A DNA stretch of 64,000 bases from Candidatus Krumholzibacteriia bacterium (GTDB lineage: Bacteria > Krumholzibacteriota > Krumholzibacteriia > Krumholzibacteriales > Krumholzibacteriaceae). This document shows, piece by piece, positions 1 to 64,000 of the stretch. The notes beneath the pieces were generated by a model, which was not told the origin of the DNA, searched no databases, and was given only the letters and a program-made list of their open reading frames with translations. Location of the stretch: the NCBI GenBank assembly GCA_963836185.1, contig CAWIIQ010000001.1:64001-128000 (forward strand), given 5' to 3'. A program made the position numbers and the translations under genes. Positions within the stretch are counted from its first letter, which is position 1; every line of letters begins with the position of its first letter.

Positions 1-939
1 CTCGAGGCGCTGCGCAGGCGCGGGCACGAGGTGTGCCCCGTCGATCCGGCGCTCCCGGCTGAGCAGCAGTCCGATTCATGTCTCGCCGTTATCGGCGACA
101 CGCCTCCCGAAGCGATCCCCGCCCTGCCGGCCGACAAGGTCTTCGAGTGGCTGAAGCTCCCGCGGATCCTCGAGGCGGAACTCGTTTTCATCGGGCTGCA
201 CGGCGGAGCGGGTGAAGACGGCACGGTCCAGGCCCTTCTCGATACGGCAGGCAAGGCCTACACCGGCACCGGTGTGCTCGGCAGCGCGCTCGCTATGAAC
301 AAGGACAGGTCCAAGGCCCTCTTCAACGAGGCTGGGGTGCAGACGGCGCCGCACCTGCTGACGAGTATCAGCGGCGACGTAGAACTGCACAGGGTCATAG
401 ATACGATCGAAACGGGGATCGGGTTTCCCGTTGTGATAAAACCTAACAACCAGGGCTCGAGCGTCGGGTTCTCCTTCGTCGAAAAGGCCGGGGACCTGCC
501 CGCCGCCCTCAAGGAGGCTGCCAGGTACGGCGAACTGCTCGTGGAGAGGTACGTAGCGGGCAGGGAAGTGACCGCGGCGGTACTCGATGGAGAGGCCCTG
601 CCGATCGTAGAGATCATCCCGGAGGGCGGGTTTTACGACTACACGAGAAAGTATACGAAGGGAACGAGCAGGTACGAGGTTCCCGCGAAGATCGATAAAA
701 GAACAGAGGACAGGATCAAGCGCGAGGCGCTTCTCGCGTGGAACGCGCTTGACTGCAGGGATTACGCGAGGGTCGATTTCCGGCTGAGCGATGAGGGCGA
801 GCCTTACTGTCTCGAGGTAAACACCCTGCCGGGCATGACCGAGCTGAGCCTCGTTCCCATGGCGGCCGCCGAGGCCGGCCTGCCCTTCGATGAACTTGTC
901 GAGAGAATATGCCAGATGGCCCGCGAGAGGGGCAGATAG
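1..939 (+). CDS. ddl: D-alanine--D-alanine ligase (5' truncated by window edge)
   Basis: Frame open from base 1; motifs LHGGAGEDG, SALAMNK, VVIKPNNQGSSVG, FYDYTRKY, EVNTLPG. Confidence 0.95.
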   Translation, partial: LEALRRRGHEVCPVDPALPAEQQSDSCLAVIGDTPPEAIPALPADKVFEWLKLPRILEAELVFIGLHGGAGEDGTVQALLDTAGKAYTGTGVLGSALAMNKDRSKALFNEAGVQTAPHLLTSISGDVELHRVIDTIETGIGFPVVIKPNNQGSSVGFSFVEKAGDLPAALKEAARYGELLVERYVAGREVTAAVLDGEALPIVEIIPEGGFYDYTRKYTKGTSRYEVPAKIDKRTEDRIKREALLAWNALDCRDYARVDFRLSDEGEPYCLEVNTLPGMTELSLVPMAAAEAGLPFDELVERICQMARERGR

Positions 940-949
940 CGAGGGAGAT

Positions 950-2011
950 ATGGACCGTACAGAACAGTTGCTGAAAGAATTCACTGACGCCGCCGGGGTA
1001 TCCGGAGCGGAGAGTGAAGTCTTCGCCCTGATGAAGAAACATCTCGGGAAGATCACCGAGATCAGCGGCGACCGCCTCGGATCGTTCATCGGGAAGCTCT
1101 CGAAGGGGAAGGATGCGCCGCGCGTAATGCTGACCGCGCACATGGACGAGATCGGGCTGATGGTCTCTCACTTTTCCGGGAATTTCATCAGGTTCAATCC
1201 GCTTGGTGGCTGGTGGTCCCCGAAGCTTGTCGGCCTGCCGGTGAGGATCATCACGAGAAAGGGCGACATCCACGGTGTCGTCGCGACAAGATCCCCCTTC
1301 CTCATGGAGAAGGACGAGAGGGACAAGCCGGTAAAACCGAAGGACATGTTCATCGACGTCGGCCTTGTCGGAAAGAAGAAGCCGGAGAGCCTTGGGATCA
1401 GGCCGGGGGACCCGGTGGTCCCCGTCTTTCCCTTCACCACGCTGCACGGCGGAAAAGCATACATGGCCAAGGCATGGGATGACCGCCTCGGCTGCGCGGC
1501 GATCTGCGAGGTCATGCACAAGCTCTCGAAGCTGCCCCTGCCGAACAGCGTATACGCGGTCGGCACCGTGCAGGAGGAGGTCGGGATAAGGGGCGCGGTG
1601 ACGAGCGGGCACGAAGTGTCGCCCGACGTCTGCTTTGCTATCGACGTCAATATCGCGAGGGACCTTCCCGGCTCGTCTGATGAAGAGCCCGAGAAGCTCG
1701 GCGGTGGTGTCTCGATCTGCGTATATGACGCTACGCTCATCCCCAACACGAAACTGAGGGATCTTGTCGCCGATGTGGCCGATAAAAAGAAGATCCCCTA
1801 CCATTTCAGCGCTATCCCCTTCGGCGGAACGGACGGGGGACGGATACATCTGAACGAATCAGGGGTTCCCACCCTTGTCATAGGGATCCCCACACGCTAT
1901 ATACACAGTGCCGCCGGGATCGTATACCGGAAGGATTATGACAACGCAGTCAAACTCCTCGTCGAGGTGACGAGGGTCCTGGACGCGAAGACAGTAGCCG
2001 GCCTCTCCTGA
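950..2011 (+). CDS. M42 family metallopeptidase (FrvX/TET-like aminopeptidase)
   Basis: AHMDEIG, KAWDDRLG, QEEVG, GGTDG, RYIHS motifs; GAGGGAG RBS before ATG at 950. Confidence 0.92.
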   Translation: MDRTEQLLKEFTDAAGVSGAESEVFALMKKHLGKITEISGDRLGSFIGKLSKGKDAPRVMLTAHMDEIGLMVSHFSGNFIRFNPLGGWWSPKLVGLPVRIITRKGDIHGVVATRSPFLMEKDERDKPVKPKDMFIDVGLVGKKKPESLGIRPGDPVVPVFPFTTLHGGKAYMAKAWDDRLGCAAICEVMHKLSKLPLPNSVYAVGTVQEEVGIRGAVTSGHEVSPDVCFAIDVNIARDLPGSSDEEPEKLGGGVSICVYDATLIPNTKLRDLVADVADKKKIPYHFSAIPFGGTDGGRIHLNESGVPTLVIGIPTRYIHSAAGIVYRKDYDNAVKLLVEVTRVLDAKTVAGLS

Positions 2012-2039
2012 GAGGGCGGCGGGAGGAAGGAACGGATCG

Positions 2040-3467
2040 ATGTCACTGCAGGTCTACAACAGGTACAAGGGTAGAAAAGAGGAGTTCCAGCCGGTCGAAG
2101 AGGGAAAGGTCGGGATCTATTTCTGCGGGATGACGGTCCAGGACAAGCCGCACATGGGGCATATGCTCGCCTTTGTCGCCGGCGACATGATAAGGCGCTA
2201 CCTGAAGTTCAGGGGGTACGATGTCAAGTATGTGCAGAATTTCACCGATGTAGACGACAAGATCATATCGAAGGCGAATGACGAGGGCATCGAGTTCACG
2301 GAAGTCGCCCAGAGAAATATAGACGAGTACTTCAGATTCGCCGGCGATCTCAATATCATGCCGGCGGACATCTATCCGAAGGCCACTGAACATATCGACG
2401 ATATAATCGGCCTGATAAAGAGACTCGAGGAGGAAGGGTTCGCCTACAAGGGCGGCAGCGACGTTTATTACCGTGTCAGGAAGTTCCCCGCATACGGGAA
2501 GCTCTCAGGCAGGATCATAGATGACCTGCAGTCCGGAGCTAGGATCGAAGTCGGTGATGAGAAAGAGGACCCCCTCGACTTTACTCTCTGGAAGGGAGCC
2601 AAGGAAGGGGAGCCGGCGTGGGATTCCCCCTGGGGGCCGGGTCGTCCGGGGTGGCATATCGAGTGCTCGGTGATGTCGATGAAGTATCTTGGAAACACAC
2701 TCGACATGCACGGCGGCGGGATGGACCTCGTCTTTCCGCATCACGAGAACGAGATCGCGCAGAGCGAGGCCGCCACGGGCAGCGAGTACGTGAAATATTG
2801 GATGCACAACGGCCTGCTCAACCTCAGCGGCGAGAAGATGTCGAAATCGACGGGGCATTTCTTCCTTATCGAGGACATACTGAAGGAGTTCTCCGGAGAA
2901 GTGGTAAGGTTCTACTTCCTTTCGACTCATTTCAGGAGCAACAGCGAGTTCGGGCGTGAACGGCTCGCGGAAGCTGCTGCCGGGTTCGAACGCATCCGCG
3001 AGTTCTGCACGAGGCTCGATGAGGCTCGCACGGCCTCGGAGGGCGGAGTTGGCTGGGACGACAGGATTAACGACCTTGTCAGCAAGGTCCGCGAGGATTT
3101 CATGGCCTCGATGGATGACGATTTCAACAGTGCCGAAGCGATAGGCCGCATATTCCATCTTATCCGGGAAGTTAATGTCATAACAGGCGGCGACATCGCG
3201 AAGCTCGCCGCATTTCCGGAATCGCTCGAGAAAATGCTCGGCGATTTCGAGACGTATGACTCGATCCTCGGACTCTTCGCCGAAGGCCTTCCAGGGGCAG
3301 GCACAGATATCCCCGATGAGGTCGTTCAGATGGTCAGGGACAGGGAAGAGGCGAGGAAATCGAAAGACTGGGCGAGGGCCGACGAGTTGCGGGACGCGGT
3401 CCTGGCGGCCGGCTTTACGATAGAGGACAGGGCTGAGGGGACGAGGATCAGTCGCTCGAAGAGTTGA
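2040..3467 (+). CDS. cysS: Cysteine--tRNA ligase
   Basis: CGMTV..HMGH (HIGH), GRPGWHIECS, FPHHENE, KMSKS. Confidence 0.97.
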   Translation: MSLQVYNRYKGRKEEFQPVEEGKVGIYFCGMTVQDKPHMGHMLAFVAGDMIRRYLKFRGYDVKYVQNFTDVDDKIISKANDEGIEFTEVAQRNIDEYFRFAGDLNIMPADIYPKATEHIDDIIGLIKRLEEEGFAYKGGSDVYYRVRKFPAYGKLSGRIIDDLQSGARIEVGDEKEDPLDFTLWKGAKEGEPAWDSPWGPGRPGWHIECSVMSMKYLGNTLDMHGGGMDLVFPHHENEIAQSEAATGSEYVKYWMHNGLLNLSGEKMSKSTGHFFLIEDILKEFSGEVVRFYFLSTHFRSNSEFGRERLAEAAAGFERIREFCTRLDEARTASEGGVGWDDRINDLVSKVREDFMASMDDDFNSAEAIGRIFHLIREVNVITGGDIAKLAAFPESLEKMLGDFETYDSILGLFAEGLPGAGTDIPDEVVQMVRDREEARKSKDWARADELRDAVLAAGFTIEDRAEGTRISRSKS

Positions 3468-3906
3468 CGGGCATCAGGTCGCCCTTGGGCATCAACAGGA
3501 CCCAGAGCAGGATCGGAAGGAAAAAGTTGACCGTGAGGTTGAGGAACTCCGTTCCGGTCCAGAGCTGCTCGTTTCTCGTGAAAGCGCTCAGGAAAATGAA
3601 AAAGACGGTGATGATGTTGGCCGCCGTCAGTATGAGCACTCCGATCAGCGCCGGCCTGATCCTTTCCTTCCAGGCGACTCCATTTACCGCGATGACCAGC
3701 GAGAGATAGACTATCGGGTTCAGAGAGATCTCCTCGGTGACCTTGAGAGCGTTCTCCACGACAAGTGAGTTTCCGGTGAGGGCGACGAGCGGCTTCGCTC
3801 CGTACGCCACGACCAGGGTATAGTATCTCCCCGTGAACATCCAGGCGGTATAGAGCACAAGCGAGACGACGATAAACCGGACGAAGAAGATGAGGATCCT
3901 CTTCAT
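3448..3906 (-). CDS. Exosortase-associated multi-pass membrane protein (degenerate exosortase-like); alternative start 3936
   Basis: About 4 hydrophobic helices; segment WKERIRPALIGVLILTAANII parallels the neighbouring exosortase (IKEKVIGLLIGIPAIHLLNLIR) but no Cys/Arg/His triad. Confidence 0.65.
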   Translation of the reverse strand: MKRILIFFVRFIVVSLVLYTAWMFTGRYYTLVVAYGAKPLVALTGNSLVVENALKVTEEISLNPIVYLSLVIAVNGVAWKERIRPALIGVLILTAANIITVFFIFLSAFTRNEQLWTGTEFLNLTVNFFLPILLWVLLMPKGDLMPVNSSSD

Positions 3907-3942
3907 GTCGGGCCTTCTTTCTCCCGCATCAGCCATATCCGC

Positions 3943-4530
3943 CTATCCTGCCTTTCTCGGCTTGACGATCTTTGCCATCCAGAATATCACAAGCAGGAGC
4001 ATGAAGATGACGAAAATGACCTGCCAGAAGTATCCGTGGAAGAACCCGAACAGCTCTCTCTTGTGAAAAAGGACGAGAGAGACGACGACCATCCGGATCA
4101 GGTTGAGCAGATGGATGGCGGGGATCCCGATCAGCAGCCCGATCACCTTCTCCTTGATGCTTGCGGGGTATGCCCCGATGATCGAGAAATAGATCATCTT
4201 GGTATAGATGCCCGTGCATTCTGTGATGACGATGAGTCTCTCTCCGCCATGATCCGTATGGAATGTGAAAATGTTGCCGATGCGGGTAAACCAGTAGTTC
4301 AGTCTGTCGAGGACCCAGGCGAGCTCACTCGAAACGAGAAGCTGCATCGAGCCAGGTTCATGCGGATCATTCATCCCGTGAAGAAATCCGGGGATCCTTT
4401 TCGTCATTAAATAGGAAAAAAGCCAGAGGGCAAAGAAGAGAATCAGGAATACGATAAAATCCCTGCGGAAGGATCTTGAAATCCTTCGCGCCTCTCCCGT
4501 TTGACCTTCTGGCTTCTTTCCGTGGCCCAA
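3943..4530 (-). CDS. Exosortase/archaeosortase family protein (exosortase H-like)
   Basis: Triad motifs ITECTG (Cys), LLNLIR (Arg), FFHGYFWQ (His) in a multi-TM protein; directly downstream of a gene with a CTERM-type tail. Confidence 0.88.
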   Translation of the reverse strand: MGHGKKPEGQTGEARRISRSFRRDFIVFLILFFALWLFSYLMTKRIPGFLHGMNDPHEPGSMQLLVSSELAWVLDRLNYWFTRIGNIFTFHTDHGGERLIVITECTGIYTKMIYFSIIGAYPASIKEKVIGLLIGIPAIHLLNLIRMVVVSLVLFHKRELFGFFHGYFWQVIFVIFMLLLVIFWMAKIVKPRKAG

Positions 4531-4575
4531 CCGTTACTCTTTCAATACCTCACGATATAATCGGCAATTCGGTTC

Positions 4576-5526
4576 CTAGGCCTTGCTTACAGCGTGCCTC
4601 TTCATAATGACGGCGGCAGCGAGGATCATGGCAAGAACCAGGATCGTCACGACCGGAGCAGTGAAGAGAGGTACGGGGACAGGCTCGACTACGTGGATCG
4701 CCTGAACGCAGGTATCGTATACGGTGCCGGTGGCGGCATCCCATGCGATGATCGTCAGGGTGTCGTAATCGCAGACTGCGGCAGCGCCAGCATTGACGAT
4801 ACCATAAACGTCCCCACATGTTCCACCAACGACGCCTACGATCGTCTCAGACACTGCAAGCGCGGGGCCTACAACGCCGAGGCTCGTGATCGTGTAGTCA
4901 TAGTCGGTCGGCGGAGCACAAGGATCACCATTGCAGATCGCGAACGGGATGTAACCGGCGGTCACGCCCTGCTCGATGAAGTACAGGGTGTCCTGAAGGA
5001 TGGACAGTGCCGGAGGTGACTCCACGATCTCGATCGTCATGGTGTCGATCCAGTGGCGAAGTGTGCCACTGTAGTAACTGTCCTCACAGTCGCCACTGTC
5101 AGGCTGGCAAATGAGGTCGGTATCGCTGAAGCACTGGATCGCGATGACCATGTTGGTCGTACCGACGGTGACCGAGCAGGGAACCGTGATACAGGTCTCG
5201 TCCGGCCAGTAGTTGCCAGCGCCAAGCGTGAACGGACCATATACGCCAAACTCTTCCTCTTCAGACCAGGGGTTCGTCATCGTCCAGCCGAGCTCATCGG
5301 AAAGGACTACGCAGAACGTATCCGGATTGGGGCAGATCGAACCGGCGAGGAAGCCAAAGTTCGTAGGAGCAAGACCGAAGCATGCGGTCTCGCCAGCGAT
5401 CATTGTGGCGTCGCCACCGAATCCGTAAAAGAATCCGGGGTCGCCATCTTTGACCACGATGGCTGAGTTGGCAGCGACAGGAAGCAGCATCGTTATGGCA
5501 AGCGCCATGATTGCGAGCTTCTTCAT
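4576..5526 (-). CDS. Secreted Cys-rich acidic surface protein with exosortase-type C-terminal sorting signal
   Basis: Signal peptide MKKLAIMALAITMLLPVAANSA after GGAGG RBS; C-terminus VEPVPVPLFTAP + hydrophobic helix + KRHAVSKA. Confidence 0.85.
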   Translation of the reverse strand: MKKLAIMALAITMLLPVAANSAIVVKDGDPGFFYGFGGDATMIAGETACFGLAPTNFGFLAGSICPNPDTFCVVLSDELGWTMTNPWSEEEEFGVYGPFTLGAGNYWPDETCITVPCSVTVGTTNMVIAIQCFSDTDLICQPDSGDCEDSYYSGTLRHWIDTMTIEIVESPPALSILQDTLYFIEQGVTAGYIPFAICNGDPCAPPTDYDYTITSLGVVGPALAVSETIVGVVGGTCGDVYGIVNAGAAAVCDYDTLTIIAWDAATGTVYDTCVQAIHVVEPVPVPLFTAPVVTILVLAMILAAAVIMKRHAVSKA

Positions 5527-5871
5527 TTTCGAAACCTCCAAGTTGAACAGTGAAGAAGTCATCCCTTTCGGGAATGTCGTCTTCGGATTAACAGACTTGA
5601 TTGGCCTGTCGGTGGTTTCTGCGGATTTGAAACAACCCGCGACCGGCCGCCAGGGTCAGAGCGTTATAGGTGCCCGTTGATTTACTGTCTGTTCTATCCT
5701 CCTTATCGGGTCAGCCCCTCTCGGGCATCGCGGTGAAACCGGGAAACGCACGTAAAGACATGACCGCCCCTACGCTCGATTCGATGGGTTTCCTTCCCGT
5801 TCAAAATTTCCCTACCGTACTGCTTCGTGAAGTATGCGGCAGGCCCTGGGCCTGAAGCGTACCTACCGACA
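5527..5871 (-). promoter_or_regulatory. Long structured 5' untranslated leader of the surface-protein gene
   Basis: No convincing ORF between predicted promoter and ATG; long-range pairing 5861-5871 with 5607-5616 plus nested hairpins. Confidence 0.5.
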
Positions 5872-5876
5872 CTCAT

Positions 5877-5906
5877 ATATTACCACGGTCCTGCCGGATC
5901 CGTCAA
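5877..5906 (-). promoter_or_regulatory. Sigma70-type promoter for the sortase locus
   Basis: Minus strand TTGACG-N18-TAATAT with TG extended -10. Confidence 0.6.
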
Positions 5907-6235
5907 GTGTAAAATCCGCCCTTTAAAGAATATCCGTTGCCTCGAGGCCGGCTGTCCGTCTGCTCGGAATCCCCTCTGCGATCGAGCTGAAAATCACTGC
6001 CCGAGACACCGGGCCGCGAGGGATTCTACGCAGGCGGACAGCCGGGCACTCATTCAATAGAACCCCGAGAAGAGCAAAATAATTCAAAAAAAATATGATC
6101 CGGCGGGACAGCGGGTTCTTTCTTCCCCGTAAGCTTCCTTATTTCAGCGCTTTAGGCGGTGTGTTGGGTCTGGCGGGGATTTTTTGAAATCCCTGATCAT
6201 GCCGGCAGCCGACTGAGCCGGCCTGGAGCGAGTGT

Positions 6236-6244
6236 TTATCCACA
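6236..6244 (+). promoter_or_regulatory. Perfect DnaA box
   Basis: TTATCCACA in a long intergenic region; degenerate inverted copy TGTGGAAAT at 6259-6267. Confidence 0.4.
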
Positions 6245-6459
6245 GGCAGGGTGCATATTGTGGAAATCTCGAATATTTGTTGGTATGTAAAGAGTTAGGG
6301 TGTAGTGGGGCTTTCAGGGCCGGCGGAGTGTCCCGGGGCTGGAACAGGCCCGTGAGAATCCCTCGCGATCTTGTACGTTCCAGGGGGGTGTTGTTTCCTC
6401 GATCATAGAGGGGATTCCGAGGGCCCATCCCGGACCCCTCACCAGAGTTATTTTTTTTC

Positions 6460-6488
6460 TTGACAGTGAGTAAGGGCAAACGTATTAT
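6460..6488 (+). promoter_or_regulatory. Sigma70 promoter of tRNA-tuf operon
   Basis: TTGACA-N17-TATTAT preceded by a T-tract (UP-like). Confidence 0.8.
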
Positions 6489-6528
6489 TCAGAACCTGAA
6501 ATTTAATCGGGGGCGTAATGCGCCCTAC

Positions 6529-6604
6529 GCTGGCGTAGCTCAATTGGTAGAGCAGCTGATTTGTAATCAGCAGGTTGGGGGTTCAAGTCCCTTCGCCAGC
6601 TCCA
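6529..6604 (+). tRNA. tRNA-Thr(TGT)
   Basis: 76-nt cloverleaf, GCTGGCG/CGCCAGC acceptor, anticodon TGT, GTTCAA T-loop, CCA. Confidence 0.97.
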
Positions 6605-6726
6605 TGAGACTGAGTGGCCGGGGAAATTTTCCTTTCAATAAATACAGGAAAATTTTGAGGAGAAATACGGCCGGTAGGGATTTTTTGTCTTTACTCGGCT
6701 GGCCGGTCCTTCAGCGATAGATTCCC

Positions 6727-6811
6727 GGGGAGGTTCCCGAGCGGTCAAAGGGAACAGACTGTAAATCTGTCGGCGAAGCCTTCGGAGGTTCGAATCCTCC
6801 CCTCCCCACCA
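6727..6811 (+). tRNA. tRNA-Tyr(GTA)
   Basis: 85 nt with long variable arm, GGGGAGG/CCTCCCC acceptor, anticodon GTA, CCA. Confidence 0.97.
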
Positions 6812-6862
6812 CGGATTCAAGAGCGGCACTGCCGCAAGGTGGATCGCTGTCTTGATAAAGGA

Positions 6863-6938
6863 GCGGGAGTAGCTCAGTTGGTAGAGCATCAGCCTTCCAA
6901 GCTGAGGGTCGCGGGTTCGAATCCCGTTTCCCGCTCCA
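6863..6938 (+). tRNA. tRNA-Gly(TCC)
   Basis: 76-nt cloverleaf, anticodon TCC, CCA. Confidence 0.97.
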
Positions 6939-6960
6939 TATAGATGAGAGAGAACGGGAA

Positions 6961-7036
6961 GCCCACGTAGCTCAGATGGTAGAGCACTTCCTTGGTAAGG
7001 ACGAGGTCACCGGTTCAAATCCGGTCGTGGGCTCCA
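6961..7036 (+). tRNA. tRNA-Thr(GGT)
   Basis: 76-nt cloverleaf, GCCCACG/CGTGGGC acceptor, anticodon GGT, CCA. Confidence 0.97.
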
Positions 7037-7070
7037 GTAATTAACCTTCCAGAGCAGGAGGAAGTTCTCC

Positions 7071-8265
7071 ATGGCCAAGGAGAAGTTTGAACGCAACAAG
7101 CCCCACGTAAACGTGGGAACGATCGGGCATGTCGATCATGGCAAGACCACGCTGACGGCAGCGATAACGAAGCATCTCTCCTCGAAGGGCATGGCGAACT
7201 TCGTGCCGTTCGACGAGATCGACAAGGCTCCCGAAGAGCGCGAGCGCGGGATCACGATCGCGACGGCTCACGTGGAGTACGAGACGGAGAACAGGCACTA
7301 CGCACACGTAGACTGCCCGGGACACGCCGATTACATCAAGAACATGATCACGGGCGCCGCGCAGATGGACGGCGGCATCGTGGTGGTATCGGCCGCAGAC
7401 GGTCCGATGCCTCAGACGAGGGAGCACATCCTCCTGGCTCGCCAGGTGAACGTGCCCTACCTGGTGATCTACATGAACAAGGTTGATCATGGTAGACGAC
7501 CCCGAGCTACTCGACCTGGTCGAGCTCGAGGTCAGGGAGCTACTGAGCGAGTACGATTTCCCCGGCGACGACATTCCGATCATCCGCGGGAGCGCTCTTC
7601 AGGCTCTGAACAGCGAAGACGCGGACAGCGAGGAAGTCAAGAGCATCTGGGAGCTGATGGACGCGATCGACAGTTACATACCGACGCCCGAGCGTGACAC
7701 GGACAAGCCGTTCCTGATGCCTATCGAGGACGTGTTCTCGATCACGGGGCGCGGCACGGTAGGTACCGGGCGTATCGAGCGCGGGATCGTCAAGGTGGGA
7801 GAGGCAGTAGAGGTGATCGGGATCAGGGACACGCAGAAGACCGTAGTGACCGGAGTCGAGATGTTCCGCAAGCTTCTCGACGAGGGTATGGCGGGCGACA
7901 ACGTGGGCCTGCTTCTTCGCGGGATGGACAAGGACAAGCTCGACCGCGGGATGGTCGTGGCGAAGCCCGGGTCGATCACACCTCACCTGAAGTTCAGGGG
8001 CAAGGTGTACGTGTTGAAGAAAGAGGAGGGCGGGCGACACACCCCGTTCTTCAACGGATATCGTCCGCAGTTCTATTTCAGGACGACGGATGTGACGGGA
8101 GTGGCGACGCTTCCCGAAGGGACCGAGATGGTAATGCCCGGCGATGATGTGGAGCTGTACATCGAGCTCATCACGCCGATAGCTATGGAGAAGGAACTTC
8201 GGTTTGCGATCCGTGAGGGCGGCAGGACCGTCGGTGCGGGTGTCGTGACCGAAATCGTAGAATAG
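7071..8265 (+). CDS. tuf: Elongation factor Tu, copy 1 (apparent +1 frameshift at 7490, likely sequence error)
   Basis: GHVDHGKTT; nearly identical to 23401-24594 except an extra T at 7490 and codons 2-3. Confidence 0.95.
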
Positions 8266-8280
8266 CGGGGACTGGTCAAG

Positions 8281-8430
8281 ATGAGAGATCTGGCAATACT
8301 TGCCTGCGGCGAGTGCAAAAACAGAAATTACACGACGACGAAGAACAAGCGTCTTCATCCGGACAGACTCGAGCACAAGAAATACTGTCCGTTCTGCCGC
8401 AAGCACACAAAGCATAAGGAAACGCGCTAG
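8281..8430 (+). CDS. rpmG: 50S ribosomal protein L33 (zinc-binding type)
   Basis: Manual translation [49 protein letters not shown]; not in ORF track. Confidence 0.95.
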
Positions 8431-8531
8431 AACCCGCGTTTTTAGAGGGCGGACACGACTCGGCGGCGCTTCGCGTCGCGGAGGTGCGGGTGTGTTGTCC
8501 GTCATGGTACCGTTCAGGAACGGAGAACCGT

Positions 8532-8720
8532 ATGTTCGAGAAGATCAGAAAGTTTTTCAGCGAGATCGTAGCCGAGTTGAAGAAAGTGACCTGGCCTACT
8601 CGCGATGAACTTAAGGAATCGACAAAACTCGTGATCATAGCAACCTTCGTGGTGACTCTGTTCGTCGGCCTGGTGGATCAGCTTCTGACGCTGCTCATCA
8701 GGCGGCTCCTCGGATGGTAA
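8532..8720 (+). CDS. secE: Preprotein translocase subunit SecE
   Basis: ELKKVTWPTRDEL motif + single TM; precedes nusG. Confidence 0.95.
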   Translation: MFEKIRKFFSEIVAELKKVTWPTRDELKESTKLVIIATFVVTLFVGLVDQLLTLLIRRLLGW

Positions 8721-8752
8721 CCTGAGCTGTTCTTGCAGACGGGATAAACACG

Positions 8753-9637
8753 ATGAACGAGGATACGACTAAAAACGAGGGGACCGAAAAGTCCCCCGAT
8801 GAAGTAATCATCTCTTCAGAAGAGCCGGAAACGGTCGCTGAAGAGGCGGGCGCCGTCATGCCTGAAGAGCTTTTCGATGAAGAGATGCTCGACAGCGAGG
8901 ACGACGATACCCCGCAGGAGGAATCGACGGAGGCTCCCGAAACCGAGGAGATCGCTTCCAACTCCGAGGAAGAGGCGGAGCCCGTTGACAAGGGGGAGGA
9001 ACCGGACGCGGAAACGGCCGGAGATACCCCCGAACCCGGAGAAACCCCGCAGGCTGAAGAAGCAGTGGCGGAGGGTGGCACCGATGTGGACGGTGCCGGT
9101 ATCGGTGCGAAAAAAATGCGCTGGTACGTCCTTCACACTTACTCCGGCCGGGAGGCAAAGGTCCGGGATACGATCGAGCGCCTGATCAGGGCTTCCGATA
9201 TGGAAGACCGGTTCGGCAAGGTTCTCGTAGCCACCGAAGAAGTGGCTGAGATGAAGAAGGGCAAGAAGACCGTTTCGAAGCGGAAGCTTTTTCCCAGCTA
9301 CATACTCATCGAGATGGAGATGACGAACGAGACGTGGAGTCTCATCGAAAACGTCCCCGGCGTAACACATTTCGTCGGCGGGGGCACGAAGCCTTTTCCC
9401 ATTCCGAAGAAGGAAGTCGACAGGATCCTTGGCCGGATGGAGAAGAAAGAGGGGATCATCCCCGAGGTCCCGTTCACGATCGGCGAACACGTCAGCGTGG
9501 TCGACGGACCCTTCTCCGAGTTTACCGGCATAGTCGACGAGATAAATCCGGAAAGGGGAAAGCTCAAGGTCCTCGTAAGCATTTTCGGGAGAGAGACCCC
9601 GGTCGAGCTCGACTTCCTTCAGGTCAAACCTCTATAG
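8753..9637 (+). CDS. nusG: Transcription factor NusG with ~120-aa acidic N-terminal extension
   Basis: [23 protein letters not shown] motif [16 protein letters not shown]. Confidence 0.95.
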
Positions 9638-9695
9638 CAAGGGCAGACCGCCGGAACGAGGGCGCTCCGTTAATCAAACAGGAGCAGAAGATCCT

Positions 9696-10133
9696 ATGGC
9701 TAAGAAGTCAAAGAAGAAAGTGCTCAAGATCATCAAGCTACAGATCCCCGGCGGCCAGGCAACGCCTGCGCCTCCAGTGGGGCCGGCGCTTGGACAGATG
9801 CAGGTCAGCTCGGTGGACTTCTGCAAGCAGTTCAACGCCGCGACGACGAGCATGACGGGAACGATCGTCCCTGTGGAGATCACAGTTTACGCGGACAAGA
9901 GTTTCTCCTTCATTACCAAGTCCCCTCCCGCATCCGAGATGCTGCGTAAGGCGGCCGGGATCGCGAAGGGCTCGGGAGAGCCAAACAAGGATAAGGTAGC
10001 GAAGATAAAGCATGCACAGGTCGAGGAGATCGCGAAGGCCAAGATGAAAGACCTCAACGCGTTCGATCTCGATGCGGCTGTAAGGATGATCGAGGGTTCA
10101 GCCCGTTCAATGGGCATAATCATCGAAGATTAA
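9696..10133 (+). CDS. rplK: 50S ribosomal protein L11
   Basis: [20 protein letters not shown]. Confidence 0.97.
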
Positions 10134-10150
10134 AAGAGAGTGGTCGAAAG

Positions 10151-10852
10151 ATGAAGCGCGGCAAGAAATACGATGAAAGCATGGCCCGTATCGATCGCAC
10201 GAGGGAATATCCCCTCGAAGAAGCGGTCGAGGTCATCAAGAACCTGCCCGCGGGAAATTTCGACGAAACGTTCGAGTTCTCGGCGAGGCTCGGTGTGAAC
10301 CCCAGGCATGCTGACCAGCAGGTCAGGGGTACCGTCCTGCTTCCTCATGGTACGGGCCGGGACGTTCGCGTCCTCGTTCTCACCAAGGGGGAGAAGGAGA
10401 TCGAAGCCAGTGAAGCCGGGGCCGACTTTGTCGGATCGGACGAATTCATCGAGAAGATAAAAGACGGTTGGTTCGAGTTCGATGTCGCTATCGCGACACC
10501 CGATATGATGGGTGAGGTAGGGAAACTGGGCCGTATCCTCGGTCCCAGGGGCCTTATGCCGAACCCGAAGGTCGGAACGGTCACATTCGATGTCGGCAAG
10601 GCGGTCAAGGACGCCAAGGCCGGCAAGATCGAATACCGTGTCGACAAGGGCTCGAACATTCACGTGCCGGTAGGCAAGGTTTCATTTGATAAGCAGAAAC
10701 TGGTCGAGAACATCCAGGCCCTCGTGCTGGAACTTCTCAGGGCGAAGCCCGCGTCGGCGAAAGGAAAGTATGTGCTCAGCCTGCACCTTTCCTCGACGAT
10801 GGGTCCGTCGGTGAAGCTTGACACAGCGGTTCTGCTGAACGAGCTGCGGTAG
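10151..10852 (+). CDS. rplA: 50S ribosomal protein L1
   Basis: [23 protein letters not shown]. Confidence 0.97.
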
Positions 10853-10866
10853 AAAGGAGGTCGGAT

Positions 10867-11388
10867 ATGGTGCAGCCTGCGAAAACGGAAACAGTCGAGG
10901 AGCTCAAGAGATTGATCGAAGAATCGAAGAGTGTGATCCTCAACGATTTCACCGGACTCAATGTGGCGGACATCTCCGAGCTCCGCCGCCAGTGCCGTGA
11001 AAACGGTATCACGTTCAGGGTGATCAAGAACACCCTGGCAAGGAGAAGCTTCAACGAACTGGGCATCGAGGGCATGGACGCCCTCCTCGAGGGCCCGACC
11101 GCGTTAGCCGCTTCGGTGGTTGACGAAGTCGCCCCCGCCCATGTGATCAAGAAGTTTGCTGACGAGTATAAACTCCCCCGTTTCAAGGGGGGATATGTGG
11201 CCGGCCGGATCCTCGATGAGAAGGAGACGGTAAGGCTCGCGTCGCTCCCGTCACGCGATGTCCTCATCGCCACGACAGTCAGTGCGTTCCAGGCGCCGCT
11301 TCGAGGGCTTGTTGGAGTCCTCAATGCTTCCATGCGGGACCTGGTCGGCGTACTCGACGCGATCAAGGAAAAGAAGGGAGCGGCCTGA
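10867..11388 (+). CDS. rplJ: 50S ribosomal protein L10
   Basis: GLNV..LR, VIKNTL, LEGPTA, LASLPSR; synteny. Confidence 0.95.
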   Translation: MVQPAKTETVEELKRLIEESKSVILNDFTGLNVADISELRRQCRENGITFRVIKNTLARRSFNELGIEGMDALLEGPTALAASVVDEVAPAHVIKKFADEYKLPRFKGGYVAGRILDEKETVRLASLPSRDVLIATTVSAFQAPLRGLVGVLNASMRDLVGVLDAIKEKKGAA

Positions 11389-11460
11389 TAGAGGCCGGGC
11401 GGCCGGCTCGATCGCCTGCCGCTGTACGTAGCCGTTAAACCGATTCGTTCGAAAGAGAGG

Positions 11461-12030
11461 ATGGCAATGCCCGCCAAGAAAGATGACGAAAAGAAAACTG
11501 CCGAGGCCGTAGAAGAGAAGGCCGAGGAGAAGGCTGAGAAGCCCAAGAAGAAAGCAGAGAAGAAGGCCGAAGAGAAGCCCGTAGAAGAGGCTCCGGCCGA
11601 GAAAAAGGCTGAAGAGCCGAAAGCCGAGGAGAAAAAAGTGGAGGCCAGCTCCAAGAATGTAGAGAAGATAGTCGAGGCAGTCGAGAAGATGACGGTACTC
11701 GAGCTTTCCGAGCTCGTAAAGGTCCTCGAGGACAGGTTCGGCGTAACCGCAGCCGCTCCGATGGCAATGATGCCCGGTATGATGATGGGCGGGGGCGCAG
11801 TTGAAGAGGCCGAGGAAAAGACCGAGTTCGACGTTGTCCTCACGGACTTCGGCAGCCAGAAGATCCAGGTCATCAAGGTCGTCAGGGCCATTACCGGCCT
11901 CGGACTGATCGAGGCGAAGAAAGTGGTCGAGGAGGTTCCTGGAACAGTCAAGGAAGGCGTCAACAAGGACGAAGCCGAAGAGATCAAGAAGCAGCTTGAA
12001 GAGGTCGGCGCGACAGTAGAAGTAAAGTAA
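11461..12030 (+). CDS. rplL: 50S ribosomal protein L7/L12 with Lys/Glu/Ala-rich N-terminal extension (alternative GTG start 11638)
   Basis: [34 protein letters not shown]. Confidence 0.93.
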
Positions 12031-12081
12031 CCGTTTTTAATATAGGTCGGCGAAGAGCCGAGACAAGGGGGATCGGTCTAC

Positions 12082-15872
<3,791 letters not shown>

Positions 15873-15889
15873 AGATACGGAGGTATCCG

Positions 15890-20001
<4,112 letters not shown>

Positions 20002-20044
20002 GTATGAGCCGGGAAGTGCCTCCCGACTCGACTAAATTTATTTC

Positions 20045-20073
20045 TTGACAGGGACATAACAGGATGTTAGATT
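20045..20073 (+). promoter_or_regulatory. Sigma70 promoter of str operon
   Basis: TTGACA-N17-TAGATT with TG extension, AT-rich upstream. Confidence 0.7.
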
Positions 20074-20150
20074 GCTCATCTGCGCAATGATTTGCCTGTC
20101 GGTAGTTAAAATAATCGACAATAGAGCGAGAGCAGGAGAAAAGGTATAAC

Positions 20151-20535
20151 GTGCCTACTATTAATCAGTTAGTGCGAAAGGGCAGAAAAGCCCAGACAAA
20201 GAAGACAAGCGCTCCGGCGCTGCAGGCCTGTCCCCAGAAGCGGGGAGTCTGCACGAGGGTCTATACTTCGACGCCGAAAAAGCCCAACTCGGCTATCCGT
20301 AAGGTCGCTCAGAGTAAGGCTCGTAAACGGTTTCGAAGTGACCGCGTACATTCCCGGGGAGGGACATAATCTCCAGGAGCATTCGATCGTACTCGTCAGG
20401 GGAGGCAGGGTAAAGGATCTCCCCGGCGTCAGATATCATATAGTCCGCGGCACTCTTGACACCAGCGGTGTCGACGGCCGTACGAAGCGCCGTTCGAAGT
20501 ACGGCGTCAAGAGGCCCAAGAAGGCCACGTCCTAG
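20151..20535 (+). CDS. rpsL: 30S ribosomal protein S12 (apparent +1 frameshift ~20310)
   Basis: [17 protein letters not shown], then [24 protein letters not shown] in next frame. Confidence 0.95.
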
Positions 20536-20549
20536 AAGGAGCAATCGTA

Positions 20550-21020
20550 ATGCCTCGCAGACGGGAAGTAGTAAAAAGAGATATAACGCCTGATCCGAAG
20601 TACGGCGACGTCCTTCTGGCTCGTTTCATCAACTATCTGATGCGCAGGGGCAAGAAGAGTACGGCCGAGCGGATCGTATATGACGCCATCGATATGATCG
20701 AGGAGAAGACAGGCCAGAGTGGTGTCGATGTCCTCAAGAAGGCGATAGAGAATGTCAAGCCGGTCCTCGAGGTCACCTCGAGGAGGGTCGGCGGGGCCAC
20801 GTATCAGGTTCCGATCGAGGTCCGTCCCAATCGCAGGCTCGCGCTGGCGATGCGATGGATCATCGGCTACGCGAAGGACAGGCCCGAGAGAAAGATGGCG
20901 CAGAAGCTCTCCGTCGAGCTCCTCAACGCCTACAACAAAGAGGGCCCGTCGGTCAAGAAGCGCGAGGATACGCACAGAATGGCAGAGGCCAACAAGGCCT
21001 TCGCTCATTACAGGTGGTAG
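20550..21020 (+). CDS. rpsG: 30S ribosomal protein S7
   Basis: [24 protein letters not shown]. Confidence 0.97.
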
Positions 21021-21258
21021 ACAGCATCCCCGGCTACTGCTGGTTCGGGATGCTTTGATATAAGAGGTGTGGGGTGGAATCCCTGCCGAAGCCTTCGAGT
21101 TGCAATTGAAGGAACCGGCGGGAAGACGAGGGAAAGAATTAAATGGTTTACAGGCAGCTTTGCTTTAACAGCATTAACCGCCGTATGACCCTCTGATCCC
21201 CTGTCGGGCTTTTGCCGGGCAGTCGGGAGATCATGGGTCCGGCGCTGGAGAAAGTTCG

Positions 21259-23339
21259 ATGTCAAGAGATTACCCTCTAGACAAGACTCGTAATATCGGT
21301 ATCGCCGCGCATATCGACGCGGGGAAGACTACCGTGACGGAAAGGATCCTGTTCTATTCGGGCAAGGTCCACCGTATGGGCGAGGTGCATGAGGGCAGCG
21401 CGGTGATGGACTGGATGGAGCAGGAGCGCGAACGCGGTATCACGATCACATCGGCCGCTACGACCTGCGACTGGAAGGATCACCGGATCAATATCATCGA
21501 TACCCCGGGGCACGTCGATTTCACCGTAGAGGTCGAGAGAAGCCTCAGGGTGCTTGACGGCGTCGTCGCGGTCTTCTGCGCGGTCGGCGGTGTCGAGCCG
21601 CAGTCCGAGACGGTATGGCGGCAGGCGGACAAGTATTCCATTCCGCGTCTCGCGTTCGTCAACAAGATGGATCGCGTAGGCTCGGATTTTCTGAATGTGG
21701 TGCAGATGATGCGCACGAAGCTCAAGGCGAACGCGATACCGGTCCAGCTCCCCATCGGAGCGGGAGAGGATTTTACCGGGATCGCCGACCTGATCAGCAT
21801 GAAAGCCTACACATATGACAACGAGAATCTCGGCTCTACATATGTAGAGAGTGTCATCCCGGAGGACCTGATGGTCTCGTGTGAGATGGCGAGAGAAGAG
21901 CTTCTCGAATCTCTCGCCGATTATGATGAAGAAATCGTTCATCACGTCCTGGACGGAGCCGACGTGAGTGAAGAGACTATAAGGAAGGCCCTGCGCAAGG
22001 CAGTGCTGGACGCGGCCGTCGTGCCGGTCCTCTGCGGTTCGGCCTTCAAGAACAAGGGCGTGCAGCATCTTCTCAATGCGGTCGTCGACCTTCTTCCCAA
22101 CCCGATGGATGTCCCGCCGGTAAAAGGCGTGAACCCCTTCTCGAAGCTGGAAGAGGAGAGGGCGGCCGATCCGAATGCGCCATTCGCGGCTCTCGTGTTC
22201 AAGGTCATGACGGACCCTTACGTCGGGCTGCTTCATTACATGAGGGTCTACAGCGGAACGGTCAAGACGGGGACGCATATCGTGAACGCGTCGAACAAGA
22301 AGAAGGAGCGCTTCGGCCGTGTGCTTCTCATGCACGCCAACAAGCGCGAAGAGCTGACCGAAGTATCGGCCGGCGACATCGTTGCGGTCGTCGGGTTGAA
22401 GCATTCGGGTACAGGTGACACGCTGTGCGATACGAAGCATCCTCTCATGCTCGAGATGATGGATTTCCCCGAGCCGGTGATCCCGTGGCGATAGAGCCGA
22501 AGACGAAGGCCGACGAACTGAAGCTTTCGGAGGCCCTGGGAAGGTTGAGCAACGAGGATCCTACATTCGTCGTAAAGATCGACGAGGATACAGGTCAGAC
22601 GCTGATATCCGGGATGGGCGAACTTCACCTCGAGATCCTGGTCGACAGGATGCTCAGGGAGTTCAGTGTCCACGCGAATGTCGGACGCCCCCAGGTCGCC
22701 TTCAAGGAGACGATCACGAAGAAGACCCGCAGCGAGGGACGATTCGTCCGCCAGAGCGGCGGAAGGGGCCAGTACGGGCATGCTATCGTCGAGATCGAGC
22801 CGAATCCCGGTGGAGGCTTCGAGTTCGAGACCAGGATGCGGGGAGCTGCTGTTCCCAAGCAGTATGTGCCGTATGTCGAGGAAGGTATCCGCCAGTCGAT
22901 GGCCAGCGGGCCTGTCAACGGCTGTCCGATGGTCGATGTGAAGGTCACTCTGATCGACGGCTCGTTCCACGAGGTCGATTCGAGCGAGCTGGCCTTCCGA
23001 GTCGCGGGCAGCATGGCCTTCAACGATGGAGTGAGGAAGGCCGGGCCGGTTCTTCTCGAGCCGGTAATGGACGTCGAAGTGGTTCTCCCGACGGAGTACG
23101 TCGGAGACGTCATGAGCGATCTTAATATGCGAAGAGGTAAAGTCGAAGGGATGTCCCAGCGCGCCGATACACAGGTTATTGCAGCGAGGGCGCCCCTTTC
23201 CGACATGTTCGGTTACGCGACAGCCCTGCGTTCGCTGACGCAGGGGCGGGCGATCTACAGCATGCAGTTCTCACATTATGACCGGGTGCCCGGAGAGATG
23301 GTCGCGCAGCTACAGGGCAGGGTGCGAGGTCTGGCCTGA
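21259..23339 (+). CDS. fusA: Elongation factor G (apparent -1 frameshift ~22482)
   Basis: [34 protein letters not shown]; length plus 1 nt is a multiple of 3. Confidence 0.95.
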
Positions 23340-23400
23340 GAGAGTATCGTGAAAGTCTGCCCGGCCTGATGCCGGAGCGGGTCGAGAAGGAGGAAGCCGG

Positions 23401-24594
23401 ATGGCTAAAGAGAAGTTTGAACGCAACAAGCCCCACGTAAACGTGGGAACGATCGGGCATGTCGATCATGGCAAGACCACGCTGACGGCAGCGATAACGA
23501 AGCATCTCTCCTCGAAGGGCATGGCGAACTTCGTGCCGTTCGACGAGATCGACAAGGCTCCCGAAGAGCGCGAGCGCGGGATCACGATCGCGACGGCTCA
23601 CGTGGAGTACGAGACGGAGAACAGGCACTACGCACACGTAGACTGCCCGGGACACGCCGATTACATCAAGAACATGATCACGGGCGCCGCGCAGATGGAC
23701 GGCGGCATCGTGGTGGTATCGGCCGCAGACGGTCCGATGCCTCAGACGAGGGAGCACATCCTCCTGGCTCGCCAGGTGAACGTGCCCTACCTGGTGATCT
23801 ACATGAACAAGGTTGATCAGGTAGACGACCCCGAGCTACTCGACCTGGTCGAGCTCGAGGTCAGGGAGCTACTGAGCGAGTACGATTTCCCCGGCGACGA
23901 CATTCCGATCATCCGCGGGAGCGCTCTTCAGGCTCTGAACAGCGAAGACGCGGACAGCGAGGAAGTCAAGAGCATCTGGGAGCTGATGGACGCGATCGAC
24001 AGTTACATACCGACGCCCGAGCGTGACACGGACAAGCCGTTCCTGATGCCTATCGAGGACGTGTTCTCGATCACGGGGCGCGGCACGGTAGGTACCGGGC
24101 GTATCGAGCGCGGGATCGTCAAGGTGGGAGAGGCAGTAGAGGTGATCGGGATCAGGGACACGCAGAAGACCGTAGTGACCGGAGTCGAGATGTTCCGCAA
24201 GCTTCTCGACGAGGGTATGGCGGGCGACAACGTGGGCCTGCTTCTTCGCGGGATGGACAAGGACAAGCTCGACCGCGGGATGGTCGTGGCGAAGCCCGGG
24301 TCGATCACACCTCACCTGAAGTTCAGGGGCAAGGTGTACGTGTTGAAGAAAGAGGAGGGCGGGCGACACACCCCGTTCTTCAACGGATATCGTCCGCAGT
24401 TCTATTTCAGGACGACGGATGTGACGGGAGTGGCGACGCTTCCCGAAGGGACCGAGATGGTAATGCCCGGCGATGATGTGGAGCTGTACATCGAGCTCAT
24501 CACGCCGATAGCTATGGAGAAGGAACTTCGGTTTGCGATCCGTGAGGGCGGCAGGACCGTCGGTGCGGGTGTCGTGACCGAAATCGTAGAATAG
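23401..24594 (+). CDS. tuf: Elongation factor Tu, copy 2 (intact)
   Basis: Full-length 397-aa EF-Tu. Confidence 0.98.
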
Positions 24595-24613
24595 CGGGTT
24601 GGAGGTTTGCCCG

Positions 24614-24922
24614 GTGGATGGTCAGAACATAAGGATCAAGCTGAAAGCATTTGAACACTCAATGCTGGACCGATGCGCCGAGGAGATAGTAAAGACCGCG
24701 CGGAGGACTGGTTCGGAAGTATCCGGCCCTATTCCTCTTCCGACAAAACGGACTGTCTATACCGTTCTCCGCTCGCCGCATGTAAACAAGAAGTCGCGGG
24801 AACAGTTCGAGATCAGGGTGCACAAGAGGCTTATATGGATAACCAACGTTACTCCTAAAGCCGTGGATGCCCTGCAGAAGCTCGACCTCCCCGCCGGCGT
24901 TGATATCGAGATCAAAGTCTGA
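24614..24922 (+). CDS. rpsJ: 30S ribosomal protein S10
   Basis: [28 protein letters not shown]; GTG start after GGAGG. Confidence 0.96.
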
Positions 24923-24935
24923 TTCGGAGGATGAG

Positions 24936-25571
24936 ATGATAGGGTTGATCGGCAGGAAAATCGGGATGACCCAGGTCTTCGACGAGAAGGGAACAGTGAT
25001 CCCTGTGTCGGTGATCGAGGCGGGCCCGTGTCCTGTGGTGCAGGTTAAGACCGAGAAGACCGATGGCTACAACGCGATACAGATCGCGTTTGGAGAGGCC
25101 AGACAGTCACGCTCGAACCTGCCGCAGATGGGGCATTTCCGGAAAGCCGGACTCCCGCCTTACCGTTACGTCCAGGAATTCAGGGTGGACGATCCATCCG
25201 CCTTCGAGCCCGGCCAGCTGATCGGTGTCGGCATCTTCGCGGATGTCGCCACGGTCGATGTTACCGGCAAGTCGAAGGGCAAGGGATTCCAGGGCGTAGT
25301 GAAGCGCTTCGGATTCGGGGGCGGCAAGGCCTCCCACGGCGTTAACAAGGTGCACAGGGCGGGCGGTTCGATCGGAATGGCAGCCTGGCCGAGTCGTGTC
25401 CATAAGGGGACGAAGATGCCCGGCAGGATGGGTAACGCCAATAATCACGTAAAGAACCTCAAGGTCGTCGAAGTCGACACTGAAAACAACCTCCTGCTCG
25501 TCAGGGGCGCGGTACCGGGCGCGAGGAATACCATCCTCAGGCTCACCACCACGTCCGCGAAGCAGGGCTGA
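24936..25571 (+). CDS. rplC: 50S ribosomal protein L3
   Basis: [23 protein letters not shown]. Confidence 0.96.
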
Positions 25572-25583
25572 GCATGAGGAAGA

Positions 25584-26213
25584 ATGATGGCAAGCGCGAA
25601 TCTATATGATTTTAACGGAGACCTGAAGGGCACGGTAGACCTTCCCGAATCGCTCTTCGGCGGTCCTGTGAACAAGTCGGTGCTGTACGACGTGGTGCGC
25701 ATGTACGAGGCCAACAGGCGGCTAGGGTCCGCCAATGCCAAGGAGCGCAGCGAGATCCGTTTCAGCAACGCCAAGCCTTACAGGCAGAAGGGCACCGGAC
25801 GGGCGAGAGCCGGCAGACGTTCCTCTCCGATCTGGAGAGGAGGCGGAGTCGTCTTCGCACCGAAGCCCAGGGATTACGGTTTTACCGTTCCCAAGAAGGT
25901 CAGGAGACTCGCTCTCAAATCGGCTCTGGCTGACAAGGGCGGAGAAGAGAGTGTGTTTGTGGTAGAGAGCGTCTCGATGGAAGCGCCGAAGACGAAGGTC
26001 TTCGCCGGGTTCCTCGAGGCAGCAGGGCTGTCGGGAAAGAAGATACTCTTCATCTCGGCAGGATTCGATGAGAACGTGTTCCGGTCGTCGAGAAATCTCA
26101 AGGGCGTCGAGTTTATACTCGCAGGCGATATGAACGCCCTCAAGATACTCAAGGCCGATACGCTGCTTTTCACGAAGGACGCCCTTGCGAAGATCGAGGA
26201 GGTGTTCGCGTAA
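25584..26213 (+). CDS. rplD: 50S ribosomal protein L4
   Basis: RQKGTGRARAG, WRGGGVVF. Confidence 0.96.
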   Translation: MMASANLYDFNGDLKGTVDLPESLFGGPVNKSVLYDVVRMYEANRRLGSANAKERSEIRFSNAKPYRQKGTGRARAGRRSSPIWRGGGVVFAPKPRDYGFTVPKKVRRLALKSALADKGGEESVFVVESVSMEAPKTKVFAGFLEAAGLSGKKILFISAGFDENVFRSSRNLKGVEFILAGDMNALKILKADTLLFTKDALAKIEEVFA

Positions 26214-26515
26214 TGGCCGATATCCGGAGGATCATCTTCAAGCCCGTGATTACGGAGCGGTCGGCGATACTGAAGGAAGCGGACAACAAGTTCGTTTTCG
26301 AGGTCGATCCCAGGGCGAACAAGAGAGAGATCAAGACCGCTGTCGAGAAGCTCTTCGGCGTTACGGTCCTGCAGGTGCGCACGACAATCCTGCGCGGCAA
26401 GCCGAAGACGACGTTCATGAGGTCCGGCCGGTTCACCGGCAAGCGCGTCGACCGTAAGAAGGCCTTTGTGACATTGGCCAAGGGTGAGAATATCGATATT
26501 TTCGATCAGGTATAG
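26213..26515 (+). CDS. rplW: 50S ribosomal protein L23
   Basis: PVITER, ANKREIKTAVEKLFGV, KKAFVTL. Confidence 0.96.
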   Translation: MADIRRIIFKPVITERSAILKEADNKFVFEVDPRANKREIKTAVEKLFGVTVLQVRTTILRGKPKTTFMRSGRFTGKRVDRKKAFVTLAKGENIDIFDQV

Positions 26516-26587
26516 CTCGCCTCGTTGTATAGCCCCTCCAGGGGCTACATGAGGGCTCGCGGGTGAAAGAGAAAAAGGAACCGATCG

Positions 26588-27421
26588 ATGGCTCTGAAGA
26601 AGTTTAATCCGACTACGCCGACGCTGCGTTTCAAGACGGTCACTGATTACTCCGGCCTTACGAAGAAGGCTCCGGAGAAATCGCTTCTCGAACCGATCAA
26701 GAAGACTGGCGGACGCAACAACCAGGGACGCATTACGATGCGCCGAATGGGTGGGGGCCACAAGCGCCGCTACCGCAGGATCGATTTCAAGCGCGACAAG
26801 CACGGTGTTCCCGCGAAGGTCGCCTCGATAGAGTACGATCCGAACCGTTCTGCTTTCATCTCGCTCCTGCACTACGCGGACGGGGAGAAGCGTTACATCC
26901 TGACGCCTCACGGGATCAAGGAAGGTGACTCGGTCATATCGGGTCCCGACATCGATATCCATCCCGGCAACTCCCTGCCGCTCGAAAAGATCCCGACGGG
27001 TCTGTTCGTGCACAATATCGAGATGATCGCCGGCCGTGGGGGCCAGATGGTCCGAAGCGCCGGCGCGTATGCGCAGCTCATGGCGAAGGAAGGCAATTAC
27101 GTATCCCTGCGGCTGCCAAGCGGTGAGATCCGCATGGTCCGCAAGGAGTGCTACGCCACCATCGGCCAGGTGAGCAACATAGATCATGAGAACGTAACGA
27201 TCGGAAAGGCAGGCAGGTCCCGCTGGCTCGGCAAGAGGCCGAAGGTCAGGGGCGTTGCCATGAATCCGGTCGATCATCCTCACGGCGGCGGTGAGGGCCG
27301 TACCAGCGGTGGCGGTCATCCCGTGTCCCCCTGGGGCATGCCGACGAAGGGGTACAGGACGAGAGACAAGAAGAATCCCTCTGACAAGTATATCGTCCAC
27401 AGGCGAAAGAAGAAGAGGTAA
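26588..27421 (+). CDS. rplB: 50S ribosomal protein L2
   Basis: [28 protein letters not shown]. Confidence 0.97.
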
Positions 27422-27424
27422 TAG

Positions 27425-27700
27425 ATGGCCAGATCACTGAAAAAAGGTCCCTTTATCGATTACAAGCTTCTCCGCAAGATCGAGGGAATGAACGAGACCG
27501 GCGAGAAGAGGGTCATCAAGACCTGGGCCAGGCGATCGACCATCTCTCCCGAGTTTGTGGGTCACACGCTGGCGGTCCACAGCGGGAAGAAGTTCGTTCC
27601 CGTCTTCATTACGGAGAACATGGTGGGTCACAAGGTCGGCGAGTTCGTAGCGACCAGGACTTACAGGGGACATACGAGCAAAGTAAAGAGAAAGCAGTAA
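27425..27700 (+). CDS. rpsS: 30S ribosomal protein S19
   Basis: [27 protein letters not shown]. Confidence 0.97.
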
Positions 27701-27724
27701 GCAGATAAACGGAGGTAGGCGGAG

Positions 27725-28084
27725 ATGGAAGCACGCGCAAAAGCGCGGCAGGTGAGGGTCTCGGCGAGGAAGGCGAGAATAGTCGTCGATCTCGTGAGGG
27801 GACTGTCGGTCGAGAAGGCTCTCGAGACGCTGAAGTTCTCGAGTAAAGCCGTTGCGCGCCCGATCGAGAAGCTCGTTGTTTCGGCCATGCACAACCTGGC
27901 CGGACAGTTCGAGCATCCGGTAGAGCCTGCCGAGATGAAGATCAAGGAGATATTCGTCAACGAGGGCAGGACGATGTACCGGATCAGGCCGAGAGCACAG
28001 GGGCGCGCCTACCGAATCCGTAAGCGCAGCAGCAGTATAACCGTGGTCGTCGATTACAAAGGCGAACTCGAGACCGGAAAGTAA
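27725..28084 (+). CDS. rplV: 50S ribosomal protein L22
   Basis: [16 protein letters not shown]. Confidence 0.96.
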
Positions 28085-28107
28085 GAAGGAAAGACGAGGA
28101 GGATATC

Positions 28108-28794
28108 TTGGGTCAGAAGACAAATCCCGTCGGATTGAGGCTCGGAATCAACCGGTCGTGGGACAGTAAATGGTTTACATCGAAGCATACAGCCGAATGG
28201 CTGGAGGAAGATATCAAGCTGAGGCGTTACGTCAAGAAGCGCCTGGCAAGGGCGGGCGTATCGAAGATCGAAGTAGAGCGCCGCGGCGACAAGGTCAAGA
28301 TCCATATCTATACGGCCAGGCCCGGTATGGTCATCGGACGAAAGGGTGCCGAAGTGGATTTCCTCAGTGAGGAGCTGGCCCACCTCACCGACAAGGAAGT
28401 AAACATAGATATCAAGGAAGTAAAAAAGCCCGAACTTAACGCGCAGCTCGTAGCGGAGCATATCGCGGGACAGCTCGAGCAGAGGGTATCCTTCAGGCGG
28501 GCGATGAAAAAGGCGATAGGCTCCGCTATGAGGATGGGAGCCCTCGGTATAAAGGTGAAATGCTCAGGCAGGCTCGGTGGCGCCGAGATGTCGAGGACGG
28601 AAGGTTACATGGACGGACGTGTTCCTCTGCATACCCTCCGCGCCGACATCGATTACGCCAGGGCGACTGCTTTTACGACATACGGCACAGTCGGCGTGAA
28701 GATCTGGATCTATCTGGGAGAGATTTTCCCCAGGGACTTCAAGAAGCAGCTGGCCGAGAACGCAATAGACGATTCGTCGAAGGACCGTCGCTAG
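28108..28794 (+). CDS. rpsC: 30S ribosomal protein S3
   Basis: [29 protein letters not shown]. Confidence 0.97.
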
Positions 28795-28816
28795 AACGAA
28801 AGAGGTTGATTGAGCC

Positions 28817-29245
28817 ATGTTGATGCCGAAACGCACAAAATTCCGCAAACAGCAGCGGGGCCGGATGCGAGGCGCAGCCTACCGCGGTTCGAAGATCAGC
28901 TTCGGCGAGTTCGGACTGCAGGCCGAGGCTCCCGGCTGGATCACGAACAGGCAGATCGAAGCTGCTCGTGTCGCGATCATGCGTCATATCAAGAGGCAGG
29001 GAAAGTTGTGGATCCGCATCTTCCCCGACAAGCCCGTAACCGTGAAGCCCGCGGAGACCAGAATGGGCAAGGGTAAGGGCGCTCCCGAGTTCTGGGTGGC
29101 CGTCGTAAAGCCCGGCCGTATCATGTTCGAGCTCGCGGGTGTGGATCATAAGGAAGCAAAGAGAGCTATGGAGCTTGCTTCCGCGAAGCTTCCAATCAGG
29201 GTAAAGTTCGTTCGCCGTGTCGCTACTGGAAAGGTGGCCGGCTAG
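28817..29245 (+). CDS. rplP: 50S ribosomal protein L16
   Basis: [19 protein letters not shown]. Confidence 0.97.
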
Positions 29246-29265
29246 ACAACCGGATGGTTTAAGAG

Positions 29266-29478
29266 ATGAAAGCTGTTGAACTGAAAGAATTGACAATGGA
29301 TGAGCTGATCGACCGCGAAGACGAGCTTGGTGAAGAGCTGACGCGTCTGCGGATACAGCTCTCGATCAAGCGTCTCGATAACCCCCTTCAGGTAAGGGTC
29401 GTCAGGCGTGACCTCGCAAGGGTAAAGACCATCATCGCCGAGAAGGCGGCGGCAGTGGACGGCGCGCAGGAAGGCTGA
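29266..29478 (+). CDS. rpmC: 50S ribosomal protein L29
   Basis: MKAVEL, NP..VRRDLARVKT; synteny. Confidence 0.94.
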   Translation: MKAVELKELTMDELIDREDELGEELTRLRIQLSIKRLDNPLQVRVVRRDLARVKTIIAEKAAAVDGAQEG

Positions 29479-29515
29479 CAGCTTTTCAAGGCGCACTGTA
29501 AGATGAGGAGTTGAA

Positions 29516-29773
29516 ATGGAAGAAAGAAAGCCCAGAAAAAGTCTTGTGGGGCGGGTCGTGAGCGACAAGATGGACAATACGGTGACGATATCCATCGAGC
29601 GCACTTTTCAGCACCCGATGTACAAGAAGATCGTCAAGAAGACGTCGAAGATCTGGGCGCACGACGCCGAGAACGAATGTCGGACCGGAGACAAGGTAAA
29701 AGTCATGTCGACGAGGCCGCTCAGCAAGCTGAAACGCTGGCGTGTCGTTGAGATCATTGAGAGGGCACAGTAG
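29516..29773 (+). CDS. rpsQ: 30S ribosomal protein S17
   Basis: GRVVSDKM, HPMYKK, RPLSKLKRW. Confidence 0.96.
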   Translation: MEERKPRKSLVGRVVSDKMDNTVTISIERTFQHPMYKKIVKKTSKIWAHDAENECRTGDKVKVMSTRPLSKLKRWRVVEIIERAQ

Positions 29774-29782
29774 GAGACGACG

Positions 29783-30151
29783 ATGATCAAGATGCAGACA
29801 AATCTGGCTGTCGCGGACAACTCGGGAGCCAAAAGCATCCGGTGTATCAAGGTCCTCGGGGGCTCGAGAAGGCGCTACGCATCCATCGGGGATATCATAA
29901 GCGCTTCCGTTCGTGTAGCGATGCCGGGCGGAGCCGTCAAGAAGGGCGAAGTTGTCAAGTGCGTCATAGTGCGCACGAAGAAGGAAGTAAGGCGGAGAGA
30001 CGGATCGTATATCAGATTCGACCAGAATGCCGCCGTAATAATCAACGAGCAGAAAGAGCCAGTCGGGACGAGGATCTTCGGCCCGGTGGCAAGGGAGCTC
30101 AGGGAGAAAAAGTTCATGAAGATCGTCTCCCTGGCACCGGAGGTTATCTGA
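29783..30151 (+). CDS. rplN: 50S ribosomal protein L14
   Basis: [25 protein letters not shown]. Confidence 0.97.
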
Positions 30152-30171
30152 ATACCGGGCGGAAACTCGAA

Positions 30172-30492
30172 ATGAAGATCAAGAAGAATGATACTGTAAG
30201 AGTAATCGCGGGCAACGCGAAAGGAACCGAAGGAAAGATCCTCAAGGTCTTTCCCGAAAGTAATCGTGTTATCGTCGAAAAGGTCAATATGATCAAGCGG
30301 CACACGAGGCAGACGAGTCAGGCCGACCAGGGCGGGATCGTCGAGAAGGAAGCGCCGATAAACGCTTCGAATGTGATTCTCATATGCCCGAAGTGCAGCA
30401 AGCCGACGAGAACGATGCACTCAAGCCTGTCCGACGGCCGCAAGGTCCGACGCTGCAAGAAGTGCAATGAGACACTGAGTGACGAGGATTAA
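30172..30492 (+). CDS. rplX: 50S ribosomal protein L24
   Basis: MKIKKNDTVRVIAG, GGIVEKEAPI. Confidence 0.95.
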   Translation: MKIKKNDTVRVIAGNAKGTEGKILKVFPESNRVIVEKVNMIKRHTRQTSQADQGGIVEKEAPINASNVILICPKCSKPTRTMHSSLSDGRKVRRCKKCNETLSDED

Positions 30493-30519
30493 CGTTAACT
30501 GATTCAGACGGTGAGACTA

Positions 30520-31074
30520 ATGGCTGAAAAAAAACCGAATGTCAGGCGGCTTTACGAAGAGAAGGCCATTCCCGAACTGATGAAGAAGTTCGGGTACAAG
30601 AATATCATGCAGGTGCCGCGTTTCGAAAAGATCGTCGTCAACATGGGGGTCGGAGAGGCCCAGCAGGACGCCAAGATCCTCGACGCGGCAGTAAAGGACA
30701 TGACTACGATCACGGGGCAGGCCCCGGTCGTATCCAGGGCGCGCAAGTCGATAGCGGGCTTCAAGCTCCGCGAAGGAGTCCCCGTGGGCTGCTTCGTCAC
30801 CCTCAGGGGAGAGCGCATGTGGGAGTTCTTCGACAGGCTCGTTAACGTCGCTGTCCCTCGAATCAGGGATTTCCGCGGCTTGAGCCCGAAGAGTTTCGAT
30901 GGACGGGGCAATTACTCGTTCGGCGTAAGAGAGCAGATCATATTCCCCGAGATCGATTACGACAAGATCCTGAAGGTCATGGGTATGGATATAACGATTG
31001 TAACAAGTGCCGGTACTGACGAAGAGGCCAGGGAGCTGATAACGCTCCTGGGTATGCCTCTGCGTCAGAACTGA
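30520..31074 (+). CDS. rplE: 50S ribosomal protein L5
   Basis: [24 protein letters not shown]. Confidence 0.97.
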
Positions 31075-31088
31075 TCCAAGGAGGCTTC

Positions 31089-31274
31089 GTGGCCAAGAAG
31101 TGTTTGATAGCGAAAGCTAAAAGGGCGCCAAAGTTCAAGGTCCGCACATACAACCGGTGCAGCCGGTGCGGACGCTCGAGGGCGTACCTCAGGAGATTCG
31201 GAATCTGCCGCATATGCTTCAGGGAACTGGCGCTCGAGGGCAAGATCCCCGGTGTCGTCAAGGCAAGCTGGTAG
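31089..31274 (+). CDS. rpsN: 30S ribosomal protein S14 type Z
   Basis: 61 aa, [22 protein letters not shown]. Confidence 0.96.
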
Positions 31275-31311
31275 TGCCGTTGGTATTGAAACAGACGAGG
31301 TGAATTTAGAG

Positions 31312-31707
31312 ATGATGACCGATCCCATTGCTGACATGCTGACCAGGATCAGAAACGCGTACAGGTCCAACAAGGACCATGTGGACATTCCTGCGTCGAA
31401 GATCAAGGCTCAGATCGCGCGGATAATGCTCGAGGGCGGATACATTAAGAACGTCAAGTTTATCGACGACGGCCTTCAGGGCTCGATTCGCGTTTACATT
31501 AAATACAACGAAGGCCGCAGATCGGCCATTGAGGGCATCCGAAGGATCAGCCTGCCCAGCCGCAGGGTGTATGTCACGAGAGACAGGCTTCCCAGGGTAA
31601 TGGGCGGCTTCGGCACTGCCATCATTTCGACGTCGCATGGAATAATGACCGACAAGGAAGCCCGCAAGGACGGCGTGGGCGGCGAGGTGCTCTGCCACAT
31701 CTGGTAG
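31312..31707 (+). CDS. rpsH: 30S ribosomal protein S8
   Basis: [20 protein letters not shown]. Confidence 0.96.
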
Positions 31708-31735
31708 CGCTGCGCAGACGGAGGTTTAGAGAGTA

Positions 31736-32284
31736 ATGTCACGAGTTGGTAAGAATCCGATACAGGTCCCGGCCGGGGTGACGGTCGAGTTGAAGAACAA
31801 CAATATCAAGGTCAAGGGACCGAAGGGCGAGCTCGCGAGGACACTGCACCCTGACATGATCGTCGAAGCGTCGGCGGATGTAATCCTCGTGAAGAGGCCG
31901 ACCGAATCGAAGCCGCACAAATCGCTTCACGGACTGACCCGCACCCTCATCTTCAACATGGTCGAGGGAGTTTCGACAGGCTTTACACGTAACCTTGAGA
32001 TCGAGGGCGTGGAGTACAGGGCCGAGCTTAAGGGCAAGGCGCTCGTGATGGCTCTCGGTTATTCGCATCCGGTACGCTATGAGCCTGCCGAGGGCGTGGA
32101 GATAGAGGTCGCCGACCCGAAGAAGATCGCGGTGAAGGGGATCGACAAGCAGAAGGTCGGACAGGCCGCAGCCGAGATACGCGGTTTCAGGCCTCCCGAG
32201 CCTTACAAGGGTAAAGGTATTCGCTATGCCGGCGAGCAGGTTAGACGCAAGGCCGGTAAGACTGCAGTCGGTTCAGGCTTCTAG
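31736..32284 (+). CDS. rplF: 50S ribosomal protein L6
   Basis: VKGPKG, LGYSHP, PEPYKGKGIRY. Confidence 0.97.
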   Translation: MSRVGKNPIQVPAGVTVELKNNNIKVKGPKGELARTLHPDMIVEASADVILVKRPTESKPHKSLHGLTRTLIFNMVEGVSTGFTRNLEIEGVEYRAELKGKALVMALGYSHPVRYEPAEGVEIEVADPKKIAVKGIDKQKVGQAAAEIRGFRPPEPYKGKGIRYAGEQVRRKAGKTAVGSGF

Positions 32285-32369
32285 CCTGGCCACAGCACAG
32301 GGACGGAGGCGGGGTCGCCAGGCGAAGCGGCCCGTGCGCCCCGGCCGATGACAGGAGTTGGAAGAAGAG

Positions 32370-32804
32370 ATGAGCAAGGCATACGAGAAGAGGCAGCAGA
32401 GACTGAGCAGGAAGGTAAGGGTCCGCAAGAAGGTGCGCGGCACCAGCGAAAGGCCCCGCCTCTCAGTCTACAGGTCCCTCAATCACATCTACGCTCAGGT
32501 GATCGACGACGATTCGGGCAAGACGCTCGCTTCGATATCGAGCCTGCGCCTGGAGGTGCCTGCCGTAGAGGCCGCGGAGGCTGCACCGGCGGAAGAAGAG
32601 GGCAAGAAGGACAAGAAGAAAAAGAAAGAGAAGAAGCCCGAGGGACTCAAGGTGCGCCGCTCGCGCGCGGTCGGCAAGGCGATCGCCGAGAAGGCCACCG
32701 GCCTCGGTATAAAGAAAGTCGTGTTCGACAGAGGCGGCTTTCTATATCACGGAAGGGTCGCAGCTCTGGCGGAGGCAGCCAGAAAGAACGGACTGGAATT
32801 CTAA
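32370..32804 (+). CDS. rplR: 50S ribosomal protein L18 with internal low-complexity insertion
   Basis: [29 protein letters not shown]. Confidence 0.95.
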
Positions 32805-32854
32805 TTGAGACGGCTCGCGGGACTGCGGGCTGAACGCGCACGGGGGTGCGATAG

Positions 32855-33511
32855 TTGAACACAAGAGACAGAAGAGATTCCCGAAGGGACAACAGGCGTG
32901 ACAGGCGTGACGACAGCGGTCCGGAGTATCTTGAGCAGACGGTTCACATCAACCGTGTGGCCAAGGTAGTCAAGGGCGGCCGCCGTTTCAGCTTCAACGC
33001 TCTTGTTGCCGTCGGCGATGGTATGGGCAAGGTCGGCATCGGCCTGGGTAAGGCGAATGAGATCAGCGATGCCATCCGCAAGGCCGGCGAAGCAGCTCGC
33101 AAAGCCATGATCACGGTTCCGATGATCGGGGGGACGATACCCTACAAGACGATCGGTCGGTATGGAGCTGCGAGGGTCCTGCTCAAACCGGCGGCTCCGG
33201 GAACCGGCGTTATCGCCGGCGGAGGCGTTCGCAGCGTTCTCGAGGTGGCTGGTGTGAGGGATATCCTCACCAAGTCGCTCGGCTCCAACAATCCGCACAA
33301 CATGGTGAAAGCCACGATGGTCGGTATCAAGAGCCTGAAGAGCGCGAAGGATGTCGCGAAGAGACGAAATATATCGGTGAGGAAGCTTTTCGCCCTCGAT
33401 GACAAACCGGCGCCAGAGGTCAAGGCTGAAGTCGAAGAGAAGCCGGCCGTTGAGGCCGCGCCTGTCGTCGAAGAGAAGGCTGCCGGGGATACCCCGGAGC
33501 AGGGCGAATAA
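32855..33511 (+). CDS. rpsE: 30S ribosomal protein S5 with terminal extensions
   Basis: [23 protein letters not shown]. Confidence 0.96.
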
Positions 33512-33565
33512 AGAGAGGCTTCCGGTAACGGTTTTCCTTTCTGGAGAAACGGACGAGGATTTGAG

Positions 33566-33853
33566 ATGGCCAAGAAACTGAAGATAACACAGGTGCGCAG
33601 TATCATCCATTCCCAGGAGAAGAAGCACAAGCGCGTGATGACTTCCCTGGGATTCACGAAGAACTACGCCACGCTGTACAAGAACGACAACGCCCAGATC
33701 AGGGGCATGCTGGCGAAAGTGCGCCACCTGGTCGAGGTCGAGGAGATCGAGGAAAAGGACGTGCCTGTTGCCGCCAGCCGGACCAAGGGCTATACGGTGA
33801 TAAAGGCAGCCACGAAGACAGGTAAAAAGGAGCCAGACGGAGATGAAACTTAA
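33566..33853 (+). CDS. rpmD: 50S ribosomal protein L30 with C-terminal extension
   Basis: [20 protein letters not shown]; synteny. Confidence 0.92.
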
Positions 33854-34325
33854 CGAGATCAGCCCGGCAAAGGGTGCCGTAAAGAAAAGGAAACGGGTCG
33901 GATGCGGTCCCGGTTCCGGTCACGGCAAGACCGCCACGAGGGGCCACAAGGGGCAGAACTCGCGAAGCGGCGGAGGAGTTCCTCCCTGGTTCGAGGGTGG
34001 TCAGATGCCGTTGCAGAGGCGTCTGCCGAAGAGAGGGTTCCACAACCTTTTCAGAGTCAATTATCAGGTTGTCAATCTCGATGATCTTGCCAGATTCGAG
34101 AGCGGCACGAAGATAAACAGGGGCGTATTGATCGAGGCCGGCCTCGTGAAAAAGGCCACAGAGCCCGTAAAGATACTCGGACGCGGAGAGCTGAAGGTCG
34201 CCCTCGAAGTAGAGGTCGATGGTTTCAGCAGAAGCGCCGCGAAAGCGATCCGGGACGCGGGGGGCAGTGTTTCCCTCGTCTCCGGTAAGAACGTTCCAGT
34301 TCCTGAAGAGGAGGAGCGCCAGTAA
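33843..34325 (+). CDS. rplO: 50S ribosomal protein L15
   Basis: GSGHGKT, FEGGQMPL.RRLPKRGF. Confidence 0.96.
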   Translation: MKLNEISPAKGAVKKRKRVGCGPGSGHGKTATRGHKGQNSRSGGGVPPWFEGGQMPLQRRLPKRGFHNLFRVNYQVVNLDDLARFESGTKINRGVLIEAGLVKKATEPVKILGRGELKVALEVEVDGFSRSAAKAIRDAGGSVSLVSGKNVPVPEEEERQ

Positions 34326-35629
34326 TGCTTAAGAAGTTTCAGGATATATTCAGTATTCCGGAGCTCAAGAGGCGCATTCTCTTCACGATAGGCCTTCTTG
34401 TGGTCTACCGGATCGGCGGACACATCACGACACCGGGAGTCAACCCGCTTGCGCTGAGCTATTTCTTCGAGAGCCAGCGCGGGACGATCTTCCAGCTCTA
34501 CGATCTGTTTGCCGGCGGTAACCTCAGAAGAGCCACGATCTTCGCGCTGGGCATCATGCCTTATATCAGTGCGTCGATCATCATGCAGCTTCTCCAGGCG
34601 GTAATACCGTTCTTCGAGAAGCTCGCGAAAGAAGGCGAGGAAGGGCGCAAGAAGATCACGCAGTACACGAGGTACGGGACCGTCGTCCTGGCTCTCGTGC
34701 AGTCGGTCGGCATAACCGTGTTCCTGATGAACATGCAGCCGGGCGGTGTGCAGGTCGTCACGATGAATCCGCTGGCGTTCAGGCTCCTTACCATGCTTAC
34801 GATGACCGCCGGAACGATCTTCGTGATGTGGCTCGGGGAGCAGATATCCGAGCGGGGAATCGGAAACGGCATCTCGCTGATCATCATGATCGGTATCGTT
34901 GCCCAGTACCCGACATACTTCCTCAGCTCCTGGAGAGCTTTGAAGCTCGGACAGATCACTCCGCTGAGGCTGCTCGTGTTCGTTGTAGTGCTTGTGGGGG
35001 TCGTGGCCGCTGTGATCCTGATCACGCAGGGCCAGAGGAGGATACCGGTCCAGTACGCCAAGAGGATCGTGGGCCGCAAGGTCTACGGGGGTCGTTCCCA
35101 GTATATCCCGCTGAGGGTAAACACGGCGGGCGTTATCCCGATTATCTTCGCGCAGTCGATCATGGTCTTCCCGACGACGATCGCGTCGTTCTTCAATCTC
35201 GGTTTCATGGATACGTTCCAGCTCTATATGTCGCCGGGCACAGTGTTGTACATGACGATATATTCGCTGATCATTATATTCTTCACATACTTCTACACGG
35301 CGATCGTCCTCAATCCGGTCGATCTCGCCGACAACATGAAGAAGTATGGAGGGTTCATCCCCGGGATCAGGCCGGGAAAGAAGACGAGTGATTACATCGA
35401 CAGGATCCTCTCGAGGGTCACGCTCCCCGGAGCTGTGTTCCTCGCGTTTATCGCGGTTCTGCCCGATATCCTCTACCGGAGAGCCGGACTTCCGTTCTAC
35501 TTCGGCGGAACGGGCCTGCTGATCGTCGTCGGCGTTATGCTCGACACGCTCCAGCAGATCGAGACGCACCTCCTGATGAGGCACTACGACGGATTCATGA
35601 AGAAGGGCCGCCTGCGCGGAAGGCGTTAG
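34325..35629 (+). CDS. secY: Preprotein translocase subunit SecY
   Basis: ALGIMPYISASII, GIGNGISL, IPGIRPGK, GGTGLLIVV. Confidence 0.97.
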   Translation: MLKKFQDIFSIPELKRRILFTIGLLVVYRIGGHITTPGVNPLALSYFFESQRGTIFQLYDLFAGGNLRRATIFALGIMPYISASIIMQLLQAVIPFFEKLAKEGEEGRKKITQYTRYGTVVLALVQSVGITVFLMNMQPGGVQVVTMNPLAFRLLTMLTMTAGTIFVMWLGEQISERGIGNGISLIIMIGIVAQYPTYFLSSWRALKLGQITPLRLLVFVVVLVGVVAAVILITQGQRRIPVQYAKRIVGRKVYGGRSQYIPLRVNTAGVIPIIFAQSIMVFPTTIASFFNLGFMDTFQLYMSPGTVLYMTIYSLIIIFFTYFYTAIVLNPVDLADNMKKYGGFIPGIRPGKKTSDYIDRILSRVTLPGAVFLAFIAVLPDILYRRAGLPFYFGGTGLLIVVGVMLDTLQQIETHLLMRHYDGFMKKGRLRGRR

Positions 35630-35647
35630 AAGGGCCCGCAGAAGAAA

Positions 35648-36304
35648 GTGAATGTAATGGCCGCAAGGCATGTAATAATAATCGGCCCCCCGGGATCTGG
35701 CAAAGGCACGCAGGCTATGCGGGTCGCCGATCAGCTCGAACTCAGGCACCTCTCGACGGGGGACCTTCTCAGGGAAGGCGTTTCAGCCGGAACAGAGCTG
35801 GGCAAAAAGGCCGAGGAGTACATGAAGGCGGGGCTGCTCGTTCCTGACGAGATCATGCTCGGCCTGATAAGGGAACAGTTCGAGGCCCTCGAGGGCGGCG
35901 GCTGGATCCTCGACGGATTTCCCAGGACGCTCCCGCAGGCCGAGGCGCTTGCCGAGCTGCTGGATGAGAAGGGGCTGGGCATAGATATGGTCCTTCTCAT
36001 AGATGTCGAAAGCGAAGAGATTGTGGGCCGGCTGACCAGCCGCCGGATATGCGGCGACTGCAAGGCGGTCTATAACCTTTCGATGCTCCCCGACGGCGAT
36101 GACAGCGTCTGCGAGAAATGCGGAGGCAAGCTCGTGACAAGGCCGGATGACAGGGAAGAGACAGTCAGAAGGCGACTGAAAGTGTACGAGGAGCAGACTT
36201 CGCCGGTTCTGGAGTTCTACCGCAAGTCGCCAGGCGTGACGGAGATCGCCGGTACCGGGGATATTGACGAGATCACCGCGGAAATAGTCCGCGCGATGAG
36301 ATGA
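35648..36304 (+). CDS. adk: Adenylate kinase (zinc-binding LID)
   Basis: GPPGSGKGT, LDGFPRT, CGDC/CEKC, RPDD. Confidence 0.96.
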   Translation: MNVMAARHVIIIGPPGSGKGTQAMRVADQLELRHLSTGDLLREGVSAGTELGKKAEEYMKAGLLVPDEIMLGLIREQFEALEGGGWILDGFPRTLPQAEALAELLDEKGLGIDMVLLIDVESEEIVGRLTSRRICGDCKAVYNLSMLPDGDDSVCEKCGGKLVTRPDDREETVRRRLKVYEEQTSPVLEFYRKSPGVTEIAGTGDIDEITAEIVRAMR

Positions 36305-37044
36305 TAAATATAAAGACCGAGCTGGAACTCGAGAAGATGAGAAAAAGCGGGGAAGTCCTCAGGGAGACCTTTTCCGTTCTCGAGAAGATGATCCGGCCCG
36401 GAGTGACGACCGCGGAGCTTGATGAGGCCGCAGAGGAGTACATGAGGTCGCGGAGCGGTATTCCCGCTTTCAAGGGATACCAGGGATACCCGGCGACGAT
36501 ATGCGCTTCGGTCAACGAGCAGGTCGTCCACGGCATTCCCGGCAAGCGTTCCCTCGAAGAGGGAGACATAGTCGGGATCGATATGGGAGTCGTTCTCGAG
36601 GAGTTCTACTCAGACGCTACGAGGACGTATCCCGTAGGGACGATATCGGAGGAAGCAGACCGCCTGATCAGGGTCACTAAAGAGTCTCTCGATCAGGGGA
36701 TAGAACAGGTGAGACCGGGAAATCACCTCTCCGATATCTCGCATGCGATACAGAAGCATGCTGAGAGCCACGGGTACTCGATCGTTCGGGCGCTTGTCGG
36801 TCACGGGATCGGACGGAGGATGCACGAAGAGCCCCAGATCCCGAATTTCGGCCCTCCCGGAAAAGGGCCGGAGCTCAAGGCGGGGATGGTCCTCGCGATC
36901 GAGCCGATGGTAAATGTCGGTACGCACGATGTCCTGACGCTCGAAGACAAATGGACCTTTGTTACGGTTGACGGGAAGCTATCCTGTCACTTCGAAGATA
37001 CGGTGGCGGTTACCGATAGCGGTTACCGGATCATGACCCGGTGA
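36301..37044 (+). CDS. map: Methionine aminopeptidase type I
   Basis: [31 protein letters not shown]. Confidence 0.96.
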
Positions 37045-37090
37045 CCATCGGCCACGCAAACCGCGGACGGATGTTAAACGGAAAGGCTGT

Positions 37091-37309
37091 ATGGCCAAAC
37101 AGAAGGGCATACCGGTAGAGGGAACGGTCGTCGAGGCGCTGCCCAACGCGATGTTCCGGGTCGAGCTCGAGAACAAGCATATCGTGCTCGCCCATGTTTC
37201 CGGGAAGATGAGGATGCATTTCATCAGGATCCTCCCGGGAGACAGGGTCGCACTTGAACTGAGTCCCTACGATCTTGGCAGAGGAAGGATCACATACCGG
37301 TACAAATAG
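37091..37309 (+). CDS. infA: Translation initiation factor IF-1
   Basis: [27 protein letters not shown]. Confidence 0.97.
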
Positions 37310-37397
37310 ACCCGGGTATCGGGACGGCCGGTAGACGATTCCACCGCCAGCGGCACGGAGAAGACTGTGCCAGCGGACCGGAAAGGATAGAACAGAG

Positions 37398-37511
37398 ATG
37401 AAGGTCAGAAGTTCAGTAAAGAAGATGTGCCCCAGCTGCAAGATTATAAAGCGCAAGGGTGTTCTGCGTGTCATATGCAAGAACCCCAAGCATAAGCAGC
37501 GACAGGGATAG
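37398..37511 (+). CDS. rpmJ: 50S ribosomal protein L36
   Basis: Manual translation [37 protein letters not shown]; not in ORF track. Confidence 0.96.
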
Positions 37512-37551
37512 GGGCTGCAGAAGTAACTGGGAATACGAAAGGAGAACACCT

Positions 37552-37923
37552 GTGGCGCGAATAGTCGGAGTCGATATACCCGACAACAAGCATGTTGAGA
37601 TCGCATTGACTTATATCTTCGGAATAGGTCGTACGAGTGCCGTCGAGATCCTTGAAAAGGCCAGGATCCCTTTGATGACAAAGACGAAGGAACTGACCGA
37701 CGAGCAGACAGCAAGGATCAGGGAGATCATCGAGAGTGATTACACGATCGAGGGTTCTCTCAGGACGGAAAGAACGATGAATATCAAGCGGCTGATGGAT
37801 ATCGGCTGTTATCGCGGTCTCAGGCACAGGCACGGGCTGCCCTGTCACGGTCAGCGGACGCATACGAATGCCCGCACCCGTAAGGGCCCCCGACATCGTC
37901 CGGGTTCAAAGAGGAAAAAATAG
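37552..37923 (+). CDS. rpsM: 30S ribosomal protein S13
   Basis: [30 protein letters not shown]; GTG start. Confidence 0.96.
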
Positions 37924-37983
37924 GGCTGATACGCATATTGAGGTCATGCCTCGATCTTGACGGTATTATTAGGGAGGTTTCAA

Positions 37984-38373
37984 TTGGCCCGTCCGCAGAA
38001 GACGAAGAAGAAAAAACTGAAGAAGGTGGATGCGTATGGCATCGCTCATGTTAAATCCACCTTCAATAACACCATCATAACGATAACGGACCGTGAAGGT
38101 GCCGTGGTCGCGTGGTGCAGCCCGGGAAAGGTCGGATACAAGGGCTCGAGGAAGAGCACGCCTTTCGCCGCGCAGCAGGCGGCCCAGACCGTCGCACGGG
38201 ACGCCCTCGCTATGGGGATGAAAAAGGTAGAGGCCTGGATCAAGGGCCCCGGACCGGGCAGGGAAGCAGCGATACGTTCGCTTCGTGCCGCTGGTCTCGA
38301 GGTATCCGGGATCAAGGACTGCACACCTATTCCTCACAATGGCGTGAGGCAGAAGAAACGCAGGAGAATCTGA
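37984..38373 (+). CDS. rpsK: 30S ribosomal protein S11
   Basis: [23 protein letters not shown]; TTG start after GGAGG. Confidence 0.96.
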
Positions 38374-38432
38374 CCCTCAAGAATTGGATCAAGAGGACGA
38401 TCGGCCCCGTTGGGCCGGGGAGGTAACTTTAA

Positions 38433-39062
38433 ATGGCGAGATACACAGGTCCCGCATGCAAACTCTGCAGAAGAGAGGGGACCAAGCTGTTCCTTAAAGG
38501 GGACCGTTGCTACTCCGACCGCTGCGCAATCGAGAAGAGGAACTATCCTCCCGGTGAGCACGGGCGCGCGAGATTCAGCAGGAGGAGTAACTACAGGATA
38601 CAGCTGAGGGAGAAGCAGAAGCTGCGCCGTATGTACCAGCTGCTTGAGCGTCAGTTCCGCAACTACTTCAAGGCAGCCGAGACGAGCAAGGGCGTAACCG
38701 GTGAGAACCTTCTCAGACTGCTCGAGCAGAGGCTGGACAATATGGTCTACAGGATGGGCTTCGCGCCTTCCCGTGCGACCGCGCGCCAGCTGATTCTGCA
38801 CAATCATTTCGAAGTAAACGGCAAGAGGGTCAATATCCCCTCTTACCAGCTTAGTGTGGGCGACCGTGTCGCTCCGAGGGAGAAGAGCAAAAACCTTCTC
38901 GTCATCGAAGAAACAATCAAGGGATACGGAAGCCGTGGAACGGTTCCCTATATCTCGGTCGATGTCAGTAAGAAGGAAGGGACCTACGCCGAGGAACCGA
39001 CGAGAGACGTCATACCGGTACCCGTCGAGGAAAACCTGATCGTGGAGCTTTACTCCAAGTAA
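38433..39062 (+). CDS. rpsD: 30S ribosomal protein S4
   Basis: MARYTGP.CKLCRRE, QLREKQK, LEQRLDN, VELYSK. Confidence 0.97.
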   Translation: MARYTGPACKLCRREGTKLFLKGDRCYSDRCAIEKRNYPPGEHGRARFSRRSNYRIQLREKQKLRRMYQLLERQFRNYFKAAETSKGVTGENLLRLLEQRLDNMVYRMGFAPSRATARQLILHNHFEVNGKRVNIPSYQLSVGDRVAPREKSKNLLVIEETIKGYGSRGTVPYISVDVSKKEGTYAEEPTRDVIPVPVEENLIVELYSK

Positions 39063-39106
39063 TCTGGCATAGGCGGCTCGCCAGCCGCGCAAGGAGGATT
39101 GCTTAG

Positions 39107-40102
39107 ATGAAATGGCGTAATCTATTAATGCCCAAAGAAATCGTGATGGACGAAAGTTCGTACGGCCCGAAATTCGCCAGCTTTAGTGTGGAGCCGCTCG
39201 AGCGCGGTTTCGGAAATACGATCGGGAACGCCCTTCGCAGGACGCTCCTGTCCTCGATCCAGGGGGCAGCCGTTACGGCAGTCAAGATCGACAAGGTGCA
39301 GCATGAGTTCAGTACGATAAAAGGCGTCAAGGAAGACGTGACCGACATCGTGCTCAATCTCAAGCAGATCATTCCCGTGATGCACTGCGATGATCCGAGG
39401 TTCCTGACCATCGATACGAACAAGAAGGGTGAGATCACCGCGGCCGATATCAACGAGGATGCGGAGATCGATATCCTCAACAAGGACCAGGTGATCTGCA
39501 CGTGCACCGAGAAAGCGAAGCTGAAGATGGAGATCCTCATAGGCCACGGGAGGGGATATGTTCCCGCTGAGGCCCACGTCCTCGAGGATTACGCGATCGG
39601 CCTGATACCGATCGATTCGAACTTCAGCCCCGTGACACTGGTCAACTATACGGTGAAGAATACGCGAGTCGGACAGAGGACCGATTACGATTCGCTTAAA
39701 CTGGATGTTACGACAAACGGAAGCGTCACTCCCGACGATGCACTCGGGTACGCGGCGAAGATCCTCAAGGATCACATGCTTCTGTTCATTCATTTCGAGG
39801 AGGAGCCGGTCGAGGAGATCGACGAGGTGGTCAACGAGGAATCGGAGAAGATGAAAGAGCTGCTCGAAAGAAGCGTCGAGGAACTCGAGCTTTCCGTCAG
39901 GTCCTCGAACTGTCTCAAGGCAGCGAATCTCAAGAATCTCGGCGAGCTCGTCACGAAGTCGGAGAGCGATATGCTCAAGTATCGCAATTTCGGCCGCAAG
40001 AGCCTCAAGGAGATAGCGGATATTCTCGACGGCATGGGACTTCACCTCGGGATGGACATCGATACCGCCGAACTGACTAAAAAGGACGAAGAGGAGAAGT
40101 AG
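39107..40102 (+). CDS. rpoA: RNA polymerase alpha subunit
   Basis: [31 protein letters not shown]. Confidence 0.97.
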
Positions 40103-40104
40103 CA

Positions 40105-40734
40105 ATGCGTCACAACATTGACCACAAGAAGCTCGGCAGGACGGCTGCGCACCGCAAGGCGATGCTGAGCAACATGGTCACCTCTCTTTTCGAGAGGGAG
40201 AGGATCGAGACTACGACTGTAAAGGCCAAAGAAGCGAAGCGCCTTGCGGAGAAGATGATCACCTTCGCCAGGAAGGGCGATCTGTCCGCGAGGCGGCAAG
40301 TCGCCAGAACAGTGAAGGACCCCGTCGTCCTGAAAAAACTGTTCGACGACATCGGGCCGAGATATGTCGACAGGCCGGGCGGGTATACGCGTGTCCTGAA
40401 GACCGGCGTCCGCAAGGGTGACGCAGCTCAGACCGCGATCCTCGAGCTGGTCGGCAAGGACGACAAGCCCAGGGGAAAGAAGAAAACATCCCGAAAGACG
40501 CACCACAAGGTCGAGATCCCCGAGAGCCCCGTGATCGCCGCGAAGAGAGCGGCTGAGGAAGCCGAGAAGGCGGCTGCGAAAGAGGCTAAGGCTGCCGAAG
40601 AAGCGGCGAAGAAGGCAGAAGAGGAAGCGGCGGCTGCTGAAGCCGCGGCTGAGGAAGCTGCTGGGCCCGAAGCCGAAGAAGCGCCTGCCGAAGAGGCTGA
40701 GGCTCCCGCGGACGAAGAGGAAAAGAAGGAATAG
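40105..40734 (+). CDS. rplQ: 50S ribosomal protein L17 with ~90-aa Ala/Glu-rich C-terminal tail
   Basis: [16 protein letters not shown]-like, RPGGYTR. Confidence 0.96.
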
Positions 40735-40767
40735 ATCCAGCGAACACACCTGCCGTCTGGATCTAGT

Positions 40768-40800
40768 GAAAGCCGCCCGAAAACGGGCGGCTTTCCTTTT
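40768..40800 (+). terminator. Rho-independent terminator of alpha operon
   Basis: GAAAGCCGCCCG-AAAA-CGGGCGGCTTTC followed by CTTTT. Confidence 0.85.
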
Positions 40801-40836
40801 GGATAAAATTCCGGGAAATGGTATCTTTTCAGCCTG

Positions 40837-41778
40837 ATGGTCATTACCGACGTAATACTACCGATAGTCTTCATAGTCCTCCTGGGATTCCTTCTCAGGC
40901 GGTTCGGGGGGAAGTACGAGCACGCTTTCTCGAAGACCCAGCTCTACATACTCGGCCCGGCGCTTCTTTTCTCGGTGATGGCCCGCAACGACACCGGTTA
41001 CGGCCTTATTCTTCAGCTGCTGATCTACGTCATCATCCTCTCGGCTGGCCTGCTCCTGCTTACCCAGATGACCGGGAAGCTTGCCGGGGGAGGCAGGGTA
41101 GAACGCAATGCGATGTCGCTCGCCGGCGTCTTCACGAACAGCGGTTTCTACGGTATCCCCGTCTGCATGCTTGCATTCGGGGAGGAGGGGCTCAAGTGGG
41201 CGGCCCTCTATATAGTCGCATCGTCGACCGTCCAGTCGACGCTCGGTATATTCCTCGCCAGCGCGGGAAAGCAGAAGGCCACGGCCGCCCTGGCGACTGT
41301 CTTCAAGGTGCCCCTTATATGGGCGCTGATAGCAGGGCGCGTTCTCGCTGACGTCAACCTTCTTCCGCCGGAGCCCTTCATGGAGATGATCGATCTTCTC
41401 GGCCGCTCCGCCATCCCACTCGGCCTGCTCCTTCTCGGGATGCAGCTCGAGAGGATAGTGACCGGTGACGACACAGAGGCGGAATGCGTCAAGGAAGAGC
41501 AGCTGAGTTCCAGACGGCTGGTCTCTCTTGGTGTGGCGAGCGGTGTAATAAAGATATTCGGAGGGCTGGGCATAGCCCTGCTGATATTGAGGTTCTTCGA
41601 TGTCGACCCTGTTCTGAGAAATGTGATGCTCGTCCAGTCGGCGATGCCGACGGCAGTCAACGCGGTGGTCTACGCCACCGAATTCGACTGCAGGCCGAGG
41701 ATCGTGACAATCGGAATCCTCTCATCGACATTGATAAGTGTTGGAAGTATAACGATGATCCTGAGCTTTCTGGTCTGA
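40837..41778 (+). CDS. AEC (auxin efflux carrier) family transporter
   Basis: About 10 TMs; NSGFYGIP, PLIWA, AIPLGLLLLG, AMPTAVN motifs. Confidence 0.88.
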   Translation: MVITDVILPIVFIVLLGFLLRRFGGKYEHAFSKTQLYILGPALLFSVMARNDTGYGLILQLLIYVIILSAGLLLLTQMTGKLAGGGRVERNAMSLAGVFTNSGFYGIPVCMLAFGEEGLKWAALYIVASSTVQSTLGIFLASAGKQKATAALATVFKVPLIWALIAGRVLADVNLLPPEPFMEMIDLLGRSAIPLGLLLLGMQLERIVTGDDTEAECVKEEQLSSRRLVSLGVASGVIKIFGGLGIALLILRFFDVDPVLRNVMLVQSAMPTAVNAVVYATEFDCRPRIVTIGILSSTLISVGSITMILSFLV

Positions 41779-42483
41779 TGGAATATTCAGATATGAAAAA
41801 GATATTATTCTCACCTGAAGACAGTGATTCCGCGGCCCGTTTTCTTGCCGAGTGCTCGAGACTCGCCGATGTAGGCCATGATGTCTCTGTCACGATTTGC
41901 GGGAAGCGGAGACGGTGAACGTGTTCCCGGCGAGACGGTCCTGGCGGAGATGGCGCAGGAAGGGATCGCTGCTGATCTCCTGTTTGAAAACCTCTCCGGC
42001 ATCGTAGAGATATCTCCATCGGACATGCTCATAAGGGCGAAGGGTGGCACACCTGTATCGGCGATAGCCGTGGCGGCGGAAGAGTCGATGCTCTGGTTCC
42101 CCCACTATGAAAGTTCCATAAAGAAGGAAATGACGATCGCTTCCCTGCTGATGGAGGCGCCTGTCCTGCCGGTGTCCGAAGAGTACGGAGGCCTGCGGGA
42201 ATATATCCTTTCAGTCGAGCTCGTCACGGGGAAGGGAGAGAGGGTCCGGTTCGGTTCGAGGTCGGTCAAGGATGTGGCCGGGTACGAGGTGATCGGAATG
42301 CTGCTCGGAGGGGGCGGAAGGTACGGGATGATCACTGAAGTGACCCTGAGGCTGATTCCGGGCAGGGGCAGGCAAGTAACAAGCCCTGGTGATCCGGCAA
42401 AAATAGAAGATAGTGAACCGCTTGAACGTATTACTGCGAATATTCAGAAAGTCTTCGATCCGGCGGGGATATTGAGATGGTAG
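41778..42483 (+). CDS. Short FAD-binding oxidoreductase (GlcE-like); apparent +1 frameshift ~41903
   Basis: TGATG overlap with upstream gene; KDVAGYE, G.YGMITEVTLRL, FDPAGIL; N-terminal P.D..A..L segment in the preceding frame. Confidence 0.75.
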
Positions 42484-44084
42484 ACGGGAAAAAAGAAAGA
42501 AACGTGGCCGACGATTTCCTGCTCTGCAACAGGTGCGGGGCCTGCAAGGCTGTCTGTCCCGTAGCCGATGCCGTCGGCGAGGAATGGGCGTCGGCGCGCG
42601 GCAAGGTCGAGCTTGCCGAAGCCTTCTTCAGGGGCGAGAAGCTCAGCGACGAGGATCTTCAGCAGGCCTTCGATCTATGCCTTCACTGCATGGCCTGTGA
42701 GGAGAATTGTCCCTCGGGGATGAGAGCCGAAGAGGTCATCCTTGCCGCGAGATCCGAGATGGCACGCCGGGGGAAGATCCCGAGGATGAAGCGTATCGCA
42801 CTGAAGATGCTCGACGGGATGGACAACGCTCTTTTCAGGACGATGAGACTTCTTGGCCTCTCGCGAAAGGGGCCGCCTCACGGAACAGGGGGGAAAAGCC
42901 CGCTCAGCGTTTTTTATCCACTCCTGGGCTGGCCCCGGCAGAGATTCTTCCCGCTGCCGAAGAACAAACCGTTCCTGAAAAAGGGGTCGGAATATTTCCC
43001 GGCGTCCTTCTTCGATGAGATCATGCTCGACTCATCCAGGCTTCTCTCAAAGACCTATGGCGAAACAGGTTTCGATGAGGCAAAGGCATCAGGACTGATA
43101 GACCTGGTTCTCAGAACGAGGATGAAGAACCGCGCGGAGCGCAGGCGCGCCTTCTTCTTCGTCGGCCACACAGTGAACCATTTCTTTCCCGAGGAGGCCG
43201 AGGCGATCACGCTCGTCCTGAACATCCTCGGGATCGACGTACACGCCCCGGCCGGCCAGGGATGCTGCGGGGCGCCGCAGTTCTACTCGGGAGATCTGGA
43301 GGCGGCAAGAAAGGCCGCCGCGAAGGTAGTCGAAGAGATCTCGAAGGTAGAGTTCGACTGGATCGTCACATCATGTTCATCGGGCGGTCGGATGCTCAAG
43401 CACGAGTTCCCTCGTCTTTTCGACCTGAACGAGGATGGCTTCTTCAATATTGCGTGGGATCCGGTCACAGAGGTCTTCACGAGAAAGGGTCTGGGCCACT
43501 CGGCGCGCGAGGAGTACTTCGAGACAGGCGAGCTGTACAGGAAACACATCGAAGCACGCGTATTTGATATTAACGAGCTGATCGTCGATCTGCTCGGCCT
43601 GGAGAAATCGGTCAGGGGATTCGATACCCTGGTCATGAACATGGGTGAAGCCCATAAAGAGGATGGGACCGGTGGAGCAGATAAAACCCCGGATGCGAGG
43701 CCGACGGTCACCTATCACCATCCCTGCCATCTCAACCGGGGTCAAAAGGTCGACTGGCAGCCAGAGATGATACTGGAAAAGCTGCCTGGCTGGAAGTATG
43801 TCAGGATGAAGGATGCCGACGTATGCTGTGGCGGGGGAGGGACCTTCACATTCACACACCCGGAGGAATCGGAGAAGATCGCAAATAGGAAGATGGATGC
43901 CGTAGAGGAGACCGGGCCGGGTGTCGTGGCGACCGCCTGCCCCCTGTGCAGGATCCAGCTGATGGACATGATAAAACGCAGGTTCACTGCCGGAGCGAAG
44001 GAAAAGGGCCTGCCTCCCCGCGACATTCCCGTAGTATCTCCAGTCGAACTGTTGGCAGGGGATTTGCTCAAGATCCTCAGGTAA
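42477..44084 (+). CDS. GlcF-like Fe-S oxidoreductase (two 4Fe-4S motifs + two CCG domains)
   Basis: CNRCGACKAVCP, CLHCMACEENCP, GCCG, YHHPCHL, CCGGGG, TACPLC. Confidence 0.88.
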   Translation: MVDGKKERNVADDFLLCNRCGACKAVCPVADAVGEEWASARGKVELAEAFFRGEKLSDEDLQQAFDLCLHCMACEENCPSGMRAEEVILAARSEMARRGKIPRMKRIALKMLDGMDNALFRTMRLLGLSRKGPPHGTGGKSPLSVFYPLLGWPRQRFFPLPKNKPFLKKGSEYFPASFFDEIMLDSSRLLSKTYGETGFDEAKASGLIDLVLRTRMKNRAERRRAFFFVGHTVNHFFPEEAEAITLVLNILGIDVHAPAGQGCCGAPQFYSGDLEAARKAAAKVVEEISKVEFDWIVTSCSSGGRMLKHEFPRLFDLNEDGFFNIAWDPVTEVFTRKGLGHSAREEYFETGELYRKHIEARVFDINELIVDLLGLEKSVRGFDTLVMNMGEAHKEDGTGGADKTPDARPTVTYHHPCHLNRGQKVDWQPEMILEKLPGWKYVRMKDADVCCGGGGTFTFTHPEESEKIANRKMDAVEETGPGVVATACPLCRIQLMDMIKRRFTAGAKEKGLPPRDIPVVSPVELLAGDLLKILR

Positions 44085-44146
44085 AACCCGGTTAACCGGC
44101 ACTCGTATAACGTATTGCGGCCGCTTCGCAGGGCTGTTTTGGACTA

Positions 44147-44175
44147 TTGACAACAGGGTTAAGGGATACTATTAT
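44147..44175 (+). promoter_or_regulatory. Sigma70 promoter of tRNA-Asn
   Basis: TTGACA-N17-TATTAT. Confidence 0.75.
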
Positions 44176-44228
44176 TATTACCCGGCGGGGCCAGCGGCGC
44201 CGCCGTAAAAATTTAAGGATTTTAGTGC

Positions 44229-44304
<76 letters not shown>

Positions 44305-44347
44305 AATTTTAGTAATCCTCTTCTGAGCTGATTATCTGCGAAAGAGA

Positions 44348-45979
44348 TCAGGGTAGTTCCAGACCCGCTTTATTCAACCCTTCGACCAGCTGCCCGGCGA
44401 TGCTATCGATCTTGATGGTGCGGGCGATGAGCTCCATGGCCCGGTCTTCGAAATCGGGTTTGAGTCTCCGGAGCTCCGCAAAGTAGGCGCTGGCCTGAGC
44501 CTTGCGTTCCAGCATGCCGAGCGAAGCTGCGCAGACCACCGGATGCCAGAAACCGATGTTGGGTCCGGCGTTCAGAGCGGCCCGATAAGACGATTCGTAA
44601 CGCTCCAGCCGGTAATCGTCCAGCCAGATCGCGTGATGGAACCATCTCGGATGACAGGGATTGAGCGCGACAGCTTTCTCGACGAGGGATCTGCCGCGGT
44701 CGAAGTCTCCCGCCAGGACGAGGACATAACCTATCATACCCGCGAAGTAAGCAGAGTTAGGGTTGAGCGAGATGGCAACGTCGGCCTCGCTGCGCGCGGA
44801 CTCGAGCTCGCCCCGCAGGAGATACACGTAGGCCATGATGATCCGCGTAAGCTGGTTGGCCGGATCCGTCATGGTCCCTTTTCTGGCGTATATTCGCGCC
44901 GTCTCAATCGGATCCTCGAATTCGGGCAGGTCCCATATGTATGCCTGGCAGTGCAGATTGGCGAAAGCCGAGCACGCCGGCCCGTAGTCGGGTTCACGCT
45001 CGATTGCGGCTTTCAGCGCGGCGAAAGCATTCCGGTACAGTTCCGGCGTCATCACCAGCATGTAGTGGTGGTAGCGCAGCATGGCCTCGTACGTCGTGAG
45101 GTCGGAGGGTTCCTTGGTCCGGACTTCGCGTGAAAGCCGCTGAGATATGATACCTGTCTCCCCCGCGATCGTAGTGACGACGTCTCTTGCGATAGATTCC
45201 TGGGTCGAGATGACCTCTGCCGGGTCGAGCTTGTACGCGTAGGCTTCGCTCCACAACTGCCTTCCCGTGGCCGTATCGGTCAGCTGCATGGTGACCTTCG
45301 CCCTTTCCGAGTCTCTGCGCAGCGACCCGCCGAGTAGAAACCTCGCACCCAGCTTGGATCCAGTGACCTTCGCGCTATTGGGGTCGCTGGGCACAGGGCC
45401 CGCTCCACCGCTGGGGATCGCTATGATATCCTGGTATCTGCCGAGCTCGACGGCCAGTTCGGAGAGGAGTCCGTGCACAAAGTAGTCCTGCACGGTATCG
45501 CCGGTGAGATTCTCGAGGGGCATGACGGCTACGGAAGGCGTGGCGATGGCCCCGGATGCCTGCGATACAGGCCCGGACAGTTCACGGGCGGCGGGCCCGG
45601 GCTTTTCGATGAAGAGAGGTACGTACCTGCCCTTGGGTATTTCGATCCGTATCGGATCCTCCATCCCGGCGACGAGATAATACCTTTCGAGCTCTCGCCG
45701 GAGCTTGCCCGCCTCTATGCGGACTATCGGGTCGAGCCCGGAATCGAAATCCTCACCCCGGCCGAAGACCGCCATGGCGATCGAATAACCTTTGATCTGG
45801 TCCGTCCTTCCGGCGAGTGTCTCCTCGACTACATATGTCAGGAAATTTCGGCGTTTATAGGATGCGAGGAACTCCGGGTGCGCAAGAACGAGGCGAAGCT
45901 CTTCACGGACAACCTGATGGGAGATGCCCGCAGGGGCCTGGGGAGAGGACGAACCCTTATTAGAATCCTGCATGGCCAA
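44348..45979 (-). CDS. Putative one-component regulator: N-terminal wHTH-like, TolB-N-like and TPR domains
   Basis: FLTYVVEETLAG..DPIVRIEAGKLRRELERYY..IPKGRYVP; SVAVMPLENL; TPR repeats (AISLNP, AVALNP). Confidence 0.8.
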   Translation of the reverse strand: MAMQDSNKGSSSPQAPAGISHQVVREELRLVLAHPEFLASYKRRNFLTYVVEETLAGRTDQIKGYSIAMAVFGRGEDFDSGLDPIVRIEAGKLRRELERYYLVAGMEDPIRIEIPKGRYVPLFIEKPGPAARELSGPVSQASGAIATPSVAVMPLENLTGDTVQDYFVHGLLSELAVELGRYQDIIAIPSGGAGPVPSDPNSAKVTGSKLGARFLLGGSLRRDSERAKVTMQLTDTATGRQLWSEAYAYKLDPAEVISTQESIARDVVTTIAGETGIISQRLSREVRTKEPSDLTTYEAMLRYHHYMLVMTPELYRNAFAALKAAIEREPDYGPACSAFANLHCQAYIWDLPEFEDPIETARIYARKGTMTDPANQLTRIIMAYVYLLRGELESARSEADVAISLNPNSAYFAGMIGYVLVLAGDFDRGRSLVEKAVALNPCHPRWFHHAIWLDDYRLERYESSYRAALNAGPNIGFWHPVVCAASLGMLERKAQASAYFAELRRLKPDFEDRAMELIARTIKIDSIAGQLVEGLNKAGLELP

Positions 45980-46142
45980 CTGAGACCTTATGAAGCTAAT
46001 TGTTATTATGACATAGCCTTTATAGATGTAGGCTACATGAGACTACTGTAAACTCCTTACGCCTGCAAGCATTCTATGCAAGATTCCGGGTGGAAGTTAA
46101 GTGGCTCCCAGCATCCAGATTCTAAAATATGGGGATTAGACA

Positions 46143-46442
46143 GTGACAGACCAAAAGAAGGCGTTCAGGACCGCCGCAGCCTGCTTTCCCCGTTATGCCG
46201 CAGAGATCGAGCGTGCGTACGAGGAGATAGGCGAGTTCCGTTCGATCTGCACCGATCTGCTTGAATGTGACGAGGCCCTGAATCATTGGAGTAAGGTGGA
46301 TACCGACGAGGGAGCCTCGCGGAGTGAAGAGTACGCGGAACTGTTCGAATCACTCAAACAGGAGGTGCTGGACTGGCTGGCAACTCACGGATTTCTCAGT
46401 GAGGGCGAGGTGGAGGGCTCGGCCGAATCGGAGCAAGTCTAG
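46143..46442 (+). CDS. Small conserved-looking helical hypothetical protein
   Basis: GTG start; FRSICTDLLEC..EEYAELFESLKQEV pattern recalled from neighbours of such regulators. Confidence 0.6.
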   Translation: MTDQKKAFRTAAACFPRYAAEIERAYEEIGEFRSICTDLLECDEALNHWSKVDTDEGASRSEEYAELFESLKQEVLDWLATHGFLSEGEVEGSAESEQV

Positions 46443-46496
46443 TATGGACGTTTAAGCGTGCAGAACAAATAAAAAGGAGAAAGGAAGGAGAGTGCT

Positions 46497-47943
46497 ATGA
46501 GTGTTTCCAAAGAAAGAATGGGAATACTGGTTCTAATCCTGGTGGTGATTTTTTCGGTTACCTCCTGCTCCCGGGACCTTCCCGGTATGGAGGAGACGCA
46601 GGCGATCGCGAAGGAAGCCTATGTCTACGGTTTCCCGATTGTCATGAACTACAAGACGATGTACCAGTACACGGTCGATACGGAGAACCCGGACTACAAG
46701 GGACCGTTCAGCCAGGTCGCCTGCGAGGCGCGCGTGTTCACACCGCAGGACAAGGCAGTCGTGACGCCGAACTCCGACACGCCGTACTGCATGTTCTGGA
46801 TGGATCTGCGTGCCGAACCGCTTGTCCTGTCCGTGCCGGAGATGGGCCCGGAACGGTACTACAGCTTCCAGCTCATCGACCTCTATACACACAATTTTGC
46901 CTATGTCGGCAACCTCACCACGGGCAGCAGCGCCGGAAGCTACCTGCTCGCCGGGCCAGGCTGGAACGGGGAGAAGCCGGCGGGCATCACCGATATCATC
47001 CGCTCAGAAACCGGCTTCATTTTCAATATCACCCGGACGCAGCTCTTCGGTCCGGATGACCTGGAGAAGGTCAAGGCGATCCAGGATCAGTACGAACTGC
47101 AGCCGCTGAGCGCTTTCCTGGGAGAGAAAGCCCCGGCATCCATGCCCCTGCCCGATTTCCCTGAATGGGTCGAGGGCTCGCAGTTTGACGAGCGCTTCTT
47201 CGCCTACCTCGACTTCGTGATGGACCTTCTCGAGAAACCGGGACCTGGAGAGGACGCACTCTGGCAGGACCTCGCGCGCCTGGGCATCGGCCCCGGCAAG
47301 ACCTTCCGACTGGATGCACTTCCCGACGAACAGGTCGAGGCGTTGAAGGCCGGCGTGAAAGAGGGGTTTTCCGACATCGAGGCATTCATTGCCGAGCATA
47401 CGAGCGATCCCCTTGTCAGCGGGAAAATATTCGGCACACGTGAATTCCTGAACGAAAGCGCCGGGAAGAACTACGGGCTGGACAAACCTGACATGCTCCG
47501 CTCTGTTGCCGCGCACATGGGACTGTACGGTAATTCGGCGAAGGAAGCGATATATCCGACCTATATAATCGATGCCGACGGCGAGCCGCTGGACGCCTCG
47601 AAGCGCAGTTACACGATCACCTTCCCTGAAGACGCTCTCCCGCCGGTGAAGGCTTTCTGGTCGCTGACCATGTACGACGGAAAGACCCAGCTTCTAGTCG
47701 ATAATCCGCTCGACCGCTACCTCCTGACCTCGAACATGTTGGACGATTTCAATCGGGGAGAGAGACGGCTCTCTGGTGCTGCATATCGGCAAGGACTCGC
47801 CCGGTAGGGACCTGGAGTCCAACTGGCTTCCCGCGCCCGACGGACCCTTCTACATGGTCATGCGGCTCTACGGACCCGAGAAAGCCGCACTGGAGGGCCG
47901 GTGGACGCCGCCCGGGATAAATGAAAGCGGATTAGACAAGTAG
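46497..47943 (+). CDS. DUF1254/DUF1214 lipoprotein (apparent +1 frameshift ~47761)
   Basis: Lipobox-like VTSC; AYVYGFP, VTPNSDTPY, AFWSLTMY, then SNWLPAPDGPF..RLYGP in next frame. Confidence 0.85.
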
Positions 47944-47975
47944 ACGCGATAAGGTCCATATTGAAAGGAGAGACC

Positions 47976-49005
47976 ATGAGATCGATCATCACCTCGACCG
48001 TCGTCATAATGGCGATCGTCATTTCCGGTTTGGCGGTAGTCGCCGGGGAGAGCAAGGAGCCGGTCGGCGTGACCGTCGACAACTTCGTGCGGGCCGAATC
48101 GGACCACATGATCCGAGAGAACATGAAGATGATGGGTGTCGTCTTCGGCAAATTCACGCATCTGCGCGAGCCTACCACGCCGGACAACCAGCCCGTCATC
48201 CGAATGAACCAGGACACGTTCTACTCCGGGACGGTGCTGGACCTCTCCAGGCCCGTGACGATCACGCTGCCGGAGGCCGGCGGGCGCTATATGTCGATGC
48301 ACGTGGTAAGCCAGGATCATTACTGTTTCGTCGAGTCGAAACCGGGAACGTACGAGCTGACGGAAGAGAACGTGGGCACGCGCTTCGCCCTGGTGACCGT
48401 CCGAACCTTTTACAACGTCGGCAATCCCGACGACATCCCCGCCGCCCACGCGGCCCAGGACAAGATCGAGATCAGCGGCGGGGGCGGCGGCCCGTTCGTG
48501 GCGCCGAACTGGGACACCGATCAACTCGCGAGCTGCGCGCAAGGCCCTAAACGACCTGGCAGTCCTCGGCTTTAACGCGTCCTACGCTTTCGGCCGCAAG
48601 GAGGATGTCAGGCCGATCGACCATCTGGTCGGCGCCGCGGCCGGCTGGGGTGGACTGCCTCGCACCGCCGCTATGTACATCCTCGACAGCGTCGAAAAGA
48701 ACGACGGCAAGACGCCGCACGCGGTGACGGTCAAGGACGTGCCGGTGGATGCGTTCTGGTCCATCACGGTCTATAACGCCGAAGGGTATCTCGAGGCGAA
48801 TGAGCTCGGAAGGAACAGCTTCAACAACCTCTCCGCCGAGCCTAACGAGGACGGATCGTACACGATCCGTTTCGGCGGAGACCCCGGGAGCGTGAACTAC
48901 CTGCCGATCGCCGAGGGCTGGAACTACGCGATCCGCATGTATGAGCCGCGCCAGGAGATCCTGGACGGCACATGGACGTTCCCGAGCATCGAGCCGGTAA
49001 AATAA
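47976..49005 (+). CDS. Second DUF1254/DUF1214 secreted protein (apparent +1 frameshift ~48531)
   Basis: Signal peptide; VTVDNFVRAESD, VIRMNQDTFYS, GWGGLP, PVDAFWSITVYN, WNYAIRMY. Confidence 0.85.
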
Positions 49006-49185
49006 TCGGGTTGACCAGTATTTGCATACCTGGAAAGAAGACGTCGTGATGAAAATGCATTTGTCCTCGATCCCGGCAGCCCGCTGCGGGCGGCGGACAA
49101 GTGCGATGCGCCCTTCGAGTTCGAAGGAACCCTGAAACGGCTTTATTTCAAGAACCTGTGATCAACAACAGGAGGAGACATAATT

Positions 49186-49998
49186 GTGAGATTCGTTTTT
49201 TGTATCCTGACCGTTCTAGTGCTGGCGATCGCATATCCAGCGCTGGCCCAGCAGGGCGGGACCGAAGTGGAAGAGATGTCGAAACAGGCGGCGAACCCGC
49301 TGGCCGACCTGATAAGCCTTCCGCTGCAGAACAACACGAACTTCGGTCTCGGCCCGTATGGCCGGACGAGCAACATCCTCAACATCCAGCCGGTGATCCC
49401 GCTCGCGGATGGACGTATCATCACCCGTACGATTGCGCCGATAGTCTGGATCCCCGAATACGGCGAAGAAAGCGGTCTGTATACGTGGGGGCTGAGCGAC
49501 ATTCAGTTTACGGCGTTCTATGTGCCGCCGTCCGAAGGCCTGATGTGGGGTATCGGCGCGGTGGCCGAGATCCCGACCGGGGGAGAGAAACGCGGTTCAC
49601 AGAAATGGAGCCTGGGCCCTTCGGTCGTCGTGCTGTATCAGCCCGGAGACTGGACATTCGGAGTTCTCGCGAACAACGTATGGTCCGTGGCGGGCGAGTC
49701 CGGGCGGCAGGACGTGAACAAAGGACTGGTCAATCTCTTTCTGGTCCGACAGCTTGGCGGCGGATGGTACGTCAACAGCGCGCCCATCATCACAGTCAAC
49801 TGGGAGGCGGAATCGGACGAGCGATGGATCGTCCCGCTCGGGGCGGGAGCCGGCAAGGTCGCCATGTTCGGGAAGCTTCCCGTCAACACGCAGGTCGGTG
49901 CCTATTTCAATGTCGTGAAACCGGACTTCGGGCCGGATTGGCAGTTACGGGTCCAGGTCCAGGTCTTCCTGCCCAAACCGGGGAGCGGCAAGGGCTGA
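49186..49998 (+). CDS. Outer-membrane beta-barrel channel (family often mislabelled 'neuromedin U')
   Basis: Signal peptide; ANPLADLISLPLQNN, LNIQPVIP, alternating beta strands, WQLRVQVQVFLP C-terminus. Confidence 0.75.
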   Translation: MRFVFCILTVLVLAIAYPALAQQGGTEVEEMSKQAANPLADLISLPLQNNTNFGLGPYGRTSNILNIQPVIPLADGRIITRTIAPIVWIPEYGEESGLYTWGLSDIQFTAFYVPPSEGLMWGIGAVAEIPTGGEKRGSQKWSLGPSVVVLYQPGDWTFGVLANNVWSVAGESGRQDVNKGLVNLFLVRQLGGGWYVNSAPIITVNWEAESDERWIVPLGAGAGKVAMFGKLPVNTQVGAYFNVVKPDFGPDWQLRVQVQVFLPKPGSGKG

Positions 49999-50092
49999 GC
50001 AGAAGGGAGGTTTTAACGCTATAATACGCTGGATTAAACTGTTTTTTATACATCGGGAGAAATGGTTCAGAACTTTAACGAAAGGGTTTACC

Positions 50093-50524
50093 GTGAAAGC
50101 TGCGAGAATACTGTTAATCACCGTCGTCATGCTCGTCATGGCTGCATCGGCATCGGCGGAAATCAAAGGTTTCGGGCTCGGCGCTGGCTCCTTTGACGGA
50201 GAATTCGGCGTTCAGGGCCGCTGGGATATAAAGCTGGGCGGCGATATCTCGCATATCACCGCACAGGGTTCGATCGCTTTTGCTGACCGGACGACATTTT
50301 TGGTCGATGCCGACTATCATTTCGTCGTCAAATCGGGGAAAGGACGCTTTTACCCACTGGCCGGACTGCAGTTCGCCTTTAATTCCGACGACTCCGAATT
50401 CGGTGTAAACGCCGGCGGCGGCTTTAACTTCATGCTTACGGAAAATATGGCTGCCTTCGCAGAGGTAAAGTATGTTTTCTTCGGCTGGGAAGGCTGGTTC
50501 ATCACGGGCGGTATTTATTTCTGA
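50093..50524 (+). CDS. Small outer-membrane beta-barrel protein (OmpA-like TM domain)
   Basis: Signal peptide, YPLAGL, GVNAGGG, FAEVKY, terminal aromatic IYF. Confidence 0.75.
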   Translation: MKAARILLITVVMLVMAASASAEIKGFGLGAGSFDGEFGVQGRWDIKLGGDISHITAQGSIAFADRTTFLVDADYHFVVKSGKGRFYPLAGLQFAFNSDDSEFGVNAGGGFNFMLTENMAAFAEVKYVFFGWEGWFITGGIYF

Positions 50525-50639
50525 GGCTCGCCGCCACCGGGAGCTGATGTCCGAGCCTGAAGTTGACGATAGATAAGGCCGTGCCCTATACTTTCGCCGT
50601 TTTTCGGAGCACTGGGCAAAGGAACAAAGGCAGGGGGGC

Positions 50640-50804
50640 ATGAGACTGAATATTTCGCTTATCACTGCGGGCATTATCCTTGTCGTTTTGTGCAGCGTTG
50701 AGCCCGCGGCGTCGATGGATATTGTGTCAAGGGATCCTTGTGCGGACGCCATTGTGGTCGATGCGGCGACCGGAATTGTACGGGGACACATATTTTCGTG
50801 CTAA
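50640..50804 (+). pseudogene. Possible truncated remnant of a secreted S11-type D-Ala-D-Ala carboxypeptidase
   Basis: 54-aa ORF: signal peptide then AIVVDAATG.V, stopping before any SxxK motif at an abrupt AT-rich junction. Confidence 0.35.
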
Positions 50805-51062
50805 TTCTTTAATACGGCTCGTGAGAGAGTATGACCCAGATAAGGGTAGTTATGTTATGCGGGAACCGTATGTTGATGAAATTCGTGTATGTGTATTAAC
50901 TATTAGCGAGTTTCCATACAAGAAAAAATAGATCAGGTTGCTAACTTCTCTATTACCACCAAAAAGGTTCTAAGGTCGTCCTGCCTGACGAGCCAATTCT
51001 ATCGTGCATTAACTCCTGACAGCCTGATGAAGCACAACGCTGGATATCCGTGCATACAGAAT

Positions 51063-51108
51063 GACCCGGCCCCGAAGAGTGGATCCTCTCCGGGGCCGGG
51101 CACCCTTT
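51063..51108. terminator. GC-rich hairpin between convergent units
   Basis: CCCGGCCCCG-AAGAG..CTCT-CCGGGGCCGGG inverted repeat. Confidence 0.6.
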
Positions 51109-51136
51109 AATTACTTTTTCTCAAAAGAGACACGTA

Positions 51137-52553
51137 CTATCTGAGCAGCACCATCTTCTTCGTCTCCGAGAACGAAGGTGCCGTAAGCTGGTAGAAGTAT
51201 ACTCCGCTGGAGACGGGCTGGCCCTGATCGTTCGTTCCGTACCAGCTCACCTCTCTGGTGCCGGAAGGTTCATGACCGTTGACCAGGGTCCTGACCAGCC
51301 TGCCCGCACTGTCATAGATGTGCAGCGATACGTTCGCACCCCCATCGGGTACCACGAAGGAGATCGTCGTGGTGGGATTGAAGGGATTCGGGACGTTCTG
51401 CTGCAGGCTGAACGCGGGCAAGGGCTGTACGGCGTCGCCCTTGGCCACCTCGGCCCCGTCAGCTTCGAGTGTTGCGGGCGGCGGGAGGGGACAGTCGAAG
51501 GCCGGGTCCACGACACACTTGTAGGAGATCCGGAATCCCTCCACCGCCTGGTCGAGCCCGGGGATGGTAGCCATGATATCGGACTCGCTGTAGTAGTCTC
51601 GCGAGTAGTACGTCTGTGTGCTCCAGTCACGGAACTTGAGGATCGACATGCCCTTGGCGCTGTAGGGCACGCCATTGAAGCTGCCGACCATCGTCCACGT
51701 CGCTGTGTACACACCGCCGATCAGCATTTCATCCTCGACCGTGGTGACCAAATTGGGCGAACTGGCGAAGAGTCGCGCGAAAAAGGGCACCAGCGTGTCG
51801 AAGCCGTAGATGTCGACGATCGGATCGTGATACTCGTAATCGTCGGTATAGTACGGCAGCAGCGATTGCCAATTCGAGGCGTTGATCTCGACGAGCGCGC
51901 GTCCGATCTCGAGACGTTCCTGGCGCAACCTGACCACACCGCCGCGCGCGGTTGTCCGAAGCCGGCGAGTCGAGCAAAGGTTCGATTGCGGGCAGGGCGT
52001 CGGCCGCGGCCGGCTCGAGAGGGCAGTCGAAGGTTGGGTCGACGGCGCACCGGTAGTATGTGCGGAATCCCAGGATCGCTTCATCGAAGCCGGGGATATT
52101 GATCATGATGTCGCCTTCAGAGTAGTAGTCCCGCCAGTAGTAGACCTCCCTGCTCCTGGGACGGAACTTGATGATCGAAATCCCCTTGGCTTCGTAGGGC
52201 ACGCCGTTGAAGCTGCCGACCATCGTCCAGGTCGCCGAGTACACGTCGCCCACCAGGGTTTCGTCTTCGATCGTCGTGATGAGGTCCGGCGAGCTGCCGT
52301 ACAGCCGCCCGAGGAACTGCGTCAACATATCGATGCCGTAGACGTCGACGATCGAATCGTGGTACTCGATGTCGTCAGCGTAGTAGCCCAACAGCGTGGT
52401 CCAGTCCACGTTCTGCACCTCGAGCATGCCGCGCCCGATCTCCAGCCGATCCTGGCGCAACCTGCCCCAACCGTGGCCCCTGGGGCTGGCAAGGACAGGC
52501 GTGAGCACAAGAATGCAGATGAAAATCACTGAGCAAGTGAACAGCTTTCTCAT
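51137..52553 (-). CDS. Secreted protein: two tandem SnoaL/NTF2-like domains + FlgD-Ig/T9SS-type C-terminal domain (apparent +1 frameshift ~51948)
   Basis: Signal peptide MRKLFTC..; YYADDIEYHD/YYTDDYEYHDP repeats; LQQNVPNPFNP..G.LVRTL..SGVYFYQL..KKMVLLR. Confidence 0.82.
51488..52464 (-). repeat. Intragenic duplication of ~445 bp (51488-51932 and 52021-52464)
   Basis: Shared DNA blocks such as GGGCACGCC(G/A)TTGAAGCTGCCGACCATCGTCCA and CCTGGCGCAACCTG. Confidence 0.85.
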
Positions 52554-52781
52554 CTTTCGCCTCCTAGAGCTAATCCTATGGTGTATAAACTGTAGGACCA
52601 TTATAGCACGAAATGTTGTGCAATTCAATCTCAGTCAGGAATGATTATTGATTTCCTCCCTTGCATGTACAGCAGTTAATAATAGACCTGCTTCATGTCA
52701 TCGGGCGCCGGATCTCCAGGCAGGCCAAGAATCTGGAGGGTGCAAGGCAACTGACGATCCGTTCATCTCGTATACTGTAAT

Positions 52782-53867
52782 ATGAGACTCACTAAGGTCA
52801 TATTACTCCTGATCGCCGGCCTTCTGCTGTGTCAGCTGGTCGTGGTCGGTGGGTGTCATGAAGATGCCACCTCTCCGGCCAACGAGGGAACTGGAACTCT
52901 CGTCGACGGCGTAGACACGCTAAGCACGATAAACAGCTTACAAAAGACCGGCGACCTGTATACGATGCACTACTACGGTGATTACTCGGACATCCTGGAT
53001 GACATGAACCAGTCGATGATCGGCGGGACCGGCAGCGGTTCCGACAACTCAGCCTGGATGCCGTCTTTCTGCACCTTGTTCTCGGCCCTTTCAGATCCGG
53101 ACAGTGCACTTCTGGGCAGGAACTTCGACAATCCATTTTGTCAGGTCCTGTTGACCAACTATGATCCTCCCGCAGGATATGCTTCTCTTGCATTCACACG
53201 CATGAGTGATCTTGGATACGGACTGTCCGCGGATCTTGACAATCTGACATTTGAGGAAAAACTGGGATTACTACGAGCGGTTTATTTCGTGCCGGATGGA
53301 ATTAACGAATGCGGTCTCGCGGCGGGGCTCGCATATGTGAGGTCGGTCACGTATACGCCTGATGGGAGCAAAGAGACCATTTTCGTCACCTACCTGATTC
53401 GAAAAATCCTTGATGGAGCCAGGAACATTGATGAAGCGGCCACAATAGCGAACAGTTACAACGTGTTCGATAGCGGGATCGGGACGATATCTCATCATCT
53501 ACTGGTAGCTGACGCGTGGGGCAGATCTGCGATCCTGGAGTTCGATCAGGGTGCATTTCAAGTCATAGAGAACAGCACGGCGTGGCAGGTGCTCACTAAT
53601 ATCCCAGTCTACAATAGATCGGTATCGGATCTAAAAGCACTCTGCTGGAGATACCGCACTGCCTACGATGCCCTTGAGTCCGTGGCGGGTGATATAGACG
53701 GAGGGGAAGCCATGGGGATATTGCAGAGTGTATCTCAAAGGTTTCCCGAGAGTGGTACAATCTGGTCGGCCGTCTACGATCTGAAGGCCCGAGGCGTCTA
53801 TGTATGCTTGAACAGAGTTTATTCCAATCCACAATATCTGGTCCTGCAGCACACCGGAGACCGGTAA
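52782..53867 (+). CDS. Ntn-hydrolase lipoprotein (choloylglycine hydrolase/C45-like linear amide C-N hydrolase)
   Basis: Lipobox-like VGGC; nucleophile CTLF, GRNFD, DGINECGL, HLLVAD, VLTN. Confidence 0.8.
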   Translation: MRLTKVILLLIAGLLLCQLVVVGGCHEDATSPANEGTGTLVDGVDTLSTINSLQKTGDLYTMHYYGDYSDILDDMNQSMIGGTGSGSDNSAWMPSFCTLFSALSDPDSALLGRNFDNPFCQVLLTNYDPPAGYASLAFTRMSDLGYGLSADLDNLTFEEKLGLLRAVYFVPDGINECGLAAGLAYVRSVTYTPDGSKETIFVTYLIRKILDGARNIDEAATIANSYNVFDSGIGTISHHLLVADAWGRSAILEFDQGAFQVIENSTAWQVLTNIPVYNRSVSDLKALCWRYRTAYDALESVAGDIDGGEAMGILQSVSQRFPESGTIWSAVYDLKARGVYVCLNRVYSNPQYLVLQHTGDR

Positions 53868-53908
53868 TCAGCGACGTTCACTTTATGAAAAGCCAGCAAC
53901 GAGGATGA

Positions 53909-55360
53909 CTATATTTTACCCGATAGAATAGTGATAGCTGCGATGACTTTGTTCGCAAGTATTGGATCGCCGTTATCCTCGGCGATTTTCGCTCCCTCCA
54001 GGAAGAAAGGGACAGCTCCCATTCCCTGATATTTCACTACCGCCTGTTTCCCGGACTTCTCCTCTATCAGGGAAGCCAGTTTCCACCCGAGCCCGTAAAG
54101 TGGGCCGTTGTTCCTCAGGCCCTCACTGATAAACGCATCCACATCCTCCACGCCCCACTGTTCTATGACTTCATCGACGAACCTCGACATCAGTTCCGAG
54201 CCCGGCTCCACTTTGCCGGGCAGGTCGTCAGAGGCGAAGGGCCCGCGTACAAGGTTCGCGACACCCTCAAGCATCGAGTATGTGATCATCGCATAGAGGG
54301 CGTCATATCGCTCGTCCCCGGTATCGACAGAGGTGAGGTCCGAAAAGTCAGTGGCTGTCCCGCCTCCGGCTGCGGGGCAAAGCTCGATCTGGAGCCTGTG
54401 GTACGTCTCTTCTATCAATGTTCCCAGCATATGATCCCAGTCGTCCTTGGGCTGCTCGATATTCAGCCCTACCATGTCAGGCGTCGCCCAGCCGCGAATG
54501 GCCCATCCGACAGTAAATGCAAAATGGACCTCCGACTGCATATCCGGGGGAACGTAACCACCGATCTTTCCAAGGGCCGCAGCAGTTATATCGCCTTCAT
54601 ACTCTTTCAGTTCGGAAAGGAAGCGCAGATATTCATCCTTGTTCTGGACGAGATCGGCATATCCGAAAGCATTCTGGGGATTCAGCCAGATCCACAGGCG
54701 GTCCAGTGGATCGGGCGAACCGGCCATGCGGATCATCTTCGCCAGCGATCCGGTGTCGGGCAGAGGCTCGGGGACATATCCGAGGTTTTTACGGTGCTGG
54801 AGCATAGCCTGGTTGCTCGGCAGTGCTGCAAGGGCGCCGGCCTCTGATTCGAGGATCTCGCCATCCTCCAGTGCATCGAAGAATCCCGTGAGCGCGGAAT
54901 AGTCCAGCACGAGACTCAAGCCTTTGACGGATCCAATCGTTTCATCGGTCAGTCCGATACGCTCAAGTGATCTGTGCGGGGATTCACCTTTGAATTCCAG
55001 GGTGTATCCTGGATTAAACTCCTTTAAAGCTGCCAGGTTCGATTCGCGCTGACGCTCCAGGCAGGCAGCTGCTTTATTGAGCCCGGCCCTGTCCGTTGGT
55101 ACCGGGATGCTGTCCGGATCCGGAAGCTGCTCGGGCATAAGGCCGTAAAATCCCCCACCCAGTTCGAGCTGAAGATCATTGTAACCCGAGAGCTCTCGAA
55201 GGCGTTCTGGGGGCTGGACGCGGGCGAGTTCGGCCAGCAGGATCTTCCTATCCGAATCTGTGATCTCCCCGGGCGTCGTGTTATGCGCGGCGTTGATTGC
55301 GGGAAACAGTGATAGCAGGAGCAGGAGAGTGCCGGTCAGGGTTTTCGTTCTTCTCGACAT
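53909..55360 (-). CDS. Secreted protein, putative zincin-like (DUF5700-like) peptidase with atypical metal motif
   Basis: Signal peptide; LIEETYHRL, EGVA and downstream Y..G pattern. Confidence 0.55.
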   Translation of the reverse strand: MSRRTKTLTGTLLLLLSLFPAINAAHNTTPGEITDSDRKILLAELARVQPPERLRELSGYNDLQLELGGGFYGLMPEQLPDPDSIPVPTDRAGLNKAAACLERQRESNLAALKEFNPGYTLEFKGESPHRSLERIGLTDETIGSVKGLSLVLDYSALTGFFDALEDGEILESEAGALAALPSNQAMLQHRKNLGYVPEPLPDTGSLAKMIRMAGSPDPLDRLWIWLNPQNAFGYADLVQNKDEYLRFLSELKEYEGDITAAALGKIGGYVPPDMQSEVHFAFTVGWAIRGWATPDMVGLNIEQPKDDWDHMLGTLIEETYHRLQIELCPAAGGGTATDFSDLTSVDTGDERYDALYAMITYSMLEGVANLVRGPFASDDLPGKVEPGSELMSRFVDEVIEQWGVEDVDAFISEGLRNNGPLYGLGWKLASLIEEKSGKQAVVKYQGMGAVPFFLEGAKIAEDNGDPILANKVIAAITILSGKI

Positions 55361-55532
55361 GTCGCGGTTTCCTCCAGTAGTCCGGATACGTGGATATTCG
55401 GGCTTCTGGCCGCATTATATCCACTGGTAACATTGTTGTCTATACGTGGAGGGTGTTCCATTATGCTATATTGGTGGTGAATATCTTGATAGCGGCACAT
55501 GTATTCCATAATGAATCAGTGAAAGGCAGTAA

Positions 55533-55829
55533 ATGAAGGTTCTGATCTGGATAAAAGAGTTTTTCTCGCATCCATTAATCCAGCTGGCTTTGGTTTCGGG
55601 GGCGAGCATAATCGCTCTGGCATATGTTTCCAAGCGAGTGCTGCCTGAGCCGATGAAAAATCTATATATAAGTCTGCCCCCGCTCCTGGTCGCGATGGCC
55701 GGCGGGCTTATGGGAATGAAAAAAAAGGCCTGGTATACCAACAGATACTTATGGCTTCTCGCTGTCGCGATGACAACGATCTTTATCATCGCCATCCATC
55801 TGGCCAGGTATGGATCTGGTTCTCCTTAA
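55533..55829 (+). CDS. Small membrane protein (3 predicted TMs)
   Basis: 98-aa ORF with three hydrophobic segments and GAAAGG RBS. Confidence 0.6.
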   Translation: MKVLIWIKEFFSHPLIQLALVSGASIIALAYVSKRVLPEPMKNLYISLPPLLVAMAGGLMGMKKKAWYTNRYLWLLAVAMTTIFIIAIHLARYGSGSP

Positions 55830-56203
55830 AACATCCGCCCGATTGCGGCGCCGGCAAACAGGGCGACGAATCCGACTCCGTTCTGGATTGCCAGATTCAT
55901 CCCGGCTCTCATCCATTCGGCTGTGCGCATCAGTTCGCTGGTCTCCATGATAAGAGCTGAAAATGTCGTGAAAGCTCCCATGAAGCCCACAAGCACCAGT
56001 GTCCGGATTTCTGCCGAGACGGTCCAGCGATTCTCGAACAACATCCATATCATTCCGGCTACAAAGCACCCTGTAAGATTTACGATCGCCGTACCCCAGA
56101 AAGAGGGTTCGCCATTTACCTTGTGGACAAATCCTGCCAGACCGTAGCGTGCCAGCGTTCCCAATCCTCCGGCGACTGCCAGCCATATGAACTTCTGAAT
56201 CAT
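55826..56203 (-). CDS. crcB: Fluoride channel Fluc/CrcB
   Basis: GGLGTLARY, GT..VN..GCF, GFMGAFTTFS; AGGAGG RBS. Confidence 0.95.
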   Translation of the reverse strand: MIQKFIWLAVAGGLGTLARYGLAGFVHKVNGEPSFWGTAIVNLTGCFVAGMIWMLFENRWTVSAEIRTLVLVGFMGAFTTFSALIMETSELMRTAEWMRAGMNLAIQNGVGFVALFAGAAIGRMF

Positions 56204-56334
56204 TTGTCAGGTCCTCCTTTGATCATTCCAATATATTGATGTATCTTGAATTAGCAAGTCGACAATTTGCCGGACTGAGTGGAATATGATACGATTATGA
56301 CCATGGTGGAGAGGCTGCAGGCAAGGAGGCGGAT

Positions 56335-57498
56335 ATGGTTAAAATAAAAGCGCGAATCGCTCTGGTCGCATTGTGTTGTTCTGTTTGTGTTTTGACTTCC
56401 GTTCAGATTCTCGCGGCTGACATAAGCCTGGTCGACAGCGGCCAGAGTCTTGGCGATGGACGGACCTTTTCCATGGCCCTGGGGGATCTGGATGGTGATG
56501 ACGACCTTGACGTATTTTTCGCGTGCTATATCCAGTCGAATATAGTCTGGCTCAACGACGGTGCCGGCATATTTACGGACAGCGGCCAGAATCTTGGCGG
56601 CTCGTCGGGACACGGCGTCGCCCTGGGCGATCTGGACGGTGATAACGATCTTGATGCCTTCGTGGTGTTTAACAGCTCTTCCGACAGGGTGTACCTGAAC
56701 GACGGGTCCGGACTTTTCTCAGATAGTGGCCAGAGTCTCGGCGTTGCGGGTGACTATGGAAACTTTGTCATATTGGGAGATATCGACGGGGACAACGACC
56801 TGGATGCACTGGTTGCTTTGTATGAGCATCCGAACAGAGTCTGGATCAACGATGGGGCAGGGAATTTTTCTGACCAGGGACAGAGGCTGGGCAATAATAG
56901 TTCAGGAGCTATGGCGTTCGGAGACCTGGATTCTGACAACGACCTCGATATTTATCTCGCTGTTGCATCCGCGGCCGACCGGATATGGTTGAATGACGGG
57001 GAAGGGACATTCGTTGACAGCGGCCAGAGCCTGGGGCCGGGCGATGGCTATGGACAGGCCGCTCTCGCCGACCTCGATGGTGACGACGACCTTGACGCGT
57101 TTGTCGTAAACTCGAATAACAGCAGCAGGATCTACCTGAACGATGGATCCGGGCTGTTCAGTGATTCGGGCCAGTTGCTGGGGCTCGGCAGCCAGAGGAT
57201 CTGTCTCGTCGATCTTGATCGCAACGGTACCGTCGATGCGGTAACGACCCATATGGCGAACGGGAACCCTGTCTGGATCAACGATGGAGCGGGCACTTTC
57301 AGCCATTCCGGCCAGAGCCTGGATGTGCTGAATGCTCTCGCCATCTCTTCGGGCGATGTGGATGGAGACGATGACTTCGATCTGTTACTCGGTATGCTGG
57401 AAGGCTCAGGCGGGAACAAACTCTATTTCAACGAGACGCTTCTTTCAACGGAGGCTACGAGCTGGGGACGGCTCAAGTCACTCTTCGGCAGCGATTAA
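56335..57498 (+). CDS. Secreted FG-GAP/VCBS repeat beta-propeller with C-terminal SWGxxKxxF motif
   Basis: Signal peptide; seven to eight repeats of DSGQ.LG..GDLDGD.DLD..W.NDG.G.F; ends STEATSWGRLKSLFGSD. Confidence 0.9.
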   Translation: MVKIKARIALVALCCSVCVLTSVQILAADISLVDSGQSLGDGRTFSMALGDLDGDDDLDVFFACYIQSNIVWLNDGAGIFTDSGQNLGGSSGHGVALGDLDGDNDLDAFVVFNSSSDRVYLNDGSGLFSDSGQSLGVAGDYGNFVILGDIDGDNDLDALVALYEHPNRVWINDGAGNFSDQGQRLGNNSSGAMAFGDLDSDNDLDIYLAVASAADRIWLNDGEGTFVDSGQSLGPGDGYGQAALADLDGDDDLDAFVVNSNNSSRIYLNDGSGLFSDSGQLLGLGSQRICLVDLDRNGTVDAVTTHMANGNPVWINDGAGTFSHSGQSLDVLNALAISSGDVDGDDDFDLLLGMLEGSGGNKLYFNETLLSTEATSWGRLKSLFGSD

Positions 57499-57637
57499 TC
57501 GGCTATATCATTGGACTCATCGTTAATCACATGATATTGGACAGCGTCCGATCTATGGTATAATAGTATCAAGGGAACTGCGATAATGACAACATAAGCG
57601 GCCGATATACAAGACATAGCTTAGACGATTAAAGACC

Positions 57638-58423
57638 ATGGAGCGGCAGTCAGGTATGGAGCAGAGAGAATACGCGACCATGTATGGCATTGAAGACCAT
57701 CATTGGTGGTATGTAGGGCTGCGGGATATTGTCTTCTCCATACTCGACGATCTGCGGCAGGCGAAAAACGACTTTTTCCTGCTCGATGCGGGGTGCGGCA
57801 CGGGAGGTGTCCTGTCCCGGTGTGATAATATGAAGGCTTGCGGGTTCGATGTCTCTGCCGAAGCTATTTCTTTCTGCAAGACACGTAACTGTGACCAGGT
57901 CCTGCAGGCGACCATCTGCGAGATCCCTTTCAACAAACAGTGCTTCGATGTCGTTGTGTCCCTGGATACGCTGACCTGTCTTGAGCGGGAGGGACGCGGC
58001 AGAGCGTTAGCAGAGATCTATCGAGTTCTTAAGCCGGGAGGGATGCTGGTTATGAATCTGCCGGCCTACCAATGGCTCACGAGCAGGCATGACCGGGCCG
58101 TCGGTACCAGGCGCCGGTGCACGACAGGAGGGCTGAGGGAGGAATTGGAGAAGGCGGGATTCAGAGTAACGAAGATGACTTATCGCAATATGTTTCTTTT
58201 CCCCGCTATCGCTATAAAGAGGGTTATTGACAAGAGACCGAGGCGGGGATCAGAAGCTGAGAGATCGGACCTGAAAACGGTCCCGGAGTTTTTCAACAGG
58301 CTCTTAAGCACGGTATTATTTTTTGAAAACAAGCTGTTATCTCGTATCAGTTTTCCATTCGGGCTGTCAGTATTCTGCGTCGCTCAAAAAGACGGCGTAG
58401 ATACGCAGCATGGAACAGAGTGA
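57638..58423 (+). CDS. Class I SAM-dependent methyltransferase
   Basis: HWWY, LLDAGCGTG, RVLKPGG, HD..V..RR, PFGLS. Confidence 0.88.
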   Translation: MERQSGMEQREYATMYGIEDHHWWYVGLRDIVFSILDDLRQAKNDFFLLDAGCGTGGVLSRCDNMKACGFDVSAEAISFCKTRNCDQVLQATICEIPFNKQCFDVVVSLDTLTCLEREGRGRALAEIYRVLKPGGMLVMNLPAYQWLTSRHDRAVGTRRRCTTGGLREELEKAGFRVTKMTYRNMFLFPAIAIKRVIDKRPRRGSEAERSDLKTVPEFFNRLLSTVLFFENKLLSRISFPFGLSVFCVAQKDGVDTQHGTE

Positions 58424-59871
58424 AGTTCGGTATGCAGACAATCTTCCGTCCGGTATCCCGGCCCGTCTTCTGGAGCCTGTTGGGGATATGCACGCTTTTT
58501 CGTGTTTTCCTGGCAACATTGCCCGGCTACATTCCCGACGTACACTCATTCAAGAACTGGGCTATCGGTTCCGCCCTCTACGGGTTGCCGGCGGCCTATG
58601 ACAATACAGACATAGATTATCCTCCGCTTGTGCTCTATTTCCTTTACCCCGCCGGCAAGCTCTATATCTGGAGTCAGCCCGAACTGAGGACGGCGGAGTT
58701 CAAGCGTGCCGAGTGGGGGGAATACCTGTTTTATACAGGGGATGGGCGGATCTATCGATCGGACATGGGATTCAGGGCCGAACTGCCCGAGGTCGAAATG
58801 CCCTCATATCCGCTTCCCGGTTCAAGGTTTCTGACATTCCTGGTTAAGGCCATGTTCATCCCGTTCGATTTTCTGGTCGGAATGCTCCTTTTCTGGCTGG
58901 TTTCCGCCGGGGGCTTATGGGGCGAGTCACGCGCGGGACCGGGGTGGGGGCGACTCGTCGCTTTGCTCTACTTGTGGAACCCGGTCGTGCTCTGGGGATC
59001 GGGCTACTGGGGAGAATCGGACAGCATCATGTTCGTGTTCGCCGTGGCTTCGCTGGCGATGCTGGCCTTCAATCGGATCGCTTTTTCGGGCATGCTGCTC
59101 GCAGCGGCGGTGTTGATGAAGCCCGTGGCCGCGCCTCTGGTACCTGTGCTGGCAGGAGTGGCGTGGATCCGCCACCGGTTCCGTGGATTGATGCCTGCGG
59201 CACTCGCCGGCGCGGCAGTCTCGATTCTCCTGTTTCTCCCGTTTGTGTTGTCGGGACGGACTTGCATGACTTTTTGCAGGGTCCTGTCGGATGCGGAGAT
59301 CATGCCTTATACGTCCTGCAACGCGCACAATTTATGGTGGCTCATCGGATATTACTGGCATGATGCTAACGCGCCGGTGATCGGGGCGCTGACACCGAAA
59401 ATGATCGGTCTCGCACTCTTCGGCACAGCCTTTGTCTTGCTTCTTGTCCACAGCCGCCAGTGGATCGCTGAGGCTGAGGCAGAGGCGCAGGCATATCGCG
59501 CGGGGATCTTTCTCTTCTCTGCGGCTACTGTGGCGACATTTTTCTTTGTATCTACGCACCTGCATGAGCACCATCTCAGCATGACAGTGCCTTTACTTCT
59601 GGCTGTGGCAGGCCGCGACAGAAAACTTGCCTGGCTTGCACTGGGCTGCACTGTGGCCTGCTTCACAAACATGGTGTTGCATGACCTTGTCCTTCCATAC
59701 CGTCTGCCGTTGAGCTTAAACGCGTCGTCGCCGGTCATGTATCCCCTGATGCAGCGTCCTTTTACATGGCTGCAGCTGGCTGGGAGCTACATCAACAGCG
59801 GATTGATCGCGCTGGTTGCCGTATCGGTGTACATTGCCGCTTGGCGTAGGACCGGAATTTACAGGAAGTGA
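58420..59871 (+). CDS. GT-C fold membrane glycosyltransferase (lipid-phosphate-sugar dependent)
   Basis: About 11 TMs; D..F..W, IDYPP, WNP....WGESD, NAHNLW, HEH motifs. Confidence 0.78.
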   Translation: MKFGMQTIFRPVSRPVFWSLLGICTLFRVFLATLPGYIPDVHSFKNWAIGSALYGLPAAYDNTDIDYPPLVLYFLYPAGKLYIWSQPELRTAEFKRAEWGEYLFYTGDGRIYRSDMGFRAELPEVEMPSYPLPGSRFLTFLVKAMFIPFDFLVGMLLFWLVSAGGLWGESRAGPGWGRLVALLYLWNPVVLWGSGYWGESDSIMFVFAVASLAMLAFNRIAFSGMLLAAAVLMKPVAAPLVPVLAGVAWIRHRFRGLMPAALAGAAVSILLFLPFVLSGRTCMTFCRVLSDAEIMPYTSCNAHNLWWLIGYYWHDANAPVIGALTPKMIGLALFGTAFVLLLVHSRQWIAEAEAEAQAYRAGIFLFSAATVATFFFVSTHLHEHHLSMTVPLLLAVAGRDRKLAWLALGCTVACFTNMVLHDLVLPYRLPLSLNASSPVMYPLMQRPFTWLQLAGSYINSGLIALVAVSVYIAAWRRTGIYRK

Positions 59872-59979
59872 CCTGCCGGCCTACTTCCAGTAGGCGGAGA
59901 TTCAGATTCCCCGATTCCTCGAATCCCAGCAATTGTATTCGTTTATTGATCTCATCGAAACCACGCCATTTCGTGACTT

Positions 59980-60517
59980 GTATATGCCTGTGATTATCGC
60001 GCCCAGGACGCTCCGAGAGTGTTGATGCCGTAAAGCAGCCCCGTATAGGAAGCAGCCTGTCTGAATCGGCGCACAGTCGCTGTGATAAGCACGGGCGCTG
60101 TCATCCCCATCGCGATCGTCGGGGGGGCAGGAGGATCGATCCGGTAACAGCGAGACGAGCGATCTGGGCCGCGGGAGTCTCATATCCGAGGGCCGGCAGG
60201 AACTCTATGAAGAGGGAGCTGGCAGACGAAATGATGTAAGGAGAGAAAAACAGATAAAGTGCCAGCCCGCCCTCAAGAGCAGCGTACAACAGCAGATAGC
60301 GGGAGGTACGCCTGCAGGTCCGTTCGGCCAGGCGTGCCCCGATGGCTAATCCGGCCATAAACGTTATAAGGATGATGTTCAGAGCTGCCGCGGAGCTTCC
60401 GAGCGTCACCGTCAGCTGGTGCAGTCAGCACAGCTGGGCGCTCAACGCCGCCGCCCCCGAGAGCAGGAAGGGAAGCAGCAGGGGTGCGATCGGGAACTGT
60501 TTACTTCGATTCTCCAT
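59980..60517 (-). pseudogene. Degraded N-terminal membrane part of a fused MFS/spermidine synthase-like gene
   Basis: LSGAAAL..Q.C*L (TGA at usual Trp), FMAGLAIG, LLPPT.AMG, LYGINTLG; one nonsense, two frameshifts and truncation. Confidence 0.75.
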
Positions 60518-60530
60518 CCAGTGATCCTTG

Positions 60531-61625
60531 TCAGGCTATTCCGAGCAGAGTGTCCGCGACACGACGCGTGTCACTCAATTCCAGCCCCGGATAAAGCGGA
60601 AGCGAGATCACAGAATCGCAGGCGGCCTCTGTCACCGGCAGATCTCCCTTTCTGGCACCGAGAAACCGGTATGCTTCCATGAGATGGACCGGTTCGGGAT
60701 AGTGGATCCCGTACCCGATTCCGGCACGGTCCAGTGTATCTATTGTTCGCTGCCGGTCCGGTGTCTGTACAACAAAGAGGTGGTATGTGTGTGTTCCATC
60801 CGGGACTTCGGCGACAGGCCGGTAACTCGAATCGGTCAAAGCGTTCGTGTATGTACGAGCAATCTCGCGGCGGGCCTCTATCGCACCTGACAGGTGCCGC
60901 AGCTTCACGCGGAGAATCGCGGCCTGAAGCTCGTCAAGCCGGCTGTTGAATCCCTCACAATGCGCGTGCCGGTCGTTCCTGAATCCGTAAAACCTCAGCA
61001 CTCGCAGATGTTCCTCCAGGGAGGGATCGTTCGTCACGCAAAGCCCCCCGTCACCAAAGGCGCCGAGGTTCTTTGTCGGATAGAAGGAGAAACAGCCTAT
61101 GTCGCCAAAACTCCCCACATGCCTGCCTTTGTACAGACTTCCATGTGCCTGGGCACAGTCTTCGATGACCTTCAGCCTGTTTGCGGCGGCGAATTCGAGA
61201 ACAGGGTCCAGAGCAGCAGGCTGTCCGTAAAGGTGTACCGGGAGAATGCAGCGTGTGCGATCCGTCAGTGCCGTCTCCAGTTGAGCGCCGTCCATAAGCA
61301 GGGTCGCGGGATCAATATCGACGAACCGCGGTACTGCCCCGACAGCCCTGACCGCGGCGACTGGAGGCACTCCGCAGTTTGCCGTCGTGATCACCTCGTC
61401 GCCGGGGCCGATTCCAAGAGCCCGCAGGGCAAGTATCAACGCGTCGGTGCCTGAGCCCACGCCGACTGCTCCATTCACCCCCGCGTAGTCGGCGAACTCC
61501 CGCTCGAATGCAGATACCTCGGGACCGAGGATCAGCTGGCCCGAAGCAAGTACTCTTCGAATCGCTATCTCGATCTCATCCTTGATCTGAAGATATCCCG
61601 GAAGGTAGTCGAAGAAGTTTATCAT
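60531..61625 (-). CDS. DegT/DnrJ/EryC1/StrS PLP-dependent sugar aminotransferase
   Basis: SGTDAL, PVHLYGQ, IEDCAQAHG, FSFYPTKNLG, NSRLDELQAA. Confidence 0.93.
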   Translation of the reverse strand: MINFFDYLPGYLQIKDEIEIAIRRVLASGQLILGPEVSAFEREFADYAGVNGAVGVGSGTDALILALRALGIGPGDEVITTANCGVPPVAAVRAVGAVPRFVDIDPATLLMDGAQLETALTDRTRCILPVHLYGQPAALDPVLEFAAANRLKVIEDCAQAHGSLYKGRHVGSFGDIGCFSFYPTKNLGAFGDGGLCVTNDPSLEEHLRVLRFYGFRNDRHAHCEGFNSRLDELQAAILRVKLRHLSGAIEARREIARTYTNALTDSSYRPVAEVPDGTHTYHLFVVQTPDRQRTIDTLDRAGIGYGIHYPEPVHLMEAYRFLGARKGDLPVTEAACDSVISLPLYPGLELSDTRRVADTLLGIA

Positions 61626-61629
61626 GGGG

Positions 61630-62610
61630 CTATGCGGCGGGATAACCGATCTCCTGGTAATACTTTACGGTTTTCTCAAGTCCGGCGGCCAGGTCGATCC
61701 TGGGGTTCCAACCTGTCAATTCATGAAACTTATGGAAATCGCTGTAATAATCGCCGATGTCGATGATGCCGATCTCCGGCGGGAATGGTACCATCTCGTA
61801 AGTGAACTCGGTGAATTTCCGCAGTATCTCCACGAACTCGAGAAGACTCTTCGGCTCGGGGTGGCCGATATTCAACGCCTTGCCGGCGGTCTCCCTGGTG
61901 GAGCCGGCAAGGATGAGGGCATCTACCACATCGTCAACATAGTTGAAATCCCGAAGCTGATTGCCCGTCCCATAGATCTCGATGGTCTCACCCCTTAACG
62001 CCTTGCGGACAAAGATACCGACGAATCCCTTGGTATCGCTCTTCAGGTCCATACGGGGCCCATAGGTGTTGGTCAGGCGGAGACTGACGGTACTCATGCC
62101 GTAGACCTTGTGGTAGAGGGAGTAATACATCTCTGCTGCGAGGTTGTTGATTCCGTTGACGTCCACAGGGATAAGTGGATGTTCCTCACTTACCGGCAGG
62201 ACACGCGGCTGGCCATACACCTGGCGTGTGCTGGCAAAGACGATCGCCACCTCCGGGTTCTTGAGACGGCAGCATTCCAGCAGCGACAGCTGACTACGGC
62301 AATTGATCTCCATGTCGGTCAATGGATCGCACATGCTGTCGATATGGCTGATCTGGCCGGCAAGGCTGAAGATCACGTCCTGCCCCTGAACTATGTAACT
62401 CAAGCTGGCAGAGTCCCTGACGTCTGAGAAATTGACGTGCACCTTGTCCTTTATCGGCTCGATGTTAAGGAGCGTCGCGCCGTAAGCGGGCAGCATCGAG
62501 TCTACCAGCGTTACCTGCGCTCCAAGTTCAACGAGGCGCAGGGCGAGGTTGCTGCCGATGAAGCCAATGCCGCCGGTAATCAGTACGCGTTTATCTTTGT
62601 AGATTTCCAT
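61630..62610 (-). CDS. NAD-dependent nucleotide-sugar epimerase/dehydratase
   Basis: ITGGIGFIGS, ASTRQVYG, RLTNTYGP, RDFNYVDD. Confidence 0.9.
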   Translation of the reverse strand: MEIYKDKRVLITGGIGFIGSNLALRLVELGAQVTLVDSMLPAYGATLLNIEPIKDKVHVNFSDVRDSASLSYIVQGQDVIFSLAGQISHIDSMCDPLTDMEINCRSQLSLLECCRLKNPEVAIVFASTRQVYGQPRVLPVSEEHPLIPVDVNGINNLAAEMYYSLYHKVYGMSTVSLRLTNTYGPRMDLKSDTKGFVGIFVRKALRGETIEIYGTGNQLRDFNYVDDVVDALILAGSTRETAGKALNIGHPEPKSLLEFVEILRKFTEFTYEMVPFPPEIGIIDIGDYYSDFHKFHELTGWNPRIDLAAGLEKTVKYYQEIGYPAA

Positions 62611-63557
62611 TGTGACTGTTTTTTTCTCTTTCTTATGTAGCGTATTACATACTGGGGATTCTTTGAATTATCGAGACAGAGACGGCCCAGATATTCGCCG
62701 ATGACGCCCAGGAGCAGAAGCTGCAGCCCGGCGAAGAATACGATTGTAGTGAGGACAGTCGGTATTCCGAGTGTCACATCAGGCGTTATGTACAGCTTGT
62801 CGATAGCGATGGCGATGAACGCAAGAATACTCAAGCCCGAGGCCAGAAGGCCCATCAGAGTGGCAATGCGCAACGGCGCGATGGAAAAGCCAAGGAATGA
62901 GTTCAGCCACAGGAAGAACAGCTTCGATACCGTGTAACTGGATTGCGATGTTTCCCTCGGCCTGTGCTCGACATCTATCTGGCCCAGGTTTCGAGTCGAT
63001 CGCACTATCAATCCGTCAATATATGGAAACGGGCCGTGGTACCCCGTTATCTCGTCCACGACAAAGCGGTTCATGATCTTGAAACTCGACAAGTAGAGGT
63101 CGCGCGGTTTCTTGAGCAACAAGTTGGCAACGTGATGGTTGAGCTGACTCCCAAGGTTGCGCCACCTGCTGTGATGTTTTATCCGGTATCGCCCGAACAC
63201 GACATCGAAATCCTTCTCCCTGATCTCTTCGTACATTTTAAGCAGTTCTTCGGCGGGAGTCTGTCCGTCGTCGTCAAGTGTCGCGATGTAGGCGCCTGAA
63301 GCCTGGCCTAGACCAGCCATGACAGCGTTGTGCTCTCCGAAATTGCGCGACAGGTTGAGAAATGTGATCGTATCGGGGTGTGACTCGTAAAGGGCCTGGC
63401 AGTCTTCTTCGCTGTCGTCGACAGAGCCATCGTTTACGAGCACGATCTCGAAATCGATGCCCGCGAAGACCTCGTGGATGTGTTCGACGACCGTACGGAC
63501 CGCGCCGCAACTGTTGTAGACTGGTATGACAATAGAAAGTTCAGGTGTGGTTTCCAT
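62580..63557 (-). CDS. GT2 polyprenyl-phosphate glycosyltransferase (ArnC/GtrB-like)
   Basis: SIVIPVYN, VNDGS.D, SRNFGEH.A, DDDGQ, two C-terminal TMs, GEYLGR. Confidence 0.9.
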   Translation of the reverse strand: METTPELSIVIPVYNSCGAVRTVVEHIHEVFAGIDFEIVLVNDGSVDDSEEDCQALYESHPDTITFLNLSRNFGEHNAVMAGLGQASGAYIATLDDDGQTPAEELLKMYEEIREKDFDVVFGRYRIKHHSRWRNLGSQLNHHVANLLLKKPRDLYLSSFKIMNRFVVDEITGYHGPFPYIDGLIVRSTRNLGQIDVEHRPRETSQSSYTVSKLFFLWLNSFLGFSIAPLRIATLMGLLASGLSILAFIAIAIDKLYITPDVTLGIPTVLTTIVFFAGLQLLLLGVIGEYLGRLCLDNSKNPQYVIRYIRKRKKQSQWKSTKINAY

Positions 63558-64000
63558 GAATCGACCTCAATACAGTTCTAATTCCAGAGATCCCCTGCTG
63601 CGAGGTATATAACTGCCTGCGGGCGCCTATATACTTCGCGCACAACGAAATTAAACCCACCTAGCCTTCAGCGCTCTACGAGCCGAAACTCGAAAAGCAT
63701 GGCGGAGCTTGATGGGTTACATATTGATAGGTGATATCCCTGAAGTAGCCTGAACCTACTATCTACTAATGAATGTTATCATATGGTGAGCTGGATGTCA
63801 AGATGCCGGCTGGCGCCAGCGCATGCGCTATCCTGATAGTATTAATGTGGTAAAATTGTCAAAAGTGGCCGTCCAGGCAGACAGCCCCGGTTTAAGGTCT
63901 TTTGTCAAAGCTCCGATTCCGATAATATCGGTGTATGCCGGATACCAGCTCCCACTGATCGTGACCGCCGCCGAAGGAGTGATGGGAATCAAGAAGAAGA

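What the first reader, a model, noticed from the sequence alone, without database searches (positions are those of the whole stretch)
3448..5526. Dedicated exosortase system with an unusual 'VPVPLF' C-terminal sorting signal
Seen: three co-oriented genes in the order substrate, exosortase, membrane partner. The substrate ends VEPVPVPLFTAP-VVTILVLAMILAAAVIM-KRHAVSKA (motif, TM helix, basic tail) and the next gene has the Cys/Arg/His exosortase triad. Established: this layout matches exosortase H/IPTL-CTERM loci. Inference: the tail lacks PEP, IPTL and the xxWG element, so it may define a new lineage-specific subclass (VPLF-CTERM) anchoring one major surface protein. It sits among core genes, which suggests a stable envelope function.
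Basis: partly seen in the sequence, partly recalled or inferred. Interest (0 to 1): 0.85.

Follow-up and report, generated by a model that had tools for sequence, protein, structure and literature searches.

The report
Order-wide VPLF-tail exosortase anchoring system
One order of uncultured bacteria shares an uncatalogued variant of a known protein-anchoring system, in which a membrane protease likely cuts a conserved 'VPLF' tail off a few exported proteins, among them a probable surface-coat protein whose gene carries a long, likely structured RNA leader.

Summary
The three genes, the tail and the Cys/Arg/His triad are real. The enzyme passes the exosortase signature but fails XrtH (68<86) and ArtB (66<150). 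The tail fails the IPTL-, VPXXXP-, PEP-, PEF-, VPLPA-, VPAMP- and PIP-CTERM models. It is conserved (VP[LV]F[TS]xP, 0 of 109 with WG) in 49 of 52 genomes of one Krumholzibacteria order and has no strong match in 150 other genomes of the phylum. So an uncatalogued subclass is supported, as an offshoot of the XrtH/IPTL-ArtB/VPXXXP group: orthologues reach 86 bits on XrtH, relatives with IPTL-type tails share the layout, and mid-protein copies occur. 'Dedicated' is wrong: genomes carry 1-5 tailed proteins (here also a papain-family protease), and one family lacks the adjacent substrate. Additions: the partner looks like a catalytically dead exosortase copy, sometimes fused to the enzyme. The substrate (two Ig-like domains, variable outer domain) has a conserved sigma-70 promoter and a ~340-nt covarying leader with no Rfam match, which fits an S-layer-type protein (inferred; precedent PMC8671808). 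Nothing is tested experimentally. Earlier notes of this scan cover only the midcut layout, on other DNA.

The parts
4576..5526 (-). Main substrate gene, 316 aa: signal peptide, two Cys-rich Ig-like beta-sandwich domains, VPLF sorting tail; candidate surface-coat (S-layer-type) protein
   Evidence: 354 homologues at E<=0.001; model pLDDT 93.5; no Pfam or NCBIfam family
5464..5526 (-). Sec-type signal peptide, residues 1-21 (basic start, hydrophobic core, small residues at the end, no lipobox Cys)
   Evidence: read by eye; the same pattern starts most homologues; no predictor was available
5023..5463 (-). N-terminal (outer) Ig-like domain, about residues 22-168; fast-diverging
   Evidence: median identity 31% over 14 loci
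4684..5022 (-). C-terminal (anchor-proximal) Ig-like domain, about residues 169-281
   Evidence: Z 11.7, rmsd 2.4 A over 105 residues to a complement C4 macroglobulin-type domain, a generic fold; median identity 57%
4579..4674 (-). Tripartite sorting tail, residues 285-316: VPLFTAP motif, transmembrane helix 292-308, basic end KRH
   Evidence: (helix); median identity 81% for residues 281-316
3943..4530 (-). Short exosortase, 195 aa; C105 (4216-4218), R146 (4093-4095), H165 (4036-4038)
   Evidence: TIGR04178 53.5>23, XrtH 68.1<86, ArtB 65.5<150; triad invariant in 57 of 57
3448..3936 (-). Membrane partner, 162 aa; likely a catalytically dead exosortase paralogue; its 3' end overlaps the 3' end of cysS (2040-3467, + strand) by 20 nt
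   Evidence: NF041730 only 10.2<35
5527..5872 (-). Conserved ~340-nt 5' leader of the substrate gene, with a predicted multi-helix RNA structure; contains the GGAGG site at 5535-5539
   Evidence: no Rfam match at E<=1; RNA contigs reach 5862
5877..5906 (-). Sigma-70-type promoter with extended -10 (TTGACG, 18 nt, TG-n-TAATAT)
   Evidence: a matching site lies 291-354 nt before the start in 16 of 17 relatives

Best explanation
This is an order-wide exosortase sorting system of Krumholzibacteria in which a short Cys/Arg/His membrane protease, probably paired with a dead copy of itself, likely cleaves a VPLF-type C-terminal tail and so anchors a small set of exported proteins, chiefly a probable abundant surface-coat protein. 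Shown: gene order, triad, tail conservation, co-distribution of tail and enzyme clade, several substrates per genome, tail on unrelated bodies, tail swapped for a FlgD/T9SS-like end in paralogues, natural enzyme-partner fusions, conserved promoter and covarying leader. Inferred steps: (1) the substrate mRNA is made from the sigma-70 promoter, and its structured leader stabilises or regulates it; (2) Sec export leaves the protein held in the inner membrane by the tail helix; (3) the enzyme-partner pair cuts at or near the VPLF motif and a lipid replaces the helix, by analogy with archaeosortase A; (4) the disulfide-rich two-domain protein reaches the cell surface by an unknown route across the outer membrane and forms a coat with its variable domain outward; (5) papain- and subtilisin-family proteases that carry the same tail, most of them with the same two-domain module, are displayed the same way. 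It works like XrtH/IPTL-CTERM but fails those models.
For: Enzyme clade (50-88% identity) in 43 of 50 other genomes of the order; only 21-36% matches in 13 of 150 genomes outside it. Tail in 49 of 52 order genomes. Outside the order, 6 of 150 genomes give weak hits of at most 19.8 bits, one of them an IPTL tail. In 44 of the 45 order genomes with an XrtH-like match there is exactly one. The only order genome with a true IPTL tail (G065) is the one with a second enzyme, which suggests separate specificities. G000's only other exosortase is an 8-TM-type gene beside an EpsI-like gene and a PEP-CTERM protein. The attributes of a sorting signal listed in bioRxiv 10.1101/2023.06.07.544157 (section 5) are met. 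The 14 order enzymes form one clade (SH-aLRT 96). Cleavage plus lipid attachment is shown for ArtA (passages). A 316-aa IPTL-CTERM protein is the proven S-layer of a diderm, and its C-terminal peptides were not detected (PMC8671808).
Against: No cleavage, lipidation, location or lattice was observed. The tree backbone is unresolved, so no sister group can be named, and the nearest representatives mostly score better on ArtB than on XrtH. The tail nearly always travels with the same domain, so part of its conservation is shared descent; the unrelated bodies are few (L043, L044, L057) and P0251 was not checked for the domain. Family f2 lacks the stand-alone substrate beside the enzyme, so a coat made of it is not universal. 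Partner-enzyme homology is weak by profile comparison (hhalign probability 5%, E 0.0075). The RNA contigs come from one study and were found with this gene. No homology to a known S-layer protein was found.
Confidence: 0.7

Rival explanations
1. It is ordinary exosortase H / IPTL-CTERM that has drifted below the model cut-offs in one lineage, with no distinct specificity; widening the existing models would absorb it.
For: Orthologues score 60-86 bits on XrtH, one at the cut-off. A divergent tail scores 19.5 of 20.5 on IPTL. Caldisericota and other relatives with IPTL-like xxWG tails show the same substrate-enzyme-partner layout. Mid-protein copies weakly match midcut-by-XrtH (14.4 and 17.5 of 45).
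Against: 0 of 109 tails have IPT[LV] or WG at positions 7-8. IPTL tails in the loci score at most 15 bits on the VPLF profile, against 25 or more for the tails counted. G065 keeps both tail types, with two enzymes that sit apart in the tree.
Confidence: 0.2
2. The tail is simply a conserved, uncleaved membrane anchor of one protein family, and the neighbouring exosortase serves some other substrate.
For: Most tails sit on the same domain. In family f2 the enzyme has no adjacent substrate.
Against: The tail is far more conserved (81%) than its own protein body (31% and 57%) or CysS (64%). It occurs on unrelated bodies. A scan of G000 found no other candidate tail apart from the PEP-CTERM protein. 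f2 genomes still carry tailed proteins elsewhere (7 of 8).
Confidence: 0.05
3. The sorting system is as described, but the main substrate is not a coat protein: it is a periplasmic or surface spacer, adhesin or binding module that stays on the inner membrane.
For: Generic Ig-like folds, with RbmA, macroglobulin-type and CARDB domains among the matches. The same module is used as a stalk under proteases and before FlgD-type ends. The genome is diderm (BamA) and no outer-membrane export route was identified.
Against: Conserved strong promoter and long leader only on the stand-alone copy; fast-diverging outer domain; RNA contigs cover the whole gene; IPTL-type S-layer precedent.
Confidence: 0.35

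Closest known systems
Exosortase H / IPTL-CTERM (TIGR04177, TIGR04174, PF18203) with XrtH-associated membrane protein (NF041730)
   Same: Short enzyme with Cys/Arg/His; substrate-enzyme-partner layout; few substrates per genome; motif shape [IV]-P-x-hydrophobic-[ST]; mid-protein copies followed by a second signal-like helix; XrtH is the best named model for this enzyme (68.1 bits).
   Different: Below all cut-offs (68.1<86, partner 10.2<35, tail no match); position 3 is hydrophobic instead of Thr, and xP replaces xxWG (0 of 109 with WG); confined to one order and fixed beside cysS.
Archaeosortase B / VPXXXP-CTERM (TIGR04144, TIGR04143)
   Same: Near-equal enzyme score (65.5); V-P start with a later Pro; 17 of 109 tails literally fit xPxxxP; JGI labels many homologues 'archaeosortase B'.
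   Different: Far below the cut-off of 150; no TIGR04143 match at these tails in 5 genomes; most tails are xPxxxxP (86 of 109); bacterial host; the one true ArtB in the tree (P0326) does not group with this clade.
midcut-by-XrtH proteins (NF033207)
   Same: Three relatives (L053, L060, L061) carry the tail at about residue 310-355, followed by a second signal-like helix and a body of about 1000 residues.
   Different: Scores 14.4 and 17.5 against a cut-off of 45, and none for the third; the two complete ones end in a T9SS-A/FlgD-like domain. Not found in G000.
Methylomirabilis lanthanidiphila S-layer protein mela_00855 (PMC8671808)
   Same: 316 aa, signal peptide, exosortase-type C-terminal tail, highly transcribed, diderm host; C-terminal peptides not detected in the purified layer (passages and Discussion part 1 read).
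   Different: True IPTL-CTERM tail.
PEP-CTERM / exosortase A (EpsH-EpsI)
   Same: Same protease superfamily and tripartite tail.
   Different: G000 has its own separate PEP-CTERM system at C1:243-245 kb; the window's enzyme scores 15.4 on TIGR02602 (cut-off 105.55).

Membership tests
Exosortase/archaeosortase superfamily | Signature model TIGR04178 above 23 bits | tested here: met
   53.5 bits
Exosortase/archaeosortase superfamily | Invariant Cys, Arg, His | tested here: met
   C105, R146, H165 in 57 of 57
Exosortase/archaeosortase superfamily | Cleavage of the tail and attachment of a lipid | not testable with these tools
   shown only for ArtA (passages)
Tripartite C-terminal sorting signal (Haft attributes 1-8) | C-terminal motif, helix and basic cluster; several per genome; signal peptide; on unrelated bodies; homologues with another ending | tested here: met
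   attributes; V 103, P 107, F 99 of 109; C1A-only and CARDB bodies; L054 paralogues end in a FlgD/T9SS-like domain; signal peptides read by eye
Dedicated (one-to-one) sorting system | One target per enzyme, adjacent gene | tested here: not met
   2 targets in G000, 1-5 per genome; no adjacent target in family f2
Exosortase H | TIGR04177 at or above 86 bits | tested here: not met
   68.1; 1 of 45 matching order genomes reaches the cut-off
IPTL-CTERM | TIGR04174 >= 20.5 or PF18203 >= 20.8 | tested here: not met
   no match at the tail in G000, while controls G112, G028, G194 and G065 pass; 1 of 52 order genomes passes, on a different protein
IPTL-CTERM | IPTL motif with WG at positions 7-8 (label 'IPTLxxWG' seen; the defining paper was not held) | tested here: not met
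   0 of 109 for each
Exosortase H system | Adjacent associated membrane protein, NF041730 >= 35 | tested here: not met
   a membrane gene is adjacent in 40 of 40 loci but scores 10.2
Archaeosortase B / VPXXXP-CTERM | TIGR04144 >= 150 and TIGR04143 >= 30 | tested here: not met
   65.5; 0 of 5 genomes over the tail cut-off, with no positive control genome available
PEP-, PEF-, VPLPA-, VPAMP-, PIP-CTERM | Tail above each model's cut-off | tested here: not met
   (best 20.3<23, on a paralogue tail in G036); only the PEP and PIP searches had a positive hit elsewhere
midcut-by-XrtH | NF033207 >= 45 | tested here: not met
   14.4 and 17.5 in two of three mid-tail relatives
S-layer protein | Forms a paracrystalline surface lattice; among the most abundant proteins | not testable with these tools
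   only indirect signs
Any Rfam RNA family (for the leader) | Match to an Rfam 15 model | tested here: not met
   none at E<=1 in the window or over the leaders of 3 relatives

The most novel reading that the evidence does not exclude
The 316-aa protein is the S-layer subunit of this uncultured order, lipid-anchored by a pseudo-symmetric exosortase made of one active and one dead subunit. Accessory proteases keep a lineage-matched copy of the lattice module so that they co-assemble into their own cell's coat, and the ~340-nt leader is a new regulatory RNA that can pair with the ribosome-binding site. The active-plus-dead architecture would then hold for short exosortases of the XrtH/ArtB group in general.
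Probability: 0.25. Interest if true: 0.68.

Novelty: new variant of a known kind. Interest (0 to 1): 0.42.

Why it matters
It supplies a clean new sorting-signal and enzyme pair that marks a whole uncultured order and is now unnamed or mislabelled ('archaeosortase B'). It names the best candidate for that order's surface coat. It offers two general leads: the 'associated membrane protein' of short exosortases looks like a dead paralogue that can be fused to the enzyme, which matters for reconstituting these never-assayed enzymes, and one genome carries both IPTL and VPLF systems, a natural pair for testing what decides tail specificity. The covarying leader is a candidate new RNA motif. A specialist would welcome these, but exosortase subclasses with their own tail flavour are expected.

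Tried and rejected
Known tail models: none fits. The hmmscan of short tails is insensitive: a clear IPTL-like tail of G065 missed TIGR04174, so the genome searches with controls carry the claim. The Pfam scan gave no family for the enzyme although precomputed PF09721 hits exist for it, so blanks from that copy are weak. 'VPVPLF' as the motif: rejected. 'Dedicated': rejected. A sister group for the enzyme: unresolved (quick tree, 120 of 135 rows kept after a length filter). Atlas searches gave leads only: Ig-like archaeal surface proteins at 0.86; for the partner, unnamed clusters at 0.92-0.93 and exosortase or XrtH_assoc clusters at 0.84 and 0.81. Fold searches show only generic beta-sandwiches. 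The leader folded alone is not more stable than shuffles (z -1.38), so the case rests on covariation. In the four RNA runs no contig covered the enzyme, partner or most of cysS; contigs cannot rank expression, so this is not used. Recent gene conversion between the two G000 copies: not shown (85% DNA identity, longest exact run 47 nt). No terminator was found between substrate and enzyme. Literature: no held paper has exosortase with IPTL-CTERM or with Krumholzibacter; searches found nothing on this system. Haft 2012, which defines these subclasses, is not held, so its definitions are recalled or taken from model names. That long structured leaders are typical of S-layer mRNAs is recalled; searches did not confirm it.
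Full report
Observation. The middle protein passes the exosortase/archaeosortase signature (53.5>23) but no named subfamily: XrtH 68.1<86, ArtB 65.5<150. C105, R146 and H165 are invariant in 57 of 57 homologues. Names on close homologues point to Candidatus Krumholzibacteria. The genome has BamA, so it has an outer membrane.

The tail against known signals. IPTL-CTERM (TIGR04174, PF18203) gives no match at the tail, while four genomes of the same class pass in the same searches. VPXXXP, PEF, VPLPA, VPAMP and PIP models stay below cut-off in five genomes each, and PEP-CTERM hits only a different gene. Among 109 distinct tails that score 25 bits or more on my own profile (2 cut rows dropped), V1 is present in 103, P2 in 107 and F4 in 99; VPLF in 81, xPxxxxP in 86, xPxxxP in 17, IPT[LV] in 0 and WG at 7-8 in 0. 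The residues before VPLF vary. The set is defined by my profile, so these counts describe the family and do not test its boundary.

Distribution. The enzyme clade occurs in 43 of 50 other genomes of the order; 13 of 150 genomes outside it have only distant matches. The substrate domain occurs in 46 of 50 and in 0 of 150. The tail occurs in 49 of 52 order genomes, 1-5 copies each; outside the order, 6 of 150 genomes give weak hits, one being an IPTL tail. These genomes are kin, so this is one inherited system and not independent co-occurrence. Other phyla were not searched with the tail profile; the enzyme scan of all species genomes returned 40 order-like loci and 6 distant ones.

Not dedicated. 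G000 has a second tailed protein, a C1A peptidase with a lectin-like domain and the same module. Relatives put the tail on C1A proteins without the module (L043, L044), on a CARDB protein (L057) and on a subtilase-PKD protein (P0251). Two paralogues carry the module with a FlgD/T9SS-like end instead (L054). In family f2, enzyme and partner keep their place but no tailed gene precedes them in the loci with upstream DNA, while tailed proteins lie elsewhere. This meets the attributes of a many-to-one tripartite signal listed in bioRxiv 10.1101/2023.06.07.544157 (passages and section 5 read).

Relation to XrtH and ArtB. The 14 order enzymes form one clade (SH-aLRT 96) on an unresolved backbone where XrtH-passing proteins and the single true ArtB are intermixed. 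Orthologues score 60-86 bits on XrtH, 1 of 45 at the cut-off. IPTL passes in 1 of 52 order genomes, G065, which also has a second, unrelated short enzyme. One divergent tail of the VPLF family scores 19.5 of 20.5. Distant relatives with xxWG tails show the same three-gene layout (L132, L136, L137). Three relatives carry the tail in mid-chain before a second signal-like helix, as in midcut-by-XrtH, below its cut-off; earlier notes of this scan describe that layout in other genomes. So it works like XrtH/IPTL and probably descends from that group, but it is not a member by the curated tests.

The partner. It follows the enzyme in 40 of 40 loci. MAFFT lays 19 partner sequences on the enzyme domain: the enzyme's E104, N143 and W169 columns are kept (E 16, N 18, W 19 of 19), while the Cys column holds E or D, the Arg column mostly T, and the His column a gap. 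Profile comparison is weak (probability 5%, E 0.0075). The partner profile scores 10 bits or more on 8 of 106 single-domain exosortases and on 0 of 88 hydrophobic control ORFs. One order genome has the two genes fused, and 11 of 148 distant representatives carry a partner-like second half. The natural fusion folds with pLDDT 83.8 and pTM 0.79, with a similar helix series in both halves (19 sequences). I infer a dead paralogue that pairs with the enzyme; binding itself was not tested.

The main substrate. It has a Sec-type signal peptide (by eye), 13 Cys in an acidic body and, in a confident model (pLDDT 93.5), two beta-sandwiches plus the tail helix. Fold matches are generic Ig-like domains (best Z 11.7, rmsd 2.4 A, 105 residues; RbmA tops Foldseek at TM-score 0.26). 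Across 14 loci, median identity is 31% for the outer domain, 57% for the inner, 81% for the tail, 58% for the enzyme and 64% for CysS: a variable outside on a fixed anchor. In 7 of 16 genomes the stand-alone and protease-fused copies are sisters with strong support (one pair has a long branch); in the other 9 they group by gene type among close kin.

Promoter, leader and RNA. A sigma-70-type site with extended -10 lies at 5906-5877 (such sites arise by chance at this rate), and a matching site lies 291-354 nt before the start in 16 of 17 relatives. The leader aligns across 18 loci. On 10 of these (the less gapped group) RNAalifold predicts 53 pairs, 25 with changes on both sides; 0 of 500 shuffles reach any measure and slid controls give 4-9 such pairs. 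The structure was derived from the same alignment and the sequences are related, so this is strong but not final. There is no Rfam match. The leader is single-copy in G000 and, among the fetched loci, sits before the enzyme-adjacent substrate and weakly before one stand-alone paralogue. Contigs from four metatranscriptome runs of one study match 4598-5862 at about 99% identity, ending just short of the predicted start; they were found with this gene and cannot rank expression.

Mechanism. By analogy with ArtA, for which cleavage and lipid attachment are shown (passages), the enzyme likely removes the tail after Sec export and leaves a lipid anchor. The closest experimental precedent in a diderm is the 316-aa IPTL-CTERM S-layer protein of Methylomirabilis lanthanidiphila, whose C-terminal peptides were not detected (PMC8671808; passages and first part of the Discussion; supplement not opened). 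I put the sorting system with its own tail specificity at 0.7, drifted XrtH at 0.2 and an uncleaved anchor at 0.05. Separately, I put a coat role for the main substrate at about 0.5, against 0.35 for a spacer or adhesin role.

Verdict. Real, order-wide and uncatalogued in the libraries and papers searched (the defining 2012 paper was not held), but a new variant of a known kind. Interest 0.42, raised by the leader RNA and the dead-partner lead, and limited because subclasses with their own tail are expected and nothing is tested.

Noticed in passing
window 5527-5906 (- strand): Conserved promoter plus a ~340-nt leader with covarying helices and no Rfam match; single copy in G000; a conserved 5' CCUC could pair with the ribosome-binding site.
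   Followed up: yes
G000:C1:656616-658853 (L001:8616-10853): Second tailed protein: papain-family C1A peptidase, lectin-like domain, then an 88%-identical copy of the two-domain module and a VPVFS tail. In 7 of 16 genomes the two copies are each other's nearest relatives, which suggests repeated copying within lineages.
   Followed up: partly
L053, L060, L061: 1385-1408-aa proteins with the tail in mid-chain, a second signal-like helix and, in the two complete ones, a T9SS-A/FlgD-like end: one gene, probably two exported products.
   Followed up: partly
L034:154-1188; L046:4193-5287: Natural enzyme-partner fusions; 11 of 148 distant representatives also carry a partner-like second half.
   Followed up: yes
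G000:C1:243000-245200 (L004): Separate PEP-CTERM protein, 8-TM-type exosortase and EpsI-like gene, with frame breaks.
   Followed up: partly
window 7071-8265 and 12082-14242: tuf and rpoB are split across frames, probably long-read indel errors in this assembly; the three genes of the finding are intact and match homologues end to end.
   Followed up: no
G000 genome: 69 ORFs end in a FlgD/T9SS-like motif by my own recalled pattern, and there are 11 BamA/Omp85-family matches, 2 over the cut-off: a second, much larger C-terminal sorting route.
   Followed up: no
L092-L131: 14 of 40 short-read loci end inside the substrate gene, as expected of a repeated or strain-variable gene.
   Followed up: partly
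window 11461-12030 and 8753-9637: The rplL ORF has a Lys/Glu/Ala-rich N-terminal extension, and the nusG ORF a long acidic N-terminal extension.
   Followed up: no

Follow-up and report, generated by a model that had tools for sequence, protein, structure and literature searches.

The 64,000-nucleotide stretch of Candidatus Krumholzibacteriia DNA that we analysed (the window) carries on its forward strand a 387-aa ORF for an exported FG-GAP beta-propeller protein, which closes with ETLLSTEATSWGRLKSLFGSD and a stop codon (the translation of 57433-57498, +). This tail includes a linker and a nine-residue core that we refer to as the tag (Table 1). The preliminary description of this locus had proposed a secreted propeller protein with a short C-terminal tail and no transmembrane (TM) segment, and that picture stands: there are seven stretches matching PF13517, a heuristic search of the ORF for TM segments found none, and the protein has an N-terminal hydrophobic signal, which our heuristic signal-peptide finder missed and which was called by eye. 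The tail had also been described as an amphipathic helix. Its amphipathic character is supported by a hydrophobic moment of 0.41 for the nine core residues and a mean of 0.33 over the tail (values that come with no shuffled control for comparison), and the helix itself is predicted only for a homologous segment, the end of a lipoprotein that we call A and discuss below.

Table 1. Features of the window, with positions counted from its first nucleotide
Feature	Position	Strand	Evidence or remark
Exosortase-family gene	3943..4530	-	TIGR04178 53.5 bits (cut-off 23); XrtH 68.1, under its cut-off of 86
Exported protein, hydrophobic helix and basic residues at its end	4576..5562	-	No NCBIfam match
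SnoaL-domain protein with T9SS type A / FlgD-Ig CTD	51137..52084	-	TIGR04183 34.3 bits (cut-off 23)
Tagged FG-GAP beta-propeller ORF, 387 aa, exported	56335..57498	+	PF13517 E 2.7e-41, 7 stretches
Probable Sec signal peptide, residues 1-27	56335..56415	+	Called by eye
FG-GAP repeat propeller	56419..57432	+	Alignment with homologues reaches the last strand (KLYFN); they diverge beyond it
Linker ETLLSTEAT	57433..57459	+	S371-T372, small plus beta-branched pair at W-6/W-5
Tag core SWGRLKSLF (S376-F384), predicted docking helix	57460..57486	+	Best-supported predicted contacts with lipoprotein B: W377, G378, K381

The tag is absent from all 120 listed homologues of this protein, 18 of which have PF18962 or PF13860. 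In P0013 (56% identity) and P0015 (52%), its closest homologues of near-full length, a T9SS/FlgD CTD begins exactly at the position of the tag, in agreement with the earlier suggestion that the tag occupies the place where T9SS CTDs otherwise occur.

The window had further been expected to hold three distinct C-terminal targeting codes, and in outline it does. Besides the tag, there are the CTD of the SnoaL-domain protein and an exosortase-linked pair of genes (3943-5562), the second of which, judging from its adjacency to the exosortase-family gene, likely encodes the exosortase target, with a tail that matches no model. The surrounding region (3448-5562, -) comprises the exosortase-family gene, a membrane gene resembling XrtH-associated ones (a very weak match) and, upstream, the exported protein with its TM helix and basic tail, and it is possible that these represent a new exosortase/target pair. 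Two tandem SnoaL/NTF2-like ORFs, the second with the terminal T9SS CTD, lie at 51137-52628 (-), and probably represent either a tandem pair or a single exported protein interrupted by a frameshift. At 12082-23339 (+), rpoB, rpoC and the EF-G gene are split in pieces, which suggests indel errors in the assembly.

The tag in the source genome

The core of the tag, (S/T)W(G/S)x(I/L/V)Kxx(Y/F), occurs in 31 ORFs of the source genome (G000; 3.5 Mb in 6 contigs, 92.5% complete), always at the C-terminus. The narrower expression [ST]WG..K..[FY] matches 12 times among 20,178 six-frame ORFs, in all 12 cases at most nine residues from the stop, and the numbers expected from composition are about 0.46 anywhere in the called genes and about 0.015 near C-termini. 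An iterated PWM gave 30 matches above 25 bits, 30 of 30 C-terminal, with the top internal match at 12.9; the total of 31 consists of these and of one C-terminal ORF of 14.1 bits that the HMM also finds. Two marginal PWM matches (19.3 and 18.6 bits) are kept outside the 31, the former being among the 12 matches to the narrower expression. Across the 31 tags, W is invariant (100%), and G, I and K are conserved in 94%, 97% and 97%; the 'TEAT' segment is lineage-specific, the general part being the W-G-x-I-K core. A cytochrome-like protein at C1:1492334-1492885 (L032) has a marginal tag-like motif followed by nine further residues, and is not among the 31.

Once the tails are removed, the 31 tagged ORFs fall into 20 unrelated BLAST clusters, whose domains include propeller, beta-helix, lamin-tail, choice-of-anchor W and thioester/Ig, together with many that are unknown. 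The proteins are small (median 217 aa vs 742 aa for CTD cargo) and also Cys-rich. Signal peptides were called by heuristic in 21 of the 31, compared to 491 of 2688 other genes (p=3e-9) and to 53 of 106 CTD proteins; among the ten tagged ORFs that the heuristic missed, seven are frameshift fragments with the signal in an upstream frame, two were recognised by eye and one is unclear, and heuristic and inspection together place a Sec signal peptide in 30 of 31. The tail thus passed the three tests that the preliminary description had put forward, namely that it should be frequent in the proteome, biased toward the C-terminus and associated with signal peptides, and we infer that it directs export or surface attachment. 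Among the neighbours listed for the 31 tagged genes, there is no partner common to them.

Cysteine is frequent at W-9 and W-10 of the tagged proteins (29% and 19%), which suggests that many cargo domains are closed by a disulfide immediately ahead of the linker. Many genes of this genome are frameshifted, including that of SprA and that of the ~650-aa barrel introduced below, and we read these frameshifts as assembly errors.

Relation to the T9SS signal

The T9SS inventory of the source genome includes 111 FlgD_ig matches, SprA (frameshifted, 308.6 bits), 11 PorV-family matches and PorU (554 bits); the search of this 92.5% complete genome with TIGR03517 (GldM), run with no positive control, gave no match. 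Eight of the 31 tagged proteins have a domain in common with one of its 96 CTD proteins. TIGR04183, PF18962 and PF13860 match none of 27 tagged proteins, nor the 30-residue tail of the window protein, and the tag extends for about 9-16 aa after the cargo domain, vs about 43-82 aa for the beta-sheet of the type A CTD with its motifs B, D and E. The short CTDs of 43-55 aa reported in Prevotella intermedia are predicted three-stranded sheets that keep motifs B, D and E (PMC11969387).

The linker pair S371-T372 resembles, at the level of sequence, T9SS cleavage-site linkers, and a putative cleavage site could be placed there. A cleavage preference for PT/GI with a small residue at +1 is described in one report (PMC11969387); PorU cleavage is described in another as sequence-independent (PMC4804311), and for this reason the resemblance of the linker speaks only weakly for cleavage. 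Scored with a PWM built on the six residues that precede the tag, 10% of 88 CTD linkers exceed 7 bits, vs 0.9% of background windows. Of the 31 tags of the source genome, 27 have a small residue followed by I, V or T at W-6; such a pair is found at W-5 in 16 of 23 proteins of the X family (see below) and occurs in 17 of 70 other tags, against a background of 4.6%; proline occupies W-6 in 56% of those 70.

In the neighbourhoods of the PorV genes of the source genome, CTD proteins lie nearby, a tagged gene is seen in 1 of 11 and no partner emerges. Many of these eleven PorV-family genes directly adjoin one CTD protein, which suggests cargo-specific shuttles. At C1:2025126-2041052 (L031:5127-20000), a PorU-PorV operon is followed by an M6-like T9SS protein, two DUF5683-like proteins, an NHL protein, a barrel of 1105 aa and an Omp85 protein, possibly further T9SS components of this lineage. 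Both this barrel, which is a weak SprA match (E 0.007), and a PorW-like lipoprotein were considered in the search for a partner.

A candidate machinery: the barrel-A-B operon

The preliminary description knew of no defined machinery for such tails, and a candidate has now been found. At C3:84814-90072 of the source genome, a frameshifted barrel gene is followed by that of lipoprotein A (87468-88058) and by four paralogues of a lipoprotein that we call B, two of them intact, with a B gene at 86790-87374. In 18 of 21 loci, all of which were picked for having a B match, the order ksgA, barrel (~650 aa), A, B and divergent polysaccharide deacetylase is found in full. No Pfam or NCBIfam model matches the tag, A, B, the barrel or X. 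The last residue of the barrel is aromatic, as in outer-membrane barrels, its neighbours in the Atlas are barrels without names, its BBP2/SlipAM leads are weak (recognition 1968, under the mark of 2300) and a PDB sequence search with it gave no match.

A and B are homologous (hhalign 98.7%), and both were modelled confidently (pLDDT 93.5 and 94.3) as NTF2-like cones, a fold supported by 70 structural matches at E<=0.001 (Z 13.5, rmsd 2.5, 121 aligned). The PDB sequence search with A as query returned only NTF2-like matches at E>=0.07, and no solved relative among them. The model of B stops at the last strand; that of A runs on into a confident helix (residues 166-175), which is a version of the tag, with the loose motif in 23 of 26 A rows and the strict one in 16 of 26. 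This helix also aligns with the full tags borne in cis by many extra B paralogues and, judging from its pLDDT, would pack in A's own pocket.

The tag motif is present in 0 of 27 B rows of our alignment (A6), a figure that is partly due to selection, the rows having been hand-chosen and tag-ended B rows left out; the B of the source genome is also without it. Nine A-adjacent B genes of other lineages do end in a tag-like fashion (L194, L198, L202, L205, L215, L216, L218, L219, L234), so that an always-empty B pocket is not universal and exchange with the cis helix would be needed there. The N-termini of the 27 B rows have a net acidic excess of -1 to 3 at positions +2 to +9, a poor fit to the Bacteroidetes surface lipoprotein signal (LES), described as C-x-K-(D/E)2 or a similar acidic patch after the lipidated Cys (PMC5080379).

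Tandem arrays of B paralogues, each with a full tag in cis, were seen at L051, L053, L058, L064, L066, L195 and L204, and one paralogue carries two consecutive tags (L053:7125-7832); such tag-bearing tandem paralogues could plug themselves or chain into polymers. Stand-alone B clusters with degenerate tags lie apart from the barrel operon at L050:6129-8780 and L066:4472-5844.

Predicted docking of the tag on lipoprotein B

Mature B1 modelled together with the last 30 residues of the window protein gave a complex score of 0.86, and the best of three controls reached 0.26. The mark that we use for this score is reached by 116 of 157 solved pairs and by 2 of 215 mismatched pairs, counts that hold only roughly because our own alignments were used. 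At least 93% of contacts are common to the tag-B runs, with a partner pLDDT of at least 61. In the predicted geometry, W and G of the tag are flanked on the side of B by an aromatic wall and a conserved Asp, and the K is paired to an acidic residue that is likewise conserved. The best contacts link these three tag residues to B residues 58-60, 78, 81, 125, 127 and 168, and across 21 diverse rows positions D78 and D168 are acidic in 21 of 21, F58 is aromatic in 21 of 21, and position 125 is Tyr in 20 of 21. One unrelated 30-residue control was also placed on B, with 63 confident contacts and a score of 0.26. These models support binding of the tag to B, which we consider quite probable.

Distribution of the tag, the lipoproteins and SprA

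According to the preliminary description, tails of this kind would end many unrelated secreted proteins in four phyla. Among the 80 loci listed from a DNA-pattern scan, the record titles included Eisenbacteria, Krumholzibacteriia, Latescibacterota, Kapaibacterium, Melioribacter, Ignavibacteriaceae and others, in accordance with three of the four; Poribacteria was not among the 80. In the 49 genomes behind 50 of the 80 listed loci, B was found in 43, including 37 of 37 with 18-99 tags. Records titled Limnocylindria, Fibrobacteraceae and Verrucomicrobiia also carry dozens of tags and B (L086, L104, L122, L124, L125, L133); since two such genomes are also in our sample of the source organism's own phylum, these titles are probably unreliable.

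In that phylum (121 genomes), the tag was found in 121 of 121 (2-55 matches each), B in 117 and SprA in 121. A single-sequence search had found B in 54 of the 121, and a profile was used in its place. Tag and B copy numbers correlate (rho 0.44, unchanged after accounting for genome size), with tagged B paralogues included in the B counts. In the phylum of G168 (Bacteroidota-type, 151 genomes), B and the tag each occur in 55 genomes and the tag tracks B: both are present in 52 and neither in 93, with three B-only and three tag-only genomes. A closer search found a tagged X protein in two of the B-only genomes, G221 being the one without, and one of the tag-only genomes, G193, has a real X (the others are G274 and G276). 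The barrel was found in 51 of the 151, and 51 of 51 are B-positive.

SprA is present in 120 of these 151 genomes, among them 55 of the 55 that are B-positive, and B is present in 0 of the 31 SprA-negative ones. The remaining 65 of the 120 SprA-positive genomes are without the module, which means that the T9SS does not need the barrel-A-B module; none of the 151+121 genomes was seen to have the module but not SprA. The nesting of B within SprA-positive genomes could also be a matter of shared ancestry. In the phylum of G122, B was found in 60 of 61 genomes and the 18-position tag HMM matched 37 of 61 and missed 24; seven of the misses were re-searched with an X profile, and a tagged X was present in seven of seven. 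Because the genomes are kin, co-occurrence reflects few independent events, and for the same reason these tables are given without the weight of p-values; an absence may equal divergence beyond our profiles.

A single client: protein X

In the phyla of G168 and G122, the tag is almost always single-copy and borne by X, a signal-peptide protein of 130-150 aa with an FN3-like domain and the ending (R/K)TWG(S/M)(I/L)K(A/E)(M/L)F. The domain of X has four matches in the source genome, three of them inside listed CTD-bearing ORFs. No linkage between X, the A-B pair and the barrel was seen at the loci examined, and their co-occurrence is therefore not an artefact of one operon. We read single-copy X together with A, B and the barrel as the ancestral four-part module, with the direction of change being part of that reading. 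In Ignavibacteria/Kapabacteria-type genomes, the A-B pair often adjoins a gene that we take to be recR-like (best match G000 gene 2041), as in L225, L227, L247, L249, L255 and L257.

Discussion

We lean, if only a little, toward a reading in which the nine-residue tag docks as a helix in the B pocket and barrel, A and B hand the cargo to the T9SS translocon or hold it at the outer membrane. In such a pathway, the cargo would cross the inner membrane by Sec, B would capture its tag, the barrel and the lipoproteins would act as the carrier, in the place that PorV takes for type A CTDs, and in some lineages the linker might be a site of PorU cleavage. The origin of the tag probably lies in the module itself, either in A's terminal helix or in the single tagged X, with later reuse on dozens of proteins. 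On a larger scale, we would give an even chance to the proposal that an envelope module of four parts ranges over the FCB superphylum and sorts by donor-helix exchange, with the cargo helix displacing the lipoprotein's own in the NTF2 pocket, and that in Krumholzibacteria, Eisenbacteria and Latescibacteria it went from a start with one client to a general export or display code, borne by as many as ~100 proteins in a genome, being either a third T9SS signal class or a route with its own barrel.

Other readings of the same data need to be weighed. The tag might dock on B as proposed, and the ~650-aa barrel might be the translocon of a stand-alone export route independent of SprA. The nesting of the barrel with B (51/51), its operon with A and B, its aromatic terminus, its Atlas neighbours and the weak BBP2/SlipAM leads (1968, under 2300) all fit such a role, as does the small size of the tagged proteins (median 217 vs 742 aa), but 0 of the 151+121 genomes have the module and lack SprA, the tag linker resembles T9SS linkers and some tags elsewhere are found in frames of 800-1685 aa, and we regard this route as unlikely. 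Rather unlikely, in our opinion, is also that tag and B merely form a non-covalent tether on a lipid-anchored scaffold, similar to dockerin and cohesin and with no role in outer-membrane crossing, in which tagged B could chain head to tail. Such a tether would leave unexplained the tight co-occurrence of the barrel and its nesting in SprA-positive genomes, and there would be little reason for a tether in the periplasm to take the place of the T9SS CTD on the same domains, even though B is lipid-anchored and expands with the number of tags, many extra B paralogues carry the full tag in cis, and the one tagged protein in two phyla is easier to reconcile with a fixed complex than with a pathway of general use.

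The two readings that dispense with B fare worse. It is improbable that a PorV paralogue reads the tag directly, as a T9SS CTD of minimal size, with the fit to the lipoprotein being incidental. The source genome does have 11 PorV-family matches, SprA and PorU, and CTDs of only 43-55 aa exist in Prevotella intermedia, but those short CTDs are predicted sheets with motifs B, D and E, none of which the tag of ~9-16 aa has (PMC11969387). Moreover, TIGR04183 and PF18962 match none of the 27 tagged proteins searched, a tagged gene lies near PorV in 1 of 11 neighbourhoods, and the tag tracks B and not SprA. Membrane-targeting sequences such as those of MinD and FtsA are amphipathic helices that bind lipid, and the tag, being amphipathic and basic with a moment of 0.33-0.41 and no TM segment, could be taken for a generic helix of that type without any protein partner. 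The conservation of W (100%), G (94%), I (97%) and K (97%), however, exceeds what amphipathicity needs, the tag co-occurs gene for gene with B and it is homologous to A's terminal helix, all of which makes this explanation very improbable indeed.

In terms of known systems, the tag is neither a T9SS type A CTD nor a GlyGly-CTERM signal, though it is T9SS-like in position and GlyGly-CTERM-like in pairing. With the type A CTD (TIGR04183, PF18962, FlgD_ig PF13860; PorV, SprA/Sov, PorU), it has in common the C-terminal placement on signal-peptide cargo, the position on homologous cargo, a linker that resembles the T9SS one in part of the tags and, in the genomes searched, the constant presence of SprA. 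That CTD, however, is a 43-82-residue beta-sheet domain read by PorV, whereas the tag has 9-16 residues, a predicted helical form and a predicted NTF2 lipoprotein as its reader. The T9SS type B CTD uses PorP/SprF partner barrels and offers a precedent for a second signal class with its own outer-membrane partner; it has no sequence match to the tag, whose candidate partner is instead the ~650-aa barrel (no Pfam, NCBIfam or PDB match) with two lipoproteins.

The tripartite signals, namely LPXTG/sortase, PEP-CTERM/exosortase and GlyGly-CTERM/rhombosortase, are similar to the tag in being short C-terminal signals paired many-to-one with a dedicated, co-distributed protein, with tails that interchange in homologues, but differ in having a TM helix after the motif and a membrane protease as partner, where the tag would have a pocket-bearing lipoprotein (PMC3237569). 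The motif-TM-basic architecture was looked for in the tails of the 31 tagged ORFs, with a TM segment in 0 of 31 and no match to a CTERM model. Donor-strand complementation in type V pili also involves an element supplied in trans, a lipoprotein anchor and possible chaining, as would tag and B; there, however, a strand enters a sandwich, vs a helix that would enter an NTF2 cone, and no relation in sequence or fold was found. Cohesin-dockerin pairing likewise is the docking on a partner of an element supplied in trans, again with no sequence or fold relation found. As for the NTF2-like superfamily (PDB 3rob, 1tp6), which provides the fold common to A and B, identity to B is at most 13%, and the matches listed are enzymes, designed binders and uncharacterised proteins, none of them described as a sorting-signal receptor. 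The BAM beta-signal, in which the alternating beta-strand of a barrel protein ends with an aromatic residue, does not fit the tags either, given that these end in R, K, N, D and other residues on non-barrel domains. A search of the literature, including by motif string, brought up no description of the tag or of the module in the sources that it covered.

The short C-terminal sorting signals known so far depend on a TM helix together with a protease, and in the T9SS the signal is a folded beta domain. If our reading is correct, a nine-residue helix read by the pocket of a lipoprotein would represent a different recognition principle, with three uncharacterised families as its machinery. In the Ignavibacteria-type genomes (records including Melioribacter and Ignavibacteriaceae), the single-copy tag provides a minimal form of the system that can be tested, and so small a tag could serve protein display. 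Furthermore, in several uncultured phyla, each genome has dozens of proteins without annotation that would thereby gain a destination.
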